A DNA stretch of 64,000 nucleotides from an uncultured Spartobacteria bacterium (GCA_903929475.1 CAIYUV010000236.1:12573-76572); one strand, 5' to 3'; shown: positions 1-64,000, counted from the stretch's first letter. Notes: a model not told the origin generated them from the letters alone. Translations and numbers: made by a program.

Positions 1-303
1 GCGGACGACGATGTCTATTTTCGGCCCGGCGATGGTGTTGACGAGCTGGACGGAGACGGGCGGGAGCGGCTTGTCGGGGTCGGCGGGCTCGATGGTGATA
101 ACGATGGGAAATTTTCCGTAGTCGGTTTCGTGAAGGACGCGGAGCACATCGGCTTTAATTTCATCGGCGGCGCTGACGACGCGGGAGCGGACTTCGCGGT
201 CGTCGCAATATACGATGAATTGACCGCTGCTGCTCGTGCTGCGGTTTCTCAAATCCACCGCCCGCCCGGATGTCGCGAGTAGCAGCGCGAGGAGAATAAA
301 CAT
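1..303 (-). CDS. hypothetical exported protein, C-terminal part outside the window (partial)
   Basis: ATG at 303-301 on the minus strand, then hydrophobic leader MFILLALLLATSGRAV. Frame stays open to nt 1. Absent from the ORF track because there is no stop inside the window. Confidence 0.45.
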   Translation of the reverse strand, partial: MFILLALLLATSGRAVDLRNRSTSSSGQFIVYCDDREVRSRVVSAADEIKADVLRVLHETDYGKFPIVITIEPADPDKPLPPVSVQLVNTIAGPKIDIVVR

Positions 304-326
304 GCAACCCCTGACGCGGTGCGATT

Positions 327-1091
327 TCACGGGAGCGGCTTTGTGGTGAAGGTGATGGTCCCTTCGCCGACAGTCACATTCGCGAGGCGTCCGAGCAGCT
401 TGGCGTCTTCGTTGAATGCTTTGAGGACTATGCCGATGACAAAATCACCGAGCGCCTTTGCCCTCGGATCCACGCCCAGACGACCGAAGCGCATGCTGGC
501 AACCTCCGCTGTGAACACGCCGTTTTTTACGACCGGGCGATACGAAACGCTGCTATACATGGGCATGTCCCACATGCTGCGCTGCACGGTGATCGTGATG
601 ATGCCCGGCTCGCAATGGACGAATGTGCGATCGAATTTGTAGCCGGGCACCGAGGACTCGCCGCTTTTAATGGTGCGTGCGAGGTCGTAGTTGATCTGCG
701 CGTCGGTGAGCGTTGTGGAACTGGAAGATCTGGCCGACATAGCGTTTCTCCACTCGTCGTTGGCGTAGCTCAAGGGTATTTCATCGGGTTTCAAAGGCGG
801 AACGAAGTCCGGCTTCTGCCAATATAAAAAGAGGGCTGCAACCACGGCTGCGAAGACGATGATTTTCAAAAAAATTACTGCATCGCGACGGAGCCAGCCC
901 CGGTTCGGATTCATCAATTTTTTAACGCGCTTCTGGGTCTGATCGGGAGCTTCGTAGTCCTTTTCCTCCTCGGGTTTTGGGAGCACTGAGCGGTCGAGCT
1001 TTTCTCCGCAGTTATGACAATACACACGCTCTGCCTCGTTCGGGTGTTTGCACGAGGCGCATGTCAGGGAAATATCTTTGTCTTTGGGCAT
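327..1091 (-). CDS. zinc-ribbon membrane protein, function unknown
   Basis: 254-aa ORF. N-terminal double CxxC (CASCKHPNEAERVYCHNCG), one TM segment (VIFLKIIVFAAVVAALFLYW) and a large C-terminal domain. Confidence 0.6.
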   Translation of the reverse strand: MPKDKDISLTCASCKHPNEAERVYCHNCGEKLDRSVLPKPEEEKDYEAPDQTQKRVKKLMNPNRGWLRRDAVIFLKIIVFAAVVAALFLYWQKPDFVPPLKPDEIPLSYANDEWRNAMSARSSSSTTLTDAQINYDLARTIKSGESSVPGYKFDRTFVHCEPGIITITVQRSMWDMPMYSSVSYRPVVKNGVFTAEVASMRFGRLGVDPRAKALGDFVIGIVLKAFNEDAKLLGRLANVTVGEGTITFTTKPLP

Positions 1092-1102
1092 GCTGTGGAG
1101 TG

Positions 1103-1417
1103 TCAGTCGGTTTTGGCAGCGGCTTTTTGTGCCGTGTCAGCCGGCTTTGATTCGGTCTTTTTGATGGACGATGAATCACCAGAATCCTTTTTTGCCGCGC
1201 TCTTGTAGCCTTCGCTGCGGTAGTCGGTGATGTAAAAACCGCTGCCTTTGAAAATAAGCCCGGCACCTCCCCCAAGCAGGCGCGTGACCTTCCCTTTGCC
1301 CCACTTTCTCATGCGGCAGAGTTCCTTCGGGCAGACTGTGAAAGCGTCGTCCTTCATGGACTGTGTGCAGTCGAAATTTTTCCGGCACTTGGCGCATTCA
1401 TACTCGTAGGTGGGCAT
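1103..1417 (-). CDS. FmdB/CxxC_CxxC_SSSS family zinc-ribbon protein
   Basis: Starts MPTYEYECAKCRKNF, with a second Cys pair CPKELC and a Gly-rich tail (LLGGGAGLIFKGSGFYITDYR) typical of this family. Confidence 0.8.
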   Translation of the reverse strand: MPTYEYECAKCRKNFDCTQSMKDDAFTVCPKELCRMRKWGKGKVTRLLGGGAGLIFKGSGFYITDYRSEGYKSAAKKDSGDSSSIKKTESKPADTAQKAAAKTD

Positions 1418-1493
1418 GGTGTGTTCTTAAAAGTCGGCTTGTTATAGCAGACGACACGCCGTGTGCAACCGCTGCGGATGCCCGTGGCAAATG

Positions 1494-1901
1494 CTAACAG
1501 CTTTTATCGGAACTGATGATCACATCCCGGAGAACAACTGCGGCCTTCGCGTTGTCATTGGCGACGAGTGTGGCGATGCTGACATTGCCAGTGCGGCGGA
1601 CGATGTGCATGGAGCGCAGGTCGATCCCGGCTTCTTTTAAACGGATGGCGATGGTGGCCAGTGCGCCGGGTTTGTCTTCGAGGCGGATGAGCAAAGTATC
1701 CTGCGTGACGGCCCGGTAGCCCGCGTCGCGGAGGGCGCGGAGGGCGTCGTCGTATTTGTCCACGGTGAGTGAGATGAGTCCGTCGGCACCGTGGCTTTCC
1801 ACGTCGAAATCCTCGATGTTCACGCCGTGTTTCGCCAGCGCCTCGGTGATGAGCGCGAGCTGGCCGGGTTGATTGGGGACTAGCACGGTGAGCTGTTTCA
1901 T
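1494..1901 (-). CDS. ACT domain-containing protein
   Basis: 135 aa with two ACT-like halves (MKQLTVLVPNQPGQLALITEAL and LLIRLEDKPGALATIAIRL). Its ATG overlaps the hdc stop (ATGA at 1898-1901). Confidence 0.75.
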   Translation of the reverse strand: MKQLTVLVPNQPGQLALITEALAKHGVNIEDFDVESHGADGLISLTVDKYDDALRALRDAGYRAVTQDTLLIRLEDKPGALATIAIRLKEAGIDLRSMHIVRRTGNVSIATLVANDNAKAAVVLRDVIISSDKSC

Positions 1902-3043
1902 AGGGCTTTTTCCTTGGTGATGGCTGCTGCGAAGTCTGCGGCAAATTCCTCGATGATGTCCTCGGTCACGTGCGGCAGCGTGATGATGTGGGCGATGCCT
2001 TTACGCGGTGCGATGACCCATTTCCGCATCAGTTCGGCGGGTGGACGGGGAAAAACCACAGTAATCGAATGAGGATGCCGCCATGCCTCGATGCCGTGTT
2101 TTGCCAACGCAGCAATTGCGTAGTCTGCGAGAGAGAGCGTGCGCTGGACGAGCGCGCGGCAACCTTCCTGCCCAAGCGTGCGGAGACGATACCACAGATA
2201 GAGAGGTGCGATGGCGCTGCGTGAACCGGCGATGGTTGTATCGAGCGCGCCGATGTATTCGATGCTACGGGAGATGCGCTCGACTTGCTCCTTTCGCGCC
2301 AGCACGACGCCACAGGGCAGGGGTGAACCGAGGAACTTGTGCCCTGAGATGGAGACGCTGTCCGCTCCATCTGCAAAATCCCATGGTGGTGCCCCGTTGA
2401 CGAAAGGCAGAATCATTCCACTGAGCGCGGCATCGGCGTGAATGTAGGCGTTAGTGATGGCGAACTCGTCGAGGATGCTGCGGATGGTCGCGAGGTTGTC
2501 GCACGCACCCTTCATCGTGGTGCCGATGTTGGCGAAAATGATGGGTGGCACGTCGCGATGGATACGCAGCGTTTCGCGCAAATCGTCATAGTCCATTTCA
2601 CCACTCGGTTGCGATTTTAGCATGATGCTGCGCGTGTGCTGGAGTCGCAGCACCTTCGCCACCGAGTAGTGCGTATCTTCGCTGAAATAGCAGATGCCCT
2701 CCGGCAGCAATTCACGCGCGACGTAGAGCCCATACATATTTCCCTCCGTCCCGCCGGCGGTGACGTAACCCCACCACGCATCGCGCGGCGCACGGGTAAA
2801 TTGCGCAAAGTCCGCGAGCACCTCGCGTTCAAAGTCATGCGTGTTCAGCGGGATGTTCGAGCCGCCGAATGGATCGCCAACGTTGTTTAGCGCAAATGCA
2901 AGAAAGGGCGTAAGGGCGGAGTAGTCGAAATCCTGATTGCACGGATACCCCACAAAATAGCGCCGCAGTCCGGTCAGCCGTTCGAGCAGTGTATCGAGCT
3001 TGTGCTGGTCATCGGCAGAGAGCGTTGGGCGCACGGAGTTCAC
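1898..3043 (-). CDS. hdc: pyridoxal-dependent histidine decarboxylase
   Basis: 381 aa, collinear by eye with Gram-negative PLP-type HDC. Motifs: TAGGTEGN, DTHYSVAK, IIFANIGTT, HADAALSGMILPF and the PLP-lysine motif SISGHKFLGSPLPCG. Start codon is GTG. Confidence 0.85.
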   Translation of the reverse strand: MNSVRPTLSADDQHKLDTLLERLTGLRRYFVGYPCNQDFDYSALTPFLAFALNNVGDPFGGSNIPLNTHDFEREVLADFAQFTRAPRDAWWGYVTAGGTEGNMYGLYVARELLPEGICYFSEDTHYSVAKVLRLQHTRSIMLKSQPSGEMDYDDLRETLRIHRDVPPIIFANIGTTMKGACDNLATIRSILDEFAITNAYIHADAALSGMILPFVNGAPPWDFADGADSVSISGHKFLGSPLPCGVVLARKEQVERISRSIEYIGALDTTIAGSRSAIAPLYLWYRLRTLGQEGCRALVQRTLSLADYAIAALAKHGIEAWRHPHSITVVFPRPPAELMRKWVIAPRKGIAHIITLPHVTEDIIEEFAADFAAAITKEKAL

Positions 3044-3086
3044 AACTGGACCTTACTCCCCTTCCTCACCGCCAGCAACCGCGCCC

Positions 3087-3848
3087 TTACTTCGTCGGTG
3101 AGTAATCTGTCGCCTGCATGAAAACCGATATCACACCGTCCGGCACGGTGAGCGAGCCGCCGGCAGCCTTTTCGCTCTCAGCTTTTACCGCAATCCACAC
3201 CGGGTCGGCGCGGAACGCCTCAAACGACGCTTTCGCCGCTGCGGCATCCTTGTGTGCAAGGAGATAGACGAGCCTGTTCTCTGAGTCCTTTTGATCCGGC
3301 ATCGGCGTCCAGTAGAAAAGATTCGTCATCCCATGCTTCGCGAAAAGTGCAGTGGTGTGCTCGCGGAAACGAGACAGCAAGCGCGGCAGATTGCCCGGCG
3401 TGGTCGTGTAAGTGCGCAACTCGAAAATACGCGGTGCGGCGCTACCCGGTTTGATTTCGGGAGAAAAATCCGTCGCGCCCAGGAAAGCGCTTTCCACTTT
3501 TGCGACGAGTTTTCCCTCCACCTCGCTGGCCTTGCAGGCGGACTGCCAGTCCGGGTCGGCCATGAATTCCTTCCACGACTTTTCGCGCGCATCGCGGCTC
3601 GGGTAGGCGAGCACATAGACGAGCTTCGACTCGGGATTTTCTAGCGGTGTCCAGTATCCGAGATTGGTCATGCAGTGCTTTTCAAAAAGCGCGCAGGTAT
3701 GTTCGCGGAAGCGCTTGTGCAGCGCATCGAGCTTGCCCGGCGCGGCGAAATACGTGCGCATCTCAAAGCAGCGAGTGTCCTTTTCGGCGGCGATAGCTGG
3801 AAGTGCAGAGGCGATGGTGATCATGGCGAGGAAAGTGCGGCGGTTCAT
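3087..3848 (-). CDS. NIPSNAP family protein with twin-arginine leader
   Basis: Two NIPSNAP-like halves (FEMRTYFAAPGKL and FELRTYTTTPGNL). Leader MNRRTFLAMITIASALPAIAA starts from the ATG at 3848; the track ORF extends to 3890. Confidence 0.7.
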   Translation of the reverse strand: MNRRTFLAMITIASALPAIAAEKDTRCFEMRTYFAAPGKLDALHKRFREHTCALFEKHCMTNLGYWTPLENPESKLVYVLAYPSRDAREKSWKEFMADPDWQSACKASEVEGKLVAKVESAFLGATDFSPEIKPGSAAPRIFELRTYTTTPGNLPRLLSRFREHTTALFAKHGMTNLFYWTPMPDQKDSENRLVYLLAHKDAAAAKASFEAFRADPVWIAVKAESEKAAGGSLTVPDGVISVFMQATDYSPTK

Positions 3849-3899
3849 TTCAGACTCATCGTTTTTGTTGCGCACGAGTGCAACTCCCATTCACGCGTG

Positions 3900-4946
3900 C
3901 TATCCGAGTTGCAGCACTTGTGAGTTGCTGAAATTGGGCATCCATTCGAGGTGCGTGGTAGTGATGATTTTTTGCGCGCCATCCGGCAGCGCAGCGAGCA
4001 ATGCGTTGCGGCGCGCGGGATCGAGTTCGCCGAAGATGTCATCGAGCAGCAGCACCGGCGGCGGACCAAAATGATGCTCCAGCAGTCTCGCTGCACCGAG
4101 CTTCAGCGCGAGCACCAGCGTGCGTTGCTGGCCCTCGCTCGCGTCGTCGCTCGGGAGGTTGTTGAGTAAAAACCGCACATCATCGCGATGCGGGCCGGTC
4201 GTCGTCTGGCGAAGTCGCGCGTCCTCCGTCTTCGCTGCGGCTAGGGCGGCGGCGAAATCTCCAGCGTCACCGCGCGCGTATTCCATCCGCAGTGACTCGC
4301 GCTTTCCGCTGATAGCGTGATGCGCGCTGTCGGCCTCGCCTTGCAACTCCTCGATCAACGCCGCACGCGCCGCACTCACCGTGTTGCCGTGTTCGATGAG
4401 TGGAGCATCAAAAGCCGCAATTTCCCGCCAGCGCGGCGATGGCTGCTTCAGCAGATGATTGCGCGACCGCAGCGCGTGCTCGAACGCCCGCAGCGATGGG
4501 CGATACGTCGCGTCCCGCTGCAATGCCACGAAATCGAGAAAGCGCCGCCTTTTCTCCGCCGAGCCCCGCACCAGCTCGATGTCGTCATTGCCGAACCACA
4601 TCACCCGTGCGATTTGCAGCCATTCGCGCGCCCCCGCCAGCTCCACGCCGTCGAGTGCCAGCTTCTTGCGCTGCGTGCCGTAGTAAAATTGCAGATGCCG
4701 TGCGCCAAAGTAACCATCGGTCACAAAGCCGCGCCGCCCGTGCTGCACCACGCGCGCGAGCTGCGACACGCGCGGCGATTGCAGTCGCAGCAGGATGCAC
4801 ACAGCCTCCAGCAGCGAAGTCTTCCCGTGCGCATTCGGCCCGATGATGAAATTCACGCCCGGCGCAAACTCCGCCTCAAACTGCTCAAAGCAGCGGAAGT
4901 GGCGTAGTTGCAGTCGCGAGATAGAAATGTTGGCGTTGGAATTCAT
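3900..4946 (-). CDS. recF: DNA replication and repair protein RecF
   Basis: 348 aa. N-terminus ISRLQLRHFRCF, Walker A GPNAHGKTS, and C-terminal LLLDDIFGELD. Confidence 0.9.
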   Translation of the reverse strand: MNSNANISISRLQLRHFRCFEQFEAEFAPGVNFIIGPNAHGKTSLLEAVCILLRLQSPRVSQLARVVQHGRRGFVTDGYFGARHLQFYYGTQRKKLALDGVELAGAREWLQIARVMWFGNDDIELVRGSAEKRRRFLDFVALQRDATYRPSLRAFEHALRSRNHLLKQPSPRWREIAAFDAPLIEHGNTVSAARAALIEELQGEADSAHHAISGKRESLRMEYARGDAGDFAAALAAAKTEDARLRQTTTGPHRDDVRFLLNNLPSDDASEGQQRTLVLALKLGAARLLEHHFGPPPVLLLDDIFGELDPARRNALLAALPDGAQKIITTTHLEWMPNFSNSQVLQLG

Positions 4947-5150
4947 GCCTGTCTGCCGGTGTCATTGTATGGAACGCATTGGCTGATTGCTGCACATAGC
5001 TGGTCACGATTTCTCGCGCGAAGTGAAAAACTAGCAGTTCAGCGAACGGATCGAACTCCGACTAAAAACCGAAAAGTAAATAATCTGTTTCTCGCCGTTT
5101 CTTGGGACATGGTTTCTTGACGCAGTATCGGCATCCGGCAACGTTCGCGC

Positions 5151-5951
5151 ATGAACTTTCACTCCCTAACCCGCCCCGGTTTTGTTTTCTCCCGCATCAC
5201 CATTGCAGCCGCAGTGCTGCTGATGCCGTTTGCTGGCTGCAAGAAGGCGCCGGTGGAAAAGCCGACGCGTCCGGTCAACATCCATCTCGAAGCGCAGATT
5301 TTCCGGCTGCCGCGTTCCGTGGCATTTACAATGGTGCTCAACCAGCCGAAGAACACGGACTACACCGCCGTTCTCAAGCAAGTGCAGGCGCTCGTCGCCG
5401 AGAAGAAGGCGACGCTGATTGCCACACCCTCAATGAGCACGCAGAGCGGAAACAGGGCTGTCGTGGAATCTCATACTGAGTTTCGCTACGCGACGGAATT
5501 CCAGACACCGCAAATTCCGCAGCAGGTGGGTGGCAGTGGCAGTGGCGCACTTGAGCCTCCTCCCAAAAAAATAACAACGACGAAAACGACGACTACCTCC
5601 GTGACCGTTGAGACAAATGCAGGCTTCCCTATGACTCCGACGACGCCAACATCCTTTGAAACAAGGAATCTTGGTATATCGCTCGAATGCGAGCCCGTTT
5701 ATGAGAAGGAATTCGACACGATTACCTTCCAGGTGGCGCCCCAGATTGTTGAGCTTGAACAGATGCTCAAATTTCCGACCGAGAAAGGCGGGGTGATTGA
5801 ACAGCCTATATTTTACGAGGAAAAGATTACTACCAACGTGACCATCAAAAACGGCGGAACCGCGTTCCTCGGCACGATGGAGCCGGACAAGACATTGAAC
5901 AAAAATGAGGATATGACCGACGTGGTCTTCTTCCGCGCAGCGACCTGGTGA
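5151..5951 (+). CDS. hypothetical lipoprotein
   Basis: 266 aa with a lipobox-type leader (AAVLLMPFAGC) and a Thr-rich linker (KKITTTKTTTTSVTV). No family recognised. Visibly lower G+C than the flanks. Confidence 0.55.
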   Translation: MNFHSLTRPGFVFSRITIAAAVLLMPFAGCKKAPVEKPTRPVNIHLEAQIFRLPRSVAFTMVLNQPKNTDYTAVLKQVQALVAEKKATLIATPSMSTQSGNRAVVESHTEFRYATEFQTPQIPQQVGGSGSGALEPPPKKITTTKTTTTSVTVETNAGFPMTPTTPTSFETRNLGISLECEPVYEKEFDTITFQVAPQIVELEQMLKFPTEKGGVIEQPIFYEEKITTNVTIKNGGTAFLGTMEPDKTLNKNEDMTDVVFFRAATW

Positions 5952-6029
5952 ACTGAGCGCTCGGGCGAATCGCGGCCCGCAACTCTCCTCTTGGCGCGGG
6001 GCTTGTGACTGCCGATAGTCCGCGCCACG

Positions 6030-6854
6030 ATGCAAACACTGCCCACTTATCGAGTCGGTTCCTGCCTTCGAACCGTGTTCCTAACGGTGCTGCTCTGTAT
6101 TTTTTCAAGCAGGGCAATTTTGGTGTCCGCAGTAGGTGCAGAGGATGCGCCGCAGCATTCCATCACCTTGGATGCTGGATCGGGTCCGTTTGTGTTCGAT
6201 CGCTCTATCCCGTTGAAAGTGAGTTATCGCAATCGAGGGAAGGAGCCATGGGTGATTCCGACCCCGCAGGAGTCCATTTCCGCACATGTGGTGTTTGGTC
6301 ATGTGGGAACTGGGAAGGCCGTGCAAGGCTATGGTTTGGGACTGATTTCTTCAGCAACTGTTAAAATGCCGAGTGGCATTACTGAGACGGCGTTTATTAT
6401 ACCAAACCCAAAGCCTCTCACCATTATGCCAGAGCAGAGTTACGATTTTGAAGTGCCAGTTCAAAGAAGCTGGACTGGTGATTTAGTGCCGGGGCGCTGG
6501 GATGTCTGGATTGATGACGAAGGGCTGAAGCTGAAATCGAATGTGCTGGAGGTTCCACTCATATTCACCGCCGAATCCGTCAGGCTTTGTCAGCAGCGGG
6601 CGGCGGACGAAAAAGTTCACTTGTATGAGCGCAAGTCCCACTTCGCATGGTTGCAGAAGATTATGCCCGGACTGACGATGCGCTGGACACAAGAGAATCC
6701 ACCGGAAGAGGAGCGCATGAAAATGGAGAACGAATTGAAGCGGAAACTTCATGAATTCGACCTCTTTCTGGCGGGGAAAGGTAATGAACAGACGATTCAA
6801 ATCTCAATTGATGGCATCAACTTGCTGGCGAATGTCTGGGAGGACAAGAAGTAG
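6030..6854 (+). CDS. hypothetical exported protein (orphan)
   Basis: 274 aa with a hydrophobic leader and no recognisable family. Visibly lower G+C. Its first five codons and 5' flank duplicate those of hisS. Confidence 0.55.
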   Translation: MQTLPTYRVGSCLRTVFLTVLLCIFSSRAILVSAVGAEDAPQHSITLDAGSGPFVFDRSIPLKVSYRNRGKEPWVIPTPQESISAHVVFGHVGTGKAVQGYGLGLISSATVKMPSGITETAFIIPNPKPLTIMPEQSYDFEVPVQRSWTGDLVPGRWDVWIDDEGLKLKSNVLEVPLIFTAESVRLCQQRAADEKVHLYERKSHFAWLQKIMPGLTMRWTQENPPEEERMKMENELKRKLHEFDLFLAGKGNEQTIQISIDGINLLANVWEDKK

Positions 6855-6996
6855 GTAAAATCCGGCGAACCGCACAGCCGGAAAGGAATGGCTCACGGTA
6901 ATTCGCCCATTTCACCATGGCGTCCGCCGCAAATCCGCGCGCGAAGTGAAAAACGCGCTTTCGCAAATGCGCCGTGCCGCTAGCCTCCGCGCCCCG

Positions 6997-8265
6997 ATGC
7001 AAACATTGCCAGGATTCCGCGACTTTTTTCCCGACGACTGCGCACGCAGGAACTACATCCTCGATACATGGCGGGCGGTCGCGCGCCGCTATGGCTTCAC
7101 GGAATACGACGGGCCGGTCGTCGAGTCGCTCGCGCTTTATGAAAAGAAGAGCGGCGGCGAACTGGTCGGCCAGCTTTTCACCGTGGGCGCGCTCGCCGAT
7201 CCCGGAGCCGCGAAGGGCGCGCTGCGGCCCGAGATGACGCCGACGCTCGCACGCATGGTCGCGGCGCGGGAGCGCGATTTCAAAAAGCCGATGAAGTGGT
7301 TTTCCGTGCCGAGTTGCTTCCGCCACGAACGTCAGCAACGCGGAAGGCTGCGTGAATTTTACCAGCTCAACGTGGACATCCTCGGCGAGGCGTCGCCCGC
7401 TGCGGACGCGGAGTTGATCGCCGTGCTCGTGGACACGCTGCGCGCGTTTGCGCTCACAGAGCGGGATTTTGTCGTGCGCCTCAGCAGCCGCACCGCGTGG
7501 CAGCAGTTTTTCATTCAAAATGCGAAGCGCTCCGACGGAGCCGCGCCCACTGCCGAGGACGAATACGAGTTTTTCCAAATCGTGGACAAAGCCGAGCGCG
7601 CCTCGCCGGAGAAGACCGATGCAGCGCTCGCGAAGTTTGGTCTCAATGCCGCGCAGGTGCTCGCTTTCATGCGCAGCAAGGAGCCGACTGCCGAGCTTGC
7701 GCCGATTCTCGCCGACCTCACTGCGCGTGGACTCGGGGCGTTCGTGGAGGTGGACTATGCCATCGTGCGCGGCCTCGCCTACTACACTGGCGTGGTTTTC
7801 GAGGTCTTTGATCGCGCCAAGACCGAGCGCGCTCTCGCCGGTGGCGGGCGCTACGACGGGCTGCTCGCGCTGATGAGCGACGGCAAGGTGAACATGCCCG
7901 CGCTAGGCTTCGGCATGGGCGACGTGGTGCTCGCCAACATGCTCGCCGACACGCCCGCAGCGAAGTCGCAACTTGAAGCGTGGCTCGCGCGTGAGCGTTC
8001 GTGCGAGGTGTATGTCGTCATCGCGAAGGAAGAGCTGCGCCCGCAAGCACTCGCGCTCGTGCAGGAGTTGCGCGAAGCCGGGCATCGCGTGGATTTCCCG
8101 CTCACTGCGGCGAAGGTCGGCAAGCAATTCCAGAACGCCGAGAACCTCGGTGCGCGTCGTGCCGTTGTCATCGGCGAAGAGTGGCCGCAGATGAAAGTGA
8201 AGACGCTCGCCACGCGCGAGGAAGTGCTGGTCGCACGCGAAAATCTCGTGTCGCAACTCGGCTGA
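6997..8265 (+). CDS. hisS: histidine--tRNA ligase
   Basis: Class II aaRS/HisRS features: MQTLPGFRDFFP, LRPEMTPTLARM, FRHERQQRGRLREFYQ, GGGRYDGL. ATG at 6997 is preferred over the GTG at 6946 used by the track. Confidence 0.9.
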   Translation: MQTLPGFRDFFPDDCARRNYILDTWRAVARRYGFTEYDGPVVESLALYEKKSGGELVGQLFTVGALADPGAAKGALRPEMTPTLARMVAARERDFKKPMKWFSVPSCFRHERQQRGRLREFYQLNVDILGEASPAADAELIAVLVDTLRAFALTERDFVVRLSSRTAWQQFFIQNAKRSDGAAPTAEDEYEFFQIVDKAERASPEKTDAALAKFGLNAAQVLAFMRSKEPTAELAPILADLTARGLGAFVEVDYAIVRGLAYYTGVVFEVFDRAKTERALAGGGRYDGLLALMSDGKVNMPALGFGMGDVVLANMLADTPAAKSQLEAWLARERSCEVYVVIAKEELRPQALALVQELREAGHRVDFPLTAAKVGKQFQNAENLGARRAVVIGEEWPQMKVKTLATREEVLVARENLVSQLG

Positions 8266-8307
8266 GCCAGCGCATATGGTGATACGTCGCGCTGCGTGAT
8301 GAAGGGA

Positions 8308-8534
8308 GAACGCCAACGGCGTTTCATCAATCAGCCCAGGGTTGCGAGGCACGAGCTACCCTGGGTCTTCGGTATAAAATGCCAACAACCCTGAAGGGGT
8401 TGCAGCGATCGTCTTCGCCTCGCTGCGGGCTGAAACCCTTTCAGGGTTTTGTTCTGTTTTGTTATCGGACCCAGGGTAGGCGCTCCTTTGTCGCGCCAAC
8501 CGCTGGGCTGAATGATGAAACGCCGTTGGCGTTC
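8308..8534. repeat. 227-bp nested palindromic (REP/MITE-like) element
   Basis: Terminal arms gaacgccaacggcgtttcatc (8308-8328) and gatgaaacgccgttggcgttc (8514-8534) are exact reverse complements. Inner arms (cagcccaggg...ccctggg) also pair, and central small hairpins are caaccctgaaggggttg and aaaccctttcagggttt. Confidence 0.75.
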
Positions 8535-8572
8535 TTGCTCCTCGAAGATTCGTGGGGAGCGCGGCGACTGGA

Positions 8573-9355
8573 TCAGCGCTGCGCCATCTCCGCAGCGAGT
8601 TTGGGGCCGATGCTGCGAGGGCCGAGCGGGCGGCCTTCGAGCGTGGAGACGGGCATCACGCCGAGCCAGGAGTTCGTGAGGAAAATCTCGTCCGCCTTCA
8701 ACACATCCTCGCGGCGCAGTCGGCGCTCGGTGACTTTACGGCGGGCGATGACCCACTCGCGAACCACGCCCAGTCTGCACCCGGACGCGCGCGATGGCGT
8801 GAGCACACGTTCGCCGTGAACGAGGAAAACATTGGCGCAACACGCGGAGATCAGCTCGGCGTGGTCGTTGAAAATGAGCGCCTCATCGAGCTTGCGGGCG
8901 CGGGCCTGCGCGAGCACGTCGCAATTGAACCAATAGTTCGCCGTCTTCAATCCGCTGAAAAGCGGGCGGTGGTTGTCATCATGAAAACCGATGTCCCAGC
9001 TATCCTCCTTCTCCGGCTCACGCGGCTCGATGAATAGAAAAACGCGGGGAGCATTCGCCGGTGCGGATGGCGAGCCGTCGCCCGCCGTCACGTAGATGCG
9101 CGCGAAGCCATCCATCCCCGCCGTTTCAAAAACCTCCTGCGCGGCGGCGATGGTATTTTCCTCCACGGAAAAATCCCGTTCCGCACACGCGGCGAGCAAT
9201 CGTTGTTGATGCTGCGTCCAAAAATCCGCCCGTCCATCCCGCACCCGCACACTCTCGAAAAGCGACATGCCGTAGCGAAAACCACGGTCGCTCAGCGGCA
9301 GGCTGTCCGCCGGCTCGAAGACGTTCCCATTCCAAAGCCATCCCTTAATCACCAT
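8573..9355 (-). CDS. fold-type IV PLP enzyme (aminodeoxychorismate lyase / class IV aminotransferase)
   Basis: 260 aa. Catalytic-lysine context FSGLKTANY and C-terminal EIFLTNS. Subfamily cannot be separated by eye. Confidence 0.75.
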   Translation of the reverse strand: MVIKGWLWNGNVFEPADSLPLSDRGFRYGMSLFESVRVRDGRADFWTQHQQRLLAACAERDFSVEENTIAAAQEVFETAGMDGFARIYVTAGDGSPSAPANAPRVFLFIEPREPEKEDSWDIGFHDDNHRPLFSGLKTANYWFNCDVLAQARARKLDEALIFNDHAELISACCANVFLVHGERVLTPSRASGCRLGVVREWVIARRKVTERRLRREDVLKADEIFLTNSWLGVMPVSTLEGRPLGPRSIGPKLAAEMAQR

Positions 9356-9762
9356 GGATTTTGAACACGCACGCCCGTGAGTTTGAAGTCGGCTGTATTT
9401 CGGGTGACGATTGTCAGGTCGTGCGCAGCGGCGGTCGCTGCGAGAATCCCATCAATCGCCGGAACGGATTTGCCGTGTCGTTGTAGCGTCGCCTGTATGT
9501 CCGCCCACTTTTCCATCACGGCGACATCCGGCACAAGAATCCGGCCTTCGAACTGGGCTTTCACCTCCTCCTCGATCCAAACGAGCAGGGCTTTCCGCTT
9601 CGTTGAATCTGCAAGCAGTGCGCCTTTCCTCAGTTCACCAATGGTAATCGAACTTAGAAAGAGTGTCTCTGCTCCCCGTGACTCCAGCCACGTCTGCACG
9701 CGTGGACTCGGGCGCTTGCGGGTCATTTCGCTGATGACGTTTGTGTCGAGCAGGAAGCTCAC
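9349..9762 (-). CDS. vapC: type II toxin, PIN domain (VapC/FitB-like)
   Basis: 137 aa beginning MSFLLDTNVISE, with later PIN motifs (IDGILAATAAAHDLTIVTRNTADF). 4-nt overlap with the upstream antitoxin gene. Confidence 0.85.
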   Translation of the reverse strand: MSFLLDTNVISEMTRKRPSPRVQTWLESRGAETLFLSSITIGELRKGALLADSTKRKALLVWIEEEVKAQFEGRILVPDVAVMEKWADIQATLQRHGKSVPAIDGILAATAAAHDLTIVTRNTADFKLTGVRVQNPW

Positions 9763-10007
9763 AGCAAAATGTCGCGTGGATGTTCCTTGCTGCGCTTGAG
9801 ATTGAGTTCCGTCAAATCCACAGGGCAGGAACGCAGCGACTCAACCAGCGTGCGCTTCTTCGTTTTTGTCTTTTGCCATTCGGAAGCGCCGACGATCCAC
9901 ACATGGGGGCGTCCGTGTTTTGTGACGAGCTGCGGTTTGCCGCCGGCGGCTTTTTCGGCGACGGAGCAAAACTGTTCCTTCGCCTGCTGGAGTTGAAGCG
10001 GTTTCAT
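9759..10007 (-). CDS. type II antitoxin (Phd/YefM-like)
   Basis: 82 aa. N-terminus KPLQLQQAKEQFCSVAEKAAGGKPQLVTKHGRP. Lies directly upstream of and overlapping vapC. Confidence 0.75.
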   Translation of the reverse strand: MKPLQLQQAKEQFCSVAEKAAGGKPQLVTKHGRPHVWIVGASEWQKTKTKKRTLVESLRSCPVDLTELNLKRSKEHPRDILL

Positions 10008-10059
10008 TGCCGGGGACTCTATTCCACGAAACGACCAGTCTGTCCAGACTGAGAAACCG

Positions 10060-11475
10060 TTATTGGATGTTGAGTTCGCGGATGATGCCGAAACGTTCGA
10101 GGCGTTTGCGGAGGGTGGCGCGCGTCATGCCGAGCAGTTTGGCGGCCTGCACCTGGTTGCCCTTCGTCTCGCGCATGGCGTGGACGGTGAATTCGCGCTC
10201 GAGCCACGGGATGAGTTCGATGCTGGCGTCGGCTTGGGCCGCGCGCAGCAGCACTTCGATGGCGGCATCCTTGGTGAGTGCGGTGGCCGGGCTTTCGGCT
10301 GCATTCGCGCCGAGAGGAATGTCCTTCGGCAGCAGGATGTCGCTTGTCGCGAGCAGGCACGCGCGCTGGATGGTGTTTTCCAATTCGCGCACGTTGCCGG
10401 GCCAGTTGTGCGCTTCGAGCACGCGGATGGCGTCTTCGCTGAGTTTGAATTTTGGCAGCCGCTTTTCCGTGGCGACGCGCTGCACGAAATACTCGGCAAG
10501 CAGACGGATGTCCTCGACGCGTGCACGCAGCGGCGGGAGCTGGATGCGGACGACGTTCAGCCGGTAAAATAAATCTTCGCGGAAATGTTTGTCGGCGACT
10601 TCGGTTTCGAGCTGCTTGTTCGTCGCGGCGATGATGCGCACGTCGGTCTTGATCGTGGTGTTTCCGCCGACGCGGGAGAACTCGCCGTTTTGCAAAACGC
10701 GCAGGATTTTTCCCTGCAAGGAAAGCGGCATGTCGCCGATTTCATCGAGGAACAGCGTGCCGCCGTCGCTCTGCTCGAAGCGCCCCTCGCGCTGTGTGGC
10801 CGCCCCGGTGAACGCGCCTTTTTCGTGGCCGAAAAGTTCGCTCTCCAATAGCTGCTCGGGGATCGCGGCGCAGTTGATCGCGACGAACGTGTTGTTGTTG
10901 CGCGGCGAGTAGTGGTGGATGGCGCGGGCGACGAGTTCCTTGCCGGTGCCGCTCTCGCCGGTGATCATCACGGGTGCGTCCGAGCCAGCGACGCGGCCCA
11001 CGAGTTTGAAGACCTGCTGCATCGGATCGCTCTGGCCGACGATGCTGTCGTTGTGCTGCTCGACGGTGAGCTGCGGGCGCGACGCCTTGGCCGCGCGCAT
11101 CTGCGCCTGCTCCTTGAGCGCGGAGTCCACGACCATTTTAAAATTAAACGGCAGCTTGTCCTTCGTGACGAAATCGAACGCGCCGAGTTTCATCGCCTCG
11201 ATGACCGTCTGCGTGGTGGAGAACTGGCTGATGAGCAGCACCGACGCGGACGGATCGCGCTCGCGGATGCGCGTCAGCAATTCCAGCCCGCTGAAAGGCT
11301 GCACGTGCGTGTCGGTGACGATGAGGTCCGGGTGCTCACGCTGCGCGATTTTTTGCGCCTCGTCCGCATGGGTCGTCGAAAGCACGCGAAGATCCGCGAC
11401 GGTGAGTTGCTTCACCGCCCACGCGAGGAAATCGGTATCGGGATCTACGACGAGGACTGTCTGGCCTTTGGGCAT
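10060..11475 (-). CDS. sigma-54-dependent response regulator (NtrC family)
   Basis: Receiver domain (TVLVVDPDTDF, DLIVTDTHV), AAA+ sigma-54 interaction domain (GESGTGKE, ELFGHEKGAFTGA) and Fis-type HTH (AAKLLGMTRATLRKRL). ATG at 11475 is preferred; the 44 upstream codons of the track ORF run into a Vsr-like remnant. Confidence 0.85.
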   Translation of the reverse strand: MPKGQTVLVVDPDTDFLAWAVKQLTVADLRVLSTTHADEAQKIAQREHPDLIVTDTHVQPFSGLELLTRIRERDPSASVLLISQFSTTQTVIEAMKLGAFDFVTKDKLPFNFKMVVDSALKEQAQMRAAKASRPQLTVEQHNDSIVGQSDPMQQVFKLVGRVAGSDAPVMITGESGTGKELVARAIHHYSPRNNNTFVAINCAAIPEQLLESELFGHEKGAFTGAATQREGRFEQSDGGTLFLDEIGDMPLSLQGKILRVLQNGEFSRVGGNTTIKTDVRIIAATNKQLETEVADKHFREDLFYRLNVVRIQLPPLRARVEDIRLLAEYFVQRVATEKRLPKFKLSEDAIRVLEAHNWPGNVRELENTIQRACLLATSDILLPKDIPLGANAAESPATALTKDAAIEVLLRAAQADASIELIPWLEREFTVHAMRETKGNQVQAAKLLGMTRATLRKRLERFGIIRELNIQ

Positions 11476-11601
11476 TGGGTCGGGTAAGATGCACATCGGA
11501 ACAGCATGGGGAAGCCCGCATTTCGATGCACGCACCACGTGCCAGCCGGCCTTGCGAAATGCGCGCACGCACTTCGCGGCTTTACGCCAGAGCACCCGGA
11601 G

Positions 11602-12333
11602 GGCCAAAGGCCCGATCCCATACCAGCCTAGGGCAACGCCCTAGGAACACGTCAGAAAAAGTCCACGAGGGCTGAAAGCCCGCCCCATCCGCACGCGGTT
11701 CCGGCGATGTTTCCGCGAACACGATGCGTGCGTTGCATCAATCCCACACATAGGCCTCGTTGTATTCGACGTGGTATTTTTCGAGGAACATCCGGAACTC
11801 CTCCTGAAACGTGCGTTGTTTGTGATGCTCCTCCTGCCGGTCAATGTATTCGCACAGTGATTCCAAATCCGAAGCCCGACGGAAAAGCACCCGTAGCCCC
11901 TCTGCCACGCGAACGTGGCCAGCCCCGGTGATTGTGTTTTGAGCCATTTGGAGGATGTAGTTTTTAACGTCTCGATCAAATCCGCGATGGAAAGCGTGCG
12001 GGATAGGCGCAGGGCGAGATGCACGTGGTCAGCGACACCTCCGACGCGGGACGCTTCGCAGCCTGCATTGCGCGCGACCGTGGCGAGGTAGGCGTGGAGC
12101 TTTGGGCGCATAATGGCGTCGAGATATGGAGCGCGATCCTTTGTGCTGAAAATGACGTGGACGAGGACGAGACTGAGCGATTGGGGCATGACGGGGTGAT
12201 ACAATGGACTCGGTTCTGTTGCCAGCCGGAGATGGTTCGGGCTTTCAGCCCTCTTGCCGCATTTGTTTTCAAACCTAGGCCGACGCTCGTTCCTCGCTCT
12301 GACCTAGGCTGGTATGGGCTGCGCCTTTGGCGC
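11602..12333 (-). mobile_element. REP-RAYT-REP unit (copy 1)
   Basis: Left REP is 11602-11681 (ggccaaaggcc, hairpin cctagggcaacgccctagg, gggctgaaagccc). Right REP is 12239-12333 (gggctttcagccc, cctagg-N23-cctagg, gcgcctttggcgc). They are in inverted orientation around the transposase gene. Confidence 0.75.
11738..12189 (-). pseudogene. REP-associated tyrosine transposase (IS200/Y1 family), frameshifted
   Basis: MPQSLSLVLVHVIFSTKDR, HUH motif ADHVHLAL, WQRGYGCFSV. The C-terminal part (SDLESLCEYIDRQEEHHKQRTFQEEF...YNEAYVWD) continues in the -1 frame from about 11875, at a GGG run. Confidence 0.75.
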
Positions 12334-12519
12334 ACACACGGCGCGGGCGATGCGGGATAGTGTGCGGCTGCTCCGTGCGCGGGTAAGCGCACATTCCCAC
12401 ACACGCACCACGCGCCAGCCGGCCTTGCGCAACGCCCGCGTCACCACGCGGTCGCGCTGTGCGTTGCGCGCGAGCGTATCCTCATGAGCTGTGCTGTCAG
12501 CCACCCCGGCGATTCTCAT
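12304..12519 (-). pseudogene. Vsr-like (very short patch repair endonuclease) C-terminal remnant
   Basis: The ORF carries only the Vsr tail ARNAQRDRVVTRALRKAGWRVVRVWECAL. The space needed for the N-terminal two thirds is occupied by the end of the 1041-aa gene (23-nt overlap). The 3' end runs into a REP. Confidence 0.5.
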
Positions 12520-15500
12520 CGAACATCTCGACTGGCATCGAGTGATCGAGTTGCCAGACCATTTGGATGGGACGTTCCGATTGGAAACTCACGAGCTTTG
12601 CTGGGCCGAGGAACGTGAATGGAGACGTGGTTCCATCTACTTTCTTACGAGAGCGAACAAAGAACAACATCGTGTAGCCGCGCTCTACGTGATGGATAAG
12701 GTTCTGTCCGGTGTCGCTCGCTTGGCTCGTCTGCCCCTGAGTTTCCCAGTGCAGAAGCTCACGGTTGATGGGGTAGTCCTGATACATCGTGCTCGGTGAA
12801 AACTCCTTCTCGGTTTTCTGGAATGTGACCAACGATACGACGGTTTTGATTTGTGGAAAATGAAGACGGCCAACGCCGGTGACACCTGCGGACTCGAAGG
12901 ATGCTCCACCGAGCGCCGCCTTAATTTCGTCGCTGCCATATGTGGCGTGGAGTTCCAGCGAGCATGGGAATGGGAGGTTCAGCGATGCGCTTCCGACACG
13001 AGACTCTTCATCGGCCCAAGCTAAGACTTCATCGAGGTCTCGCAGTAGAGACGGGTTCTGGGCGGCGCGCCGATAGGATTCTTCGATGCTTGTCATGCCT
13101 AGCTGGCGGCCCGGCTTGCCCCAGATGCGGTAATGTGTAGCGAGCGCCGAGTCGCCAGCTTCGGCAAGAGCCGCTGCTGCATCTCCGGCCCTCAAGTGCG
13201 TGACGACTTTCCGAAGCCGCGCGATTTCCCGCGGCCCGCTCGTTTGTGCCGCACTGATGAGCGAGTCCTGCAATCGGCTGATGTCTGGGTCGGTGGGCGT
13301 CTCGGCGAGGCGGGCGCTCGCCTTCCACTGCGTCCACGTGTTGCGCGACAGCAGGGCTTCCGGCTCATAGTCGTGGAAGCGGACAAAGTTGCCGAACGTC
13401 AGAGGCTGTCCTGATTCGTGCTCGAAGGATTCGAGGCGGTCGGGCACTTGGTCGGCAAGATTGCGCAGGTTCTCGCGGATGTTCGCCAGCACATGCTCAC
13501 GCGCAACCCTGTCGAGCTGGATGCTGCAACCGGCCGGGAGATGGGGAAAATCCATCTCAACCTCTCGCTGAATATTGAAGCGGCGCTTCGCAAGCAGTGC
13601 CTTCAGCTTCCGGTCGATGCGATAGCGCCGATGCGACTGCCCGACGAAGTCGAGCACCGTGAGGCAGTCCTTTTCGGGCGCGTGGCGCAAACCGCGACCG
13701 AGTTGCTGGAGGAACACAGTTAGACTTTGCGTGGGACGCAGAAAAAGGACCGTGTTCACGTCAGGTATATCGAGGCCCTCACTCAGCACATCCACGGTGA
13801 ATAGGAATCGGATGTTACCAGCCCGGTAATCATTGAGCAGACCAGTTCGCTCGGCAGTGACGGTATCGCCCACGAGCAAAGCGGAAATAATCCCTCGTTC
13901 GTTGAACTTCTCTGCCATGAACTCGGCGTGACGAACGGAAACGCAAAACCCAATGCCGCGGACGCGCTCCAAGTCAGGCTCGAAGCGGAGCAAGGAACTC
14001 ACCACGACATCCAACCTTTGAAGCGCCAACGCGTGGGCACCGGTATAGACGTTCTCCAACTCGGCGATGTCGTATTTTCCACCGCGCCAGAACTTGTCAG
14101 TCGCCAGCGACACTGGGTCGGCAACGCCGAAGTAGTGGAACGGGCAGAGAAGTTTTTCTTCCAGCGCTTCCGGCAAACGAATTTCAGCAGCGAAGCGGTT
14201 GCCGAAATCCGCAGCCACGCTGGCGCCGTCCATGCGCTCTGGCGTCGCCGTCAGTCCCAAGAGGATTCGCGGACTGAATCGCTCGAATATCGCACGATAG
14301 CTGGCGGCGGGACCGTGATGCACTTCATCCACGATGATGAAGTCGTAGAACTCACCCCCGACCTGTTCCCACAAGCGCCGTGAGCCGAGCATGTCCACAG
14401 AACAGAAAAGATGGTCGTAGCGAGCCGCAACGTGAGGTCCAACCAAAAGTTCACCGAAGTCGGGAACTCGAAGCACAGCCCGGAATGTTCCGACCGCTTG
14501 TTCGAGAATCTCCTTCCGATGGGCAACGAACAAAAGGCGCGCTTGCCGGTGCTTTCCATCGAAGAACCGCTTGAAATCAAACGCCGCTACGACGGTCTTT
14601 CCCGTCCCGGTCGCCGCCACAACCAGATTTCGCCAGTGCCCGTGAACGAGGCGCTCGGACTCGAGGGCATCGAGAATTCTCTCCTGAAACGGATGCGGGC
14701 GAATGTCGAAGAAGACCGGCGCAATTCCCTGCCGACTCCGCGCGTGTTTGATGGCCTCGCGAAATACGAATGGCTCGTCCGGGTTGAACGAAACGAACTC
14801 GTGGCTGTTCCAGTAGGTTTCAAACTCTGCGAGGAACTTCTCCAAGATGTGCGGCATGTCCTGCGCCGTCACTTTGAGATTCCACTCCAAGCCGCTCGTC
14901 ATCGCCACCTGCGACATGTTCGCCGAACCGATGTAGGCAGTCGAAAACCCGCTGTCCCGACGGAAATGGTAGGCCTTGGCATGGAGGCGTGTCCGCTCCG
15001 TGTCGTAGGAAACGCGAATCGCGACGTTGGGCAAACCCGCCAACCATTCCACCGCCTCCGCGTCCGATGCGCCCATGTAGGACGTTGTGATGATGCGCAC
15101 TTTGCCACCGCGCCCGGCGATTTCTTCAAATGCTGGCATCAACAGACGGAGACCCGACCACTTGATAAAAGAAACGAGCAAGTCCACTGAGTCTGCGGAC
15201 TGCATCTCCCTTCCCAACTCATGCACGAGTTGCGGGTCGGCGGGCGAACCTGTGAAGAGGCTGCTCTCCACCAAAGCCGTCTCCGGTCGAGGCATTCCTC
15301 CTTGCGCGTAGTTCGGTGGCGTGATTTCAAGCAGGAGAGGTTTGTCCGCTTTGACGAGGCGATTGCCTTGCAAGAATTGCGTCGATTGACTGCCCGCGAT
15401 GCGTTCGACAATTTCGTTGCATAGACGCAACCGCGTCTCAGGATCATCCTCAAGCCGCAGAGCTTTTTCCAAGAGCCTTGCAAGAAAGGCGGCGTAACGG

Positions 15501-15622
15501 GCTGGCTCTTCTTCAGGGGCAAGTTTTCCAAACACCGAGCGCAACTCTGGATGCCGTTGCAAGATGGAGTTCAACTCTTCATCGAGTAGCGCTTCGTAGA
15601 TGCCTTGCGGGAGATTTGCCAC
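12497..15622 (-). CDS. SauUSI-like type IV (modification-dependent) restriction enzyme: PLD nuclease, SF2 helicase, DUF3427
   Basis: 1041 aa. HKD motif HAKAYHFRRDSGFSTAYIGSANMS (nt 14915-14983). Helicase motifs AATGTGKT, IIVDEVHH, LGLTATPER and a later helicase-C region. C-terminal DUF3427-like block (LELHATYGSDEI...LFFVRSRKK...PFTFLGPAKLVSFQSERPIQMVWQL). Confidence 0.8.
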   Translation of the reverse strand: MANLPQGIYEALLDEELNSILQRHPELRSVFGKLAPEEEPARYAAFLARLLEKALRLEDDPETRLRLCNEIVERIAGSQSTQFLQGNRLVKADKPLLLEITPPNYAQGGMPRPETALVESSLFTGSPADPQLVHELGREMQSADSVDLLVSFIKWSGLRLLMPAFEEIAGRGGKVRIITTSYMGASDAEAVEWLAGLPNVAIRVSYDTERTRLHAKAYHFRRDSGFSTAYIGSANMSQVAMTSGLEWNLKVTAQDMPHILEKFLAEFETYWNSHEFVSFNPDEPFVFREAIKHARSRQGIAPVFFDIRPHPFQERILDALESERLVHGHWRNLVVAATGTGKTVVAAFDFKRFFDGKHRQARLLFVAHRKEILEQAVGTFRAVLRVPDFGELLVGPHVAARYDHLFCSVDMLGSRRLWEQVGGEFYDFIIVDEVHHGPAASYRAIFERFSPRILLGLTATPERMDGASVAADFGNRFAAEIRLPEALEEKLLCPFHYFGVADPVSLATDKFWRGGKYDIAELENVYTGAHALALQRLDVVVSSLLRFEPDLERVRGIGFCVSVRHAEFMAEKFNERGIISALLVGDTVTAERTGLLNDYRAGNIRFLFTVDVLSEGLDIPDVNTVLFLRPTQSLTVFLQQLGRGLRHAPEKDCLTVLDFVGQSHRRYRIDRKLKALLAKRRFNIQREVEMDFPHLPAGCSIQLDRVAREHVLANIRENLRNLADQVPDRLESFEHESGQPLTFGNFVRFHDYEPEALLSRNTWTQWKASARLAETPTDPDISRLQDSLISAAQTSGPREIARLRKVVTHLRAGDAAAALAEAGDSALATHYRIWGKPGRQLGMTSIEESYRRAAQNPSLLRDLDEVLAWADEESRVGSASLNLPFPCSLELHATYGSDEIKAALGGASFESAGVTGVGRLHFPQIKTVVSLVTFQKTEKEFSPSTMYQDYPINRELLHWETQGQTSQASDTGQNLIHHVERGYTMLFFVRSRKKVDGTTSPFTFLGPAKLVSFQSERPIQMVWQLDHSMPVEMFDENRRGG

Positions 15623-15840
15623 AGCGTGTCATTCGCAGACTGCCCACATGTCCTCCAGAAAGAAAATAGGTGAATATATACTACGAGAGTTACAGTGCCT
15701 CACCGTGCCGGCGGACACTGCGACCCAAGGCGAGGAGGAGTGAGTCACGCTTTGGCATGGGCGGGAGGGAAGCGTTTTGTCGGCAATGCGACTACGGACT
15801 ATGAGTGACAATGTTCCCACTGAAACGCCGCCGGGGAGGA

Positions 15841-15966
15841 GGGCTGAAGGCACGATCCATCTGGCACGGGTTCGTGCACGGTTTGGGGCCGGGCCTTCAG
15901 CCCTTTGTTCGTGGGGCGGTTTTCCTTGGGCGTTGCCCAAGGCTGGGATGGGAATGGCCTTTGGCC
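15841..15966. repeat. solitary REP of the copy-1 family
   Basis: gggctgaaggc...gccttcagccc long hairpin, ccttgggcgttgcccaagg hairpin (15924-15942), ggcctttggcc (15956-15966). It is the reverse complement of the left REP of RAYT copy 1. Confidence 0.7.
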
Positions 15967-16033
15967 CTCAATCACAGCGTTGCGCGCCCGCTCACGGACC
16001 AAACAAAACGCCGCACCCATGTGTGGTGTGTGA

Positions 16034-16720
16034 TTACAGCCCGCCGTATCGGCGCTCGCGCTTTTGAAACTCTGCGACGGCTGTGCGCAAGTCCTCTTTG
16101 TCGAAGTCGGGCCAGAATTTCGGTGTGAGGTAGAACTCGGCGTAGCTGAGCTGCCAGAGCATGAAGTTGGAAAGTCGCATCTCGCCGCTGGTGCGGATGA
16201 GCAGGTCGGGGTCGGGATATTCCGCTGTGTAAAGATGGGCGCTGATGGTTTCCGGCGTGATGGTCTTGGGGTCGGGCGCGGCGGCGCAGATCGAGCGAAC
16301 GGCGTCGGTGATTTCGGTGCGCGAGCTGTAGTTGAGCGCGAGAATGAGCGTGGTGGCCTTGTTGTCCGCTGTGGCTCCGATGGTCTCGCGGAGCTTTTGC
16401 TGCGTGCTTTCCGGCAACTCGTGGGTGCGCCCGATGGTGCGGAGGCGGATGCCGTTTTTCATCATCGTCGGCAATTCATACGCGAGGAAGTGCTCAAGGA
16501 TCGCCCACAGGCCGTTCACTTCCAGTTCGGGGCGTTTCCAATTTTCCGTGGAGAATGCGTAGAGCGTGAGAAATTCGACGCCGAGCGCCACGCACTCCTC
16601 GGTGACGGCGCGCACGGTTTCCACGCCGCGCTCATGGCCTTTGAGGCGCGGGAGCCCGCGCTCCTTCGCCCAACGGCCATTGCCGTCCATGATGATTGCG
16701 ATGTGGCGCGGGATGCTCAT
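16034..16720 (-). CDS. uppS: undecaprenyl diphosphate synthase
   Basis: MSIPRHIAIIMDGNGRWAKERGLPRLKGHERG, FSTENWKRP, and C-terminal ERRYGG. ATG at 16720 leaves a 3-nt gap after the purA stop codon; the track ORF's upstream extension overlaps purA. Confidence 0.9.
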   Translation of the reverse strand: MSIPRHIAIIMDGNGRWAKERGLPRLKGHERGVETVRAVTEECVALGVEFLTLYAFSTENWKRPELEVNGLWAILEHFLAYELPTMMKNGIRLRTIGRTHELPESTQQKLRETIGATADNKATTLILALNYSSRTEITDAVRSICAAAPDPKTITPETISAHLYTAEYPDPDLLIRTSGEMRLSNFMLWQLSYAEFYLTPKFWPDFDKEDLRTAVAEFQKRERRYGGL

Positions 16721-16725
16721 CTCGC

Positions 16726-18057
<1,332 letters not shown>

Positions 18058-18114
18058 CTATGGAGCGCAATCTACGAGTGCAAGCATCGTGGAAGCTGGA
18101 ATTGGGCGGCTGGC

Positions 18115-20439
18115 CTACTGCTTTTTCCGGGTGCAGCCGATGAAGACGATGGCGAGCGAGACGAGTGAACTGGCGGGCATGAGGATGGCGGCCATGAGTG
18201 GGTTCATGCGGCCTAAAAGACACAGGGCTATGGCGACGGCGTTGTAGGCGATGGCGAAAGCGACCACGCACTGCGCGGTGCGGCGACGGGTCGCGGCGGT
18301 GTTAAAAAGGGCGCGGATGCCGTTGAGGTCGCGACCGAGGAAGTAGAAATCGGATTTTTGTTCCAGCAGGCCGCGATCGATGGCGGGCGTGCCGGTGCAC
18401 CAGGCTTTATCGAACGCGAGCGAGTCGTTTGCGCCGTCGCCGATGTAGAGAGTGTCGCGATGGTCGTTGCGGGTGATCCATTCGGCTTTTCCCTCGGGCG
18501 TCATTCCGGCGTGGCAGTCGGTGCGCGAAAGGTGGAGGCGATCGGCCATGGCATCCACTTTCTCACGGCGGTCGCCGCTGAGGATGGAGACGCGGCAGCC
18601 TTGCTGGCGAAGCGTGGCGATTTCCTCGACAGCATCCGCGCGCGCTTCTTCGCCGAAATGGAACGCGGCGAGCACTTCGCCGTTGCGGCTGAAAACGCAG
18701 TCGCCCTTCGTGCCGCCAGCCCACTCCGGACGTCCGAGTCTCCAAACTGCGCCGCTGTGTTGGACTTCCAGGCCGAAGCCGATGGTTTCGGTGACTGCTG
18801 CGCACAATGCCGGCTCGACTCCATCAGCGAGCAGTTGCTCGCGCAGGCAGCCGCTCACGGGATGCGGGTTGATTTGCACCATCGCTAGCAGCACTGCGCG
18901 CTCTTCGGCGGTGAGAAGGCGGAGCACTTCGGGATTGAGCAGCGTCATCGCTTCGAGGGTCAGCGTTCCGGTTTTGTCGAAGACGACATGGCGGACTTGC
19001 TCCAGCTTCGTCCACACTTCTCCTTCGCGGATGAAGACGCCAAGCCGTCGGAGCTGTGAAGTGGCGAGGTCGCGCGTGAGCGGAAGCGCGACGCCCGAGG
19101 CGCACGGGCACGAAACGACGAGCACGGAAATGAGCACCTGCATCGCCGGGAGCATCCCGCCGCCGATTGCGAGCCATGCAAAAAATCCCCCGAGTGCGAG
19201 CGTGACGGCGACGATGATGTAGGCGCGGATGAAGCGCTCGAGCGCGATGTTTCTTGGCGCAGCGCCGGGCGTGATGCGTAGGAGTTTTGCGAGCAGCGAT
19301 TCGCTCCACGGCTCCATCGCTTCGAGTTCGATGGGGGATTGCCCGCAATTCACCGAACCGGCTGCGATAGTGCGTCCGCGCCGCGCGGTGGTCGCTTCGC
19401 TTTCCCCGCTGATCCACTCCATGCCAAGCGTGGCACCCTCGGAGCACAGGCGTGAGCAAACCGGGACGATTCCTCCCGCTTCGACGAGGAACGTGTCGCC
19501 ATTGACGATCTGCGTGACGGGCAGTTTTTCGCCGGATGTGCGCCGCACGGGAGCCGGGTCCGCTTGCGTCGCGAGGAGTTGTGCGCGATTGCGCTCGACG
19601 GCCTTTTGCTGAAGCCAGCGTCCGGCGAGCATGAGGAAGACAAACGTGGAGACGAAATCGAAATAGACGAAACTGTGCGCACCTTTTCCCCACGCGTAAA
19701 CGGATCCCAGCCACGCTGCGGCGAGCCCCATCGAAATCGGCAAATCAATATGCAGCACGCGCTGTCGCAGGCTGAGCCACGTCCGCGTGAAAAAATAGCT
19801 ACCCCCGATGATGAACGAGAGCGTCCCGAGGATGAGTGTGAGTTTGTGAAAGAGTTTCGCGAATGCGAAATCGTCGCCCATTCCGCAATAGCGCGGCAGC
19901 GTGAACAACATCGTATTCATCGCGAGCGCGGCACAGATGCCGAGGCGAATCACGAGCGCGCGATTGGTCGGTGCGTCGTTGTTGCCGGGAGGGCCGACAA
20001 GGTAGCCGAACGATTGCAGTTCGCGCGCAAACGCGACGACATCAAACACGCCCGGCTGCCAGCGAAGTGTGATCTGCCCCATCGTGGAATCCACGCGGAT
20101 GCTGAGTCCGCCCGCTTTGCGTGAGAAGAGCGTTTCGATGAGCCACACGCAGCCGATGCACGAGAGGCCTTGCAGCCCGAGTTGGAGCACGACATCGGGG
20201 CTTTTCTCGACGGCGCTCACGAGTTCCTCCAGCCACGTGTAGTCTCGCTTTTGGAAAACCAGCGGCTTCACCGGTTGCACGCCGCTTTCCTGCAAATCGT
20301 AGAATTGTCCGAGGCCGTTCTTCGCGATCAGGTCGTGGACAAACTGGCAGCCTGCACAACAAAAATCCGGGCGGTGCTCCGTGGGGCGAAACGCCACGCC
20401 ACAATGGATGCAAGTGCGTTGGTCAATGGCAGCACGCAT
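18115..20439 (-). CDS. ccoI: copper-translocating P-type ATPase of the cbb3 cluster (CcoI/FixI)
   Basis: N-terminal Cys-rich domain (CIHCGVAF...FCCAGCQFVHD), CPC motif (VVSCPCASG), phosphorylation site VVFDKTGTLT, hinge YIGDGANDS. ATG at 20439 (the track uses the TTG at 20484). Confidence 0.85.
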   Translation of the reverse strand: MRAAIDQRTCIHCGVAFRPTEHRPDFCCAGCQFVHDLIAKNGLGQFYDLQESGVQPVKPLVFQKRDYTWLEELVSAVEKSPDVVLQLGLQGLSCIGCVWLIETLFSRKAGGLSIRVDSTMGQITLRWQPGVFDVVAFARELQSFGYLVGPPGNNDAPTNRALVIRLGICAALAMNTMLFTLPRYCGMGDDFAFAKLFHKLTLILGTLSFIIGGSYFFTRTWLSLRQRVLHIDLPISMGLAAAWLGSVYAWGKGAHSFVYFDFVSTFVFLMLAGRWLQQKAVERNRAQLLATQADPAPVRRTSGEKLPVTQIVNGDTFLVEAGGIVPVCSRLCSEGATLGMEWISGESEATTARRGRTIAAGSVNCGQSPIELEAMEPWSESLLAKLLRITPGAAPRNIALERFIRAYIIVAVTLALGGFFAWLAIGGGMLPAMQVLISVLVVSCPCASGVALPLTRDLATSQLRRLGVFIREGEVWTKLEQVRHVVFDKTGTLTLEAMTLLNPEVLRLLTAEERAVLLAMVQINPHPVSGCLREQLLADGVEPALCAAVTETIGFGLEVQHSGAVWRLGRPEWAGGTKGDCVFSRNGEVLAAFHFGEEARADAVEEIATLRQQGCRVSILSGDRREKVDAMADRLHLSRTDCHAGMTPEGKAEWITRNDHRDTLYIGDGANDSLAFDKAWCTGTPAIDRGLLEQKSDFYFLGRDLNGIRALFNTAATRRRTAQCVVAFAIAYNAVAIALCLLGRMNPLMAAILMPASSLVSLAIVFIGCTRKKQ

Positions 20440-21031
20440 GGAGCGGAAGTGTGGCGCGCCAGACGAGCACTCCGGCAGAGCCAAAGGCGAGCGCCTGCTG
20501 CATCCATCGCGCTGCTTTGGGAGACAGGCTGTGTTGTGCGCGCAGTGCGCGTGTCTGGATCAAAAGCGGTAGAGGGATGGTGCCCGCCGCGAAGCACGCC
20601 ATGTGCAGCGCACCGCTCCACCATGTGCCGGTGAGCGCAGCCGCGCCGAGCATGAGCCAGAGCGGGCCGCATGGCAGGAGTGGCGTGAGCCAGCCGAGCG
20701 AGCGATTCAGTTTCGCACGAAACAGCAGTGTCTTCACAAAACGCGGTTGTGGGATTCGTTTTTCCAAACCAAGCCCGAGCACGATCAGCACAGCGGCAAA
20801 TGCCCACGGGACGATGCGCGCCGTGCTGCCTTGGAGGAAGGAGGAGACCACTTGTCCTGCTGCGCCACACAGCGCGCCAGCGAGCATGTAGGAAGCGAAA
20901 CGCGTCGCGTGATATTCGGTCGGGCGCACACGCATCGCGCACGCGAGCGGGCCGCACATTGCGGTGCAATGCACGCTGGTCGCAAGTCCGGCGACCAGAG
21001 CCGCCATGGGGGTGGCGATGTTAGTGTCCAT
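20423..21031 (-). CDS. TauE/SafE / DsbD_2-type membrane protein
   Basis: 202 aa, polytopic. Has HCTAMCGPLAC and a second PLLPCGPLW motif. Position between ccoG and ccoI is typical of cbb3 clusters. Confidence 0.7.
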   Translation of the reverse strand: MDTNIATPMAALVAGLATSVHCTAMCGPLACAMRVRPTEYHATRFASYMLAGALCGAAGQVVSSFLQGSTARIVPWAFAAVLIVLGLGLEKRIPQPRFVKTLLFRAKLNRSLGWLTPLLPCGPLWLMLGAAALTGTWWSGALHMACFAAGTIPLPLLIQTRALRAQHSLSPKAARWMQQALAFGSAGVLVWRATLPLHACCH

Positions 21032-21146
21032 TCGTGACCGGCACGTCCGGCTGTTTGTTGCGCACGGCGATGACCACCATCGTGATGATGCCCGTGATGA
21101 ACACGACGTTTGCGATGATGAGCCAAATCCAGGGTCTTTGTTTCAT
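21021..21146 (-). CDS. 41-aa single-TM protein (possible FixH-like anchor only)
   Basis: MKQRPWIWLIIANVVFITGIITMVVIAVRNKQPDVPVTNGH. Its ATG overlaps the ccoG stop (ATGA at 21143-21146), and its 3' end overlaps the next ATG by 11 nt. Below the size cutoff of the ORF track. Confidence 0.4.
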   Translation of the reverse strand: MKQRPWIWLIIANVVFITGIITMVVIAVRNKQPDVPVTNGH

Positions 21147-22525
21147 GGGATTACGGGCCCGAGGAAGGTGCCCTGTTTTTCTATGGTGGTGCCTTTGTCT
21201 GAAATGAGTCGGAAGCGCAGCGGGATCTCTGCTTTCAAATCTGCGCGCGGAATCGTGAGGACAATCGTGCGGATTTCCTCGCCCAGCGGACTGACGGCGA
21301 TGCCGCCCTCAGCGCCGCTATAATGCAGGCTCTGCGGTCCGTCGGCGATTTCGAGTTGGAAAGTGACGGGCGTGTTTCGCTTGTTCAGCACGCGCACGAA
21401 AAACTGATTCCGCACCACGCCGCCTTCGACGATGTAAGGAACGCCTGTAACCCGCGTGAGGCCCATGGACGCGGATTTGAGCGTGGATGTGGCTATCGTC
21501 AGCGCCGTGGCACCGAGGATGGCGAGGATGCTGTAGAGCACGATGCGAGGGCGCAGCCAGCGGGTGCGTTTGCCATCGAAGCCGTGGCGCGAATCGTAGC
21601 GAATCAGACCGTGTGGGCGTTCGAGTTTGTCCATCACCGTATCGCAGGCATCAATGCACGCCGCGCAACCAATGCACTCCATTTGCAAGCCCTGGCGGAT
21701 GTCTATTCCCGTGGGGCAGACTTGCACGCAGCGGAGGCAGTCCACACATGCTCCCGCGCCGACCGTGCCTTTGTGTCCGCGAGGTTCGCCGCGTTTGGCA
21801 TCGTAGCCGACGACCATCGAATCGCTGTCTATGAGCGCGGACTGCAAGCGTCCATAGGGACACAGCACGATGCAGAATTGTTCGCGAAACCACGCGAGGT
21901 CGAACCACAGCGCCCCGGAAATCAGGAAGACGAAAGCGAATGCGCCCCAGTGCTCGCCGGGAGCGTGCGTCATCATTTTGTAGAGCTCTGGGAGCGAGAC
22001 AAAATACGACAGCAGCACGTGGCTGAGAAGCAGCGCGAAGAGTGCGTAGAGTAAGTGCTTGGAAAAACGGCGGACTGTTTTGTTGAAGGTCCACGGAGAG
22101 GTGTCGAGTTTGCGGCGCGTAGGAGCATCGCCTTCGCACAGGCGCTCGATGCGGCGCGCGATATCGAGGAAGACAGTCTGCGGACAAGCCCATCCGCACC
22201 ACACACGGCCGAGCAGAGCGGTGACGTAGAAAAGACAAAAGCCGAGACCGCTCAGCACGAAGAACATGACCCACACATCCTGCCCGACAAACGTCAGACC
22301 GAAGTAATGAAACTGTCTGTGCGCGACATCGAGATAGAGGGCCGGGTTGCCGTTGATCTGAATCCACGGCATAGCCACGTAGAGCGCGGTAAGTGCGATT
22401 GCGAAAATCGCCTTCCAGCGGGTGAAGCGCCCGCGCACCGCCGAAGTGTGTATAAAGCGCCGTGATCCGTCTTCGTTGATAGTCGTAACGGACTCCAGCG
22501 ACGGACGTGGCGGTGTTTCAATCAT
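21143..22525 (-). CDS. ccoG: cytochrome c oxidase accessory protein CcoG/FixG
   Basis: 460 aa. CGWACPQTVF and two 4Fe-4S motifs (CVDCLRCVQVCP, CIGCAACIDACD). Confidence 0.88.
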   Translation of the reverse strand: MIETPPRPSLESVTTINEDGSRRFIHTSAVRGRFTRWKAIFAIALTALYVAMPWIQINGNPALYLDVAHRQFHYFGLTFVGQDVWVMFFVLSGLGFCLFYVTALLGRVWCGWACPQTVFLDIARRIERLCEGDAPTRRKLDTSPWTFNKTVRRFSKHLLYALFALLLSHVLLSYFVSLPELYKMMTHAPGEHWGAFAFVFLISGALWFDLAWFREQFCIVLCPYGRLQSALIDSDSMVVGYDAKRGEPRGHKGTVGAGACVDCLRCVQVCPTGIDIRQGLQMECIGCAACIDACDTVMDKLERPHGLIRYDSRHGFDGKRTRWLRPRIVLYSILAILGATALTIATSTLKSASMGLTRVTGVPYIVEGGVVRNQFFVRVLNKRNTPVTFQLEIADGPQSLHYSGAEGGIAVSPLGEEIRTIVLTIPRADLKAEIPLRFRLISDKGTTIEKQGTFLGPVIP

Positions 22526-23130
22526 TGCGCAGGAGGCGGCGGGACGACACCAGCGGGCGGCGTCCAGCCGGCAACCACTATAATTTCCTCACCCGGATGG
22601 TGGTGAGCCATGATGTAGGCGACGACTTCGGCGATCTTCTGTTTTCCGAGCACCGGCCCCCACGGCGGCATTCCTTTTGCGAGAACTCCTTCGGTGATCG
22701 TCTTGAGCGAATCCATCGGCTTGCCGCCGTGAATCCATTGATTGTCCACGAGGTTCGGGCCGATGAGGCCGGTCATGTCGGGCTTGTGGCAGACGGCGCA
22801 GGTCGTGTCGAAGGTGGCTTTACCGGCTGAGAGCACTTGCACATCGTGGCTCATTTTCCACAGAAGTTCGTCGGTGATTTCGCCGGATTTGTTCGCGGCA
22901 GCAGCGGCGTTCGCGGCCATCTCGGCTTCGAGTGCTTTGGCCGGCGGTGTGCCGATTTCGTAGGCGTGGTAGTAGCCCCAGTAGGCGACGGCAAAAACCA
23001 TCGCTCCGTAGAGTGTCAGCAGCCACCAGCGTGGCAGGCGTTTGTCGTATTCCTGAATGCCGTCGTAAATGTGCGGGCGAAGCGAATCATCGAGCGGCGT
23101 GTCGTTTGGTTGTTTAGCGGGTTCTGTCAT
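22522..23130 (-). CDS. ccoP: cbb3-type cytochrome c oxidase subunit III, mono-haem form
   Basis: FixP_N-type N-terminus (HIYDGIQEYDKRLPRWWL), one TM, and a single CAVCH haem c site. Confidence 0.8.
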   Translation of the reverse strand: MTEPAKQPNDTPLDDSLRPHIYDGIQEYDKRLPRWWLLTLYGAMVFAVAYWGYYHAYEIGTPPAKALEAEMAANAAAAANKSGEITDELLWKMSHDVQVLSAGKATFDTTCAVCHKPDMTGLIGPNLVDNQWIHGGKPMDSLKTITEGVLAKGMPPWGPVLGKQKIAEVVAYIMAHHHPGEEIIVVAGWTPPAGVVPPPPAQ

Positions 23131-23290
23131 GGTCGTCGTTTTCGAGTGGCAGGTTTTCCAGATGGGAGACGGTCTCGCGCGGGATGCGGCGGACCCGGAT
23201 GAGATTGATGATGAAGACGGTGAAGAAGAGCGTGATGCTCACGGCGCTGAGCAGTCGCTGCCATTCTTCGACGAGGATGCGGTGAAACAT
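23114..23290 (-). CDS. ccoQ: CcoQ/FixQ-like small subunit
   Basis: 58 aa: MFHRILVEEWQRLLSAVSITLFFTVFIINLIRVRRIPRETVSHLENLPLENDDHDRTR. One TM plus an acidic LPLEND tail as in FixQ. Starts 6 nt after the ccoNO stop codon and overlaps the ccoP start by 17 nt. Confidence 0.5.
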   Translation of the reverse strand: MFHRILVEEWQRLLSAVSITLFFTVFIINLIRVRRIPRETVSHLENLPLENDDHDRTR

Positions 23291-23296
23291 AGGTCG

Positions 23297-25621
23297 TTAG
23301 TTAGCTGCTGTTTTTGGTGTCTCGGCGTGCGTCACTTTTTCTGCCTTGCCGAGTTTTTGGAGGTAGGAAATGAGTGCGACGATTTCGCGTTCAGGCGGGA
23401 CTTCCGCACCTGCGGTCTTTAGCTCCGCAGCGATGGCGGCGGCCTGTGTGTCACACGCTTGCTGTATCTCGACATCGGTCATCGGGCCGTAGGGCACGCC
23501 GATTTTCCGCTGCACGGCGATTTTGTTCGGGAGCGCGGCGGTGTCGGTTTTGTCCGTGAAGAGCCACGGGTAGTCGGGCATCGTCGAACCGGGGCTGATT
23601 TGCCGGGGATCGCGCATGTGGAAAAAGTGCCAGGAGTGCGGGTATTTGCCTCCTTCACGGGCGAGATCCGGGCCGATGCGTTTCGAGCCCCATTGATACG
23701 GATGATCGTAGATGGACTCGCCGAGTTTCGAGTATTCGCCGTAGCGCAACACGTCGCCGACGAGAGTGCGGATTTGCTGCGAATGGCAGTTGTAGCAGCC
23801 TTCACGAATGTAGATGTCGCGGCCTGCGAGTTCGAGCGGGGTGTAGGGAATCTGGCGCATCCCTTCGATGCTCGCACCCGTGTTCACCATCACGGTCGGG
23901 ATGATTTGCACGAGACCGCCGATGAATACCGACACGGCGGTCAGCGCAGTGAACGGCACTGCATTTGCCAGCAAGCGTTCATACCAGTCGTTCCATCCGG
24001 CCTTCGAAAACTCGAAGCTCATGCTCATGATCGCCGCCGTGGCGATGAGCCCGAAGATGCAGAATGAACTGCCTGCACCGGGGAGCGCGCCCCATCCCGC
24101 CGCGAAGACGATCAGCAGTGTGGTGTAGATGACCGGCGCATTGATGAAACCGCCGCCGAGCCCCATGCCTGCTGATTTTTCCGGAACGTAAACCTCGACG
24201 CTGCCGTTGACGATTTCCGCACCGCGTGCGGTTTTCCATACGTTCCAGGCGAGCATGACGAAGCCGACGAGATACATCAGTCCGCCGAGTGCGCGGATGT
24301 GCATGAGCATCTTTGTAGAAGTGACTACTTCGATGAAATTCGGATACGCGAGCACCGTGCCCCCTTCTTTCGTCGCGCCGAGCATCAGGCCCTGCGTGAT
24401 GCCCGAGACATACATCGAGGCCATGTAGATTAAGATGCCCACGGTCCCGAGCCAGAAGTGCATGTTCGCAGCACTGGTTGAATGCAGCGGGCGTTTCCAC
24501 AGGCGCGGTGCGAGCCAGTAAAACATTCCCGCAGCCATGAAGCCGTTCCAGCCGAGCGCGCCGCCGTGGACGTGCGCGATGGTCCAGTCTGTGTAGTGCG
24601 AGAGCGCATTCACCGAACGGATGGACATGAGCGGCCCCTCGAATGTCGCCATGCCGTAGAAAGTCACAGCGGCGACGAAGAATTTCAGCACCGGCTCGGT
24701 GCGCAATTTATGCCACGCTCCGCGCAGTGTGAGCAGGCCATTCAACATTCCGCCCCACGATGGCGCCCACAGCATCAGCGAGAAAATCATCCCCAGCGAC
24801 TGGAGCCACACGGGCAGTGAAGTATTCAGCAGATGATGCGGCCCGGCCCAGATGTAGATAAAGACGAGCGACCAGAAGTGAACGATGGACAGCCGATACG
24901 AATACACGGGCCGCTCCGCTGCTTTCGGCAGAAAGTAATACATGATGCCGAGGATTGGCGTGGTGAGGAAGAAGGCGACGGCGTTGTGCCCATACCACCA
25001 TTGAACAAGCGCGTCCTGCACGCCGCCGAAGATCGGGTAGCTGTGCGTCCAGCTCGTGGGAATCGAGAGATGGTTGACGATGTAGAGCATCGCTACGGTG
25101 ATGATAGTCGCGATGTAAAACCAGATCGCGACATAGAGCGTCGGCTCGTTGCGACGGGCAAGCGTCCAGAAGAAGTTCACCGCGAAGACGACCCAGATGA
25201 GCGCGACAGCGATGTTGATGGGCCAGATCAGCTCCGCGTATTCCTTTCCGCGTGTGAGCCCGAGAGGAAGTGTGATCGCCGCTGCGACGATGATGAGCTG
25301 CCAGCCCCAGAAATGGATCCGCGACAACAACTTCGACGCGATGCGCGCCTTTACAAGCCGCTGCGTGGAGTAATAGACGCCGGCGAACATCATGTTGCCG
25401 ACAAACGCGAAGATGACCGCGTTCGTATGCAGCGGGCGCAGTCGCCCGAAAGTCAGCCACGATGTTTTGAAATTCGCCTGCCATACGCCGAGTTGCGTAG
25501 CCACTAGGACGCCTACGAGCATCCCGATGATGCCCCAGAAAATAGAGGCGATCATGAACTGCCGGACTGGCGTGTCGTCGTATTCGATGCGTGTTTTTGT
25601 TTGAGTGGTTTCAGTGCTCAT
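23297..25621 (-). CDS. ccoNO: fused cbb3-type cytochrome c oxidase subunits I and II (CcoN-CcoO)
   Basis: 774 aa. The N-terminal ~480 aa are polytopic haem-copper oxidase (HFWSLVFIYIWAGPHHL, TDWTIAHVHGGALGWNG). The C-terminal part has an extra TM, the CcoO haem site CYNCHSQQIR and the tail. Confidence 0.92.
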   Translation of the reverse strand: MSTETTQTKTRIEYDDTPVRQFMIASIFWGIIGMLVGVLVATQLGVWQANFKTSWLTFGRLRPLHTNAVIFAFVGNMMFAGVYYSTQRLVKARIASKLLSRIHFWGWQLIIVAAAITLPLGLTRGKEYAELIWPINIAVALIWVVFAVNFFWTLARRNEPTLYVAIWFYIATIITVAMLYIVNHLSIPTSWTHSYPIFGGVQDALVQWWYGHNAVAFFLTTPILGIMYYFLPKAAERPVYSYRLSIVHFWSLVFIYIWAGPHHLLNTSLPVWLQSLGMIFSLMLWAPSWGGMLNGLLTLRGAWHKLRTEPVLKFFVAAVTFYGMATFEGPLMSIRSVNALSHYTDWTIAHVHGGALGWNGFMAAGMFYWLAPRLWKRPLHSTSAANMHFWLGTVGILIYMASMYVSGITQGLMLGATKEGGTVLAYPNFIEVVTSTKMLMHIRALGGLMYLVGFVMLAWNVWKTARGAEIVNGSVEVYVPEKSAGMGLGGGFINAPVIYTTLLIVFAAGWGALPGAGSSFCIFGLIATAAIMSMSFEFSKAGWNDWYERLLANAVPFTALTAVSVFIGGLVQIIPTVMVNTGASIEGMRQIPYTPLELAGRDIYIREGCYNCHSQQIRTLVGDVLRYGEYSKLGESIYDHPYQWGSKRIGPDLAREGGKYPHSWHFFHMRDPRQISPGSTMPDYPWLFTDKTDTAALPNKIAVQRKIGVPYGPMTDVEIQQACDTQAAAIAAELKTAGAEVPPEREIVALISYLQKLGKAEKVTHAETPKTAAN

Positions 25622-25779
25622 GAGTCAGTTTTTAAAGAAGGTGCAGAATCGGGTTCGAGAGGGAGAAGGGCATCGCGTTCGCTCGATGATTGCGAACCAC
25701 ATTCCGTGGCGATCCACAGCACCACGAAGAAAATCACGAGCAGCAGCCCGACAAAGATGGTCAGCGCCAGAACGTTCAT
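25618..25779 (-). CDS. ccoS: CcoS/FixS-like assembly protein
   Basis: 53 aa: MNVLALTIFVGLLLVIFFVVLWIATECGSQSSSERDALLPLEPDSAPSLKTDS. ATGA overlaps at both ends (25776-25779 and 25618-25621). Position directly upstream of ccoNO. Confidence 0.55.
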   Translation of the reverse strand: MNVLALTIFVGLLLVIFFVVLWIATECGSQSSSERDALLPLEPDSAPSLKTDS

Positions 25780-25970
25780 TGAGCAGCCGCCTCCGTCTTT
25801 TCGCTGTCAGCGACGGGCGCGACCGGCGTGGGATTTTCCGCCGCCGTGTGTGCGCGAGCGGCGTGCTCCGCCTCCTCCTGCTCGTGGTGATGTTCTTCCT
25901 TTTCGCCGCAGCGGCAATTTTCGCAGCGTCCGCAGGAAGTTGTTTTTGGTTGAGTTGGTTCTATTGCCAT
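25776..25970 (-). CDS. Cys/His-rich 64-aa protein heading the cbb3 operon
   Basis: MAIEPTQPKTTSCGRCENCRCGEKEEHHHEQEEAEH... Its stop overlaps the ATG of the ccoS-like ORF. Confidence 0.45.
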   Translation of the reverse strand: MAIEPTQPKTTSCGRCENCRCGEKEEHHHEQEEAEHAARAHTAAENPTPVAPVADSEKTEAAAQ

Positions 25971-26091
25971 CGCTGCGGACTATGCATGAATGGCCGTCGG
26001 CTGGCTCAACGTCGCTTGGCAAAGAGCCACCCTCCATTGCTTTGCAGGCGCGCTCTTGCTGCGAATGGCGTGTGCTGGATAGAGTGCGCCC

Positions 26092-26823
26092 ATGAAGGTT
26101 TTGTTGCTCGCATTTTGCGCAAGCTGCGCGTTCGCCGGGGCGGGGGAGCGCGAGCGGCCTTTGATGCGCGATTTCATCGGACAGAATGTGGACGCGGCCC
26201 AGCCGCTCCAGCCGTCGCGTGTGATGCGCAGCTACCCGGAAGACCCTGCGACGAAGTGGCTGGAAAATTTCCGGCAAATGCAGAAATCGCGCGCAGAGCA
26301 CGCGCCTGCGAAGGAACTTTGGGAGACTGATTTTGGTTTCGATACTCCGGGTATCACCGAGGAACAGCGGGCGACGTGGACGGCGCGCGCCTTTCTATTG
26401 CTCGCGGGCTTTGGCGTGGATCGGGCGCATTTTGTTTCCCCAAAAGATGCCGGCGAGTCACAGATCCACGGCATCGCGCCAAATCACCAGCCGGAACCTG
26501 TGTTTCACGCGCTGGCGTGGCTCCGGCGCTCACTTGGCGATTACCGTTTTGCTCGCGTAGAGCGTGAGGATGCCGGGGACTGCTTTTGTTACGAATTCAT
26601 ACACAGCACTGATGCTAAAAAGAGCATCTGGGCGATTTGGAAGCCCGCAGGCGACCCGCTGGTGGTGCGTCTTTTTCACGATCCCTTGCTTGTCACGCGC
26701 GCCGAACGGATGCCACTCAAAATCGGAAATGCGGAGGTAGCGAACGTGAAATTGGAGATCGAAGGCTACTTCGCGATCGAGGCGGGCGAGCGACCGATCT
26801 TTGTGTGGCTAGATGAAAAATAA
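26092..26823 (+). CDS. hypothetical exported protein
   Basis: 243 aa with signal-like MKVLLLAFCASCAFAGA. No family recognised. Confidence 0.55.
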   Translation: MKVLLLAFCASCAFAGAGERERPLMRDFIGQNVDAAQPLQPSRVMRSYPEDPATKWLENFRQMQKSRAEHAPAKELWETDFGFDTPGITEEQRATWTARAFLLLAGFGVDRAHFVSPKDAGESQIHGIAPNHQPEPVFHALAWLRRSLGDYRFARVEREDAGDCFCYEFIHSTDAKKSIWAIWKPAGDPLVVRLFHDPLLVTRAERMPLKIGNAEVANVKLEIEGYFAIEAGERPIFVWLDEK

Positions 26824-26884
26824 GTGAAATCGCTGATTTACTATGGACGCCATTATCACCCTTCGGATATAAGCGATCGCAGTA

Positions 26885-27976
26885 ATGGCAAAAAGGGTTT
26901 CCCATATTCAAACAGACGAGGCGCGTGGAGTGAAGGCCACGAACGGGCATCTTCCTGCCGCTACCGATAGAAAAAGTCAGTGGATATGGATGGCTGAATC
27001 CCCGGCAGTGATGCATCGCACCGATTCCACAGGCGCTCTGGTGGAGGTGAATAAAAGGTGGTGTGAAGTCACTGGCCGCAGCGCCGCGGAAGCGATGGGC
27101 GCTGGTTGGAAATCAATGATTCACCCCGATGACCGCGAGGCTTTGGTCGAGGCATCGGAGCGCTATGTGAGCGAGGCAAACCGGGGTTTTCGCAAGGACG
27201 GATTTTGTTTCGAGTATCGTCTCATGCACAAAGACGGCACATCCGTGCGAATGTGCGCGCGTTGTGCAGAGGAAAGGAGCGAGGACGGTATTCTACATGG
27301 TTTCTGCGGTGCGTCGGTGGAAGTTCCCGAAGGCTCCGCAACTTCCACTACCACGCTGCCACAACACACCGCAGTGGATGATGAATGGCTGAACAGCATC
27401 ATGAAGTTCGCGCCTGTGGGGATGTATCGTATTGATTTGAGCGGTTCCTGCGTGTGGGTGTGTGCGAAGTGGCTGAAAATGACCGGTTGGGCTTTCGAGG
27501 ACGTCATCGGCGATGGCTGGAAGCGAATGATTCACCCCGACGATTTGATCCGGACGACGAAAGAATGGGAAAACGCAGTCAAAAGTTCGATCCCATTTGT
27601 GAGCGAATACCGCTACTTGAAACCCGATGGCACTGCATTTTGGGTCTATTCGCGGGTTGCAGAGCAGCGCGACGAGCGAGGTGCATTGACAGGCTACGTG
27701 GGTGTCGTGGTGGACATCAGCCAATTGCGCCAGAAAGACGGTAGCAAAAAAATGAGCGAACGTGCGCTGACGAAAATCAAAGCGCTCTCAAAGCGGGAGA
27801 ATGACGTGGTGCGGCTGCTGCGTGCCGGGCTACCCAACAAACAGATAGCGTCGTGTCTTGGATTGAGTGTCCGCACCGTGGAGGCGCATCGCCTGCGCAT
27901 CATGCGCAAACTGGGGTTCCGCACACTCGCGGAGTTGCTGCAATACGCGATGCAACGCGACACGCGCGCGGAATAA
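26885..27976 (+). CDS. PAS-PAS-LuxR family transcriptional regulator
   Basis: Two PAS-like blocks (GWKSMIHPDDREAL and GWKRMIHPDDLIRT with following beta-sheet regions). C-terminal LuxR HTH (LSKRENDVVRLLRAGLPNKQIASCLGLSVRTVEAHRLRIMRKLG). Confidence 0.8.
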   Translation: MAKRVSHIQTDEARGVKATNGHLPAATDRKSQWIWMAESPAVMHRTDSTGALVEVNKRWCEVTGRSAAEAMGAGWKSMIHPDDREALVEASERYVSEANRGFRKDGFCFEYRLMHKDGTSVRMCARCAEERSEDGILHGFCGASVEVPEGSATSTTTLPQHTAVDDEWLNSIMKFAPVGMYRIDLSGSCVWVCAKWLKMTGWAFEDVIGDGWKRMIHPDDLIRTTKEWENAVKSSIPFVSEYRYLKPDGTAFWVYSRVAEQRDERGALTGYVGVVVDISQLRQKDGSKKMSERALTKIKALSKRENDVVRLLRAGLPNKQIASCLGLSVRTVEAHRLRIMRKLGFRTLAELLQYAMQRDTRAE

Positions 27977-28055
27977 GTCACACATTCGCAGTCGCAAAAT
28001 CTTTACGTATTTTTGCGGGCTATGTTTTTTGAACACTCGCGGTAGTGTTGCATGA

Positions 28056-28391
28056 ATGACACGCCGAAGTATCAGAGCCTATTGCCCTAAATGTCGGCAC
28101 CAACAGCCCTTTCTCCCTGCGCAATCCCACTGGAAGATGAATCTGATTTTGACCGTGCTCACATGTGGTCTTTGGATCGTCTGTGTCATCTCCATGATCG
28201 TGAAGCGATGGATCTGGCCGTGGCGCTGCGAGCATTGCGGATGGCATGAACCAGATTTTCGTAGCCCTGACGAGCGCTCTGCTGGCGAGCCAACACGGAA
28301 ACCACGCAGCGGGATGACGGAGAGCGGCAGATTCCGCACAGCGGATATTGAAAAACCACGACCAAGCTCGATTGGCAGGCCGCCGGCCTAG
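28056..28391 (+). CDS. hypothetical zinc-ribbon membrane protein
   Basis: 111 aa. CPKC and CEHC pairs flank a hydrophobic hairpin (LILTVLTCGLWIVCVISMIV). No family recognised. Confidence 0.4.
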   Translation: MTRRSIRAYCPKCRHQQPFLPAQSHWKMNLILTVLTCGLWIVCVISMIVKRWIWPWRCEHCGWHEPDFRSPDERSAGEPTRKPRSGMTESGRFRTADIEKPRPSSIGRPPA

Positions 28392-29051
28392 TTATTCAGC
28401 ACCGGGTGCGCTTTTCGCCACGGTTTCGCGCGCGACTTTCGCCACGTAGCGTAGCGCGAGGATGGCGGCGATGAGGCCGATGACCGGGAGCGCGTATTCG
28501 AGCGGGCTGTGCGGGCGGCCTTTTCCAACGAGGTCCGACAGCGCGCCATTGAAAGTGGAGCCCATCCACGTGAAAAGCGCGTTGGGTGCGGCGACGGCGA
28601 GCATCGTTGCGCCGAAGTAGGGCCAGAATACGATGGGCGTGAGACCGTAGCAGTAGTTCGCGAGGCCAAACGGAATCGGCACGAAGCGCAGCAGCACGAT
28701 GATTTTCCAGCCGCCTTGCTCGATGGCTTTTTCGATCACGCGGAACTTCACGTTGTTGCCGAGCTTGCGGGTGACAAAGCCGCGCGCGAAATGGCGTGAG
28801 ATGAGGAAATTGATCGTCGCGCCTGCTGCACAACCGAACATCAACCCGGACCAGCCGAGCGCGAAACCGAAGAACAGCCCTGCCGCCATTCCCATCGGCG
28901 CGACCGGCACCATGAAGAGCTGCGCGACGACAAACATCCCTGCGAACGCAATCATGCCGAGCCAGCCGAGCGCGAGGAGGGAGTGCTGTGTGGATTCGAG
29001 GAAAGCGACGAGTTGCTGAAGCATGGGCGCGGGATAAAGAGCGGGCCGCAC
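28392..29051 (-). CDS. TVP38/TMEM64 (DedA-related) membrane protein
   Basis: 219 aa, polytopic, with family-typical VLLRFVPIPFGLANYCYGLT. Confidence 0.8.
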   Translation of the reverse strand: MRPALYPAPMLQQLVAFLESTQHSLLALGWLGMIAFAGMFVVAQLFMVPVAPMGMAAGLFFGFALGWSGLMFGCAAGATINFLISRHFARGFVTRKLGNNVKFRVIEKAIEQGGWKIIVLLRFVPIPFGLANYCYGLTPIVFWPYFGATMLAVAAPNALFTWMGSTFNGALSDLVGKGRPHSPLEYALPVIGLIAAILALRYVAKVARETVAKSAPGAE

Positions 29052-29076
29052 GCTCTGCGGCGAGCGGGAATTTTCG

Positions 29077-30429
29077 CTACGAGCCGGGAAGAGCGATCCC
29101 TTTCACGCGACGGTAGAGCGCGACGGCGTAGCTGTCCGTCATGCCGCTCACGAAATCGAGCATCGGCATCAAGCGCGCATACGGCCCGGCTTCGCGCGCG
29201 GCGCGGACGCACTCGGAGGGGAGCTGGCTCGCGAGCTTGTGGCTGCGTTTTGCCGCACCGTCGCCGCGTGCGGCGATGTCGTTCACGGCGCTCATGAAAA
29301 TATCGAGCAGCCCGCCGAGCACTTCGTAGCCGGCGATTTCGATCTGCACACCGCGGTCGGTCGCGTAAATCGTCTCGCGGCTCACTTTCTGAATCTCGCC
29401 GAGCGCGGTGGCAGCGGGGATCACATCCACGAGCGCAACGTCGAATTTCCCCGCGAGCAAATCCTCCTCGCTATCGAGAAATGCACTCGTGCATTGCGCC
29501 AGACATTCGCCAATAGCCATCGCTCGCAGCATCTCAATCGCGGCTTTACGTGAAGACATTGAGTCGAGATCGCGTGGGTGCTTGCGCTGCGGGATGATCG
29601 CGAGAAATGCGTCGCGCACGATTTCATAGCTGAGATGGCCGAGGCGCACGCCGTCCTCGAAATCCACGAGCCGGTAGCAAATGTCGTCCGCTGCCTCGAT
29701 GAGAAAAACAAGCGGATGCCGCGCCCAGCATTCCGGTGCCCGCTGGATCAACCCGCAGTGCTGCGCGACCGCCGAGAAGTGTTCGCGCTCACTTTGAAAG
29801 TAACCGAATTTTTTCAAGCTCGCGCCTGTGTGCGGCACAGCACCGATGAGTGAGGCGTGCGGGTATTTTGTGAACGCGCCGAGCGTCGCGCTCGTGAGCT
29901 GAAGACCGCCGGAGTTGTCCGGCATTTGCAACCGCGTGAGGATGCGGAAACCCTGCGCATTGCCTTCGTATCGCTCGATGTCAGCGACCTCCGCCGCGCC
30001 GAGTCCCTTGCGAGCTTCGAGCGCGTGCAGGCTGTTGCTTTTGAACCAGTGCTGAATCGCATCCTCGCCGCTGTGGCCGAATGGCGGATTGCCTAAATCG
30101 TGCCCAAGCGCCGCTGCATGAACAATCGCCCCGAAGTCCGACGGATGCAGCCCCAGCGTGCCGAGCCCGTGCCGCGCACACACCTCCGCGCCGACGCGTG
30201 ATCCAAGCGAGCGACCAACGCTCGCGACCTCCAGCGAGTGAGTGAGCCGCGTGCGCGCGAAATCATTTTCCGCGAGCGGAAAAACCTGCGTCTTGTCCTG
30301 CAAACGCCGGAACGCCGAAGAAAAAATAATACGGTCACTATCGCGCTGAAAATCGGAGCGCGCAGCTTCGCGTCGTCCGGGTTTTGCGCGTCCGAGTCTT
30401 TCTGCGCTGAGGAGCTGTGGCCAGTTCAC
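29077..30429 (-). CDS. dgt: dGTP triphosphohydrolase-like HD-domain protein
   Basis: RSDFQRDSDRIIFSSAFRRLQDKTQVFPL, TRLTHSLEVASVGRSLG, and HD residues HDLGNPPFGH. Confidence 0.88.
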   Translation of the reverse strand: MNWPQLLSAERLGRAKPGRREAARSDFQRDSDRIIFSSAFRRLQDKTQVFPLAENDFARTRLTHSLEVASVGRSLGSRVGAEVCARHGLGTLGLHPSDFGAIVHAAALGHDLGNPPFGHSGEDAIQHWFKSNSLHALEARKGLGAAEVADIERYEGNAQGFRILTRLQMPDNSGGLQLTSATLGAFTKYPHASLIGAVPHTGASLKKFGYFQSEREHFSAVAQHCGLIQRAPECWARHPLVFLIEAADDICYRLVDFEDGVRLGHLSYEIVRDAFLAIIPQRKHPRDLDSMSSRKAAIEMLRAMAIGECLAQCTSAFLDSEEDLLAGKFDVALVDVIPAATALGEIQKVSRETIYATDRGVQIEIAGYEVLGGLLDIFMSAVNDIAARGDGAAKRSHKLASQLPSECVRAAREAGPYARLMPMLDFVSGMTDSYAVALYRRVKGIALPGS

Positions 30430-30551
30430 GTGAAACGAATGACGGATGCCCGCCTATGAATGAAGCGAAATCTTAGCACGCCACCTTACTGGTGTTGGTC
30501 GCGATGAAACCGCAGGGTTGCGCGGCTCATGCGTTTGGCTAGGCTCCGGCC

Positions 30552-30788
30552 ATGAGCACGCTTCACGAAATCAAAGCCGCCGCAGCGACGCTTCCGGCGG
30601 AGGATCGCAGCGAATTGGTCGTATGGCTGAGTGAATCAAAAGACGTGTGGGAAATTCGGAGGGAGCAGTTGCGCCGCGAAATCAAAATCGGGTTGGACGA
30701 AATTGAGCGTGGTGAGGTCGCACCGCTAGACATGGCCGAGATCAAGCGCAAGGCCCGCGCCCGGTTTGAAGCCGAGAGCCGGAACTGA
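30552..30788 (+). CDS. type II antitoxin (ParD/addiction-module component-like)
   Basis: 78 aa. Its stop shares 1 nt with the parE ATG (TGATG at 30786-30790). Confidence 0.7.
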   Translation: MSTLHEIKAAAATLPAEDRSELVVWLSESKDVWEIRREQLRREIKIGLDEIERGEVAPLDMAEIKRKARARFEAESRN

Positions 30789-31078
30789 TGGCGACGGTTG
30801 CTCGCAGTTCGCGCGCGGAAACGGATCTCATTGAAATATGGGGAGCCATCGCGAAGGAAGATACGAATGCAGCAGACCGCCAGCTCGACCGCATAGATGC
30901 CGCTTGCGAAATGCTCGCGAGAAATCCGCACGGCGGCCCGCAACGGGAAGACCTTGCGCACGGCCTTCGGTTTTATCCCGTCGGGAACTATCTGATTTTC
31001 TACACGCTCGGAGATAGCGGAATCACGGTGGTGCGAGTGCTCCACGGCGCGCGGGATTATCCGCGCGAATTCCAGTAG
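30788..31078 (+). CDS. parE: type II toxin, ParE/RelE family
   Basis: 96 aa. AETDLIEIWGAIAKED, YLIFYTLGDSGITVVRVLHGARDYP. Confidence 0.85.
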   Translation: MATVARSSRAETDLIEIWGAIAKEDTNAADRQLDRIDAACEMLARNPHGGPQREDLAHGLRFYPVGNYLIFYTLGDSGITVVRVLHGARDYPREFQ

Positions 31079-31091
31079 GCGAATAGCGCCA

Positions 31092-33023
31092 CTATTTCAC
31101 CAGTGACTCCCACTCGGCGGTGGTGCGTTCGAGTTCCTGCTGCACTTTGAGGAGTTCGCGGTTGAGGGCCATGGCGCGGCCGTTCGCGTAAGTATCGGGT
31201 GCTTCGAGTTCGGCGGTGAGGGACTTTTGCAGCCCTTCGAGTTCGTGGATTTTAGCCTCCATGTCCTTCACCATCTGCGCGCGTTCGCGCACGGCTTTGG
31301 CCTCGGCTTTGCGCTGCTCGGCCTCGGCGCGCTTCTGTTCTTTTTGCTCGCGGAGGCCGGGGCCGCGCTGGGCGGGGGTGGCGTCGGCTTCAGTCGGACG
31401 GGAGTCGGTGAGTTGTTCGCCAGCGGTGAGCGCGGCGCGGGCGGAAGTGGCGCACGTTTTATCGAGGTAATACTGGTAGTCGCCCGCGTAGGGTGTGAGT
31501 TGCCCGGCGCTGATGTGCAGCGTGGATTTTGCGAGCGAGCGGATGAAATGCACGTCGTGGCTGATGAAAATGAGCGTGCCCTCGTATTGTTCGAGCGCGC
31601 CGAGGAGCGCATCAATACTGCCGATGTCGAGGTGCGTCGTCGGCTCGTCCATGAGCAGGAGATTCGGCGGATCGAGCAGCAGCTTCACGAGGGCGAGACG
31701 CGACTTTTCACCACCGCTGAGCACGGCGACGGGTTTGAAAACATCGTCGCCCGTGAAAAGGAACGAGCCGAGCACCGTGCGCGCGGTTTGTTCGCCGACG
31801 GGGTTTGGCGAATCGAGCACGGCTTCGAGCACGGTGTGGCGGCCGTTCAGCATCTCTACGCGATGCTGCGCGAAGTAGCCGACTTTCACATTGTGCCCGA
31901 GTTCACGCGTCCCGGCCTGCGGCTCCAGCACGCCAGCGAGCAATTTAAGCAGCGTGGATTTCCCAGCGCCGTTCGGCCCCACGAGCACGGTGCGCTGTCC
32001 GCGCTCGGCCTCGAAATTCAGCCCGCGATAGACGGTCATCTCGCCGTAGGAAAAATCCACATCCTTCAGCCGAATCGCGCGCACGCCGCTGCGGGGCGGC
32101 TGCGGAAAGCTAAAGTTGATGGTCTTCTGCGCAGCCTGCGGCGCTTCGATTTTTTCCATCCGGTCAATTTGCTTCAGCTTGCTCTGCGCCTGCGAAGCTT
32201 TGCTGGCCTTGGCGCGGAAGCGGTCGGCGAACTCCTGCAACGACGCGATTTCCTTCTGCTGATTTTTAAAGGCGGAGAGCTGCTGTTCCTCACGCGCGGC
32301 TTTTTCGCGCACGTAATCGTCCCAGTTTCCGCGATAGCGATTGAGGCGTGAGTGGGCGATTTCCACGATGCTGCCGACGAGCTGGTTCAGAAACTCGCGG
32401 TCGTGCGAGATCATCAAAATCGAGCCTGGATAATTGCGAAGATATTCCTGGAACCACACGAGCGATTCGAGGTCGAGGTGGTTCGTCGGTTCGTCGAGCA
32501 GGAGCAAATCCGGCTCCATCACGAGCAGTCGCGCGAGGTGCGCGCGCATCACCCAGCCGCCGCTCATCGTGCGCGCTGCGCGATCAAAATCACGTTCGCG
32601 GAACGCAAGCCCCGCGAGGATTTGCTTGGCGCGCGGTTCGAGCTGCCAGCCGCCGAGTTCGCCGAAAGCGTGCATCGCATCGTGGTAGGTCTCGTCGTCC
32701 ACGTGCTCGCCCGCGTCGTGCCGCTTGATCACATCGCGCGCCTTCACCAGCGCAGGGGAAATGGATGTCGCCAGCTCCAGCACCGTCTCGTCGCCAGCAG
32801 GCGCGCTTTCCTGCGGCAGAAAGCCGAAGACCATGTTTTTTTCCATCGAAACACGCCCCTCGTCCGGCGAGGCCTCGCCAAGGATCAGCGAGAAAAGCGT
32901 GGACTTGCCCGCGCCGTTCGGACCGACCAGACCGATGCGGTCGCGACGGTTCACTTGGAGCGAAGCATCGCGGAAAAGTGTGCGGCCAGCGAAGGATTTT
33001 GAGACTTGAGAAAGCGTGAGCAT
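31092..33023 (-). CDS. ABC-F family ATPase (Uup-like, C-terminal coiled coil)
   Basis: Two ABC cassettes (GPNGAGKST twice, LSGGW/LSGGEKSRLAL, LLLLDEPTNHLD/LLLMDEPTTHLD) and no TM domain. ATG at 33023; the track ORF's upstream extension is REP-derived. Confidence 0.9.
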   Translation of the reverse strand: MLTLSQVSKSFAGRTLFRDASLQVNRRDRIGLVGPNGAGKSTLFSLILGEASPDEGRVSMEKNMVFGFLPQESAPAGDETVLELATSISPALVKARDVIKRHDAGEHVDDETYHDAMHAFGELGGWQLEPRAKQILAGLAFRERDFDRAARTMSGGWVMRAHLARLLVMEPDLLLLDEPTNHLDLESLVWFQEYLRNYPGSILMISHDREFLNQLVGSIVEIAHSRLNRYRGNWDDYVREKAAREEQQLSAFKNQQKEIASLQEFADRFRAKASKASQAQSKLKQIDRMEKIEAPQAAQKTINFSFPQPPRSGVRAIRLKDVDFSYGEMTVYRGLNFEAERGQRTVLVGPNGAGKSTLLKLLAGVLEPQAGTRELGHNVKVGYFAQHRVEMLNGRHTVLEAVLDSPNPVGEQTARTVLGSFLFTGDDVFKPVAVLSGGEKSRLALVKLLLDPPNLLLMDEPTTHLDIGSIDALLGALEQYEGTLIFISHDVHFIRSLAKSTLHISAGQLTPYAGDYQYYLDKTCATSARAALTAGEQLTDSRPTEADATPAQRGPGLREQKEQKRAEAEQRKAEAKAVRERAQMVKDMEAKIHELEGLQKSLTAELEAPDTYANGRAMALNRELLKVQQELERTTAEWESLVK

Positions 33024-33086
33024 CGGAGCGAAAAGGCGCGGAATGTGTGCGGGGAGGCCGCGCTGCGCAAGCCTGCTTGGCATTTG

Positions 33087-33182
33087 AATTTGGAAGGCAG
33101 GAAGGCAGGAAAGAAGTCGGGTGCGTCCGCTCCCCACGATCACAATGCATTTTTCTTTTCCTGCCTTCCTGCCTTCCAAATT
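33087..33182. repeat. perfect 26-bp inverted repeat (GGAAGGCA-type REP hairpin)
   Basis: aatttggaaggcaggaaggcaggaaa (33087-33112) is the exact reverse complement of tttcctgccttcctgccttccaaatt (33157-33182), with a 44-nt spacer. It lies in the divergent ABC-F/dnaX intergenic region. Confidence 0.85.
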
Positions 33183-33377
33183 AGAACACAACCCGGCGGT
33201 GGATGATGGTTCTTTTTAAGCAGGGAACCATGAACGCAGGAATTTCCCTTCTTGGTTTCATGGCTTCCTGCTTCTCCGTGTTTCAAATTGTGCCACTACG
33301 CATCGACGAAATTTTTTCGCGGGCGCGACGTTCAAAACCGCTTCCCACACGCGCATCCGCCGACTACGGATCGGCGC

Positions 33378-35111
33378 GTGAGCTACACCGTATTCGCCCG
33401 TAAATACCGCCCTCAGAAATTCGACGACGTGCTCGGCCAGGAGCACATCACCCGCACGTTGCGCAATGCCATCGAGCAAAACCGCATCGCACACGCCTAC
33501 ATTTTCGTCGGCCCGCGCGGCACGGGGAAGACCTCCACGGCGCGCATTTTCGCCAAGGCGCTGAACTGCACCGGCGGACCAAAGGCGGACTTTGATGTGA
33601 ACGACGACATCTGCACCGAGATCGCCGAGGGGCGCTCGCTCGACGTCATCGAGATTGACGGCGCGAGCAACAACGGCGTCGAGCAAGTGCGTGAACTGCG
33701 CGACAACGTCCGCTTCGCACCGGCGCGCGGGAAATTCAAAATCTACATTATTGACGAGGTGCACATGCTCTCCACGCAGGCGTTCAACGCGCTGCTCAAG
33801 ACGCTCGAAGAGCCGCCGGCCCACGCGAAATTCATGCTCGCCACCACCGACGTGCAGAAAGTGCTCCCCACCATCCTAAGCCGCTGCCAGCGCTTCGACC
33901 TCCGCCGCATCCCCACCGCCACCATCGCAAAACACCTGCTGTGGATCGCCACGCAGGAAAACTTCACGCTCGATCCCGCCGCCGCCGAAGCCGTCGCTCG
34001 CGGCGCGGAGGGCGGCTTACGCGATGCCGAGTCCATGCTCGATCAGCTCGTCGCCTTTTGCGGCGCGCACATCGCGGAGACGGACGTGCTCAGCATCTTC
34101 GGCTTCACCGGCACACAGACCGTCGCGCACCTCTGCGATTGTATTTTGAAAGCAGACGCCTCCGCCGCGCTCGGCACGCTGCACGAGCAGGCCGAGGCGG
34201 GAAAAGACCTCAGCCGCCTGATGGGCGATCTCATTTCGCACCTGCGCAATCTCCTCGTGCTGAAAGCCGACCCCGCCGGGCTGGAAGAGGAACTTTCCAG
34301 CGAAGCCATCCAGCTTTTCGCGGAGCAGGCCGACGTGGTTTCCATGGAAAAACTGCTCGGCCTCATCGAGCAATTCGCCGCCGCCGAGGGCCGCATGAAA
34401 TGGGCGCCGAACAAAAAGATGCACTTCGAGGTCGCCGTCATCCGCGCCATCCAGACGCTGCAAAGCGCCACGCTCACCGAAGTGCTCGCCACGCTCACCG
34501 CCATCCGTGGCGGTGCACCGCTGCCAGCCACCCCCGCGCCAGCCGCCCCGCGTCCCATCGCGCCCAAGCCCGCTCCAGCGCCAGTCGCAAAGCCCGCACC
34601 CGTCGCCAAAATTGAACCGCCCGCCGTCGCAGCACCCAAGCCCGCCGCGAAGATCGAGCCGCCCGCGCCGAAACCCGAGCCCACCGCAAAAATCGCCGAG
34701 CCGCCGCCCGCACCTACTCCCGCCAAGCCCGCTCCCGCGCTCGACCCCGCCGCGCTCTGGCCGCAATTCGTCACCGCCGTCCGCCGCGACCGCGCACTCA
34801 TCGCACCGTGGCTGGAATGTGGATCGCTCGTGGAAATCACCGGCACCACCGCCGTCCTCGCCTTCCCCTACGAGCAAGTCTTCGCCAAGGACTGCCTCGC
34901 CAAGGACCACGCCGCTCTCCTTTCGGAAATCCTCAGCAGCGTCGCTGGCCAGCGCCTCACCCTCACCTTTGAAACCCGCTCCGGCATCGTCCCCGCCGCC
35001 GTCGCCACCGAGCCCGAGCCCCCCAAGCGCGACCCGATGGACGAATTCAAAGACGACCCCCTCATCCAAAAAGCCCTCGAAATCTTCAAAGCCGAAATCA
35101 TCCCCGCGTAG
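33378..35111 (+). CDS. dnaX: DNA polymerase III subunit gamma/tau
   Basis: (V)SYTVFARKYRPQKFDDVLGQEHI, GPRGTGKTS, IIDEVHMLS, and a Pro/Ala/Lys-rich tau linker. The likely GTG start at 33378 is an inference; the track ORF starts at 33252. Confidence 0.9.
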   Translation: MSYTVFARKYRPQKFDDVLGQEHITRTLRNAIEQNRIAHAYIFVGPRGTGKTSTARIFAKALNCTGGPKADFDVNDDICTEIAEGRSLDVIEIDGASNNGVEQVRELRDNVRFAPARGKFKIYIIDEVHMLSTQAFNALLKTLEEPPAHAKFMLATTDVQKVLPTILSRCQRFDLRRIPTATIAKHLLWIATQENFTLDPAAAEAVARGAEGGLRDAESMLDQLVAFCGAHIAETDVLSIFGFTGTQTVAHLCDCILKADASAALGTLHEQAEAGKDLSRLMGDLISHLRNLLVLKADPAGLEEELSSEAIQLFAEQADVVSMEKLLGLIEQFAAAEGRMKWAPNKKMHFEVAVIRAIQTLQSATLTEVLATLTAIRGGAPLPATPAPAAPRPIAPKPAPAPVAKPAPVAKIEPPAVAAPKPAAKIEPPAPKPEPTAKIAEPPPAPTPAKPAPALDPAALWPQFVTAVRRDRALIAPWLECGSLVEITGTTAVLAFPYEQVFAKDCLAKDHAALLSEILSSVAGQRLTLTFETRSGIVPAAVATEPEPPKRDPMDEFKDDPLIQKALEIFKAEIIPA

Positions 35112-35218
35112 CGCTAGCCTGCATCTTTTTGTGATGCGAATTGCTCGTGCAGCGTCCCGGGAGTAAGAAAGCCGCAGTGAAAGAACAGCCTCCAGCAAAC
35201 CGCTCGCACTGGCACCGA

Positions 35219-35950
35219 ATGCGTAGTCCTTTTTGGTGGATGCTTGCTATTTTAATCGCAGTAACGGGCTATCAATTATGGTGCGTCCATGATTACCGAG
35301 CCGCAATCCGCGAAGCTGAGGAGGCAGGGTTCATATGGAGGAGCGACGAGACATTCGATCTCATCCGTCAGGATTGGCGTGCCGCATTTCGCAAAGAAAC
35401 ATGGGCACCCCACAAGCGCTTTCTTGTCATTGGAGACTCCTCTCTCGAAGCCAAGATAGTATTGGATCTAGATCCCTATCGCGATTTGATCCACCGCCTC
35501 CGTCCGACAGAATTGGTGATTTACAGATGCAAAAACGTGGATGCCTTAAAGGGGCTCAATAGCTTGCAATGCCTCTGCATCTATTACTGCCACACACTAC
35601 AAAATCTGGACGCCCTAAAAGGACTTACTAGGCTACAAACACTCGAACTCTACTACTGCTACCCTTTGCAAAATGTGGACGCGCTGAAGAGCCTCACTGG
35701 ACTGCAAGAACTCTTCCTCGGCCCGCGTCCCACAGTCCAAAATCTGAACGCACTCAAGGGCCATCGCAGCCTCAAAAAGATCGATATATTCTATTGTCCC
35801 ACGTTGGAGAAAGTGGACGTGCTCAAGGGTCTCACCGGGTTGCAAGAAATCCACTTCGCCACGCATCCGTATATCACCAAAGAATCCATGGATGAACTGC
35901 GTGCCCTTTTGCCAAATACAACCATCGCAGCAGATGTATTTAGAGACTGA
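35219..35950 (+). CDS. membrane-anchored leucine-rich-repeat protein
   Basis: N-terminal TM (FWWMLAILIAVTGYQLW), then about six ~23-aa repeats of the type YYCxxLQNxDALKGLTxLQxLxL. Visibly lower G+C. ATG at 35219 is preferred over the TTG at 35141. Confidence 0.75.
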   Translation: MRSPFWWMLAILIAVTGYQLWCVHDYRAAIREAEEAGFIWRSDETFDLIRQDWRAAFRKETWAPHKRFLVIGDSSLEAKIVLDLDPYRDLIHRLRPTELVIYRCKNVDALKGLNSLQCLCIYYCHTLQNLDALKGLTRLQTLELYYCYPLQNVDALKSLTGLQELFLGPRPTVQNLNALKGHRSLKKIDIFYCPTLEKVDVLKGLTGLQEIHFATHPYITKESMDELRALLPNTTIAADVFRD

Positions 35951-36007
35951 CCTGATCTTCTGCTCTCGCAGCGCAGTTGAAACGCTGAATCACCGCCGGA
36001 GGCGTTG

Positions 36008-36641
36008 ATGGAAATTAGCCGGTGGCGAGCGAAGCGACCCCACCGGAACCGCCAAAAAAAGGCGTGCGCCCCGGATGGGGCGGGGGAAAATGCCGCCATG
36101 CCCTCGACTCATCTCAGCCTGCTGCATTACCACATCATCTTCGCCACGAAGGAACGCCGCCCGTTCATCGCCCTGGAATGGCGGGAACGGCTCCACGCCT
36201 ATCTCGGCGGCGTTCTCCGCGAGATGGACGCCATTCCGCAATGCGTGGGTGGTGTCGCCGACCACATCCATATCCTTGCCGGGTTGAAAGCGACGCATTG
36301 CCTCGCGGATGTGATGCGCGATCTCAAGCGCGCCTCGTCCGAGTGGGTGCATGAGACCATCGGCGACCGCGCGTTTGCGTGGCAGGAGGGCTACGGCGCA
36401 TTCACCGTCAGCGCCTCCATGCGCGAGGGATGTGCGGCATTACATCGAACGGCAGGAGGAGCACCACCGCACACGCACCTTCCGGGAGGAATACATCGAG
36501 TTCCTCCGCAAGAGCGGTGTGGAGTTCGATGAGCGGTATCTGGATTGAACCGCGTGTTCCCGCGCCCCATCCGGGGCGCATCCGGTTTTTTCCGTCCCGA
36601 TCCGGTGGGGTCGCTTCGCTCCGCCACCGGCTAATTTCCAT
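36008..36641 (+). mobile_element. REP-RAYT-REP unit (copy 2, different REP family)
   Basis: The ~80-bp terminal inverted repeats are 36008-36086 and 36559-36641. The outer 40 nt are identical apart from one 1-nt indel, and the inner 18 nt (tgcgccccggatggggcg) are identical. Each arm contains ccggtgg...ccaccgg and cgcccc-ggat-ggggcg hairpins. Confidence 0.8.
36098..36548 (+). pseudogene. REP-associated tyrosine transposase (IS200/Y1 family), frameshifted
   Basis: MPSTHLSLLHYHIIFATKERR, HUH motif ADHIHILAG, WQEGYGAFTVSASMRE. DVRHYIERQEEHHRTRTFREEYIEFLRKSGVEFDERYLD then continues in the +1 frame after the GGG run at 36427-36429. Confidence 0.75.
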
Positions 36642-36740
36642 GCAGCCCGCCGGGCTGCGCCGCACCAGTAGCACGATGAGGCAACACGTTTACCCAACGA
36701 AAGCCTTGAACGTCCGTAGTTCCGAGCGCACATTCCGCGC

Positions 36741-36926
36741 ATGAGCACCAAGCAAATCGTTCAAGACCTGCTCCAAAAACTCCCCGAGGATGTCTCGCTC
36801 CACGATGTCGCCCAGGAGATTGAGTTTGTGGCGGGGGTGCGGCAGGGGCTTGCCGAGATTGACCGTGGCGAGCGCATTCCGATTGAGGAAATCGAACGCG
36901 AATTGCCTTCATGGGTTATCAGGTAG
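36741..36926 (+). CDS. putative type II antitoxin
   Basis: 61 aa. Overlaps the downstream ParE/RelE-type gene by 16 nt. Acidic C-terminal half (EIDRGERIPIEEIERELP) resembles the antitoxin at 30552. Confidence 0.6.
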   Translation: MSTKQIVQDLLQKLPEDVSLHDVAQEIEFVAGVRQGLAEIDRGERIPIEEIERELPSWVIR

Positions 36927-37216
36927 CACTCTCACCTTCCGCCCGGCGCGACCTTCGCGACATCGTCCGTTACATCTCGCTGGACTCACCGGAACGCGCG
37001 CTCACCTTCGGCCAGTTCCTCGTCAGCAACACCAAGCGGCTCGCTGATTTCCCGGAGATGGGGAGAGTTGTGCCCGAGTTTGATGATCCTTTCATTCGCG
37101 AGATTGTTGTGCGGTCCTACCGGGTCATCTATCGCGTCAATCATGAGGAATGCCGTGTGGATGTTGCCCGATTCTGGCACGGCGCTCGCGGGGCTCCTGA
37201 AATCGAAGGCGTCTGA
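36911..37216 (+). CDS. type II toxin, ParE/RelE family
   Basis: 101 aa. ARRDLRDIVRYISLDSPERA, YRVIYRVNHEECRVDVARFWHGARG. Confidence 0.8.
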   Translation: MGYQVALSPSARRDLRDIVRYISLDSPERALTFGQFLVSNTKRLADFPEMGRVVPEFDDPFIREIVVRSYRVIYRVNHEECRVDVARFWHGARGAPEIEGV

Positions 37217-37355
37217 CAATTTAACGCGTTGCTGTGCGCTGGGGTTTGTGAAGGTTTTGCATGTCGGGCGTAGCACAAAACAGCCATCTGAATCACCGCC
37301 TGAGGCGTTGAAAACGGGATGGACGGAGCGGGCGGGATTTGGCAGGGTTGCGGCC

Positions 37356-37640
37356 ATGCTTTCCGCCCATTATCGCAAATTGCAGCGCGAGACCGAAGCC
37401 TACGCAAAACGGTTCACCAAACACCTCGCTGCGCTTCTGTATTCCGCGCGGGTGGAGCGGGGCTTTTCGCTGAGGGCGCTCGAGCTGGAATCGGGCGTTC
37501 CGCGCAAAACCATCCGGCGCATCGAGCTTGGGAAAATCTCCCCGAAGCTGCCAGCGCTCATCCTGCTGGCGGATGCGTTGAAGGTGTCGTGGGTGAAGTT
37601 GCTGGCACGGGCGGACAAGTTGACGGACGGCGCTGCGTAA
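37356..37640 (+). CDS. XRE-family helix-turn-helix protein
   Basis: 94 aa from the ATG at 37356. HTH core FSLRALELESGVPRKTIRRIELGKISPKLPALILLADAL. The upstream part of the track ORF (from 37068) overlaps the toxin gene in another frame. Confidence 0.7.
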   Translation: MLSAHYRKLQRETEAYAKRFTKHLAALLYSARVERGFSLRALELESGVPRKTIRRIELGKISPKLPALILLADALKVSWVKLLARADKLTDGAA

Positions 37641-37945
37641 AAAAACCGGCGGGGTCGGGGCGACGATGGTTTGGGATGAAAAACTTGTTCAAAACCATCG
37701 CTAACGGGCGGTTCATTTGCGCGGGGGATTGGGGTGTGGATGATGCGGGGTATGAAAACGCAGCCACATTCATTTAAGCCCGCCGGGGTCGGCTTCGGCG
37801 CTGAGGCGGTGGGCGGTTTTCCGGGCTTTGGGCGGGCGGGGTGGAACCACGAAGGCGCGAAGGGCACGAAGTTGCGGGACGGGTTGTGGCGGACGGATTG
37901 CGGAATGGGGGCGGACGCGGGTTTGGATGGGCTGTTTTCGGGAAA

Positions 37946-38365
37946 AGGGGTGCTCTTCTCTGTTGGTGGGGTGGCCCCACTTCTTCCGGGGGCGGCCCCG
38001 TTTGAAAAGGGGGCTCCCCCTTTTCAAAAGGTTGCGTCCAAACTTCCGGCGGGGTCGTCCAAACTCGGCGCGGGGGCGTCCACTTTGGAAAAGGGGGCGT
38101 CCCCTTCGCTTGCGGGGGCGTCCCCTTTGCTGGCGGGGTGGCCCCCTTTGGTCGCGGGGGCGTCCACTTTGCTTCGGGGGGCGTCCCCTTTGCTTGCGGG
38201 GGTGCCCCCTTTTGCTGCGGGGGCTCCCCCTTTTCTCGCGGGTGCGTCCAAACTCCGCGCGGGGTCGCTACCTTTCCGCGCGGGGGCGTCCACTTTTCTG
38301 CGGGGGGCGTCCCCTTTTGGCGCGGGGGCGTCCAAGAACGTCGCGGGGAAGCCCCCTTTTCCCGC
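37946..38365. repeat. tandem array, 20 x 21 bp, consensus GGGGGCGTCCCCTTTGCTTGC
   Basis: Units read off directly, with unit boundaries every 21 nt from 37946 to 38365 and no indel. No stop codon in any of the six frames. Confidence 0.9.
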
Positions 38366-38503
38366 AGGGACGCTGTGCTGCCTGCCGGTGTCGCCCTCCG
38401 ATTTGTCGCTGCTGCTGTTGCTGCGTCGCTCCCTTTCCTTCCCGAACGCCAAACAAACCAAAAACACAAAACAAACAGTAAAACACCACAAACACACAGA
38501 ACC

Positions 38504-39205
38504 ATGAAACGTCAAAATTACTACCCCGGTCGCATCGGGGACCAGCCGACATGGCTGCTTAAATTAGCGACTCAACTGGCCATCTACGCGCCCAACCTCT
38601 CCATCTCGCAGACGGACACGTCCGCGTGTATTGATGATGCGCGCTGGTGCGCCTACGTGCTCGGCCTCTGGCTGGCGACGGTGCGCGCCTTTTCACCCGT
38701 CTCGACGGATGCGGTGGATGCGGTGCTCACGGGCAATGGCAATTCCCCGGTAGTGCTGCCCACGTTTAACACACCCTCGCTGCCCAACGGCACGGCTCCG
38801 CGCAACCCGGGTGCGCTCACGCGCATCTTTACGATGGTGGGCCGGATCAAAAAAGACCCCGCCTACACCGAGGCGATGGGAGACGACCTCGGCATCATCG
38901 GCTCGGAGGAAGCGGCGACGCACCCGACGCCCAAATTCACCGCCGAGATGCAGCAGGGCATGGGCGTGCAGGTGGCGCGCCTCGCGTTCTTCAAATTCAC
39001 GCACGCAGGCGTGTTAATCGAAGGCCGTCGCAACGGCGGCGCATGGGAGTTCCTCGGCATAGACACCGAAAGCCCCTATCTGGACGAGCGCCCGCTGCTC
39101 ACCCCCGGCACCCCCGAAGTGCGCGAATACCGCATGCGCTTCTGGGACAAAGGCACCCCCAACGGCCTCTACACCGATGTAGCGACAGTGACGATCAGCG
39201 CATAG
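38504..39205 (+). CDS. hypothetical protein (233 aa), no recognisable family
   Basis: ATG at 38504 after an A/C-rich leader. Non-repetitive, balanced composition (MKRQNYYPGRIGDQPTWLLKLATQL...EVREYRMRFWDKGTPNGLYTDVATVTISA). Followed by a hairpin plus T-tract. Confidence 0.65.
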   Translation: MKRQNYYPGRIGDQPTWLLKLATQLAIYAPNLSISQTDTSACIDDARWCAYVLGLWLATVRAFSPVSTDAVDAVLTGNGNSPVVLPTFNTPSLPNGTAPRNPGALTRIFTMVGRIKKDPAYTEAMGDDLGIIGSEEAATHPTPKFTAEMQQGMGVQVARLAFFKFTHAGVLIEGRRNGGAWEFLGIDTESPYLDERPLLTPGTPEVREYRMRFWDKGTPNGLYTDVATVTISA

Positions 39206-39233
39206 GCGCCGGGAGGGATTTTGTTGGGTTGGC

Positions 39234-39270
39234 GGGGCGCGCTCTTCACGGGGCGCGCCCCGTTTGTTTT
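39234..39270 (+). terminator. intrinsic terminator candidate
   Basis: ggggcgcg (39234-39241) pairs with cgcgcccc (39254-39261). 12-nt loop, followed by gtttgtttt. Confidence 0.6.
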
Positions 39271-39379
39271 CGGGGAGCGGGGCCTGATTGATGACGCCTG
39301 CGTTGCCGTGGGCGGACTGATGTTTCGGTCGCCACCGCGCATCGCCGCTTCGTGCAGAATACGGGTTGCTAGCAGGTGG

Positions 39380-40336
39380 CTACGGCGCGGGCTGGGATTT
39401 TTTCAGCAGGCGGAAGAGGTCGCTGTCGGTGGAGAAGATGACGCTGGTGCCGGGGCCGAGGATTTTGCGGTAGGTTTCGAGGGTTTTGAGGAAGCCGTAG
39501 AATTCGGCGGCGGCGGGGCTTTGGTTGTAGGCTTCGGCGTAGATGCGCGAGGCCTCGGCGTCGGCTTCGCCCTGCACTTGCTGGACTTGTTTGTAGGCGG
39601 TGGACTCCACTTCGCGGAGGTCGCGATCTTTTTTACCGAGGATGCGCGCGGCCTCGCCTTCGCCTTCGCTGCGGAAGCGCTGGGCGATTTGCTGGCGCTC
39701 GCTGATCATGCGTTTGTAGATGCGGTCGAGGACTTGTGCGTTGTAGTTCACGCGCTTGATGCGCACGTCGAGCAACTCGATGCCGAGCGGTGCGATCTTT
39801 AGCGCAGCGGCTACGAGGATGTCTTTCTCGATCTCCAGCCGTCCGCGTTTGACGACGGGCAACGCGGTCGCGGCGACAGCGCCTTTTTTCTGCGGGTCTT
39901 CGGTGAGTGTGCGCCCTTTGTCGCTGCGGATGATTTCGATCAATTCGTGACTGGCCACTGCGGCGCGAACTTCACTGCCGATGATGTCTTCGAGTCGTGA
40001 TTGCGCGCTGCGTTCGTCACGCAAACCGACAAAAAAGAGTCCCGGATCGGCGATTCGCCAGCGGGCGAAAGCCTCCACCTCTACGTAGGTCTTGTCTTTC
40101 GTAGGCATTTCGTTGGCAGGGCCGTTCCATTCGAGCACGCGCTTTTCGATGCGGTTGACGGTCTGAATGAAGGGAGTTTTGAAATGCAGCCCGGCTTCCG
40201 TGGCGGGCTTTCCGACCGGGCGTCCGAACTGTGTGATGACTGCGGTTTCCGTTTCTTTCAGCGTATAAAAACTGCCTGTAAGAACGATGAAGCCTGCGAA
40301 GGCTAAAAATGCGAGGAGAGCGGCGCGTGGGTTCAT
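39380..40336 (-). CDS. hflC: protease modulator HflC (SPFH/band 7)
   Basis: 318 aa with an N-terminal TM and an SPFH domain (YTLKETETAVITQFGRPV...). ATGA overlap with the hflK stop. Confidence 0.85.
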   Translation of the reverse strand: MNPRAALLAFLAFAGFIVLTGSFYTLKETETAVITQFGRPVGKPATEAGLHFKTPFIQTVNRIEKRVLEWNGPANEMPTKDKTYVEVEAFARWRIADPGLFFVGLRDERSAQSRLEDIIGSEVRAAVASHELIEIIRSDKGRTLTEDPQKKGAVAATALPVVKRGRLEIEKDILVAAALKIAPLGIELLDVRIKRVNYNAQVLDRIYKRMISERQQIAQRFRSEGEGEAARILGKKDRDLREVESTAYKQVQQVQGEADAEASRIYAEAYNQSPAAAEFYGFLKTLETYRKILGPGTSVIFSTDSDLFRLLKKSQPAP

Positions 40337-41331
40337 TTCCGCACCTCCGTTCCTGCTTTGCTGGTGAGCGGGAGTAGCTGGGTGATTTTTTCATCCACGA
40401 TGGTTTTGTCGCGGAGCTGCGGCAGGACATCGCTCATGGTTTCCAGATATAGTCGTCGCCGCGTGACATCGGGCGCTTTGAGATACTGCACGAGCACGGC
40501 TTGGAAAGCGGATGCGTCGCCGAGTGATTCGTTCACGCGCTTCAATTTGTAGCCTTCGGCCATGCTGATTTTTTGAGCCGCCTCGCCCTGCGCGCGCGGG
40601 ACGACTTTGTTGTAGTCGCCGTTCGCCATGTTGATCATCGCCTCGCGATCCTGCTGGGCCTGGTTCACTTCGTTGAAAGATGCCTGCACCTGCTGTGGCG
40701 GGTTCACGTTTTTTAACTGCACCTGATCGATGGTGAGACCGAGTTTGTATTCCTTCACCAGCTCGCGCATGCGTTCTAGCGCTTTGATTTCGATTTCCTG
40801 ACGTCCGACGGTGATGACTTCATCCACCGTGTGATCGCCGATGACTTCGCGCATCGTGGCCTCGGAAAGATCGCGCAACGTCTGGCCGGGCTCGCGAACG
40901 TGGAAGCTGTAGAGAATCGGGTCGCCCACGTGATATTGCACGATCCACTCGACGAGCGCGGCGTTGAGGTCGCCGGTGACCATGCTTTTTTCCCGCTGCG
41001 GATCGTTGCTCGGTTGATCGATATTGGTCGCGCCGGGCGTGCCGAATCCGAATTCGAGTTTGAGCTGACGTTTAATCGGAACGCTGATCACTTCATCCAC
41101 GCCGAAGGGCAGTTTGAAATGCAGGCCCGGCTGCTCGGTGGTGGCGTATTTTCCAAAACGCAGCACGACGCCGACGGCATCGGCAGGCACGGTGTAGTAG
41201 GTGGAAAGCAGTGCCCAGGCGACAAGCACGATACCGAGGCCAAGCTTGATCCAGCGCGGGTTCACGGGCGGGATGCGAAATTCGATGGTCTGTTGCACGC
41301 CGCTGTCTAACACGCGCGCCACACACCGCAA
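40333..41331 (-). CDS. hflK: protease modulator HflK (SPFH/band 7)
   Basis: 332-aa ORF with a TM, then YTVPADAVGVVLRFGKY... and a coiled-coil region. Start uncertain: the track start is TTG, and several in-frame GTG codons follow. Confidence 0.85.
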   Translation of the reverse strand: MRCVARVLDSGVQQTIEFRIPPVNPRWIKLGLGIVLVAWALLSTYYTVPADAVGVVLRFGKYATTEQPGLHFKLPFGVDEVISVPIKRQLKLEFGFGTPGATNIDQPSNDPQREKSMVTGDLNAALVEWIVQYHVGDPILYSFHVREPGQTLRDLSEATMREVIGDHTVDEVITVGRQEIEIKALERMRELVKEYKLGLTIDQVQLKNVNPPQQVQASFNEVNQAQQDREAMINMANGDYNKVVPRAQGEAAQKISMAEGYKLKRVNESLGDASAFQAVLVQYLKAPDVTRRRLYLETMSDVLPQLRDKTIVDEKITQLLPLTSKAGTEVRK

Positions 41332-41343
41332 GCCCCTCGCTGG

Positions 41344-42300
41344 TTACAATTGCAGCGTGACGATTCGGCGGTTCTTCGTATCGGCGACAAACAGGCGCAT
41401 CCGTGAATCCGTGACGAGCCCCCAAGGTGTGGCGAATTCACCCTCCCCGGTGCCGGTCGTTCCGTAGCGAGCGAGCAGTTTTCCTTCGAGCGAAACGCGC
41501 GAGAGCCGTCCCGCGCCGTATTCGATGATGTAAAGCGCGCCGTCGCCGCCGAGCGTGATGTCGTAGGGCAGGTCGAAGGGAATCGCGCTTTTTCCATCGG
41601 CACCCGCGCCGAGGAGGCCGAGGTATTCACCGCTGTCCTTGAAGATGTGGATGCGGTTGTTCACTGCGTCGGCGACGAACACGCGCCCGTCGTGCCACAC
41701 CAGTCCGCTCGGGCGTTGGAACTGCCCCGGCCCCGTGCCCGCGCTGCCAAATTCGCGCAGCCATACACCGTCGCGCGTGAAGACCTGCACGCGGTCATGC
41801 CCACCGTATTCGCACACGTAGAGATTTTCCGCCGGGTCTTTGCACAGTCCCACGGGATAGATGAATTGTGAAGGGCCGGTGCCCTTTTCACCGCCGACCG
41901 TGTGGAGCACGTGGCCCTGCTGATCGAACCACACGAGCCGCCGGTAATGGGTGTCGCAAACGACGATGCGGTCATCTTTCAACCACACGATGCCCTCGGG
42001 TTTTCCAAATTGCACATCGAGCATCTTCCACTGCCGCAGCAGCGTGCCCTTCGCATCGTAAATGAGGATGCGCCCCGCCGTGTCCATGATTGCGAGTTCG
42101 TCGTGCGGCCCGGTCGTGAGGCTGCGCGGCGTGGGCTGCACCGCGCCATCGGTCGGGAGCATGAAGGAACTCCACGCCTTCACTTCGATTTTCGCCGGAG
42201 CGCCGTTGGGTTTGCAGCCGGTGAAAGCGAGCATCAACAGCGCGAACGCGAGCAGGTGTGTGATGGAGCGGTTCATGTTTTGTCGGATGGGGCGGCTCAT
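41344..42300 (-). CDS. NHL-repeat beta-propeller lipoprotein
   Basis: Leader ...LLAFALLMLAFTGC from the ATG at 42300. Repeated NHL units (GQFQRPSGLVWHDGRVFVADAVNNRIHIF, GEFATPWGLVTDSRMRLFVADTKNRRIVTL). The track ORF's upstream extension is REP-derived. Confidence 0.8.
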   Translation of the reverse strand: MSRPIRQNMNRSITHLLAFALLMLAFTGCKPNGAPAKIEVKAWSSFMLPTDGAVQPTPRSLTTGPHDELAIMDTAGRILIYDAKGTLLRQWKMLDVQFGKPEGIVWLKDDRIVVCDTHYRRLVWFDQQGHVLHTVGGEKGTGPSQFIYPVGLCKDPAENLYVCEYGGHDRVQVFTRDGVWLREFGSAGTGPGQFQRPSGLVWHDGRVFVADAVNNRIHIFKDSGEYLGLLGAGADGKSAIPFDLPYDITLGGDGALYIIEYGAGRLSRVSLEGKLLARYGTTGTGEGEFATPWGLVTDSRMRLFVADTKNRRIVTLQL

Positions 42301-42318
42301 GTTGTTGCTGCGATTGAG

Positions 42319-42527
42319 GGCCAATGGCCCGAATTCATACCAGCCTTGGGCAACGCCCAAGGTATGCTTGCCACCACGAACAAAGGGCTGAAAGCCCGGC
42401 CCCATTTTCGTAAATCAATTGAATGCATGGATCGGGCTTTCAGCCCTCTTGGCGTCTTTGCTTTGAAACCTAGGCCGACGCTCGTTCCTCGCTCTGACCT
42501 AGGCTGGCATAGGCAGGGCCTTTGGCC
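42319..42527. repeat. REP doublet of the copy-1 family without a transposase gene
   Basis: Left half is 42319-42397 (ggccaatggcc, ccttgggcaacgcccaagg, gggctgaaagccc). Right half is 42434-42527 (gggctttcagccc, cctagg-N23-cctagg, ggcctttggcc). Same order and orientation as the two REPs flanking RAYT copy 1, but only 36 bp apart. Confidence 0.8.
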
Positions 42528-42547
42528 CACGGGTGCAGCTTTTGTTT

Positions 42548-43468
42548 TCATGACGTTGCGAAAAGCTTCACGGTGATTTTTACCTTCGTATCCACAGCCA
42601 ACGCCTGCTCCGGGCGATGGAGAAAAGTGCGGATCGCACCGTCGGCACTGCGCAATTCCGTCTCCGCAAATGCGCCACAGAAACGCGAAGCAACCACGGT
42701 GAGCGGACCAGCCGGCGAAATCACCAAACGCTCCGGCCTCACGCAGCGCCCACTTGCCCACGATTCGCCGAGCCACGCACGCGAATCGTCGGGCGTGAGC
42801 CAGTTCGCCGGGCCGAGACAGCGTGTGAGTTTTTCGTCAGGCGGCTCGTTGTAAAGTTGCGAGATGGAGCCTTGGAAAACTGGCGAGCCTGCGTGGAGAC
42901 AGATGGCGTGTTCGGCTTCCGCAAGTGCAGTCTCAGGCTGATGCGTGGCAAAAACCAGCGACGCGCCGGTGCTGGCGATGTGTTCGCGGATGACGCGCCA
43001 GTATTTGCCGACGCGCGCCGAATCCACATGCGCGAGCGGTTCATCCATCACGAGGACGGGTGCATTTTGCGCAAGCGCACGGGCGACGGACAGCCGCGCG
43101 CCTTCGCCGAGACTGAGATCGCCAGCGCGGGAAGTGCCGACTTCCGCGAGATCGAAGGCCGCGAGCAATTGCTCCGCTTTCGTCGTGCTCGCGCCAACAA
43201 GTGTGAGGTGTTCGCGCGCGGTGTGTGCGGGCCACAGACCGTGATCCTGCGGCACCCACGCGAGCGACAACGGCCCGTGCGATTCACCCGACATCGCGCG
43301 CTTGAAACCAACGAGCACTTCAATCAGTGACGTTTTCCCGGCGCCAGACGGGCCGAGGATTGCCGTGCGTCCGCGCGGGATGTCGAGCGTGACGGGCGCG
43401 ACGGGCCAGTCCACGACGCCGGAGAAATAGCGGACGTTTGAAAGTTTCCAGAGAGGTTCAGTGGGCAC
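42548..43468 (-). CDS. ABC transporter ATP-binding protein (Fe3+/polyamine-importer type)
   Basis: Walker A GPSGAGKTS, signature LSLGEGARL, Walker B VLVMDEPLAHVD, and a C-terminal regulatory domain. Confidence 0.85.
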   Translation of the reverse strand: MPTEPLWKLSNVRYFSGVVDWPVAPVTLDIPRGRTAILGPSGAGKTSLIEVLVGFKRAMSGESHGPLSLAWVPQDHGLWPAHTAREHLTLVGASTTKAEQLLAAFDLAEVGTSRAGDLSLGEGARLSVARALAQNAPVLVMDEPLAHVDSARVGKYWRVIREHIASTGASLVFATHQPETALAEAEHAICLHAGSPVFQGSISQLYNEPPDEKLTRCLGPANWLTPDDSRAWLGESWASGRCVRPERLVISPAGPLTVVASRFCGAFAETELRSADGAIRTFLHRPEQALAVDTKVKITVKLFATS

Positions 43469-44783
43469 GGCGGGCGAAATAGGCGCGCAGGGCGCGGTGG
43501 GTCAACCAGCAAGCCAGCAGCGGCGCAGCGACTGCGATGAACAAACTCGCCGAAAGCACGGCGCTCTGGCCGTAGTGCATGAGATTAAAAATCCGCACAA
43601 ACACCGTGGTGAATTGCGGTGGCGCGAGCAGTGCGCTCGCGGTGAAATCGCCGTAGGCCATTCCAAAAAGCAGCAGCACAGCGCCCGCAGCGGGCCCGTG
43701 AGAAAGCGACCACAGCACCGGGCGCGCTCCCGAACTGCGCGCGATGTGCAGGGCCGTGTCCGCCGTGCCGAGGCGAATCAACACACGCAGCAGCAGCGCG
43801 AGCGGCAGCAGTTGGAGCGTGAGCACTGCGACCAGCGGCAGCACCGAGCGCCCGACCGCGCCGAGCGGTTGCGTAATCGCGAGCGTGAATAGCGAAAGTA
43901 GTAGCGGCCCGAGCAAGCCCGGCACTGCGAGTGCGAGCGCCATATTCCGTTTTACATTCGTGGCGATCAGCCACGAGAGCAGCGCGCAGACAAAGGCGAG
44001 CAAAAGGCTGTGCGCGAGTTCGCCGACGAGCGTGAAATTTTCCATCCACGCCGCAAACCCGCCAAGCCCGAGCCCGAGAACAAAACACGCCGGGCCAAAA
44101 AGGAAGAGCGCCGGGCCCGCGAAAACATGGACCAGCGGAAGCAGACAGCCCGCGCGGCTTTCATGCGTCTTTTCGCGAATGCGCGGTCGCAAATGACGCA
44201 GGACGCAAAGCAGGGGAATGATCACGGCCAGTTCCACGGCGAGCGCGGGCATGGCGAGTTGGAGTGACTCGTTCAGCGAAAGCCCTCCGATTTGCGCATC
44301 GAAAAGCCCCACCGTCCACGTGCGGATGCCCCAGCTCGTCGCGAGATCAAATTCCTGAAACACGCACAAAAAAACCACACCCGCCGCGAGCCACGGAGCC
44401 GCGCCCAATTCCCGCCGCCACCATCGCCCGCCGCCCACACCGGCGAGCTTCGCGCAGTGCCGCGCAGAACTTCCCGGCCCCGGATTTGCGAGCCACAGCG
44501 CGAGCGCAGCGACCGGCGTGAAGCGCACCCACAGCATCGCCCCGTAAAAAATCTCCCGCGCGACCGAGCCGGACGGCCAGTGTGCAACCGTCGGCAGCCA
44601 GCCGTAGCCAGCCAGCATCGTCGGCGTGAAAAAAACCACCGCTGTCGTCGCGAACACCGTTCTTAGCGCACGCGTCGAAAGCCCGCGAAGAAAACCACCC
44701 GCCGCCAGTGCCGCCAAAACCGCGAGCAGCGCGACCACCACAGCACGCGCTGTCGCGAGGAGTGTCGGAGTGAGCAGGCTCAT
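43458..44783 (-). CDS. ABC transporter permease (double-length, FbpB-like)
   Basis: 441 aa, about 12 hydrophobic segments. Overlaps the ATPase gene and follows the binding-protein gene. Confidence 0.65.
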   Translation of the reverse strand: MSLLTPTLLATARAVVVALLAVLAALAAGGFLRGLSTRALRTVFATTAVVFFTPTMLAGYGWLPTVAHWPSGSVAREIFYGAMLWVRFTPVAALALWLANPGPGSSARHCAKLAGVGGGRWWRRELGAAPWLAAGVVFLCVFQEFDLATSWGIRTWTVGLFDAQIGGLSLNESLQLAMPALAVELAVIIPLLCVLRHLRPRIREKTHESRAGCLLPLVHVFAGPALFLFGPACFVLGLGLGGFAAWMENFTLVGELAHSLLLAFVCALLSWLIATNVKRNMALALAVPGLLGPLLLSLFTLAITQPLGAVGRSVLPLVAVLTLQLLPLALLLRVLIRLGTADTALHIARSSGARPVLWSLSHGPAAGAVLLLFGMAYGDFTASALLAPPQFTTVFVRIFNLMHYGQSAVLSASLFIAVAAPLLACWLTHRALRAYFARRAH

Positions 44784-44793
44784 CGCAGCGTGT

Positions 44794-45816
44794 TCATTTC
44801 AGATACTCGCTCTTGAGCCATTCGAGACATTCGTTGCGCGCCTTCAGCAAATCCTTGAGCGGCGTGCCGTGTGCGGCGGCGGGGAGAAGTGCGCGCACTT
44901 CGTCAGGAATTTGCGACGTCTCTTTTTCGTCCAGCTTTCCGATCGGGATTTGGCGCGACTTTGATTTTGCCAGCGCCAGCTCTGTCTTCGCCGAGAGGAG
45001 AAAGTCGGCGAGCTTCTGCGCCTCCTCTATCCGCTCCGTGCCGTGGATGATTGCCACGGTGTTTGGGATGCAAATCGTCGCGCCGTTTTCCAGCACCACA
45101 GGCTCCGCAGCGACCGCCGCCCCCGCATCACGCGCCTCGAAGTAATCATCCGTATCCGTCCAGCCCGCATCGCACGCGCCCTCGGCCACGAGCGCCTTCA
45201 CCGCTGCGTTGCCGTTCACCTCGCGCAGTCCGTGTTCACGCGTGCCGTAGTGCCACGCCTTCATCTGGTCTCCGCCCCACAAGCTCCACAGCACCGCGTA
45301 GTGCGTGAGTGTCGTGCCGTAGAGCGGCTTCGCCATCGAGAAACGCGTGAGGTCATCGTTGAGCGCGTCGTTTTTCCACGGAATGTCAGCGCGGTGAATC
45401 GTCATGCGCAGCCGCCCCGCAAACCCGCTCCATCGCCCCTCGGCGTCGCGCCACTTTTCCGGGATGCGCTCCCAGCCCTTCCCTTTGTAAGGCTCCAAAA
45501 TTCCGCGCTCTGCGAGGTCGAGCGTGCCGAGCAATTCGTTGTTCCAAAATACATCGCAACGCGGCTTGTTGTGTTCGCGGATGATCTGCTCAGCAAGCCC
45601 GAGTGATTTAGTCGCCTCCGTGTCAAATTTCACGACGACCGGAATCCCCGTCCGCTTTTCAAAATCGCGCAGGATCGCCTCGGCAAAAACCGCATCGTGC
45701 GCGCAATAAACAACGAGCTTGTCGCGGTCGAGCGTCTGCCAAACGAGCAGCGACATCCCCAGTAGCAGGAAGAGGATGAGATAACCCTTCGTTCGGCGCA
45801 GATCGTTCACGCTCAA
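44794..45816 (-). CDS. ABC transporter substrate-binding protein (Fe3+ type)
   Basis: 340 aa with a signal anchor, then LVVYCAHDAVFAEAILRDFEKRTGIPVVVKFD, typical of family-1 iron-binding proteins. Confidence 0.8.
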   Translation of the reverse strand: MSVNDLRRTKGYLILFLLLGMSLLVWQTLDRDKLVVYCAHDAVFAEAILRDFEKRTGIPVVVKFDTEATKSLGLAEQIIREHNKPRCDVFWNNELLGTLDLAERGILEPYKGKGWERIPEKWRDAEGRWSGFAGRLRMTIHRADIPWKNDALNDDLTRFSMAKPLYGTTLTHYAVLWSLWGGDQMKAWHYGTREHGLREVNGNAAVKALVAEGACDAGWTDTDDYFEARDAGAAVAAEPVVLENGATICIPNTVAIIHGTERIEEAQKLADFLLSAKTELALAKSKSRQIPIGKLDEKETSQIPDEVRALLPAAAHGTPLKDLLKARNECLEWLKSEYLK

Positions 45817-45894
45817 GCTTTGGCCGATGACCGCTTGCGCGTGAAGTGGATTCGTCCGTGAGTGCTGTTCTTTTGGACGCCGCTAAACTGATGG

Positions 45895-46542
45895 CTACGC
45901 TTCTTCCTTTTCCACGAAAGCCTCGTCGCCTTCCTCCTCCACATCGGCGAGTTCGATTTCGTGGTCGCTGAAGAAGTGTCGTTTCCGTTTTCCGGCGGGG
46001 TGGGGGACCAGGGTCATGTAGCAGTTTTTGCCGAGCAATTTCGGGTCGGTCTCGGCGTGACCCATGGCTTCGAGATCCTTGCGGATGCGGGCCATTAGTT
46101 CCATTCCGAGTTCCTTGTGAGCCATTTCGCGTCCGCGAAACTGGAGGAGAATCCGCACCTTGTTGCCCTTGTCGAGGAACTCCTCGGCGTGGCGCAGCTT
46201 GGTTTCGTAGTCGTGCGTGCCGATGTTCACGCGGAACTTGATCTCCTTCACCTTGCTGGCGGTGTTGTGCTTCTTGTCCTTCTCGTGCTTGGCCAGATCG
46301 TATTTGAACTTTCCAAAGTCCACGATGCGGCAGACGGGCGGGACTGCTGTGGCGGCGACTTCGACGAGGTCGAGTCCGTGTTGCTGGGCGGCACGCAATG
46401 CGTCCTGAATTTTCATGACACCGAGCTGTTCCCCGGTGGACGCTACGATCACGCGCACCTCACGCGCGCGAATGCGTTGATTGATCCGAATCTGATTAAG
46501 TTGTATGGCGGTTTTCTGGTGAGGCCGCTGGCGGTGGAGCAC
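45895..46542 (-). CDS. infC: translation initiation factor IF-3
   Basis: RINQRIRAREVRVIVASTGEQLGVM, GLDLVEVAATAVPPVCRIVDFGKFKY, KEIKFRVNIGTHDYETK. Start uncertain (GTG in the track; IF-3 genes often use rare starts). Unusual acidic C-terminal extension. Confidence 0.9.
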   Translation of the reverse strand: MLHRQRPHQKTAIQLNQIRINQRIRAREVRVIVASTGEQLGVMKIQDALRAAQQHGLDLVEVAATAVPPVCRIVDFGKFKYDLAKHEKDKKHNTASKVKEIKFRVNIGTHDYETKLRHAEEFLDKGNKVRILLQFRGREMAHKELGMELMARIRKDLEAMGHAETDPKLLGKNCYMTLVPHPAGKRKRHFFSDHEIELADVEEEGDEAFVEKEEA

Positions 46543-46685
46543 CGGGCGTCCTGTGTTTTGTTCTGGCGTCGCCTTCGCTGCTTCCGGTTTTCAGGCCGGG
46601 CTGGCAGCGGCTCCATCCTTTACCCGCGCTGGCGACTTGCGCGGAAAGGGAACGCACGATTTTTTGTGTGTATCCAGCGCGGGAT

Positions 46686-47084
46686 TTACGGGCGAACTCG
46701 CTTTGTCGCAAGGGATATTTGCATCGTCCAGCAAACGTAACTTACAAGCGCACCCGCTGAATATGCGGCCACGTCGAGCAAATCGGAGGTGCCGTGATGG
46801 AGGAAAACCGGGCCAATCCATTCGGCAATAAGCGACCAAATCAGCACGTGGAGCGCAATTTCTCCAGCGCCGGGAGTGTGGTCGTGCGTGCGCAGAGTGA
46901 GCCGTCGCTGGAGCCAGAGGACGAGCGGTAGAGCGGCTGGGATGAGCAGAAGATCGTCGAAGTGAGCGCGGAGGAATGAGCCGGGCGCGCTGTGTTGTGC
47001 GATAAAAAATCGGTTCAACGCGTAGGCCGCGCACGCGAGGATGCAGAGCGGGTCGCGCCAGTAGCGGAAGGCGCGCGACTTCAC
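46686..47084 (-). CDS. hypothetical membrane protein
   Basis: 132 aa, 3-4 hydrophobic segments, GTG start. No family recognised. Confidence 0.5.
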   Translation of the reverse strand: MKSRAFRYWRDPLCILACAAYALNRFFIAQHSAPGSFLRAHFDDLLLIPAALPLVLWLQRRLTLRTHDHTPGAGEIALHVLIWSLIAEWIGPVFLHHGTSDLLDVAAYSAGALVSYVCWTMQISLATKRVRP

Positions 47085-47239
47085 AGCGCGAGCAGGACGA
47101 AGCCGGTGGCGACGGCGAGCAGGATTTTGAAAAGGGTGATCATATTGGCGGTAAATTGCGGAGTGCGTGCGGAGTTGTCGAGTGACTGTGCACCTTTCGC
47201 TCGCCGTGTGCGGCGCTGGCCGGGTAGCTTCCGTGCATC

Positions 47240-48316
47240 ATGGACAAAGCCGCTAAAAAATTCCTTTTCGAACTACTCAGCACACCGAGCCCGACGGGCT
47301 TTGAAACTCCGGGCCAGCGAGTCTGGACAAAATACATCGGCGCATTTGCCGACCGTGTGGAGAACGACGCCTACGGCACCGCATGGGCGACGCTCGAAGG
47401 TTCGGCGAAGAAGCCGCGCCGTATCATGATCGAAGCGCACGCGGACGAGATTGGTTACATCGTGAAACACATCACGAAGGAAGGCTGGCTTCGCATTGAT
47501 CGCATCGGCGGCAGCGACACGGCGACGGCGCGCGGGCGGCGACTGGACATCCTCGGCGACAAGGGCACGGTGCGCGGCATCATCGGCAACACGGCGATTC
47601 ACCTACGCAAGGACAGCCTCGCCGACGAGAAGGCGCCGAAGATTCACGAGCTGTATGTGGACGTGGGCGCAACGAGCGACGCACAGGTGAAAAAACTCGG
47701 CATCCGCGTGGGGCACCCGGCGGTGTATTCGGATGCGGCGGAGGAATTCGGCGAAGGCCGCGTCGTTGGCCGCGCGCTCGATAACCGGCTCGGCGGATTC
47801 ATCCTCGCGCAAGTCATGGCGCGTCTTTCAAAGCGGCAGCCGCGCAGCACGGTCATCGCCGTGAACGCGGTGCAGGAGGAAATCGGCGGACACGGCGCGA
47901 AGATGGTGGCGCATCGCTTGATGCCCGACGTGGCCATCGTGCTCGACGTCACGCACGCGACCGACACGCCCGGCATCGAACACGCCGTGCACGGCGAAGT
48001 GCGGCTCGGCGGCGGCCCGGCCATCACGCACGGGACGTGCAACCACCCGCAGGTCATCGCGCGACTTCTCGCCGTGGCGGAGAAGAAGAACATCCCCATC
48101 CAGCACGAAAGCTCCTCGCGCTACAGCGGCACGGACACGGACGTGATTTTCACCGTGCGCGAAGGCATACCGAGCGCGCTGGTGAGTTTCCCGCTACGCT
48201 ACATGCACAGCGTCGTGGAAATGTGCGACCTGCGCGACGTAGAGCAGACCATCGAGTTGCTCGCCGCATTCATCGAGAGCGTCGGCGAACGCGAAGAGTT
48301 CGGCGTGAAACTCTAG
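47240..48316 (+). CDS. M42 family metallopeptidase
   Basis: FLFELLSTPSPTGFE, IMIEAHADEIGY, RALDNRLGGF, AVQEEIGGHGA. Confidence 0.85.
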   Translation: MDKAAKKFLFELLSTPSPTGFETPGQRVWTKYIGAFADRVENDAYGTAWATLEGSAKKPRRIMIEAHADEIGYIVKHITKEGWLRIDRIGGSDTATARGRRLDILGDKGTVRGIIGNTAIHLRKDSLADEKAPKIHELYVDVGATSDAQVKKLGIRVGHPAVYSDAAEEFGEGRVVGRALDNRLGGFILAQVMARLSKRQPRSTVIAVNAVQEEIGGHGAKMVAHRLMPDVAIVLDVTHATDTPGIEHAVHGEVRLGGGPAITHGTCNHPQVIARLLAVAEKKNIPIQHESSSRYSGTDTDVIFTVREGIPSALVSFPLRYMHSVVEMCDLRDVEQTIELLAAFIESVGEREEFGVKL

Positions 48317-49323
48317 GCGAACTGCCTTTTCAACCACGCGCCGACATTGGCGCGCTCGCAGGGTTCGCCGTTGGGAAAATCTGCCATGCGCCCGATGCGT
48401 CCGTCTTTCCACACCCATGCGCGCGGCTGGAAGGGACCGACTTTTCGCGGGTCGCTCCATGTATGGATGGCGAGCAGCCGTTCATTGAGCGCGGCGGCGA
48501 GATGCGCGGGGCCGCTGTCCACGCTGGCGACAAAATCCGCGCGGCGAAGCAGCCAGCAAAGTTCGGGGAGCGTGGTGCGGCCGAGGAGATTCACGAGATT
48601 TTCGAGTGGAGGAAATGTGACGTCGCCGCTGCCTACGACGACGACCGGCATGGGCGCGAGCGCGCGGCAGATGTCCGCGATTTCGGCTACGGTGAGCGAT
48701 TTGTCGACGCCGCGTGCGAAGGGATGCAGGACGACGAATCGCTCCGGGACACCCGCTGGTGTTGAGCCAGCAGGGAGAGGCCATTCGAGCGTGGAGGTGT
48801 CGCAGCCGAGCGCCGTCGCGAGCGCGAGATAGCGCGTGATGGCGTGGATGGGCGCGGTGCGCGGCGGCACGGGCACGACGCGGTGATGGAGCAGGCTCGC
48901 GCCTTCACGAGAGTCAGACGTGCCCCAACTTTCGCCGCCCGCCCGCCGCGCGATGAGCGCGCTGCGGAAAAGCCCTTGAAAATCGAGCACGAGATCGGGC
49001 TGCGTCCGTTCGCGGAGCGCGCGCATCCATCCGGGAAAACGCAGCCAGCCGAAGAGGCCGCCGAGTTGTTTGCGGGGAAACTCGATCACATCGTTCACGT
49101 AGGGATTTTCGCGCAGCAACGGAGCCCACTCGGGATTTACGAGCCAGCTCAGGCGTGCCTGCGGCCAGCGACGTTTTACGCTCGCGACAGCAGGCAGCGT
49201 GTGGACGATGTCGCCGAGTGAACTCGGTTTGATAACGAGGATGGAGCGCGGTGTGACCAATCTGCGGGCTGGTGTTTGAAGACGTGTGATTTTTCGTGAG
49301 TGTCTCGCTTCTTCACCCGTCAA
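48313..49323 (-). CDS. glycosyltransferase family 9 (heptosyltransferase-like)
   Basis: ILVIKPSSLGDIVHTLPAV, and C-terminal SVDSGPAHLAAAL. Confidence 0.8.
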   Translation of the reverse strand: MTGEEARHSRKITRLQTPARRLVTPRSILVIKPSSLGDIVHTLPAVASVKRRWPQARLSWLVNPEWAPLLRENPYVNDVIEFPRKQLGGLFGWLRFPGWMRALRERTQPDLVLDFQGLFRSALIARRAGGESWGTSDSREGASLLHHRVVPVPPRTAPIHAITRYLALATALGCDTSTLEWPLPAGSTPAGVPERFVVLHPFARGVDKSLTVAEIADICRALAPMPVVVVGSGDVTFPPLENLVNLLGRTTLPELCWLLRRADFVASVDSGPAHLAAALNERLLAIHTWSDPRKVGPFQPRAWVWKDGRIGRMADFPNGEPCERANVGAWLKRQFA

Positions 49324-49330
49324 AAAAAGT

Positions 49331-50056
49331 TCAGCGTCCTTCCGCGAGCCGTGCTGCGAGTCGTTCGGGCAGTCCCGCGTCGCGGATTTTTTGCTGCGCT
49401 GTGTGGATGTCGTATTCGATGCGCCGCAGTTCCGCGTAGCGGTCGAGTGCGTGGTAGATCACGTAGGATGCGCGCCAGTCGAGATCCCTCGGCTGGCCGA
49501 CGCTGCCGATGTTGATGAAATACTTTCTCCCCTGCTCGATGACGATGCTCTGCCAGCCTTCGATGGTCTTCACCTGATGGTCGCGCACATAGACGCGCGG
49601 GACGTGCGTGTGGCCGTAAAAGCAGAGCTGCGTGTGCTGGTAACTGAAGCTCGCTCCCGCATCGAGTTGGTTGAGGACGTAGCCCCATTTGTGCGGCGTA
49701 TCGAGCGTCGCGTGGACGATGGTGAAGTCGCGCACCTGCCGGACGAATTTGAGATTATTCAGCCACTCGAAGTCTTCGGGCTGCAATTGGGAGCGTGTGA
49801 AATCAATGCCTTCGTTCGCGAGAGGCGAGACGTTCTGCGGGTTGATTTCCAGGCACGCGAGTTCGTCGTGGTTGCCTTTGATGACCGGGCATTCCAGCGA
49901 ACGAACGAGATCGAGGCAGGCTTTCGGATCTGCGTTGTAGCCGACGATGTCGCCGAGGCAGACATAATGTGTGCAGCCTTGTGCCTTGGCGTCTGCGAGG
50001 ACGGCTTGCAGGGCTTCTAGATTTGAGTGGATGTCTCCGAAAAGGGCGATTCGCAT
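49331..50056 (-). CDS. metallophosphoesterase
   Basis: MRIALFGDIHSN, CLGDIVGY, KGNHDE, GHTHVP. Confidence 0.8.
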   Translation of the reverse strand: MRIALFGDIHSNLEALQAVLADAKAQGCTHYVCLGDIVGYNADPKACLDLVRSLECPVIKGNHDELACLEINPQNVSPLANEGIDFTRSQLQPEDFEWLNNLKFVRQVRDFTIVHATLDTPHKWGYVLNQLDAGASFSYQHTQLCFYGHTHVPRVYVRDHQVKTIEGWQSIVIEQGRKYFINIGSVGQPRDLDWRASYVIYHALDRYAELRRIEYDIHTAQQKIRDAGLPERLAARLAEGR

Positions 50057-50057
50057 T

Positions 50058-50843
50058 TCAGTCAGGCAGGAGTCGATGTTTTTCAGGTATATAGACCCGC
50101 TCTTCCTTTGGAATTCCTAATTTTCGTTCGAGGATTTGGATTTTTTCGAGAAGCGAAGGGACCCATTCCTTTTCACTCTCTTTGTAAAGCGCGAGCAATT
50201 TGTCGTAGGCTTCCTTTTCGTGGCCCGGACAGTCCGCGAGATAAATGGCCGCGAGTCGCCGCGTATAGTCGAGCCGGTTTGGGCGCTCCGCCGCACGGGC
50301 GAATGCGGCGGCGGCTTTGCAGGGGTCGTGAAATTTTTCGCGATAGAGAGATCCGAGACGGTCGTAGAGCGACCAACTGTCCGGGCAGTTTTCCACGGCA
50401 CGCAGCAGGTAGTCTTCGCCCACCTTGTAGTATTCCTTCATCTGCCGGTCGCGGATATACTTATCCTTTTCGGTCTGCTCGATGTAAGCCGCGCCGTTAT
50501 ATGCCATGTGCCACGCAGCCATGTCCCAGAACATTTCCCGCCGGGGTTGCAGCGCAGTGCAGATATCGAAATAGAGTTTCATCCGCCCATACTCGACGTG
50601 CTGCTGCCATGCGATGTGTGCGCGGATAAAAAGCAAGTCGGCCACTGGGGCGCGCAATCCACCAAGGACGGCGATAAAGCCGGCCTGCCCGGCCTGCTGG
50701 CGGAGGCTGGCGGTGATTTTATACTTACCCAGCCGCTCGTGCTGGAGTTGTGCAGTAAGCTCGGTCTCGATGGGGAGTTTGAGGATTCCCCACACGAGCA
50801 ATACGGCGACGCCGATGACGCGACCTTTTAAAGCTCCCGCCAT
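50058..50843 (-). CDS. membrane-anchored TPR-like protein
   Basis: 261 aa from the ATG at 50843 (MAGALKGRVIGVAVLLVWGIL), which overlaps the end of the ABC-2 permease gene by 16 nt. Helical-repeat C-terminus. The track ORF (to 51320) extends antisense-like through the permease gene. Confidence 0.55.
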   Translation of the reverse strand: MAGALKGRVIGVAVLLVWGILKLPIETELTAQLQHERLGKYKITASLRQQAGQAGFIAVLGGLRAPVADLLFIRAHIAWQQHVEYGRMKLYFDICTALQPRREMFWDMAAWHMAYNGAAYIEQTEKDKYIRDRQMKEYYKVGEDYLLRAVENCPDSWSLYDRLGSLYREKFHDPCKAAAAFARAAERPNRLDYTRRLAAIYLADCPGHEKEAYDKLLALYKESEKEWVPSLLEKIQILERKLGIPKEERVYIPEKHRLLPD

Positions 50844-51745
50844 GCGAAGAAGAGGTAAGCGACGAGCACGTAGATGGTGATGTAGCCGCAGCCAAGTGCC
50901 GTCACCTGGCCGAAAATGCCCGATGCCACATGGGTTCCGACGGCGATATCGTCCACGATATTGAAGAGCTGCATATCCGGGGCAAAGACAGTGATGAGCC
51001 GCAGAAAGAGCGAGAGATACCATGGCACATCCACACCGGCTTGTATCGGATCCATCCACGCACTGCGCGCAATGGGCACGATGTGGCCGATCAGAATTAA
51101 CATCAACGAGATGATCACCGTGAACAGCCACGAGGTTGCGAACGAGGAAACCATCAGCGTGAGTGCTGAGCACACCACGGCGCGCAGAAAAATCACACCG
51201 ATGCCGCCGAAAAGAGTCGGCGTGAACGTGCCGGCCATGACCTTCGCCACTTCGGCGTCCACCAGTTCGGATTGCACGGATCCTCTGATGCTTGCGATTT
51301 CGCGGCCCTGCCAGAACCAAAGCACGATGCAGAAGAAAACCGTCATCAGCAGCGTGGCGATCAACAGCATCAGCGCGACTCCGGCAAGTTTACCGAGCAG
51401 GTATTCGAAGCGCGAGACGGGTTTGGCGAGGATGGTATAGAGAGTGCGATCTTCGATGTCTTTTGGCAGCATCATTGCGGAGGCGAGCACAGCAAGCAGC
51501 ATCGTGAAAACGGACATCGCGCCGAGCGACATGTTCATCACCATCTGGAGCTGGCCTTGGAAAGAAAGTGCCGCCAGCACGAGTGACATGCCGATGAGCA
51601 CAAGCGCGAAGACGAGCATGAAATAGAATACTTTCTGGCGGACGAGATCGCGCAGGGTGTTTCCGGCGATGGCTGCGGCGCGTCCAAGCGAAAAAAGTTT
51701 GTGCGCGGATGCGTGGGCTGCGGCACTGGGACTGTTGGCGGTCAT
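50828..51745 (-). CDS. ABC-2 type transporter permease
   Basis: 305 aa, about 6 TM segments. 4-nt overlap with the upstream ATPase gene. Confidence 0.75.
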   Translation of the reverse strand: MTANSPSAAAHASAHKLFSLGRAAAIAGNTLRDLVRQKVFYFMLVFALVLIGMSLVLAALSFQGQLQMVMNMSLGAMSVFTMLLAVLASAMMLPKDIEDRTLYTILAKPVSRFEYLLGKLAGVALMLLIATLLMTVFFCIVLWFWQGREIASIRGSVQSELVDAEVAKVMAGTFTPTLFGGIGVIFLRAVVCSALTLMVSSFATSWLFTVIISLMLILIGHIVPIARSAWMDPIQAGVDVPWYLSLFLRLITVFAPDMQLFNIVDDIAVGTHVASGIFGQVTALGCGYITIYVLVAYLFFAWREL

Positions 51746-52608
51746 TGGTCGGATTTTTTTGCCTCGCTGGTTACGTCGAGGAAATAGCGTTCGAGATTTT
51801 GCTGCGGTTTGCCTTCGCCCGCCAGACGCGCACCGCCGGCTGCGATCTTCGCGCGCAGCTCGGCGAGCAATTCCGGCGAGGCGTTCTCCAGCACCATCTC
51901 GGTCTGGTTTTCAATCGTGATGAGATGATCCAGTGGCCCCTCGCGCACCAGTCCGCCGCGGTGCATGATGCCGATGCGGTCGCAGATTTCCTGCACCTGG
52001 CTGAGCAGGTGCGAGCACAAGAGCACTGTGAGTCCGCGCGCTTTGAATTGCAGGATGAGGTCGCAGATTTCTCGCGAGCCGGCCGGGTCCACGCCCGCCG
52101 TAGGCTCATCAAGCACGAGCAATCGCGGATCCTGCACGAGCGCCTGCGCGAGGCCGATGCGCTGGAGCATCCCCTTCGAGTAACCGCCCACGCGCCGGTT
52201 TGCGGCGTCTTCCAGACCGACCAAAGCAAGCAATTCGCGAGTGCGGTCGCGCAGCATCTTCCCGCGGATGCCGCAGAGTTTTCCGTAAAAGTGAACCGTC
52301 TCCTCGCCGGTGAGGAATTTGTAGAAATACGGATTTTCCGGCAGGAAACCCACGGCCTCGCGGCTCTCCACGTCACGGCTGTTCTTGCCGAAAATGAACG
52401 TCTTCCCCGACGTCGGGGTGACAAGACCGAGGACGACTTTCATCGTTGTGCTTTTGCCTGATCCATTCGGCCCAAGCAGCCCATAGACGTGGCCAGCTTC
52501 GACTTTGAGCGAGAGGTCGCGCACCGCAGTGATGGCCCCGCGCCTCATCACCGAAGGGGGGATGAACTCCTTGGTCAGATTCTGGATCGAGATGGCGGGT
52601 GTGCTCAC
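51742..52608 (-). CDS. ABC transporter ATP-binding protein
   Basis: Walker A GPNGSGKST, signature YSKGMLQRIGLA, Walker B LLVLDEPTAGVD. Confidence 0.88.
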   Translation of the reverse strand: MSTPAISIQNLTKEFIPPSVMRRGAITAVRDLSLKVEAGHVYGLLGPNGSGKSTTMKVVLGLVTPTSGKTFIFGKNSRDVESREAVGFLPENPYFYKFLTGEETVHFYGKLCGIRGKMLRDRTRELLALVGLEDAANRRVGGYSKGMLQRIGLAQALVQDPRLLVLDEPTAGVDPAGSREICDLILQFKARGLTVLLCSHLLSQVQEICDRIGIMHRGGLVREGPLDHLITIENQTEMVLENASPELLAELRAKIAAGGARLAGEGKPQQNLERYFLDVTSEAKKSDQ

Positions 52609-52760
52609 GGCGAGTAGTAATGGCCGCGACAGGCTGCGCGAATCAATCCCTTGTTTATTGTTCTGCCAACAAACACAAAATTTTCATCGAGACCATGGCC
52701 AGCAATTCGGCGAACATGGATCGGACTTACGTATCCAGTGACACGAGCGTAACCACCTCG

Positions 52761-53030
52761 TCAGTTCGCAATCTCAAACCCGCTCACACTCAGCGGCGCG
52801 ATGGCGTGCGTATCCACTTTTCTGATGTGTGCCTTCAGATCGCTCTCCGCGATGGCTTCGAGAAAAGCCTCCACTTCATCCACCTCGCCACTCACCAAAA
52901 GCTCCACGCGGCCATCGGGCAGATTGCGCACTGTGCCGGTGACTTCGTAGCAGCGCGCGAGATTTTTCGTCGTCCAGCGAAAGCCGACGCCCTGCACGCG
53001 TCCTTCGTAAAAAACGTGCCGCCCGATCAT
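52761..53030 (-). CDS. acyP: acylphosphatase
   Basis: 89 aa from the ATG at 53030. FYEGRVQGVGFRW and GTVRNLPDGRVEL. ATGA overlap with the stop of the upstream galT-like gene. Confidence 0.8.
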   Translation of the reverse strand: MIGRHVFYEGRVQGVGFRWTTKNLARCYEVTGTVRNLPDGRVELLVSGEVDEVEAFLEAIAESDLKAHIRKVDTHAIAPLSVSGFEIAN

Positions 53031-54034
53031 GGCTGCACTCCCTTTGCACGGAGAAATTCTGCGGCTACCTCGGGCCACACACCGTTCACATGACAACCGG
53101 TCGCCATTTCAAAACCACCGACCGGATGCAATCTCGGCACGATGGAGATGTGCCAGCGGAAATCCTCTTCGAGCGTCGACCATGTGTTCGCGAGCGAGGT
53201 GCGCGAAGGCGCGGTCGTGAGCGAAAGATTCCACGCCGGGTGATCCAGGGCACGATTGAGCTTCGCGAGCGCGGAGCGGAGTGCATCGGCGAGCAGTGCG
53301 ATTTCCTCGCCGTTCACATGATGAAAATCGGGCGACTGCCGCTTTGGCCACACAGCCATTTCAAACGGCGCGCCCGACGCATACGGGCAGAAGACGACGA
53401 AGCCTGCATTCTCATACACGATGCGCAGCGCCCGTCTCTGCTCCTCCTCCAGCAAGTCCGCAAAAAGCGAGCGCTTATTCTTCGCAAAATAATCGCGCGC
53501 CGAGTCCAGCTTGCGCCGCAGCACCGGCGGCACGATTGCCAGCGCCAGCACCTGGCTCACGCTGTGCCCGACCGACTGCCCCGCCGCACGCCCCGTATTT
53601 TTTACCACGGTAAAAGCACGCAACCGCCCGTCGCGCATCAAATCCTCGATGCGCGCCCGCCACGCTCCGACGACTCTTGCAACGTCATCCAGCGGCAACT
53701 CCTCAAAACGCCGATTGCCCGGATCCTCGATCACAATTTCATGCGCGCCGACGCCATCCATATGTTCGTAAAAACCTTCACCATTCTGCGTGTGATCGCC
53801 CTCGACGCGCAGGATGGGCACACGATTCGGCACCACGCGCACCTGCCAGCCAAAGCATCCGCCGTCCTGATGCAGCGAGTGCGAAGCAAACCGCTCCAGC
53901 CCCGCGCGGAACGGACTCGCATCCAACTGCTCCCCCGTCACCGCGCCAAACGCTGGCGGCATCGCGCGGCTTTCGCTGAATACCGTCCACTCCTTCGTAA
54001 GCGGATCGAGTCGCAATTCCGTTTTATCCATCAT
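53027..54034 (-). CDS. galactose-1-phosphate uridylyltransferase-like (HIT superfamily) protein, atypical active site
   Basis: LRLDPLTKEWTVFSESR, GVGAHEIVIEDP, FRWHISIVPRL...GFEMATG. At the expected HPH position it reads GHSVSQ. Confidence 0.75.
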   Translation of the reverse strand: MMDKTELRLDPLTKEWTVFSESRAMPPAFGAVTGEQLDASPFRAGLERFASHSLHQDGGCFGWQVRVVPNRVPILRVEGDHTQNGEGFYEHMDGVGAHEIVIEDPGNRRFEELPLDDVARVVGAWRARIEDLMRDGRLRAFTVVKNTGRAAGQSVGHSVSQVLALAIVPPVLRRKLDSARDYFAKNKRSLFADLLEEEQRRALRIVYENAGFVVFCPYASGAPFEMAVWPKRQSPDFHHVNGEEIALLADALRSALAKLNRALDHPAWNLSLTTAPSRTSLANTWSTLEEDFRWHISIVPRLHPVGGFEMATGCHVNGVWPEVAAEFLRAKGVQP

Positions 54035-54199
54035 CGTTTTCTAAGCTCAGGCTGCGCGCGTGACCAGCGTCTTGATTGGCGAAATGACAAAGGATGGCAG
54101 CGGGCGGGGAATGCATGATGAAGCCGCCTGCACCAGCCCGTGAAAAATGATGCTGCGCGTGAGGTTGTCAGATGAGTGAGGGGCGAGTAGCGTCTGATC

Positions 54200-55330
54200 A
54201 TGTTTGTTGATCACATCAAAGTCCACGCCTGTGCTGGCAAGGGCGGACGCGGGTGCGTCGCGTTCCGCCGCGAGAAATTTGTCCCCGAGGGCGGCCCGAG
54301 TGGCGGCGATGGCGGGCGCGGGGGCGACATCATTTTTCGCCCTGATCCGAACGTGGATAATCTCGTGGAATTTTACTACCAGTCGAACTTGCGCGCGAAA
54401 AATGGCGAGCACGGGATGGGAAAGAATTGCTATGGCAGGGCGGCTGACGATCAAATTTACCACGTTCCCATCGGCACACTGGTGTATCGGATGCCTTACG
54501 AATTTCACGAAGCGGCGGAAGCTCCACGCGGCGCGAATACCTTCATGGATCTTTCCACTCTCAGCGACGAGGAGGCTGAGGCGCTCGAAGGTAAACCCGC
54601 GCCGAAGCCGAAGGTGAATGTTTCGCAACTCGAACTCATCGCCGACCTCACGCAGCCGGGGCAGGACTACGTTCTTTGCAAAGGCGGCAAGGGAGGGAAG
54701 GGGAATGTTCATTTTAAGAGCAGTCGCAATCGTGTGCCCACCCAGTTCACCGACGGAGAAGCTGGCGAGGAGGGGGAGTTTTACATCGAGCTGCGCAAAA
54801 TCGCGGACGCTGGCCTGGTCGGCTACCCGAATGCCGGCAAGAGCACGCTGCTCGGTCGCATTTCAAATGCGCACCCGAAAGTCGCACCGTATCCTTTCAC
54901 GACGCTCACGCCGCACATCGGCGTCGTGCCGGTCGGCGAATACGACCGCATCACGGTTGCCGATATTCCCGGGCTCATCGAGGGCGCGCACGTCGACATC
55001 GGGCTTGGGCACGATTTTTTGCGCCACATTGTGCGCTGCAAGCTGCTCGTCTTCGTCCTCGACATGGCCGGCAGCGAAGGTCGCGAGCCCATCGAGGATC
55101 TCCAAAAACTTCGCAAGGAACTCGATCTTTATGATCCCACTCTCAGCGAGCGGAACTGGATCGTCGTTGCCAATAAAATGGACATCGCAGGCGCGAAAAC
55201 GAAACTGAAGCACTTCAAGACACGCTACAAAAAACTCGAAGTATTTCCTATTTCCGCAGACAGCGGCGATGGCGTGGATGCGTTGAAGGAACGTCTCGGC
55301 CAGCTCGTCCTCGGAACGGCGAATGTGTGA
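54200..55330 (+). CDS. obg: GTPase Obg/CgtA
   Basis: MFVDHIKVHACAGKGGRGCVAFRREKFVPEGGPSGGDGGRGGDIIF, G1 GYPNAGKST, DIPGLIEGA, NKMD. Confidence 0.92.
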   Translation: MFVDHIKVHACAGKGGRGCVAFRREKFVPEGGPSGGDGGRGGDIIFRPDPNVDNLVEFYYQSNLRAKNGEHGMGKNCYGRAADDQIYHVPIGTLVYRMPYEFHEAAEAPRGANTFMDLSTLSDEEAEALEGKPAPKPKVNVSQLELIADLTQPGQDYVLCKGGKGGKGNVHFKSSRNRVPTQFTDGEAGEEGEFYIELRKIADAGLVGYPNAGKSTLLGRISNAHPKVAPYPFTTLTPHIGVVPVGEYDRITVADIPGLIEGAHVDIGLGHDFLRHIVRCKLLVFVLDMAGSEGREPIEDLQKLRKELDLYDPTLSERNWIVVANKMDIAGAKTKLKHFKTRYKKLEVFPISADSGDGVDALKERLGQLVLGTANV

Positions 55331-55407
55331 AGCGGAGAAAGTGACAGTTTGATGGCGAATTTCTTTTCACCCGTGAGTAGCATCGCTATACCCGCGATGT
55401 TCACTGC

Positions 55408-55920
55408 GTGATTTTTCTCTACATCATCCCAGCACTCATCGCCGGAATTGGCGTCGGATTTTGGCTCGCCAGCCGTCGTTGCACTCGCGGCGAAGACCCC
55501 ATCCGCAAGCACCCGGCAGGCATGGAAGAAAGCGACCCATATCGCCTCTGCGAAACTGTATTTACCAGCGCGGAGGCCGCATTTTTCAACACACTCCGCC
55601 CGCTCATTCCTGGAGGACACACGCTTCTCGCGAAGATCCGCTTCGCGGACATTCTCGCCGTCACCTACGGTGCTGGCGACCGCGGCCTCGCTCATGCGCG
55701 GGCGGGTTCACGGAGCATTGACTTTCTCATCTGCGACACGGTCCATCTGCCACGGCTCGCAATTACGCTCGGCGAAGGCGACGATTCGAAGAGCAGCGAT
55801 TTTATCCGGCGCGTGTGCGAAAAAATCGGCCTCCCTATGATTCGTGTCCCCGCCCGGCAGCACTATACTGCAGAGGAAATGAGCGCGTTACTTTCGCATT
55901 TTCCGGCGGTTCAGGTGTGA
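55408..55920 (+). CDS. DUF2726 (NERD/PD-(D/E)xK-like) domain protein with N-terminal TM
   Basis: 170 aa with a TM (IFLYIIPALIAGIGVGFWL), then SAEAAFFNTLRPLIP...LAKIRFADIL...IDFLICD. Confidence 0.7.
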   Translation: MIFLYIIPALIAGIGVGFWLASRRCTRGEDPIRKHPAGMEESDPYRLCETVFTSAEAAFFNTLRPLIPGGHTLLAKIRFADILAVTYGAGDRGLAHARAGSRSIDFLICDTVHLPRLAITLGEGDDSKSSDFIRRVCEKIGLPMIRVPARQHYTAEEMSALLSHFPAVQV

Positions 55921-56080
55921 TTTTTCCAGCTCCATTGTTGGAAATTTCCTTTGTGACAAACGGGTGTGAAATGTCTTCTGCACAGCATTTGTGACGATCT
56001 TGAACCAATGATGTTTCTGGAGCGTAAAATAAGTTATTCACAATTACTTCACAGTTGATTCCGGTTCCGTTTCTCCCCCT

Positions 56081-56905
56081 ATGTCTCCCATGCAGCAAAA
56101 GCATTTTCGCACAGGCTGGATCTCGGACATACATCTCGGAACACGTGGCGCGCAGGCAGACGCCCTGCTCGATTTTCTGCGCGAGCGGGAATTTGAAACG
56201 CTCTACATCGTTGGCGACCTCATTGATGTATGGAGCCTCCGCCGTGGTCTCTACTGGCCGCAGGCGCACAACGACGTCATCCAAAAACTCCTACGTATCG
56301 CGCGAAAAGGCACCCGTCTCATCTATATCCCCGGCAATCACGACGAGTTCGTCTCATCGTATCACCACGATTTCGGCAACATCACCATCCAACCCCGCGC
56401 CATCCACACCACCGCCGACGGGCGCCGCCTCCTCGTCATCCACGGACATGAACTCGATACTGTCGTGCAAGGCGCCCAGTGGCTCGCGCATATCGGCGAT
56501 GTCGGCTACCAGTTTTTGCTAAAGCTGAACAGTCCCATCAATTTCATCCGACGCCGTCTTGGGTTGGGATTCTGGTCGCTCAGTGCTTACGCAAAACGCA
56601 AAGTCAAAAGCGCCGTCAACTACGTCGGCAAGTTCGAGGAGGGCATTGTTCGTTTTGCGGATGACGCGAAAGTTCAGGGCGTCGTTTGCGGACACATCCA
56701 CGTCCCGGTCATACGCTCCATCGGCTCCACCACCTACTACAACTGCGGCGACTGGGTGGAAAGCTGCTCCGCACTCGTCGAACACGCCAGCGGACAGATC
56801 GAACTCCTCACAGACCAGCATACGCCAGCACGGATCATCCCGCTCCCGCCTGTATCCTCGTTTGAGGAATTTGAAGAAGTGGGCCGACGCATGGCTGGCA
56901 GGTAG
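56081..56905 (+). CDS. LpxH-like metallophosphoesterase (UDP-2,3-diacylglucosamine diphosphatase family)
   Basis: WISDIHLGTRG, YIVGDLIDVW, IPGNHDE, IHGHELD, CGHIH. Confidence 0.75.
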   Translation: MSPMQQKHFRTGWISDIHLGTRGAQADALLDFLREREFETLYIVGDLIDVWSLRRGLYWPQAHNDVIQKLLRIARKGTRLIYIPGNHDEFVSSYHHDFGNITIQPRAIHTTADGRRLLVIHGHELDTVVQGAQWLAHIGDVGYQFLLKLNSPINFIRRRLGLGFWSLSAYAKRKVKSAVNYVGKFEEGIVRFADDAKVQGVVCGHIHVPVIRSIGSTTYYNCGDWVESCSALVEHASGQIELLTDQHTPARIIPLPPVSSFEEFEEVGRRMAGR

Positions 56906-57025
56906 ATTGTTTTTGGAAAGACGCGGATTTTTTCAGCGCCGCCTAAGTCCATTGTCAAAGTCACCGTTTACAGACGCGGGACTCTGCCTACCGTGCTTTT
57001 GCCGGGCGCGAGTTCGGCCTAGTAT

Positions 57026-60000
57026 ATGATCAAACTGTCCTCGCAAAAACGATCCGCTTTCATTGAGGCTTTGGAGTCGCGTATCGTGCTCTCGGCGACG
57101 CCGCTTTCGGTCGCACGCGCTCTTGATTTACCGGAAGGCACGCCCGTTTCCCTCGATGGTGACCCCGCAGAGTTTGCTACACTAACGCTCGGTGCAACGG
57201 GGCAGTTGCTCGGTTTTCCAAGCGGTGGCGACGGCGATTTTCTCATCCTCAGCACAGGTATCGCTTCGCAGGTGACGAGCGTCGGGAATACTTCGAGCAA
57301 TCAAGGCACAGACCTAGGCATCCCCGGCCCGACTGGCGACTCTGCTGCGGTTTCTTTCACATTGCCGGTGCCCGCAGGCGGTGAGCAGCGGCTGAAAATT
57401 GATTTCATGTTCCTCACAGAGGAATACCCCGAATATGTCCATGCCGGTTTCAACGACACGTTCACCATCAGCATCAACGGGACGAACTACGCGAAGGACG
57501 AAAACGGAAACCTCGTCACCGTGGACAACGCCTACTTCACCGGCGAGCCAGCGCCGGGAACCTTCTTCGACGGACGCACCAACAAACTCACGCTCACCTA
57601 TGTCGTGCCAGACGGCGTCACGTCGCTGAACGTTGAGATGCGCATCAGCGACCTCGGCGACGGCGTGCTCGATTCTGCCGCGCTGGTTGACAATGTGCGC
57701 TTCGAGACACCGCAGGTCGTTTATCTCGATTTCGACGGAGCCACGATTGCGAATCACTTCGGCCCCGGCATCACTGGAACACTGCCGGCATTTTCTGCTG
57801 CGGATATCGGCTCCACGGACACCACTGAAAATCTCATCGCCTCGCTCGTTGCCAAATTGCAATCGAAGTATTCGTTCTACGACGTTCAGTTCACGACATC
57901 GAAACCCGCCGCCGGGGACTTCACCACTCTCTACGTCGGCGGCGACAACGGCATCCTGCTCGATATTTCCGGCGCGAGTCCGCTGCTGAAACAGAACTTC
58001 CCCGGCACGAGCGTCCCGCTCCGCGATTTGTTCGGCCTCGGCGCGGATTCATTGCTCGGTTTCGCAGGCACTCCCGATGTCGGCAACCTCGACCGCAACG
58101 ACCGCGCAGTGATTTTCTCCGGCGAGTTCGACAATTTCTTTTCAAATGCCACACCCGACGAACGGCTGGACCAGCTCGCCATCACGCTCGCCCACGAACT
58201 CGGCCACAACCTCGGCCTCCGCCATGTGAGCGATGCTGCCGCTGGCGACATCATGAAACACACCGCGCCACGCGATTCAGGCGCGGTTTTTGGCAACACC
58301 CTGCTTTCCCTCGATGAACAATGGTCCGATGGGGCGACGGATCAAAACGACGACGCCTATCTCAGTTCCATCCTCGGCAAAAGCAGCGGCACCGGTCTTT
58401 CGCAAAGCATCGTGGCAAGCACCGGCTACTTCGCGCCGAAAGTTCCGCACACGCTCTACAACGCCACCCTTTCCATCGGCAGCAGCCAGCCCGGCAGCGC
58501 CCCCATCCAGTTTCATTTCGATAAGCTCGACGGCACGCAAAACATCCCGCTGCCCACGCTTTCCTCGGACGCTGTGTTCTCCCTCGCAGCCGCGTCCAAA
58601 CTTGGCGGGACGATTGATGTTTTCAGCGGCGCACCGACAACCGGAAAATTGAGCGCAGCAAACTCGGATACACCGCTCTTCGACGCCGGCGGCCATCTGC
58701 ACACCATCCCGCTTGCGAAAGAAGTGTCGGGCCACTTTACCAGCTACGGTCTCATGCCGCTGGTCGCCAACCATCTCGGCGAGGTGACGCTCATTCCTGG
58801 AAAAACGCGGACGTTCACCGATACCGATGGTGATAAATACACCGTGAGTCTCACCGGCCCCGGCCTCATCGGTTACGTGTTCGACGACCTGGATCACAAC
58901 GGACGCGGAGGCCTCGCACGCATCTCTCTCGATGACACGAACAGCGACACCAGCATCCTGTCCGTCACAGTCGAGCGCGGTGCGCATGGAGACGGGAGTG
59001 TAAAAATCGGTTCGATTACCGGAGCGTCAGGCGCGGGATTGAAAATGCTCTATACACCGGCTGCGGACATCAGCGGCGGCGGCGTGTCTTTCAGTGGAGT
59101 CCTCGGCTCGGTGACAGTGCGTGATCTCACCGATGGTGCGGACTTGCTCAGCGGCAGTGGCGACGGTGTGAAGACGAGCGTGCGCGCTCGCAACATCGGC
59201 GACGGCTCGGACATCTCCATCGGCACGAGCTTGTTGCTTTTCAAAGCGGCACGCCTCGGCAATTCCACGCTCGCCGCGCCTTCGCTCGACAGTCTCGTCG
59301 TCAGCGGGGAATTCGCCGCGCAACTCGATATCGGCGGGCTTCTCACTGCGTTCAATTCGGGCGATGTGCTCGGCACAGCTCACGTCACTGCGGGCGGCTC
59401 GCCATTTTCGCCGACCACACTCGCGATGCGCGTGGTGAATGACGGAGCCACTTTCGCGCTCGCCAGCGCCATCACCACGCTCAAGGCCACCCGCATCGGC
59501 GACGCCTCGTTCAGCGCGGAGCGATTCGACAGCGTCACAGTCACCGGCGACGTGGGCGGCGACTTTACTGCCGATGACAAAATCACTTTCTTCGCCGGGC
59601 GCGACCTGCTCGGCACTGCCAGCATCATCGCCCAGGGTTCATCATCCGACACGGCATCGTTCACTTTCCACGAAGTGAAAACCGGTGCGGACATCAACGT
59701 CGGCAGCAGCCTCGCGCTTTTCAAAGCGGCGAAAGTTGGCGGCGCCACATTGCACGCGGCATCCATCGCCTCGCTCCTCATTACGGGCGATACGCGCATC
59801 GGCATCGCTGGCGATTTCGACGCCGCGCTCACGCTCAGCGGCGGCGATGCCTCGTTCAAAAATGCACTCACCAGCGCCAGTATCGCGGGTGGCGTCCACG
59901 GCGCGAACATCGTCAGCGATTGCATCGGCACATTCACCGCCCGCACCATCGCCGATAGCAGTGTCTTTGTCGGCTACACACCAGCCGACGCTGCGCATCC

Positions 60001-60265
60001 ATTCGACGGTGGTGTGTTTTTCGATGGCAGCAAAATCACCATTTTCACCATCCGCTCCGGCCAGTCCGCGTTCAGCAACACATTCGTCGCCGCCAAAAAC
60101 ATCGGCATGATCAGCGTGGCCAGCCTCGACACCGATAATGGCGGAACATCCTACGGCTTTCTCGCCGACACCGTGCCGACGAAGGTCGTCATCCCCGGCT
60201 TCGTCTATCACAAGACCGGTCCCGCCGATCAGTCGCTCGGCGATTTCCACGTGAAGGTCGTGTAG
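57026..60265 (+). CDS. large secreted zinc-metalloprotease-like protein with repeat-rich C-terminal half
   Basis: 1079 aa. N-terminus ...FIEALESRIVLSA. A choice-of-anchor-L-like block (FLILSTG...LKIDFMFLTEEYPEYVHAGFNDTF). HExxH site LAHELGHNLGLRH (HELGH at 58193-58207). About 75-aa imperfect repeats from about 59.0 to 60.0 kb. Confidence 0.8.
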   Translation: MIKLSSQKRSAFIEALESRIVLSATPLSVARALDLPEGTPVSLDGDPAEFATLTLGATGQLLGFPSGGDGDFLILSTGIASQVTSVGNTSSNQGTDLGIPGPTGDSAAVSFTLPVPAGGEQRLKIDFMFLTEEYPEYVHAGFNDTFTISINGTNYAKDENGNLVTVDNAYFTGEPAPGTFFDGRTNKLTLTYVVPDGVTSLNVEMRISDLGDGVLDSAALVDNVRFETPQVVYLDFDGATIANHFGPGITGTLPAFSAADIGSTDTTENLIASLVAKLQSKYSFYDVQFTTSKPAAGDFTTLYVGGDNGILLDISGASPLLKQNFPGTSVPLRDLFGLGADSLLGFAGTPDVGNLDRNDRAVIFSGEFDNFFSNATPDERLDQLAITLAHELGHNLGLRHVSDAAAGDIMKHTAPRDSGAVFGNTLLSLDEQWSDGATDQNDDAYLSSILGKSSGTGLSQSIVASTGYFAPKVPHTLYNATLSIGSSQPGSAPIQFHFDKLDGTQNIPLPTLSSDAVFSLAAASKLGGTIDVFSGAPTTGKLSAANSDTPLFDAGGHLHTIPLAKEVSGHFTSYGLMPLVANHLGEVTLIPGKTRTFTDTDGDKYTVSLTGPGLIGYVFDDLDHNGRGGLARISLDDTNSDTSILSVTVERGAHGDGSVKIGSITGASGAGLKMLYTPAADISGGGVSFSGVLGSVTVRDLTDGADLLSGSGDGVKTSVRARNIGDGSDISIGTSLLLFKAARLGNSTLAAPSLDSLVVSGEFAAQLDIGGLLTAFNSGDVLGTAHVTAGGSPFSPTTLAMRVVNDGATFALASAITTLKATRIGDASFSAERFDSVTVTGDVGGDFTADDKITFFAGRDLLGTASIIAQGSSSDTASFTFHEVKTGADINVGSSLALFKAAKVGGATLHAASIASLLITGDTRIGIAGDFDAALTLSGGDASFKNALTSASIAGGVHGANIVSDCIGTFTARTIADSSVFVGYTPADAAHPFDGGVFFDGSKITIFTIRSGQSAFSNTFVAAKNIGMISVASLDTDNGGTSYGFLADTVPTKVVIPGFVYHKTGPADQSLGDFHVKVV

Positions 60266-60273
60266 CCCCGCGG

Positions 60274-61704
60274 CTAGTCCGCCCTGTTCAAACGCGGGTC
60301 GTCTTTTTCCACGCCATTGTTCCAATATTTTTGCATCTCTTCCGGCGTTGGTGTCTTGAGCGGGCGGATGACGCGGAAGCCGAGGAACTGCGCGTCGGTG
60401 TGATACCAGATGCTCTTCGGGAGCTGCGGGTCCTGTCGCTTCCATTCCTTTGTGCTCGCGCGGCGCGCGGCCACACGCAGCGCGGCTGCATCTTCATCAT
60501 CCCAAGAGCCGCCGCGCGCGACGTGCGGGTAGGGGAGCGTCGCTTTATTCCACGGATTCGCAGCGGGCATCTTTGCGTAGTAAGCTGGTTCGTATTGATC
60601 GAGCGTCCACTCGCACACATTGCCGAGGATGTCGTAAAGGCCCCACGGGTTCGGCTTTTTCTTGCCGACTTTCTGATACTTGAAATCGCTGTTCTTCCCC
60701 CACCAGCAATACTCGCCAATCTTCGACGCCTCATCGCCCCAGAAATACGCCGTCATCGTGCCCGCGCGCGCCGCGTATTCCCACTCCGCCTCGGTCGGCA
60801 GGCGGTAAAAATGCCCCGTCTTCGCGCTGAGCCACTGGCAATATTTGTTCGCTGCGTGCTGTGTCATTGAGATCGCCGGATAGCCATCCGTTCCCATCCC
60901 GAAGCTCATTTCCACGTAGGGCTGCGTCGGGTGCGACACCGAGTCCGTGAGCGTGTTCAGTTCCGCAGGAAGGCTCTTTGCTACGCGCGCTTTCTTTTCC
61001 TCCTCGGGATACATGAAGAGAAGGAATTCATTCCAAGTCACCTCGCACTTGCCCATCCAGAAAGGCTCCACGCTCACTTCCTTCTGCGGTCCCTCGTCCG
61101 CCTTGCGACCCTTCTCGTTTTCGGGCGAGCCCATTTTAAATTTTCCGCCGGGAATCGGCACCATGTCGAATGTCACATCCGAACCCGTGATGGTTCCCGT
61201 GTAGGGCTTCATTTCGGCCTCTGTTTTTTCCTTCGTCGTTGCAGCGATACGCTTAGCGATGTCTGCCACCACCAGCACTTCGTTCTTTCCGCTCGCTACT
61301 TCTTTTTTCCGGGCCAGAAGCGTCACGCCATCCGGCCACTTCGCGCCTTCGTTGATCCACGCCTTCAAAATTTCCGTCTGTTCCTTCGTCAGTCGTGCGC
61401 TCGATCCTTTTTTGATCTCCTCCATCGGCGGCATCAGCTTGTCAGCGTCGTCCGCGAGAATCGTCGTCTTGTAGAGCTTGCTCTTCGTCGCATCGCCGGG
61501 GACCACCGTCTTGCCGCGAAAAGCCTTCTCCTTCGTGTCGAGTTCCACGCTCGTGTCGCCCTTCTCCACCGCCGATGCCTTCGGGTTGTGGCAGCGCACG
61601 CAGTTGTATTCGAGAATCGGCTGCACATCTTTCACGAAATCCACGGCGGCGCTGGCGCTGATGGGAATAAGGATGGACGCGGCGAGGATGGCGGTCTTGT
61701 TCAT
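60274..61704 (-). CDS. PSCyt1 cytochrome c domain fused to formylglycine-generating enzyme (SUMF1/FGE) domain
   Basis: 476 aa from the ATG at 61704. Signal MNKTAILAASILIPISASA. DFVKDVQPILEYNCVRCHN haem site. FGE block (FWMGKCEVTWNEF, YRLPTEAEWEYAARAG, NPWGLYDILGNVCEWT, RGGSW). The track ORF extends to 62076. Confidence 0.85.
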   Translation of the reverse strand: MNKTAILAASILIPISASAAVDFVKDVQPILEYNCVRCHNPKASAVEKGDTSVELDTKEKAFRGKTVVPGDATKSKLYKTTILADDADKLMPPMEEIKKGSSARLTKEQTEILKAWINEGAKWPDGVTLLARKKEVASGKNEVLVVADIAKRIAATTKEKTEAEMKPYTGTITGSDVTFDMVPIPGGKFKMGSPENEKGRKADEGPQKEVSVEPFWMGKCEVTWNEFLLFMYPEEEKKARVAKSLPAELNTLTDSVSHPTQPYVEMSFGMGTDGYPAISMTQHAANKYCQWLSAKTGHFYRLPTEAEWEYAARAGTMTAYFWGDEASKIGEYCWWGKNSDFKYQKVGKKKPNPWGLYDILGNVCEWTLDQYEPAYYAKMPAANPWNKATLPYPHVARGGSWDDEDAAALRVAARRASTKEWKRQDPQLPKSIWYHTDAQFLGFRVIRPLKTPTPEEMQKYWNNGVEKDDPRLNRAD

Positions 61705-61725
61705 GGAATGATTTTGTTCAGTGGA

Positions 61726-62160
61726 ATGAGGGCGTGCGTTTTCCAGTTGAGTGCCGCACCCGTCAAGCCCTGCGACAATCGCGTTGACGCCCGCCTTCTT
61801 AGCAGGAATCCACGGCGCGTGGCCGAAACGCTCTCCATCCACTACGTCTGCCAGCGCTGCACCAACTGCTGCCGCTGGCCCGGCGTCGTGAAAGTGAACC
61901 CCGACGAAATCGCCGCCATCGCCGCTCACGTCGGCATGGGCGAGGACGAATTCATCCAGCGTCACACCCGTCTCCGCCCCGACCGCCGAGGACTTTCCCT
62001 TTTGGAAAAAGAAGACGCCTCCTGCGAATGGCTCCAAGGCCGCGATTGCGCGCTCCAGCCCGTCAAACCCCGCCAATGCCGCGCCTTCCCCAACGACTGG
62101 AACTTCCCCGGTTGGCGGGAAAAATGCGAAGCCGTGCCGACGTTGGTGAGGGCTGATTAA
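61726..62160 (+). CDS. YkgJ-family (CxxCxxCC) zinc/iron-chelating cluster protein
   Basis: The C-terminal 144 codons of track ORF 60931..62160 lie outside the FGE gene and contain CQRCTNCCRWPG, ...ASCEWL..., CALQPVKPRQCRAFP. The start is uncertain: ATG at 61726 or a downstream GTG. Confidence 0.65.
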   Translation: MRACVFQLSAAPVKPCDNRVDARLLSRNPRRVAETLSIHYVCQRCTNCCRWPGVVKVNPDEIAAIAAHVGMGEDEFIQRHTRLRPDRRGLSLLEKEDASCEWLQGRDCALQPVKPRQCRAFPNDWNFPGWREKCEAVPTLVRAD

Positions 62161-64000
62161 TTTTCTGTCGGAGCAAAAGCCTTCACGACGATCACCTCGC
62201 TGTCGGCTTTGATTGCGATAGGTTGCGGCTTTTGATCGGCGGTGATGGGAGTGATGGAGAGGATGACGGCCGAGTCTTTGGGCATGTCGTAGAGGAAGTC
62301 TTCGCCGTAGCGGTAGGTGCCTCGGTCAGCTCCGGCGTTGGGGTGGACTTCGGTGATTTGGTAGATGGCGGCGCGGTCTTCTTTTAGACCGATCCAGCGG
62401 TTGAGTGGAATGGATGCGCGGATGGTTTTTTCGGGCGCGATCTTTTTGTCGAAGCCGCCGGGGAAGAGGAACAGAAAGCCGCGGTCGCCGATGATGTGCG
62501 CGCTGCCATCTACGGGCGAGTAGCCGGGGCACTCGAAGAGGTCGCGCTTCACTTTCAAGTAGGCGAAGTTCGTCGTCGCCCATGCGCGCCACTTTTTTAG
62601 AAAGTCCCGATTTTCTTCGAGGGCGAGGGCTTTGTAGCCAGGGCCGATCTGGCAATACGCTGTGGTGCTGATGGTGGTGAGGACGTTGAATTGGAAGGTT
62701 CGCGAGTTGTCGCCGAATAGCGCGGCGTAGTTTTTGTAAACGGGGCGGAAGCGGTCATTCTGGTTGTGCCATGTTTGCAGGCGGTTCATGTCCGCACCGT
62801 TGCTCTCGTAGTAGCCGGCGTCGGAATTCAAGTATGGCAGCGCCCACGGACCGCCGCGCGCAAGGCCGCAGTATTGTTCAAGGCACATCTGCGGATGTCG
62901 CCGCCGGATTTCTGCGAGGAAGTTTTGGATATTCTTCCACTCGCGGTAATAGCCGTCCCCGGGCAGATGGCCGTGATTTTTTGCAAAGCACGGATCAACT
63001 CCTGCGCCCTTCGGGCCGGGGCGGTAAAGCGGCACCTCCCAATAATTCATCCAGCGTCCATCCCAGCCCCACCAGCGCGGCTGGTATTTGGTGAAGACTG
63101 CTTCGTGCGTTGCGAGCAGATACTTCATGTAGTCGTCGCATGCGGCGCAGGAGGTTTTGCGGCCAAAAATATACACGTTGGGTTTGCTGGATTCATCCAC
63201 GGAGGCCCACTCGGGTTTTTGATCGAGCCAGATCCCCGGCAGGCTGAAGCTGCTCACGTGGACGCCATTTTTCCGCGCGTGCTCGATGAACTGCTCCATG
63301 ACCGGCGGCGCGCGGAAGTCATCGGTGAATTCGCCGGGTTTGAATTGATCGAGGAAAACATTGTGCGGCGAATGCAGCCCGAATGCCGGGCCTGCCTCAC
63401 CAGGCAGCCCGGCGATTCCTTTGTCCGCAGGAAAGCCCAGCGGTTCGGCGCGCATTTGCGAAAGATACGGTTCTGCCGTCGGATGATTGCCGCGCCCATA
63501 CCACGTGTGCGCCGTCATAATGTCGTGGACACCCGTAGCTTTGAGGCGGTCTATAATTTCGGCCTTCGGCTCGAAAAGACTCGCCCACCAGCCATTTTGC
63601 CAGACCCAGTATCCATCCTCCGGCAGCGGCTGATCGGGCAGCACCGTGCGCATGAAATCCTGCATAGCCCAGACCTCGCCCCAATCGAGCACCTCCGGCT
63701 CCACCACCGCGTCGGGAATTTTTTTGTTTTTGAAGTGCTGAAAAAGCCCGGTGTCCTTTTTGAAATCCATGAGCGCCGTCGTGCGCCGACCGGGATACGG
63801 CCCGTGCGAATAGCGGGTGATTCCCTCCTTGCGATACACGCCGAGGAAATATTTTTCGCTCGTGTTCACCTCGCCCGCGACTGCCGGGTAGTTCGGTTTG
63901 TAGCCGAGTCGGAAGCCGTCCTTGCCGCGCAATTCATGCTCCAACCACGGGTATTCCAGCCCGGCGAAGCAGCCGCCTTTTTCACCGCGCAGGAAGAAAT
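62157..64000 (-). CDS. hypothetical protein, possibly a glycoside-hydrolase-like enzyme; N-terminus outside the window (partial)
   Basis: The frame stays open from 63944 to the window edge (upstream codons read ...GGCFAGLEYPW before the TTG the track uses as start). Long, non-repetitive, Trp/Tyr-rich sequence. No family recognised. Confidence 0.6.
   Translation of the reverse strand, partial: FFLRGEKGGCFAGLEYPWLEHELRGKDGFRLGYKPNYPAVAGEVNTSEKYFLGVYRKEGITRYSHGPYPGRRTTALMDFKKDTGLFQHFKNKKIPDAVVEPEVLDWGEVWAMQDFMRTVLPDQPLPEDGYWVWQNGWWASLFEPKAEIIDRLKATGVHDIMTAHTWYGRGNHPTAEPYLSQMRAEPLGFPADKGIAGLPGEAGPAFGLHSPHNVFLDQFKPGEFTDDFRAPPVMEQFIEHARKNGVHVSSFSLPGIWLDQKPEWASVDESSKPNVYIFGRKTSCAACDDYMKYLLATHEAVFTKYQPRWWGWDGRWMNYWEVPLYRPGPKGAGVDPCFAKNHGHLPGDGYYREWKNIQNFLAEIRRRHPQMCLEQYCGLARGGPWALPYLNSDAGYYESNGADMNRLQTWHNQNDRFRPVYKNYAALFGDNSRTFQFNVLTTISTTAYCQIGPGYKALALEENRDFLKKWRAWATTNFAYLKVKRDLFECPGYSPVDGSAHIIGDRGFLFLFPGGFDKKIAPEKTIRASIPLNRWIGLKEDRAAIYQITEVHPNAGADRGTYRYGEDFLYDMPKDSAVILSITPITADQKPQPIAIKADSEVIVVKAFAPTEN

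Follow-up and report, generated by a model that had tools for sequence, protein, structure and literature searches.

The window analysed here, a 64,000-nucleotide stretch of DNA from an uncultured Spartobacteria bacterium, carries a tandem array of 21-nt units that lies within a long open reading frame, ORF X, whose stop codon overlaps the start of a conserved gene, gene Y. Together with a small regulator gene these elements form a cassette in the order XRE-HTH gene, conserved block that is probably promoter and operator, ORF X with its array, A/C-rich tract, and Y. The features are as follows.

37356-37640, + strand: XRE-family HTH gene, 94 aa (Pfam HTH_3, E=1.3e-11), the first gene of the cassette.
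37672-37751, + strand: conserved 5' block before X, a probable promoter/operator, including GCTAACGGG..CGCGGGGG at ~37700-37728.
37740/37752-38507, + strand: ORF X (the GASPLLA frame), ~250 codons, taken from the ORF listing; it holds the array.
37946-38365, + strand: array of 20 x 21 nt, read as heptad repeats in the ORF X frame, with the core GCGGGGGCGTCC.
38366-38439, + strand: pyrimidine-rich post-array segment, with the following A/C-rich tract the most conserved part of the leader.
38440-38503, + strand: A/C-rich tract before the Y start, unpaired in the minimum-free-energy fold.
38504-39205, + strand: gene Y, 233 aa, conserved and so far seen in Verrucomicrobiota only, with a clear third-position substitution bias.
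39231-39274, + strand: terminator-like hairpin, its stem formed by 15 pairs (11 of them G-C), with the T-run TGTTTTCGGG behind it; the element closes the X-Y unit.

ORF X has candidate ATG starts at 37740, 37743 and 37752, the last of which aligns with an ATG conserved elsewhere, and it terminates at a TGA (38505-38507) that shares bases with the Y start codon, giving the junction ATGA. Upstream in the window lie the XRE-HTH gene, ParE and a Y1 transposase, and downstream HflK/HflC. Shine-Dalgarno sites are scarce in this organism (3 of 27 genes).

Stacked in 21-nt steps from 37946 to 38365, the + strand resolves into 20 units in one register with zero indels, as an initial annotation had described, and TRF returned period 21, with super-periods of 63 and 84, at 37988-38334 and no comparable array in the rest of the 64-kb window. 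Unit 1 is degenerate, and decayed 21-nt units extend 5' of the array to ~37883. Mismatches to the consensus unit cluster in columns 8, 11-13 and 16-19, the very columns that the annotation had called freely varying, and its remark that conservation lacks a 3-nt periodicity agrees with a mean column information of 1.06, 1.06 and 1.05 bits in the three codon phases. Two of its other statements do not survive: columns 20-21, described as nearly invariant, are conserved in just 14 of the 20 units, and the array, described as open in all six frames, is fully open in three, the other three carrying one stop each (a + strand TGA at 38003-38005, in the frame of gene Y, and minus-strand stops at 38024-38026 and 38268-38270). 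The locus specificity that it anticipated is borne out by the window scan, in which the consensus unit (<=3 mismatches; 4 matches against 0.0 expected from shuffles) and the G4-N4-C4-TTT pattern GGGGNNNNCCCCTTT (<=1 mismatch; 23 matches against 0.96 expected) occur essentially in the array only. The units run head to tail, without the unique spacers that separate CRISPR repeats, and the 64-kb window holds no further copies of the unit; REP or BIME elements are defined by many dispersed extragenic copies per genome, for which the search here covered the window. Rfam 15 covariance models gave no match at gathering score in the window or in eight related loci, and chance-level matches only at E<=10. 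In the closest relative (L081; Y 81% identical) the array has 19 units against 20 in the window, with one clean 21-nt deletion and several units replaced. Leader indels between these two loci measure 21, 21 and 18 nt, one of the 21-nt indels corresponding to 37885-37905 and the 18-nt indel falling in the A/C-rich tract.

Gene Y had been taken for an orphan, a description overturned by 291 homologues in a word-indexed search and ~2,070 representatives at 50% identity (E<=1e-3) in a profile search. These homologues carry no Pfam domain or informative name, the few that any source names are Verrucomicrobiota, and the family usually has several copies per Verrucomicrobiota genome. No match to Y was found in Pfam, NCBIfam, PHROG or PADLOC, and a PDB sequence-profile search found nothing. 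An AlphaFold2 model of mean pLDDT 87 predicts a helical bundle at the N-terminus and an FN3-like sandwich at the C-terminus, for which a fold search returned generic FN3 domains only; a first, poor model (pLDDT 61) had given no fold matches. IMG/VR viral contigs contain no relative of Y, and a phage origin of the cassette was rejected on this basis.

A scan of one genome per species for Y-type loci yielded 80 loci, commonly 2-5 per genome; P0121/L083 proved to be mis-clustered, unrelated sequence. Clustering of the ORFs at these loci identified one conserved neighbour and no further neighbour genes common to them: a short gene for an XRE-HTH protein, encoded ~650-950 nt upstream of Y in the same orientation and recurring at the matching position in at least 51 homologous loci. 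The annotation had grouped the array with the HTH gene and the 233-aa gene, and these three do form one unit. HTH-X-Y cassettes are chromosomal and multi-copy, with varied neighbours; a related cassette (L084) has a ~90% identical copy of the window's HTH gene upstream of it. The HTH-X-Y cassette is abundant in Verrucomicrobiota and hitherto undescribed, no description of it or of Y having been found in Pfam, NCBIfam, PHROGs, PADLOC or the searchable literature.

The block in front of X is a probable promoter/operator region. Homology with L082, whose upstream neighbour is a different one, begins near 37672, and a CTAAC..CGCGGGG..GTGCTnnAAT motif is found in 31 loci ~60 nt before the conserved ATG; the block contains no supporting match to the sigma-70 consensus. 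Directly 5' of the conserved TAAC, ~60 nt before the X ATG, related loci carry a 16-bp palindrome of 6-4-6 form. Its half-sites change together: 85% of cells pair, compared with 69% in shuffles, none of 500 of which reached that level, and with 13-50% in slid controls. The form of the dyad matches the type of HTH protein in 25 of 25 typed loci, as follows.

HTH type ..SRDTISRIE.., half-sites GTCC..GGAC, 11 of 11 loci.
HTH type ..SREYIGKIERG.., half-sites GTCA..TGAC, 6 of 6 loci.
HTH type ..DQTILN.., half-sites G/CCCA..TGGC, 8 of 8 loci.

L085 fits the last of these pairs. The match persists at loci where the HTH type disagrees with the clade of Y and the array (L049, L037, L039, L046 and L047), and the three HTH types with their three palindromes make up a cleanly predicted regulator-operator code, the predicted palindromes reading in full GTCCGA-N4-TCGGAC, GTCA(A/C)C-N4-xTTGAC and GCCAAA-N4-TTTGGC. 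The window's own HTH protein represents a fourth type; the corresponding 16 nt (37686-37701) lack palindromic symmetry, and TGAA-N7-TTCA at 37677-37691, also found in L084, is only a candidate for its operator.

The array behaves differently from this palindrome. With array similarity measured as 7-mers in common, its partial rank correlation with Y similarity is 0.24 when HTH similarity is controlled, against 0.003 with HTH similarity when Y is controlled; L061 and L062, for example, have similar arrays and nearly identical Y with different HTH proteins. In an operator array bound by an XRE-HTH protein the site sequence covaries with the recognition helix, and in this array it does not. Judged by shared 7-mers, it is the clade of Y that the array sequence follows, and not the type of HTH protein.

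Across the family the period of the array is retained while its sequence is not. TRF upstream of Y reports period 21, 42, 63 or 84 at nearly every related locus, with units very different in sequence, such as GGAGATGAGTCCATGGAGGCG x19, CAAGGGACTCCGCCGTTCAGT x14, CAGAGAACCGCGGACTGAAGC x15 and CGGTCCCCGACGAGCCGGGAC x13. Of the 69 regions upstream of Y, 67 have 21 or 42 as their strongest period in the range 9-45 nt, and 64 reach an autocorrelation of 0.58, a value attained by none of 73 control regions downstream of Y. Homogeneity ranges from 92-95% unit matches to decayed arrays at ~60%, different unit variants are homogenised in different lineages, and among 621 locus pairs with similar Y, 372 have almost no 7-mers common to their arrays. 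Some arrays contain perfect, even-length, loopless palindromes (GTAACGTTAC, GGGACCGGTCCC, CCGTTGAGCTCAACGG, GGTAGGCCTACC), and other short tandem repeats of 7, 8 and 15 nt are frequent in these loci. Indel lengths across the loci were taken by pairwise alignment, in which the alignments were over-gapped. Several of the loci sit at contig ends, for which the arrays may account.

The frame in which the array lies is kept open. A conserved ATG opens the X frame in 31 loci, and X spans 160-310 codons across loci. Between -540 and -95 in 42 aligned loci, the X frame contains 8 stops in 3 alignment columns, compared with 53-146 stops in 22-49 columns for the other five frames. Across the array itself the X frame is stop-free in 90% of 58 arrays, against 48% and 34% for the other + frames; counted over 23 conservative sequence clusters the signal is weaker, with 16, 10 and 5 clusters open in the three + frames. 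The end of X is equally constant: in 64 of 67 loci an ATGA or GTGA places its TGA over the start of Y or of a 30-residue N-terminal extension of Y, and in L002 and L084, where the frame relation between X and Y is different, X still stops 10-20 nt before Y. Gene callers have called the same ORF with a 4-nt overlap in L081/L082, the P0122 locus and L085. As in a coding repeat gene, an open frame with its start and stop is thus conserved in homologous loci. Because the frame has so few stops across the 42 loci and in most loci ends on the start of the next gene, it appears to be under selection to be translated, and we conclude from the alignments that stops in X are selected against and that X is probably translated, or at least kept stop-free by selection. 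Other uses of the region were considered and rejected. X as an N-terminal extension of Y is contradicted by in-frame stops 6-45 nt before the Y ATG (L001, L002, L003, L005 and L065), a minus-strand gene over the array by many stops in all three minus frames across loci, and a programmed X-Y frameshift as a general mechanism by the closure of the Y frame shortly upstream in most loci.

Selection on the peptide, in contrast to the open frame, is not apparent. Diversity by codon position in nine related loci is flat in the leader (0.195/0.201/0.202), as opposed to 0.061/0.040/0.267 in Y; the N-terminal extension of Y gives 0.21/0.18/0.335 in the same test and therefore behaves as coding sequence. 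Differences between the window and L081 fall 25/24/27 over the codon positions of the leader and 25/26/47 in Y, and no frame of the leader shows a synonymous excess between these two. The first 50 non-repeat codons of X are as flat as the repeats (0.459/0.456/0.444 in 31 loci). By codon position in 67 loci, GC is 0.68/0.68/0.71 in X, with no GC3 rise, against 0.61/0.48/0.83 in Y. Codon usage in X departs from that of the window's reference genes, GGG making up 64% of Gly codons (14% in the reference genes) and CCT 37% of Pro codons (6%), and its CAI-like score of 0.48 is below those of all 25 reference genes (0.58-0.77) and no better than those of the five off-frames of the same DNA (0.36-0.53). 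At the level of residues, 28 of 52 arrays have Gly as the first and Pro as the fourth heptad residue, with differing Pro codons, and the X frame is poorer in Arg (9.7% against 16-18%) and richer in Gly, Ala, Ser and Pro than four of the five other frames. Unrelated arrays do not resemble one another more closely in their heptad profiles when read in the X frame (0.148) than when read in the other five (0.129-0.158), and the resemblance between arrays therefore lies at the DNA level. Searches with the X protein (Pfam, NCBIfam, PHROG, PADLOC and a homologue search) recovered no family or homologue; the homologue search gave one partial match, from a candidate list saturated by low complexity. 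The purifying selection on amino acids, GC3 rise and host-like codon usage of a coding repeat gene are all absent from X. The annotation had allowed that a translated frame would make the region an ordinary low-complexity coding sequence; the frame is indeed kept open, but X fails every test of protein selection.

What the arrays have in common is a nucleotide pattern. The average unit of 52 arrays, from 21-nt profiles aligned by rotation, is CGGGG-N4-CCCC, and 42 of the 52 hold it in the same codon phase as the window. The G-run crosses a codon boundary and fixes the rare codon GGG, which is easier to reconcile with a constraint on nucleotides than with one on glycine. Pairing within the pattern is weakly favoured: all four G4/C4 pairs are possible in 23.5% of units, compared with 19.8% after within-array shuffling (z=3.9), and variant dyads such as GGTA..TACC occur. 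In individual arrays the dyad beats shuffled consensus units in 8 of 77 only, and in the window, whose units the annotation had described as G/C-run dyads, the consensus unit does not surpass its own shuffles in G4-N4-C4 dyad symmetry (p=0.33). Leader minimum free energies in 66 loci reveal no consistent preference for folding of the + strand, which is the more stable in 27, and the window leader folds modestly better than shuffles (z=-2.8, 20 shuffles).

Between the window and L081 the leader differs by 9.5% and Y by 14%, leader divergence also being below that of the third codon positions of Y; this lower divergence comes from a single pair and could stem from recombination instead of constraint. 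The segment from 38366 to 38503 as a whole differs by 3.6%, against 14% in Y. A metagenome scan for the window's post-array segment returned no match. The A/C-rich tract, which includes a period-21 repeat by TRF at 38461-38499, codes for the C-terminus of X here and is part of the N-terminal extension of Y in other clades, and similar A/C-rich repeats lie 5' of Y in most loci.

Several known systems share individual properties with this locus. Plasmid iterons and partition arrays, such as parC of R1 and the omega-bound heptads of pSM19035, are ~20-bp helix-phased direct repeats with a small DNA-binding-protein gene adjoining, and in these respects the present array resembles them. Unlike them, it is chromosomal and multi-copy, and its 21-bp direct repeats lie inside a stop-free frame, whereas iterons are non-coding direct repeats of ~17-22 bp. 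No Rep, ParA or ParB gene is nearby: the conserved neighbours of 76 loci include no initiator (Rep) gene such as an iteron origin would have, and no gene for a ParA-type ATPase or centromere-binding protein, as expected of a partition site, was found near the array or among the conserved neighbours. The annotation's comparison to an iteron or centromere-like array is thus not supported, in view of the open frame, the lack of covariation with the HTH protein and the separate palindrome that matches the type of that protein in related loci, and neither is its plasmid-like setting, in view of the missing replication and partition genes and the chromosomal, multi-copy cassettes. REP and BIME elements, which are associated with RAYT genes, are likewise tandem G+C-rich dyads, and a Y1/IS200-like (RAYT-type) gene lies at 36005-36532, 1.4 kb upstream; the units here, however, are inside an ORF and not dispersed in the window, and the gene clusters common to homologous cassettes include no RAYT-type gene. 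CsrB/RsmZ sponge RNAs also have many repeats of a short motif per transcript, a possible analogy in multivalent binding, but this region lacks a GGA-loop motif and an Rfam match and is apparently translated.

The nearest analogues are coding minisatellites and those long leader ORFs that are coupled to the gene behind them. Coupled leader ORFs, with ATGA junctions, and those upstream of tnaA and ermC resemble X in the stop/start overlap, seen in 64 of 67 loci, and in a frame maintained without amino-acid conservation. They differ from it in that X has 160-310 codons, as against their 10-30, a fixed-period tandem array and no known sensing motif; in addition, the host is Shine-Dalgarno-poor and X-Y coupling is putative. 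Coding minisatellites, the VNTRs of bacterial ORFs, share with the array a unit length that is a multiple of 3, copy-number change by whole units (20 against 19) and lineage-specific homogenised unit variants. In contrast to them, X gives no sign of selection on its peptide, and the period is kept across the phylum while the unit sequence is replaced.

We tentatively favour a reading, plausible though short of probable, in which X is a repeat-bearing leader ORF that evolves fast, is translated and is coupled to Y, and in which the array acts at the nucleic-acid level. X and Y would be co-transcribed from a promoter in the 37672-37751 block to the terminator at 39231-39274, and the HTH protein would repress this promoter through the overlapping palindromic operator. 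Ribosomes would have to read X through the repeats to reach the ATGA junction, from which we infer that the repeats act at the nucleic-acid level, most likely in the mRNA. Translation of X would keep the long leader covered and deliver ribosomes to Y or free the Y start, and the repeats, as phased weak G-C hairpins or repeated binding motifs, would set whether and how fast ribosomes pass. The X peptide itself would be largely irrelevant, and gain, loss and homogenisation of units in 21-nt steps would renew the array and preserve the frame. Several points stand against a leader ORF, namely the lack of consistent + strand folding, a full 4-bp stem in about a quarter of the units, dyads in 8 of 77 arrays, the weaker signal in 23 clusters and the possible recombination. 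Moreover, since the organism is poor in Shine-Dalgarno sites and Y has its own unstructured A/C-rich tract, Y may not need coupling.

An alternative that is unlikely on balance, although it deserves serious weight, is that X is a functional protein, a disordered or simple-solenoid heptad-repeat polypeptide (loosely G-x-x-P-x-x-x) produced along with Y and perhaps its multivalent partner. The function of such a protein would depend on no more than its periodicity, its composition and one or two residues of each heptad, and concerted evolution would blur coding signatures. It would account for a frame kept open from a conserved ATG to an overlap with the Y start, a period of 7 codons throughout (21 or 42 nt best in 67 of 69), the Gly1/Pro4 heptads of 28 of 52 arrays written with various Pro codons, the lower Arg and higher Gly, Ala, Ser and Pro relative to four of five other frames, and the prediction of X by gene callers in several assemblies. 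It is harder to reconcile with substitution that is flat over codon positions even in the non-repeat N-terminus, the missing GC3 rise, a codon usage as poor as that of the off-frames, in which the strong preference for the rare GGG suits a G-run better than a Gly codon, the failure of unrelated arrays to be more alike in the X frame, and the lack of a family or homologue in protein searches.

The array could instead serve without translation, or serve nothing. As a double-stranded DNA platform of iteron, operator or centromere-like type, it would be bound by the XRE protein, Y or another factor and would silence or organise the locus. A unit of 21 bp is two helical turns, and this period, the perfect loopless palindromes of some arrays, the adjoining HTH gene (at least 51 loci) and the tracking of Y clade by array sequence are all compatible with a platform. 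A platform offers no reason for one stop-free frame, however, the partial correlation between array and HTH given Y is 0.003, HTH type pairs one-to-one with the separate promoter palindrome, and dyads are not significant in most arrays, the window's included; these points, with the absence of Rep, ParA and ParB, the chromosomal location among varied neighbours and the absence from viral contigs, make it quite improbable. A functionless, self-perpetuating minisatellite in a stretch that must stay open, with 21 fixed by descent and the frame constraint, is distinctly unlikely. The almost neutral evolution of X sequence, the fast turnover of arrays (372 of 621 similar-Y pairs with almost no common 7-mers), their range from very homogeneous (92-95%) to decayed (~60%) and the many other short tandem repeats (7, 8 and 15 nt) in the loci would suit it well. 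It does not explain why an array persists in 67 of 69 loci of deeply diverged lineages in which Y is only 47-60% identical, why 18, 24 and the remaining multiples of 3 never come out as the best period, why the common G4-N4-C4 pattern is held in one codon phase, or why the leader of the closest pair is less diverged than the third codon positions of Y.

A different role for the nucleic acid, to which we give a slight chance, is that the array is a multivalent platform in the X-Y mRNA or DNA bound by Y, with translation of X continually resetting the complex. Y would bind a phased series of short G-C hairpins or motifs for autoregulation, assembly on its own transcript or packaging, and in every paralogous cassette array and Y would have diversified together. 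A Y-bound array, if true, would be a new self-addressed RNA-protein module specific to Verrucomicrobiota.

The combination found at these loci, a fixed period and free sequence inside an open frame that is without protein constraint, is unusual: across the phylum it is the period of the X array, not its sequence, that has been kept. As a leader ORF, X would offer a clear example from nature of a long frame that is preserved solely in order to be read. X-like frames will enter annotations as hypothetical proteins through gene finders and will be rejected by tests of coding potential.

The cassette, made up of an XRE-type HTH gene (37356-37640), ORF X with its array of 21-nt units (37740/37752-38507) and the 233-aa gene Y (38504-39205), is preceded in the window by the following genes.

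36005-36532, Y1/IS200-like (RAYT-type) transposase gene, directly upstream of the cassette
36741-36926, short ORF overlapping the ParE gene from its upstream side, candidate antitoxin
36911-37216, ParE toxin gene, directly upstream of the cassette

The short ORF may encode the antitoxin of ParE, and the gene order ParE-HTH-X-Y was found again in a second assembly. The HTH gene is absent from its usual place in L082, a close relative of the cassette for which 1 kb of sequence is available there, and homology of this locus to the window starts only at about 37672 (compared region, window 37633-37672). This late onset of homology suggests that recombination exchanges the HTH gene independently of the X-Y unit, each being a module of its own. 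Two further loci, L061 and L062, likewise have the array and Y in common and differ in their HTH.

The interval between the HTH stop codon and the conserved CTAAC motif 5' of X holds CGATGGTTT..AAACCATCG, an inverted repeat of 9 bp whose arms are 19 nt apart (window 37661-37700); it is not conserved in L081, the closest relative, or in L084. Related loci carry short tandem repeats in the stretch that separates the HTH gene from X or in the one that separates the array from Y. At L018 (-821 to -678 relative to Y), runs of the 8-nt units GAGACTAG/GGAGACTT in four to eight copies are opposed by runs of the near-reverse complements CGTCTCCT/TCTCCAAG, forming long imperfect inverted repeats with tandem units as building blocks, and the same layout occurs at L046, L047, L048, L052, L057 and L058. 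Runs of the 7-nt units GATTGCG and AACCAAG are present in other loci. In the window, the A/C-rich tract just before Y (38440-38503) also has the build of a short tandem repeat, with 1.9 copies of a 21-nt period according to TRF, and it differs from that of L081 by an 18-nt duplication.

Many copies of the cassette lie at contig ends or no more than a few hundred bases away, usually on the array side (L004, L005, L028, L035, L051, L060, L064, L066, L070, L071, L075, L077 and L079); arrays or multi-copy Y genes may break short-read assemblies. One protein listed with the window's Y in a 90% cluster, P0121 of L083 (238 aa), is probably a clustering artefact, because its coding DNA looks unrelated and adjoins a DDE transposase.

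Most Y homologues have an N-terminal extension of 30-35 residues (MNWDTGTWDSGFWD..), composed of W-D-x-G-x repeats and a K/Q/P-rich linker and encoded at -110 to -1 relative to the MKRQ start in related loci such as L017, L040 and L048. In the window's clade Y has no such extension; the same A/C-rich DNA is read there in the frame of X. The extension evolves as coding sequence. Since every locus keeps an ATG or GTG, able to serve as a start codon, at the internal M/V of MKRQ, two isoforms are possible. A Shine-Dalgarno-like motif precedes the first ATG of the ORF in only 3 of the 27 confident window genes, and translation initiation in this organism appears to proceed mostly without one.
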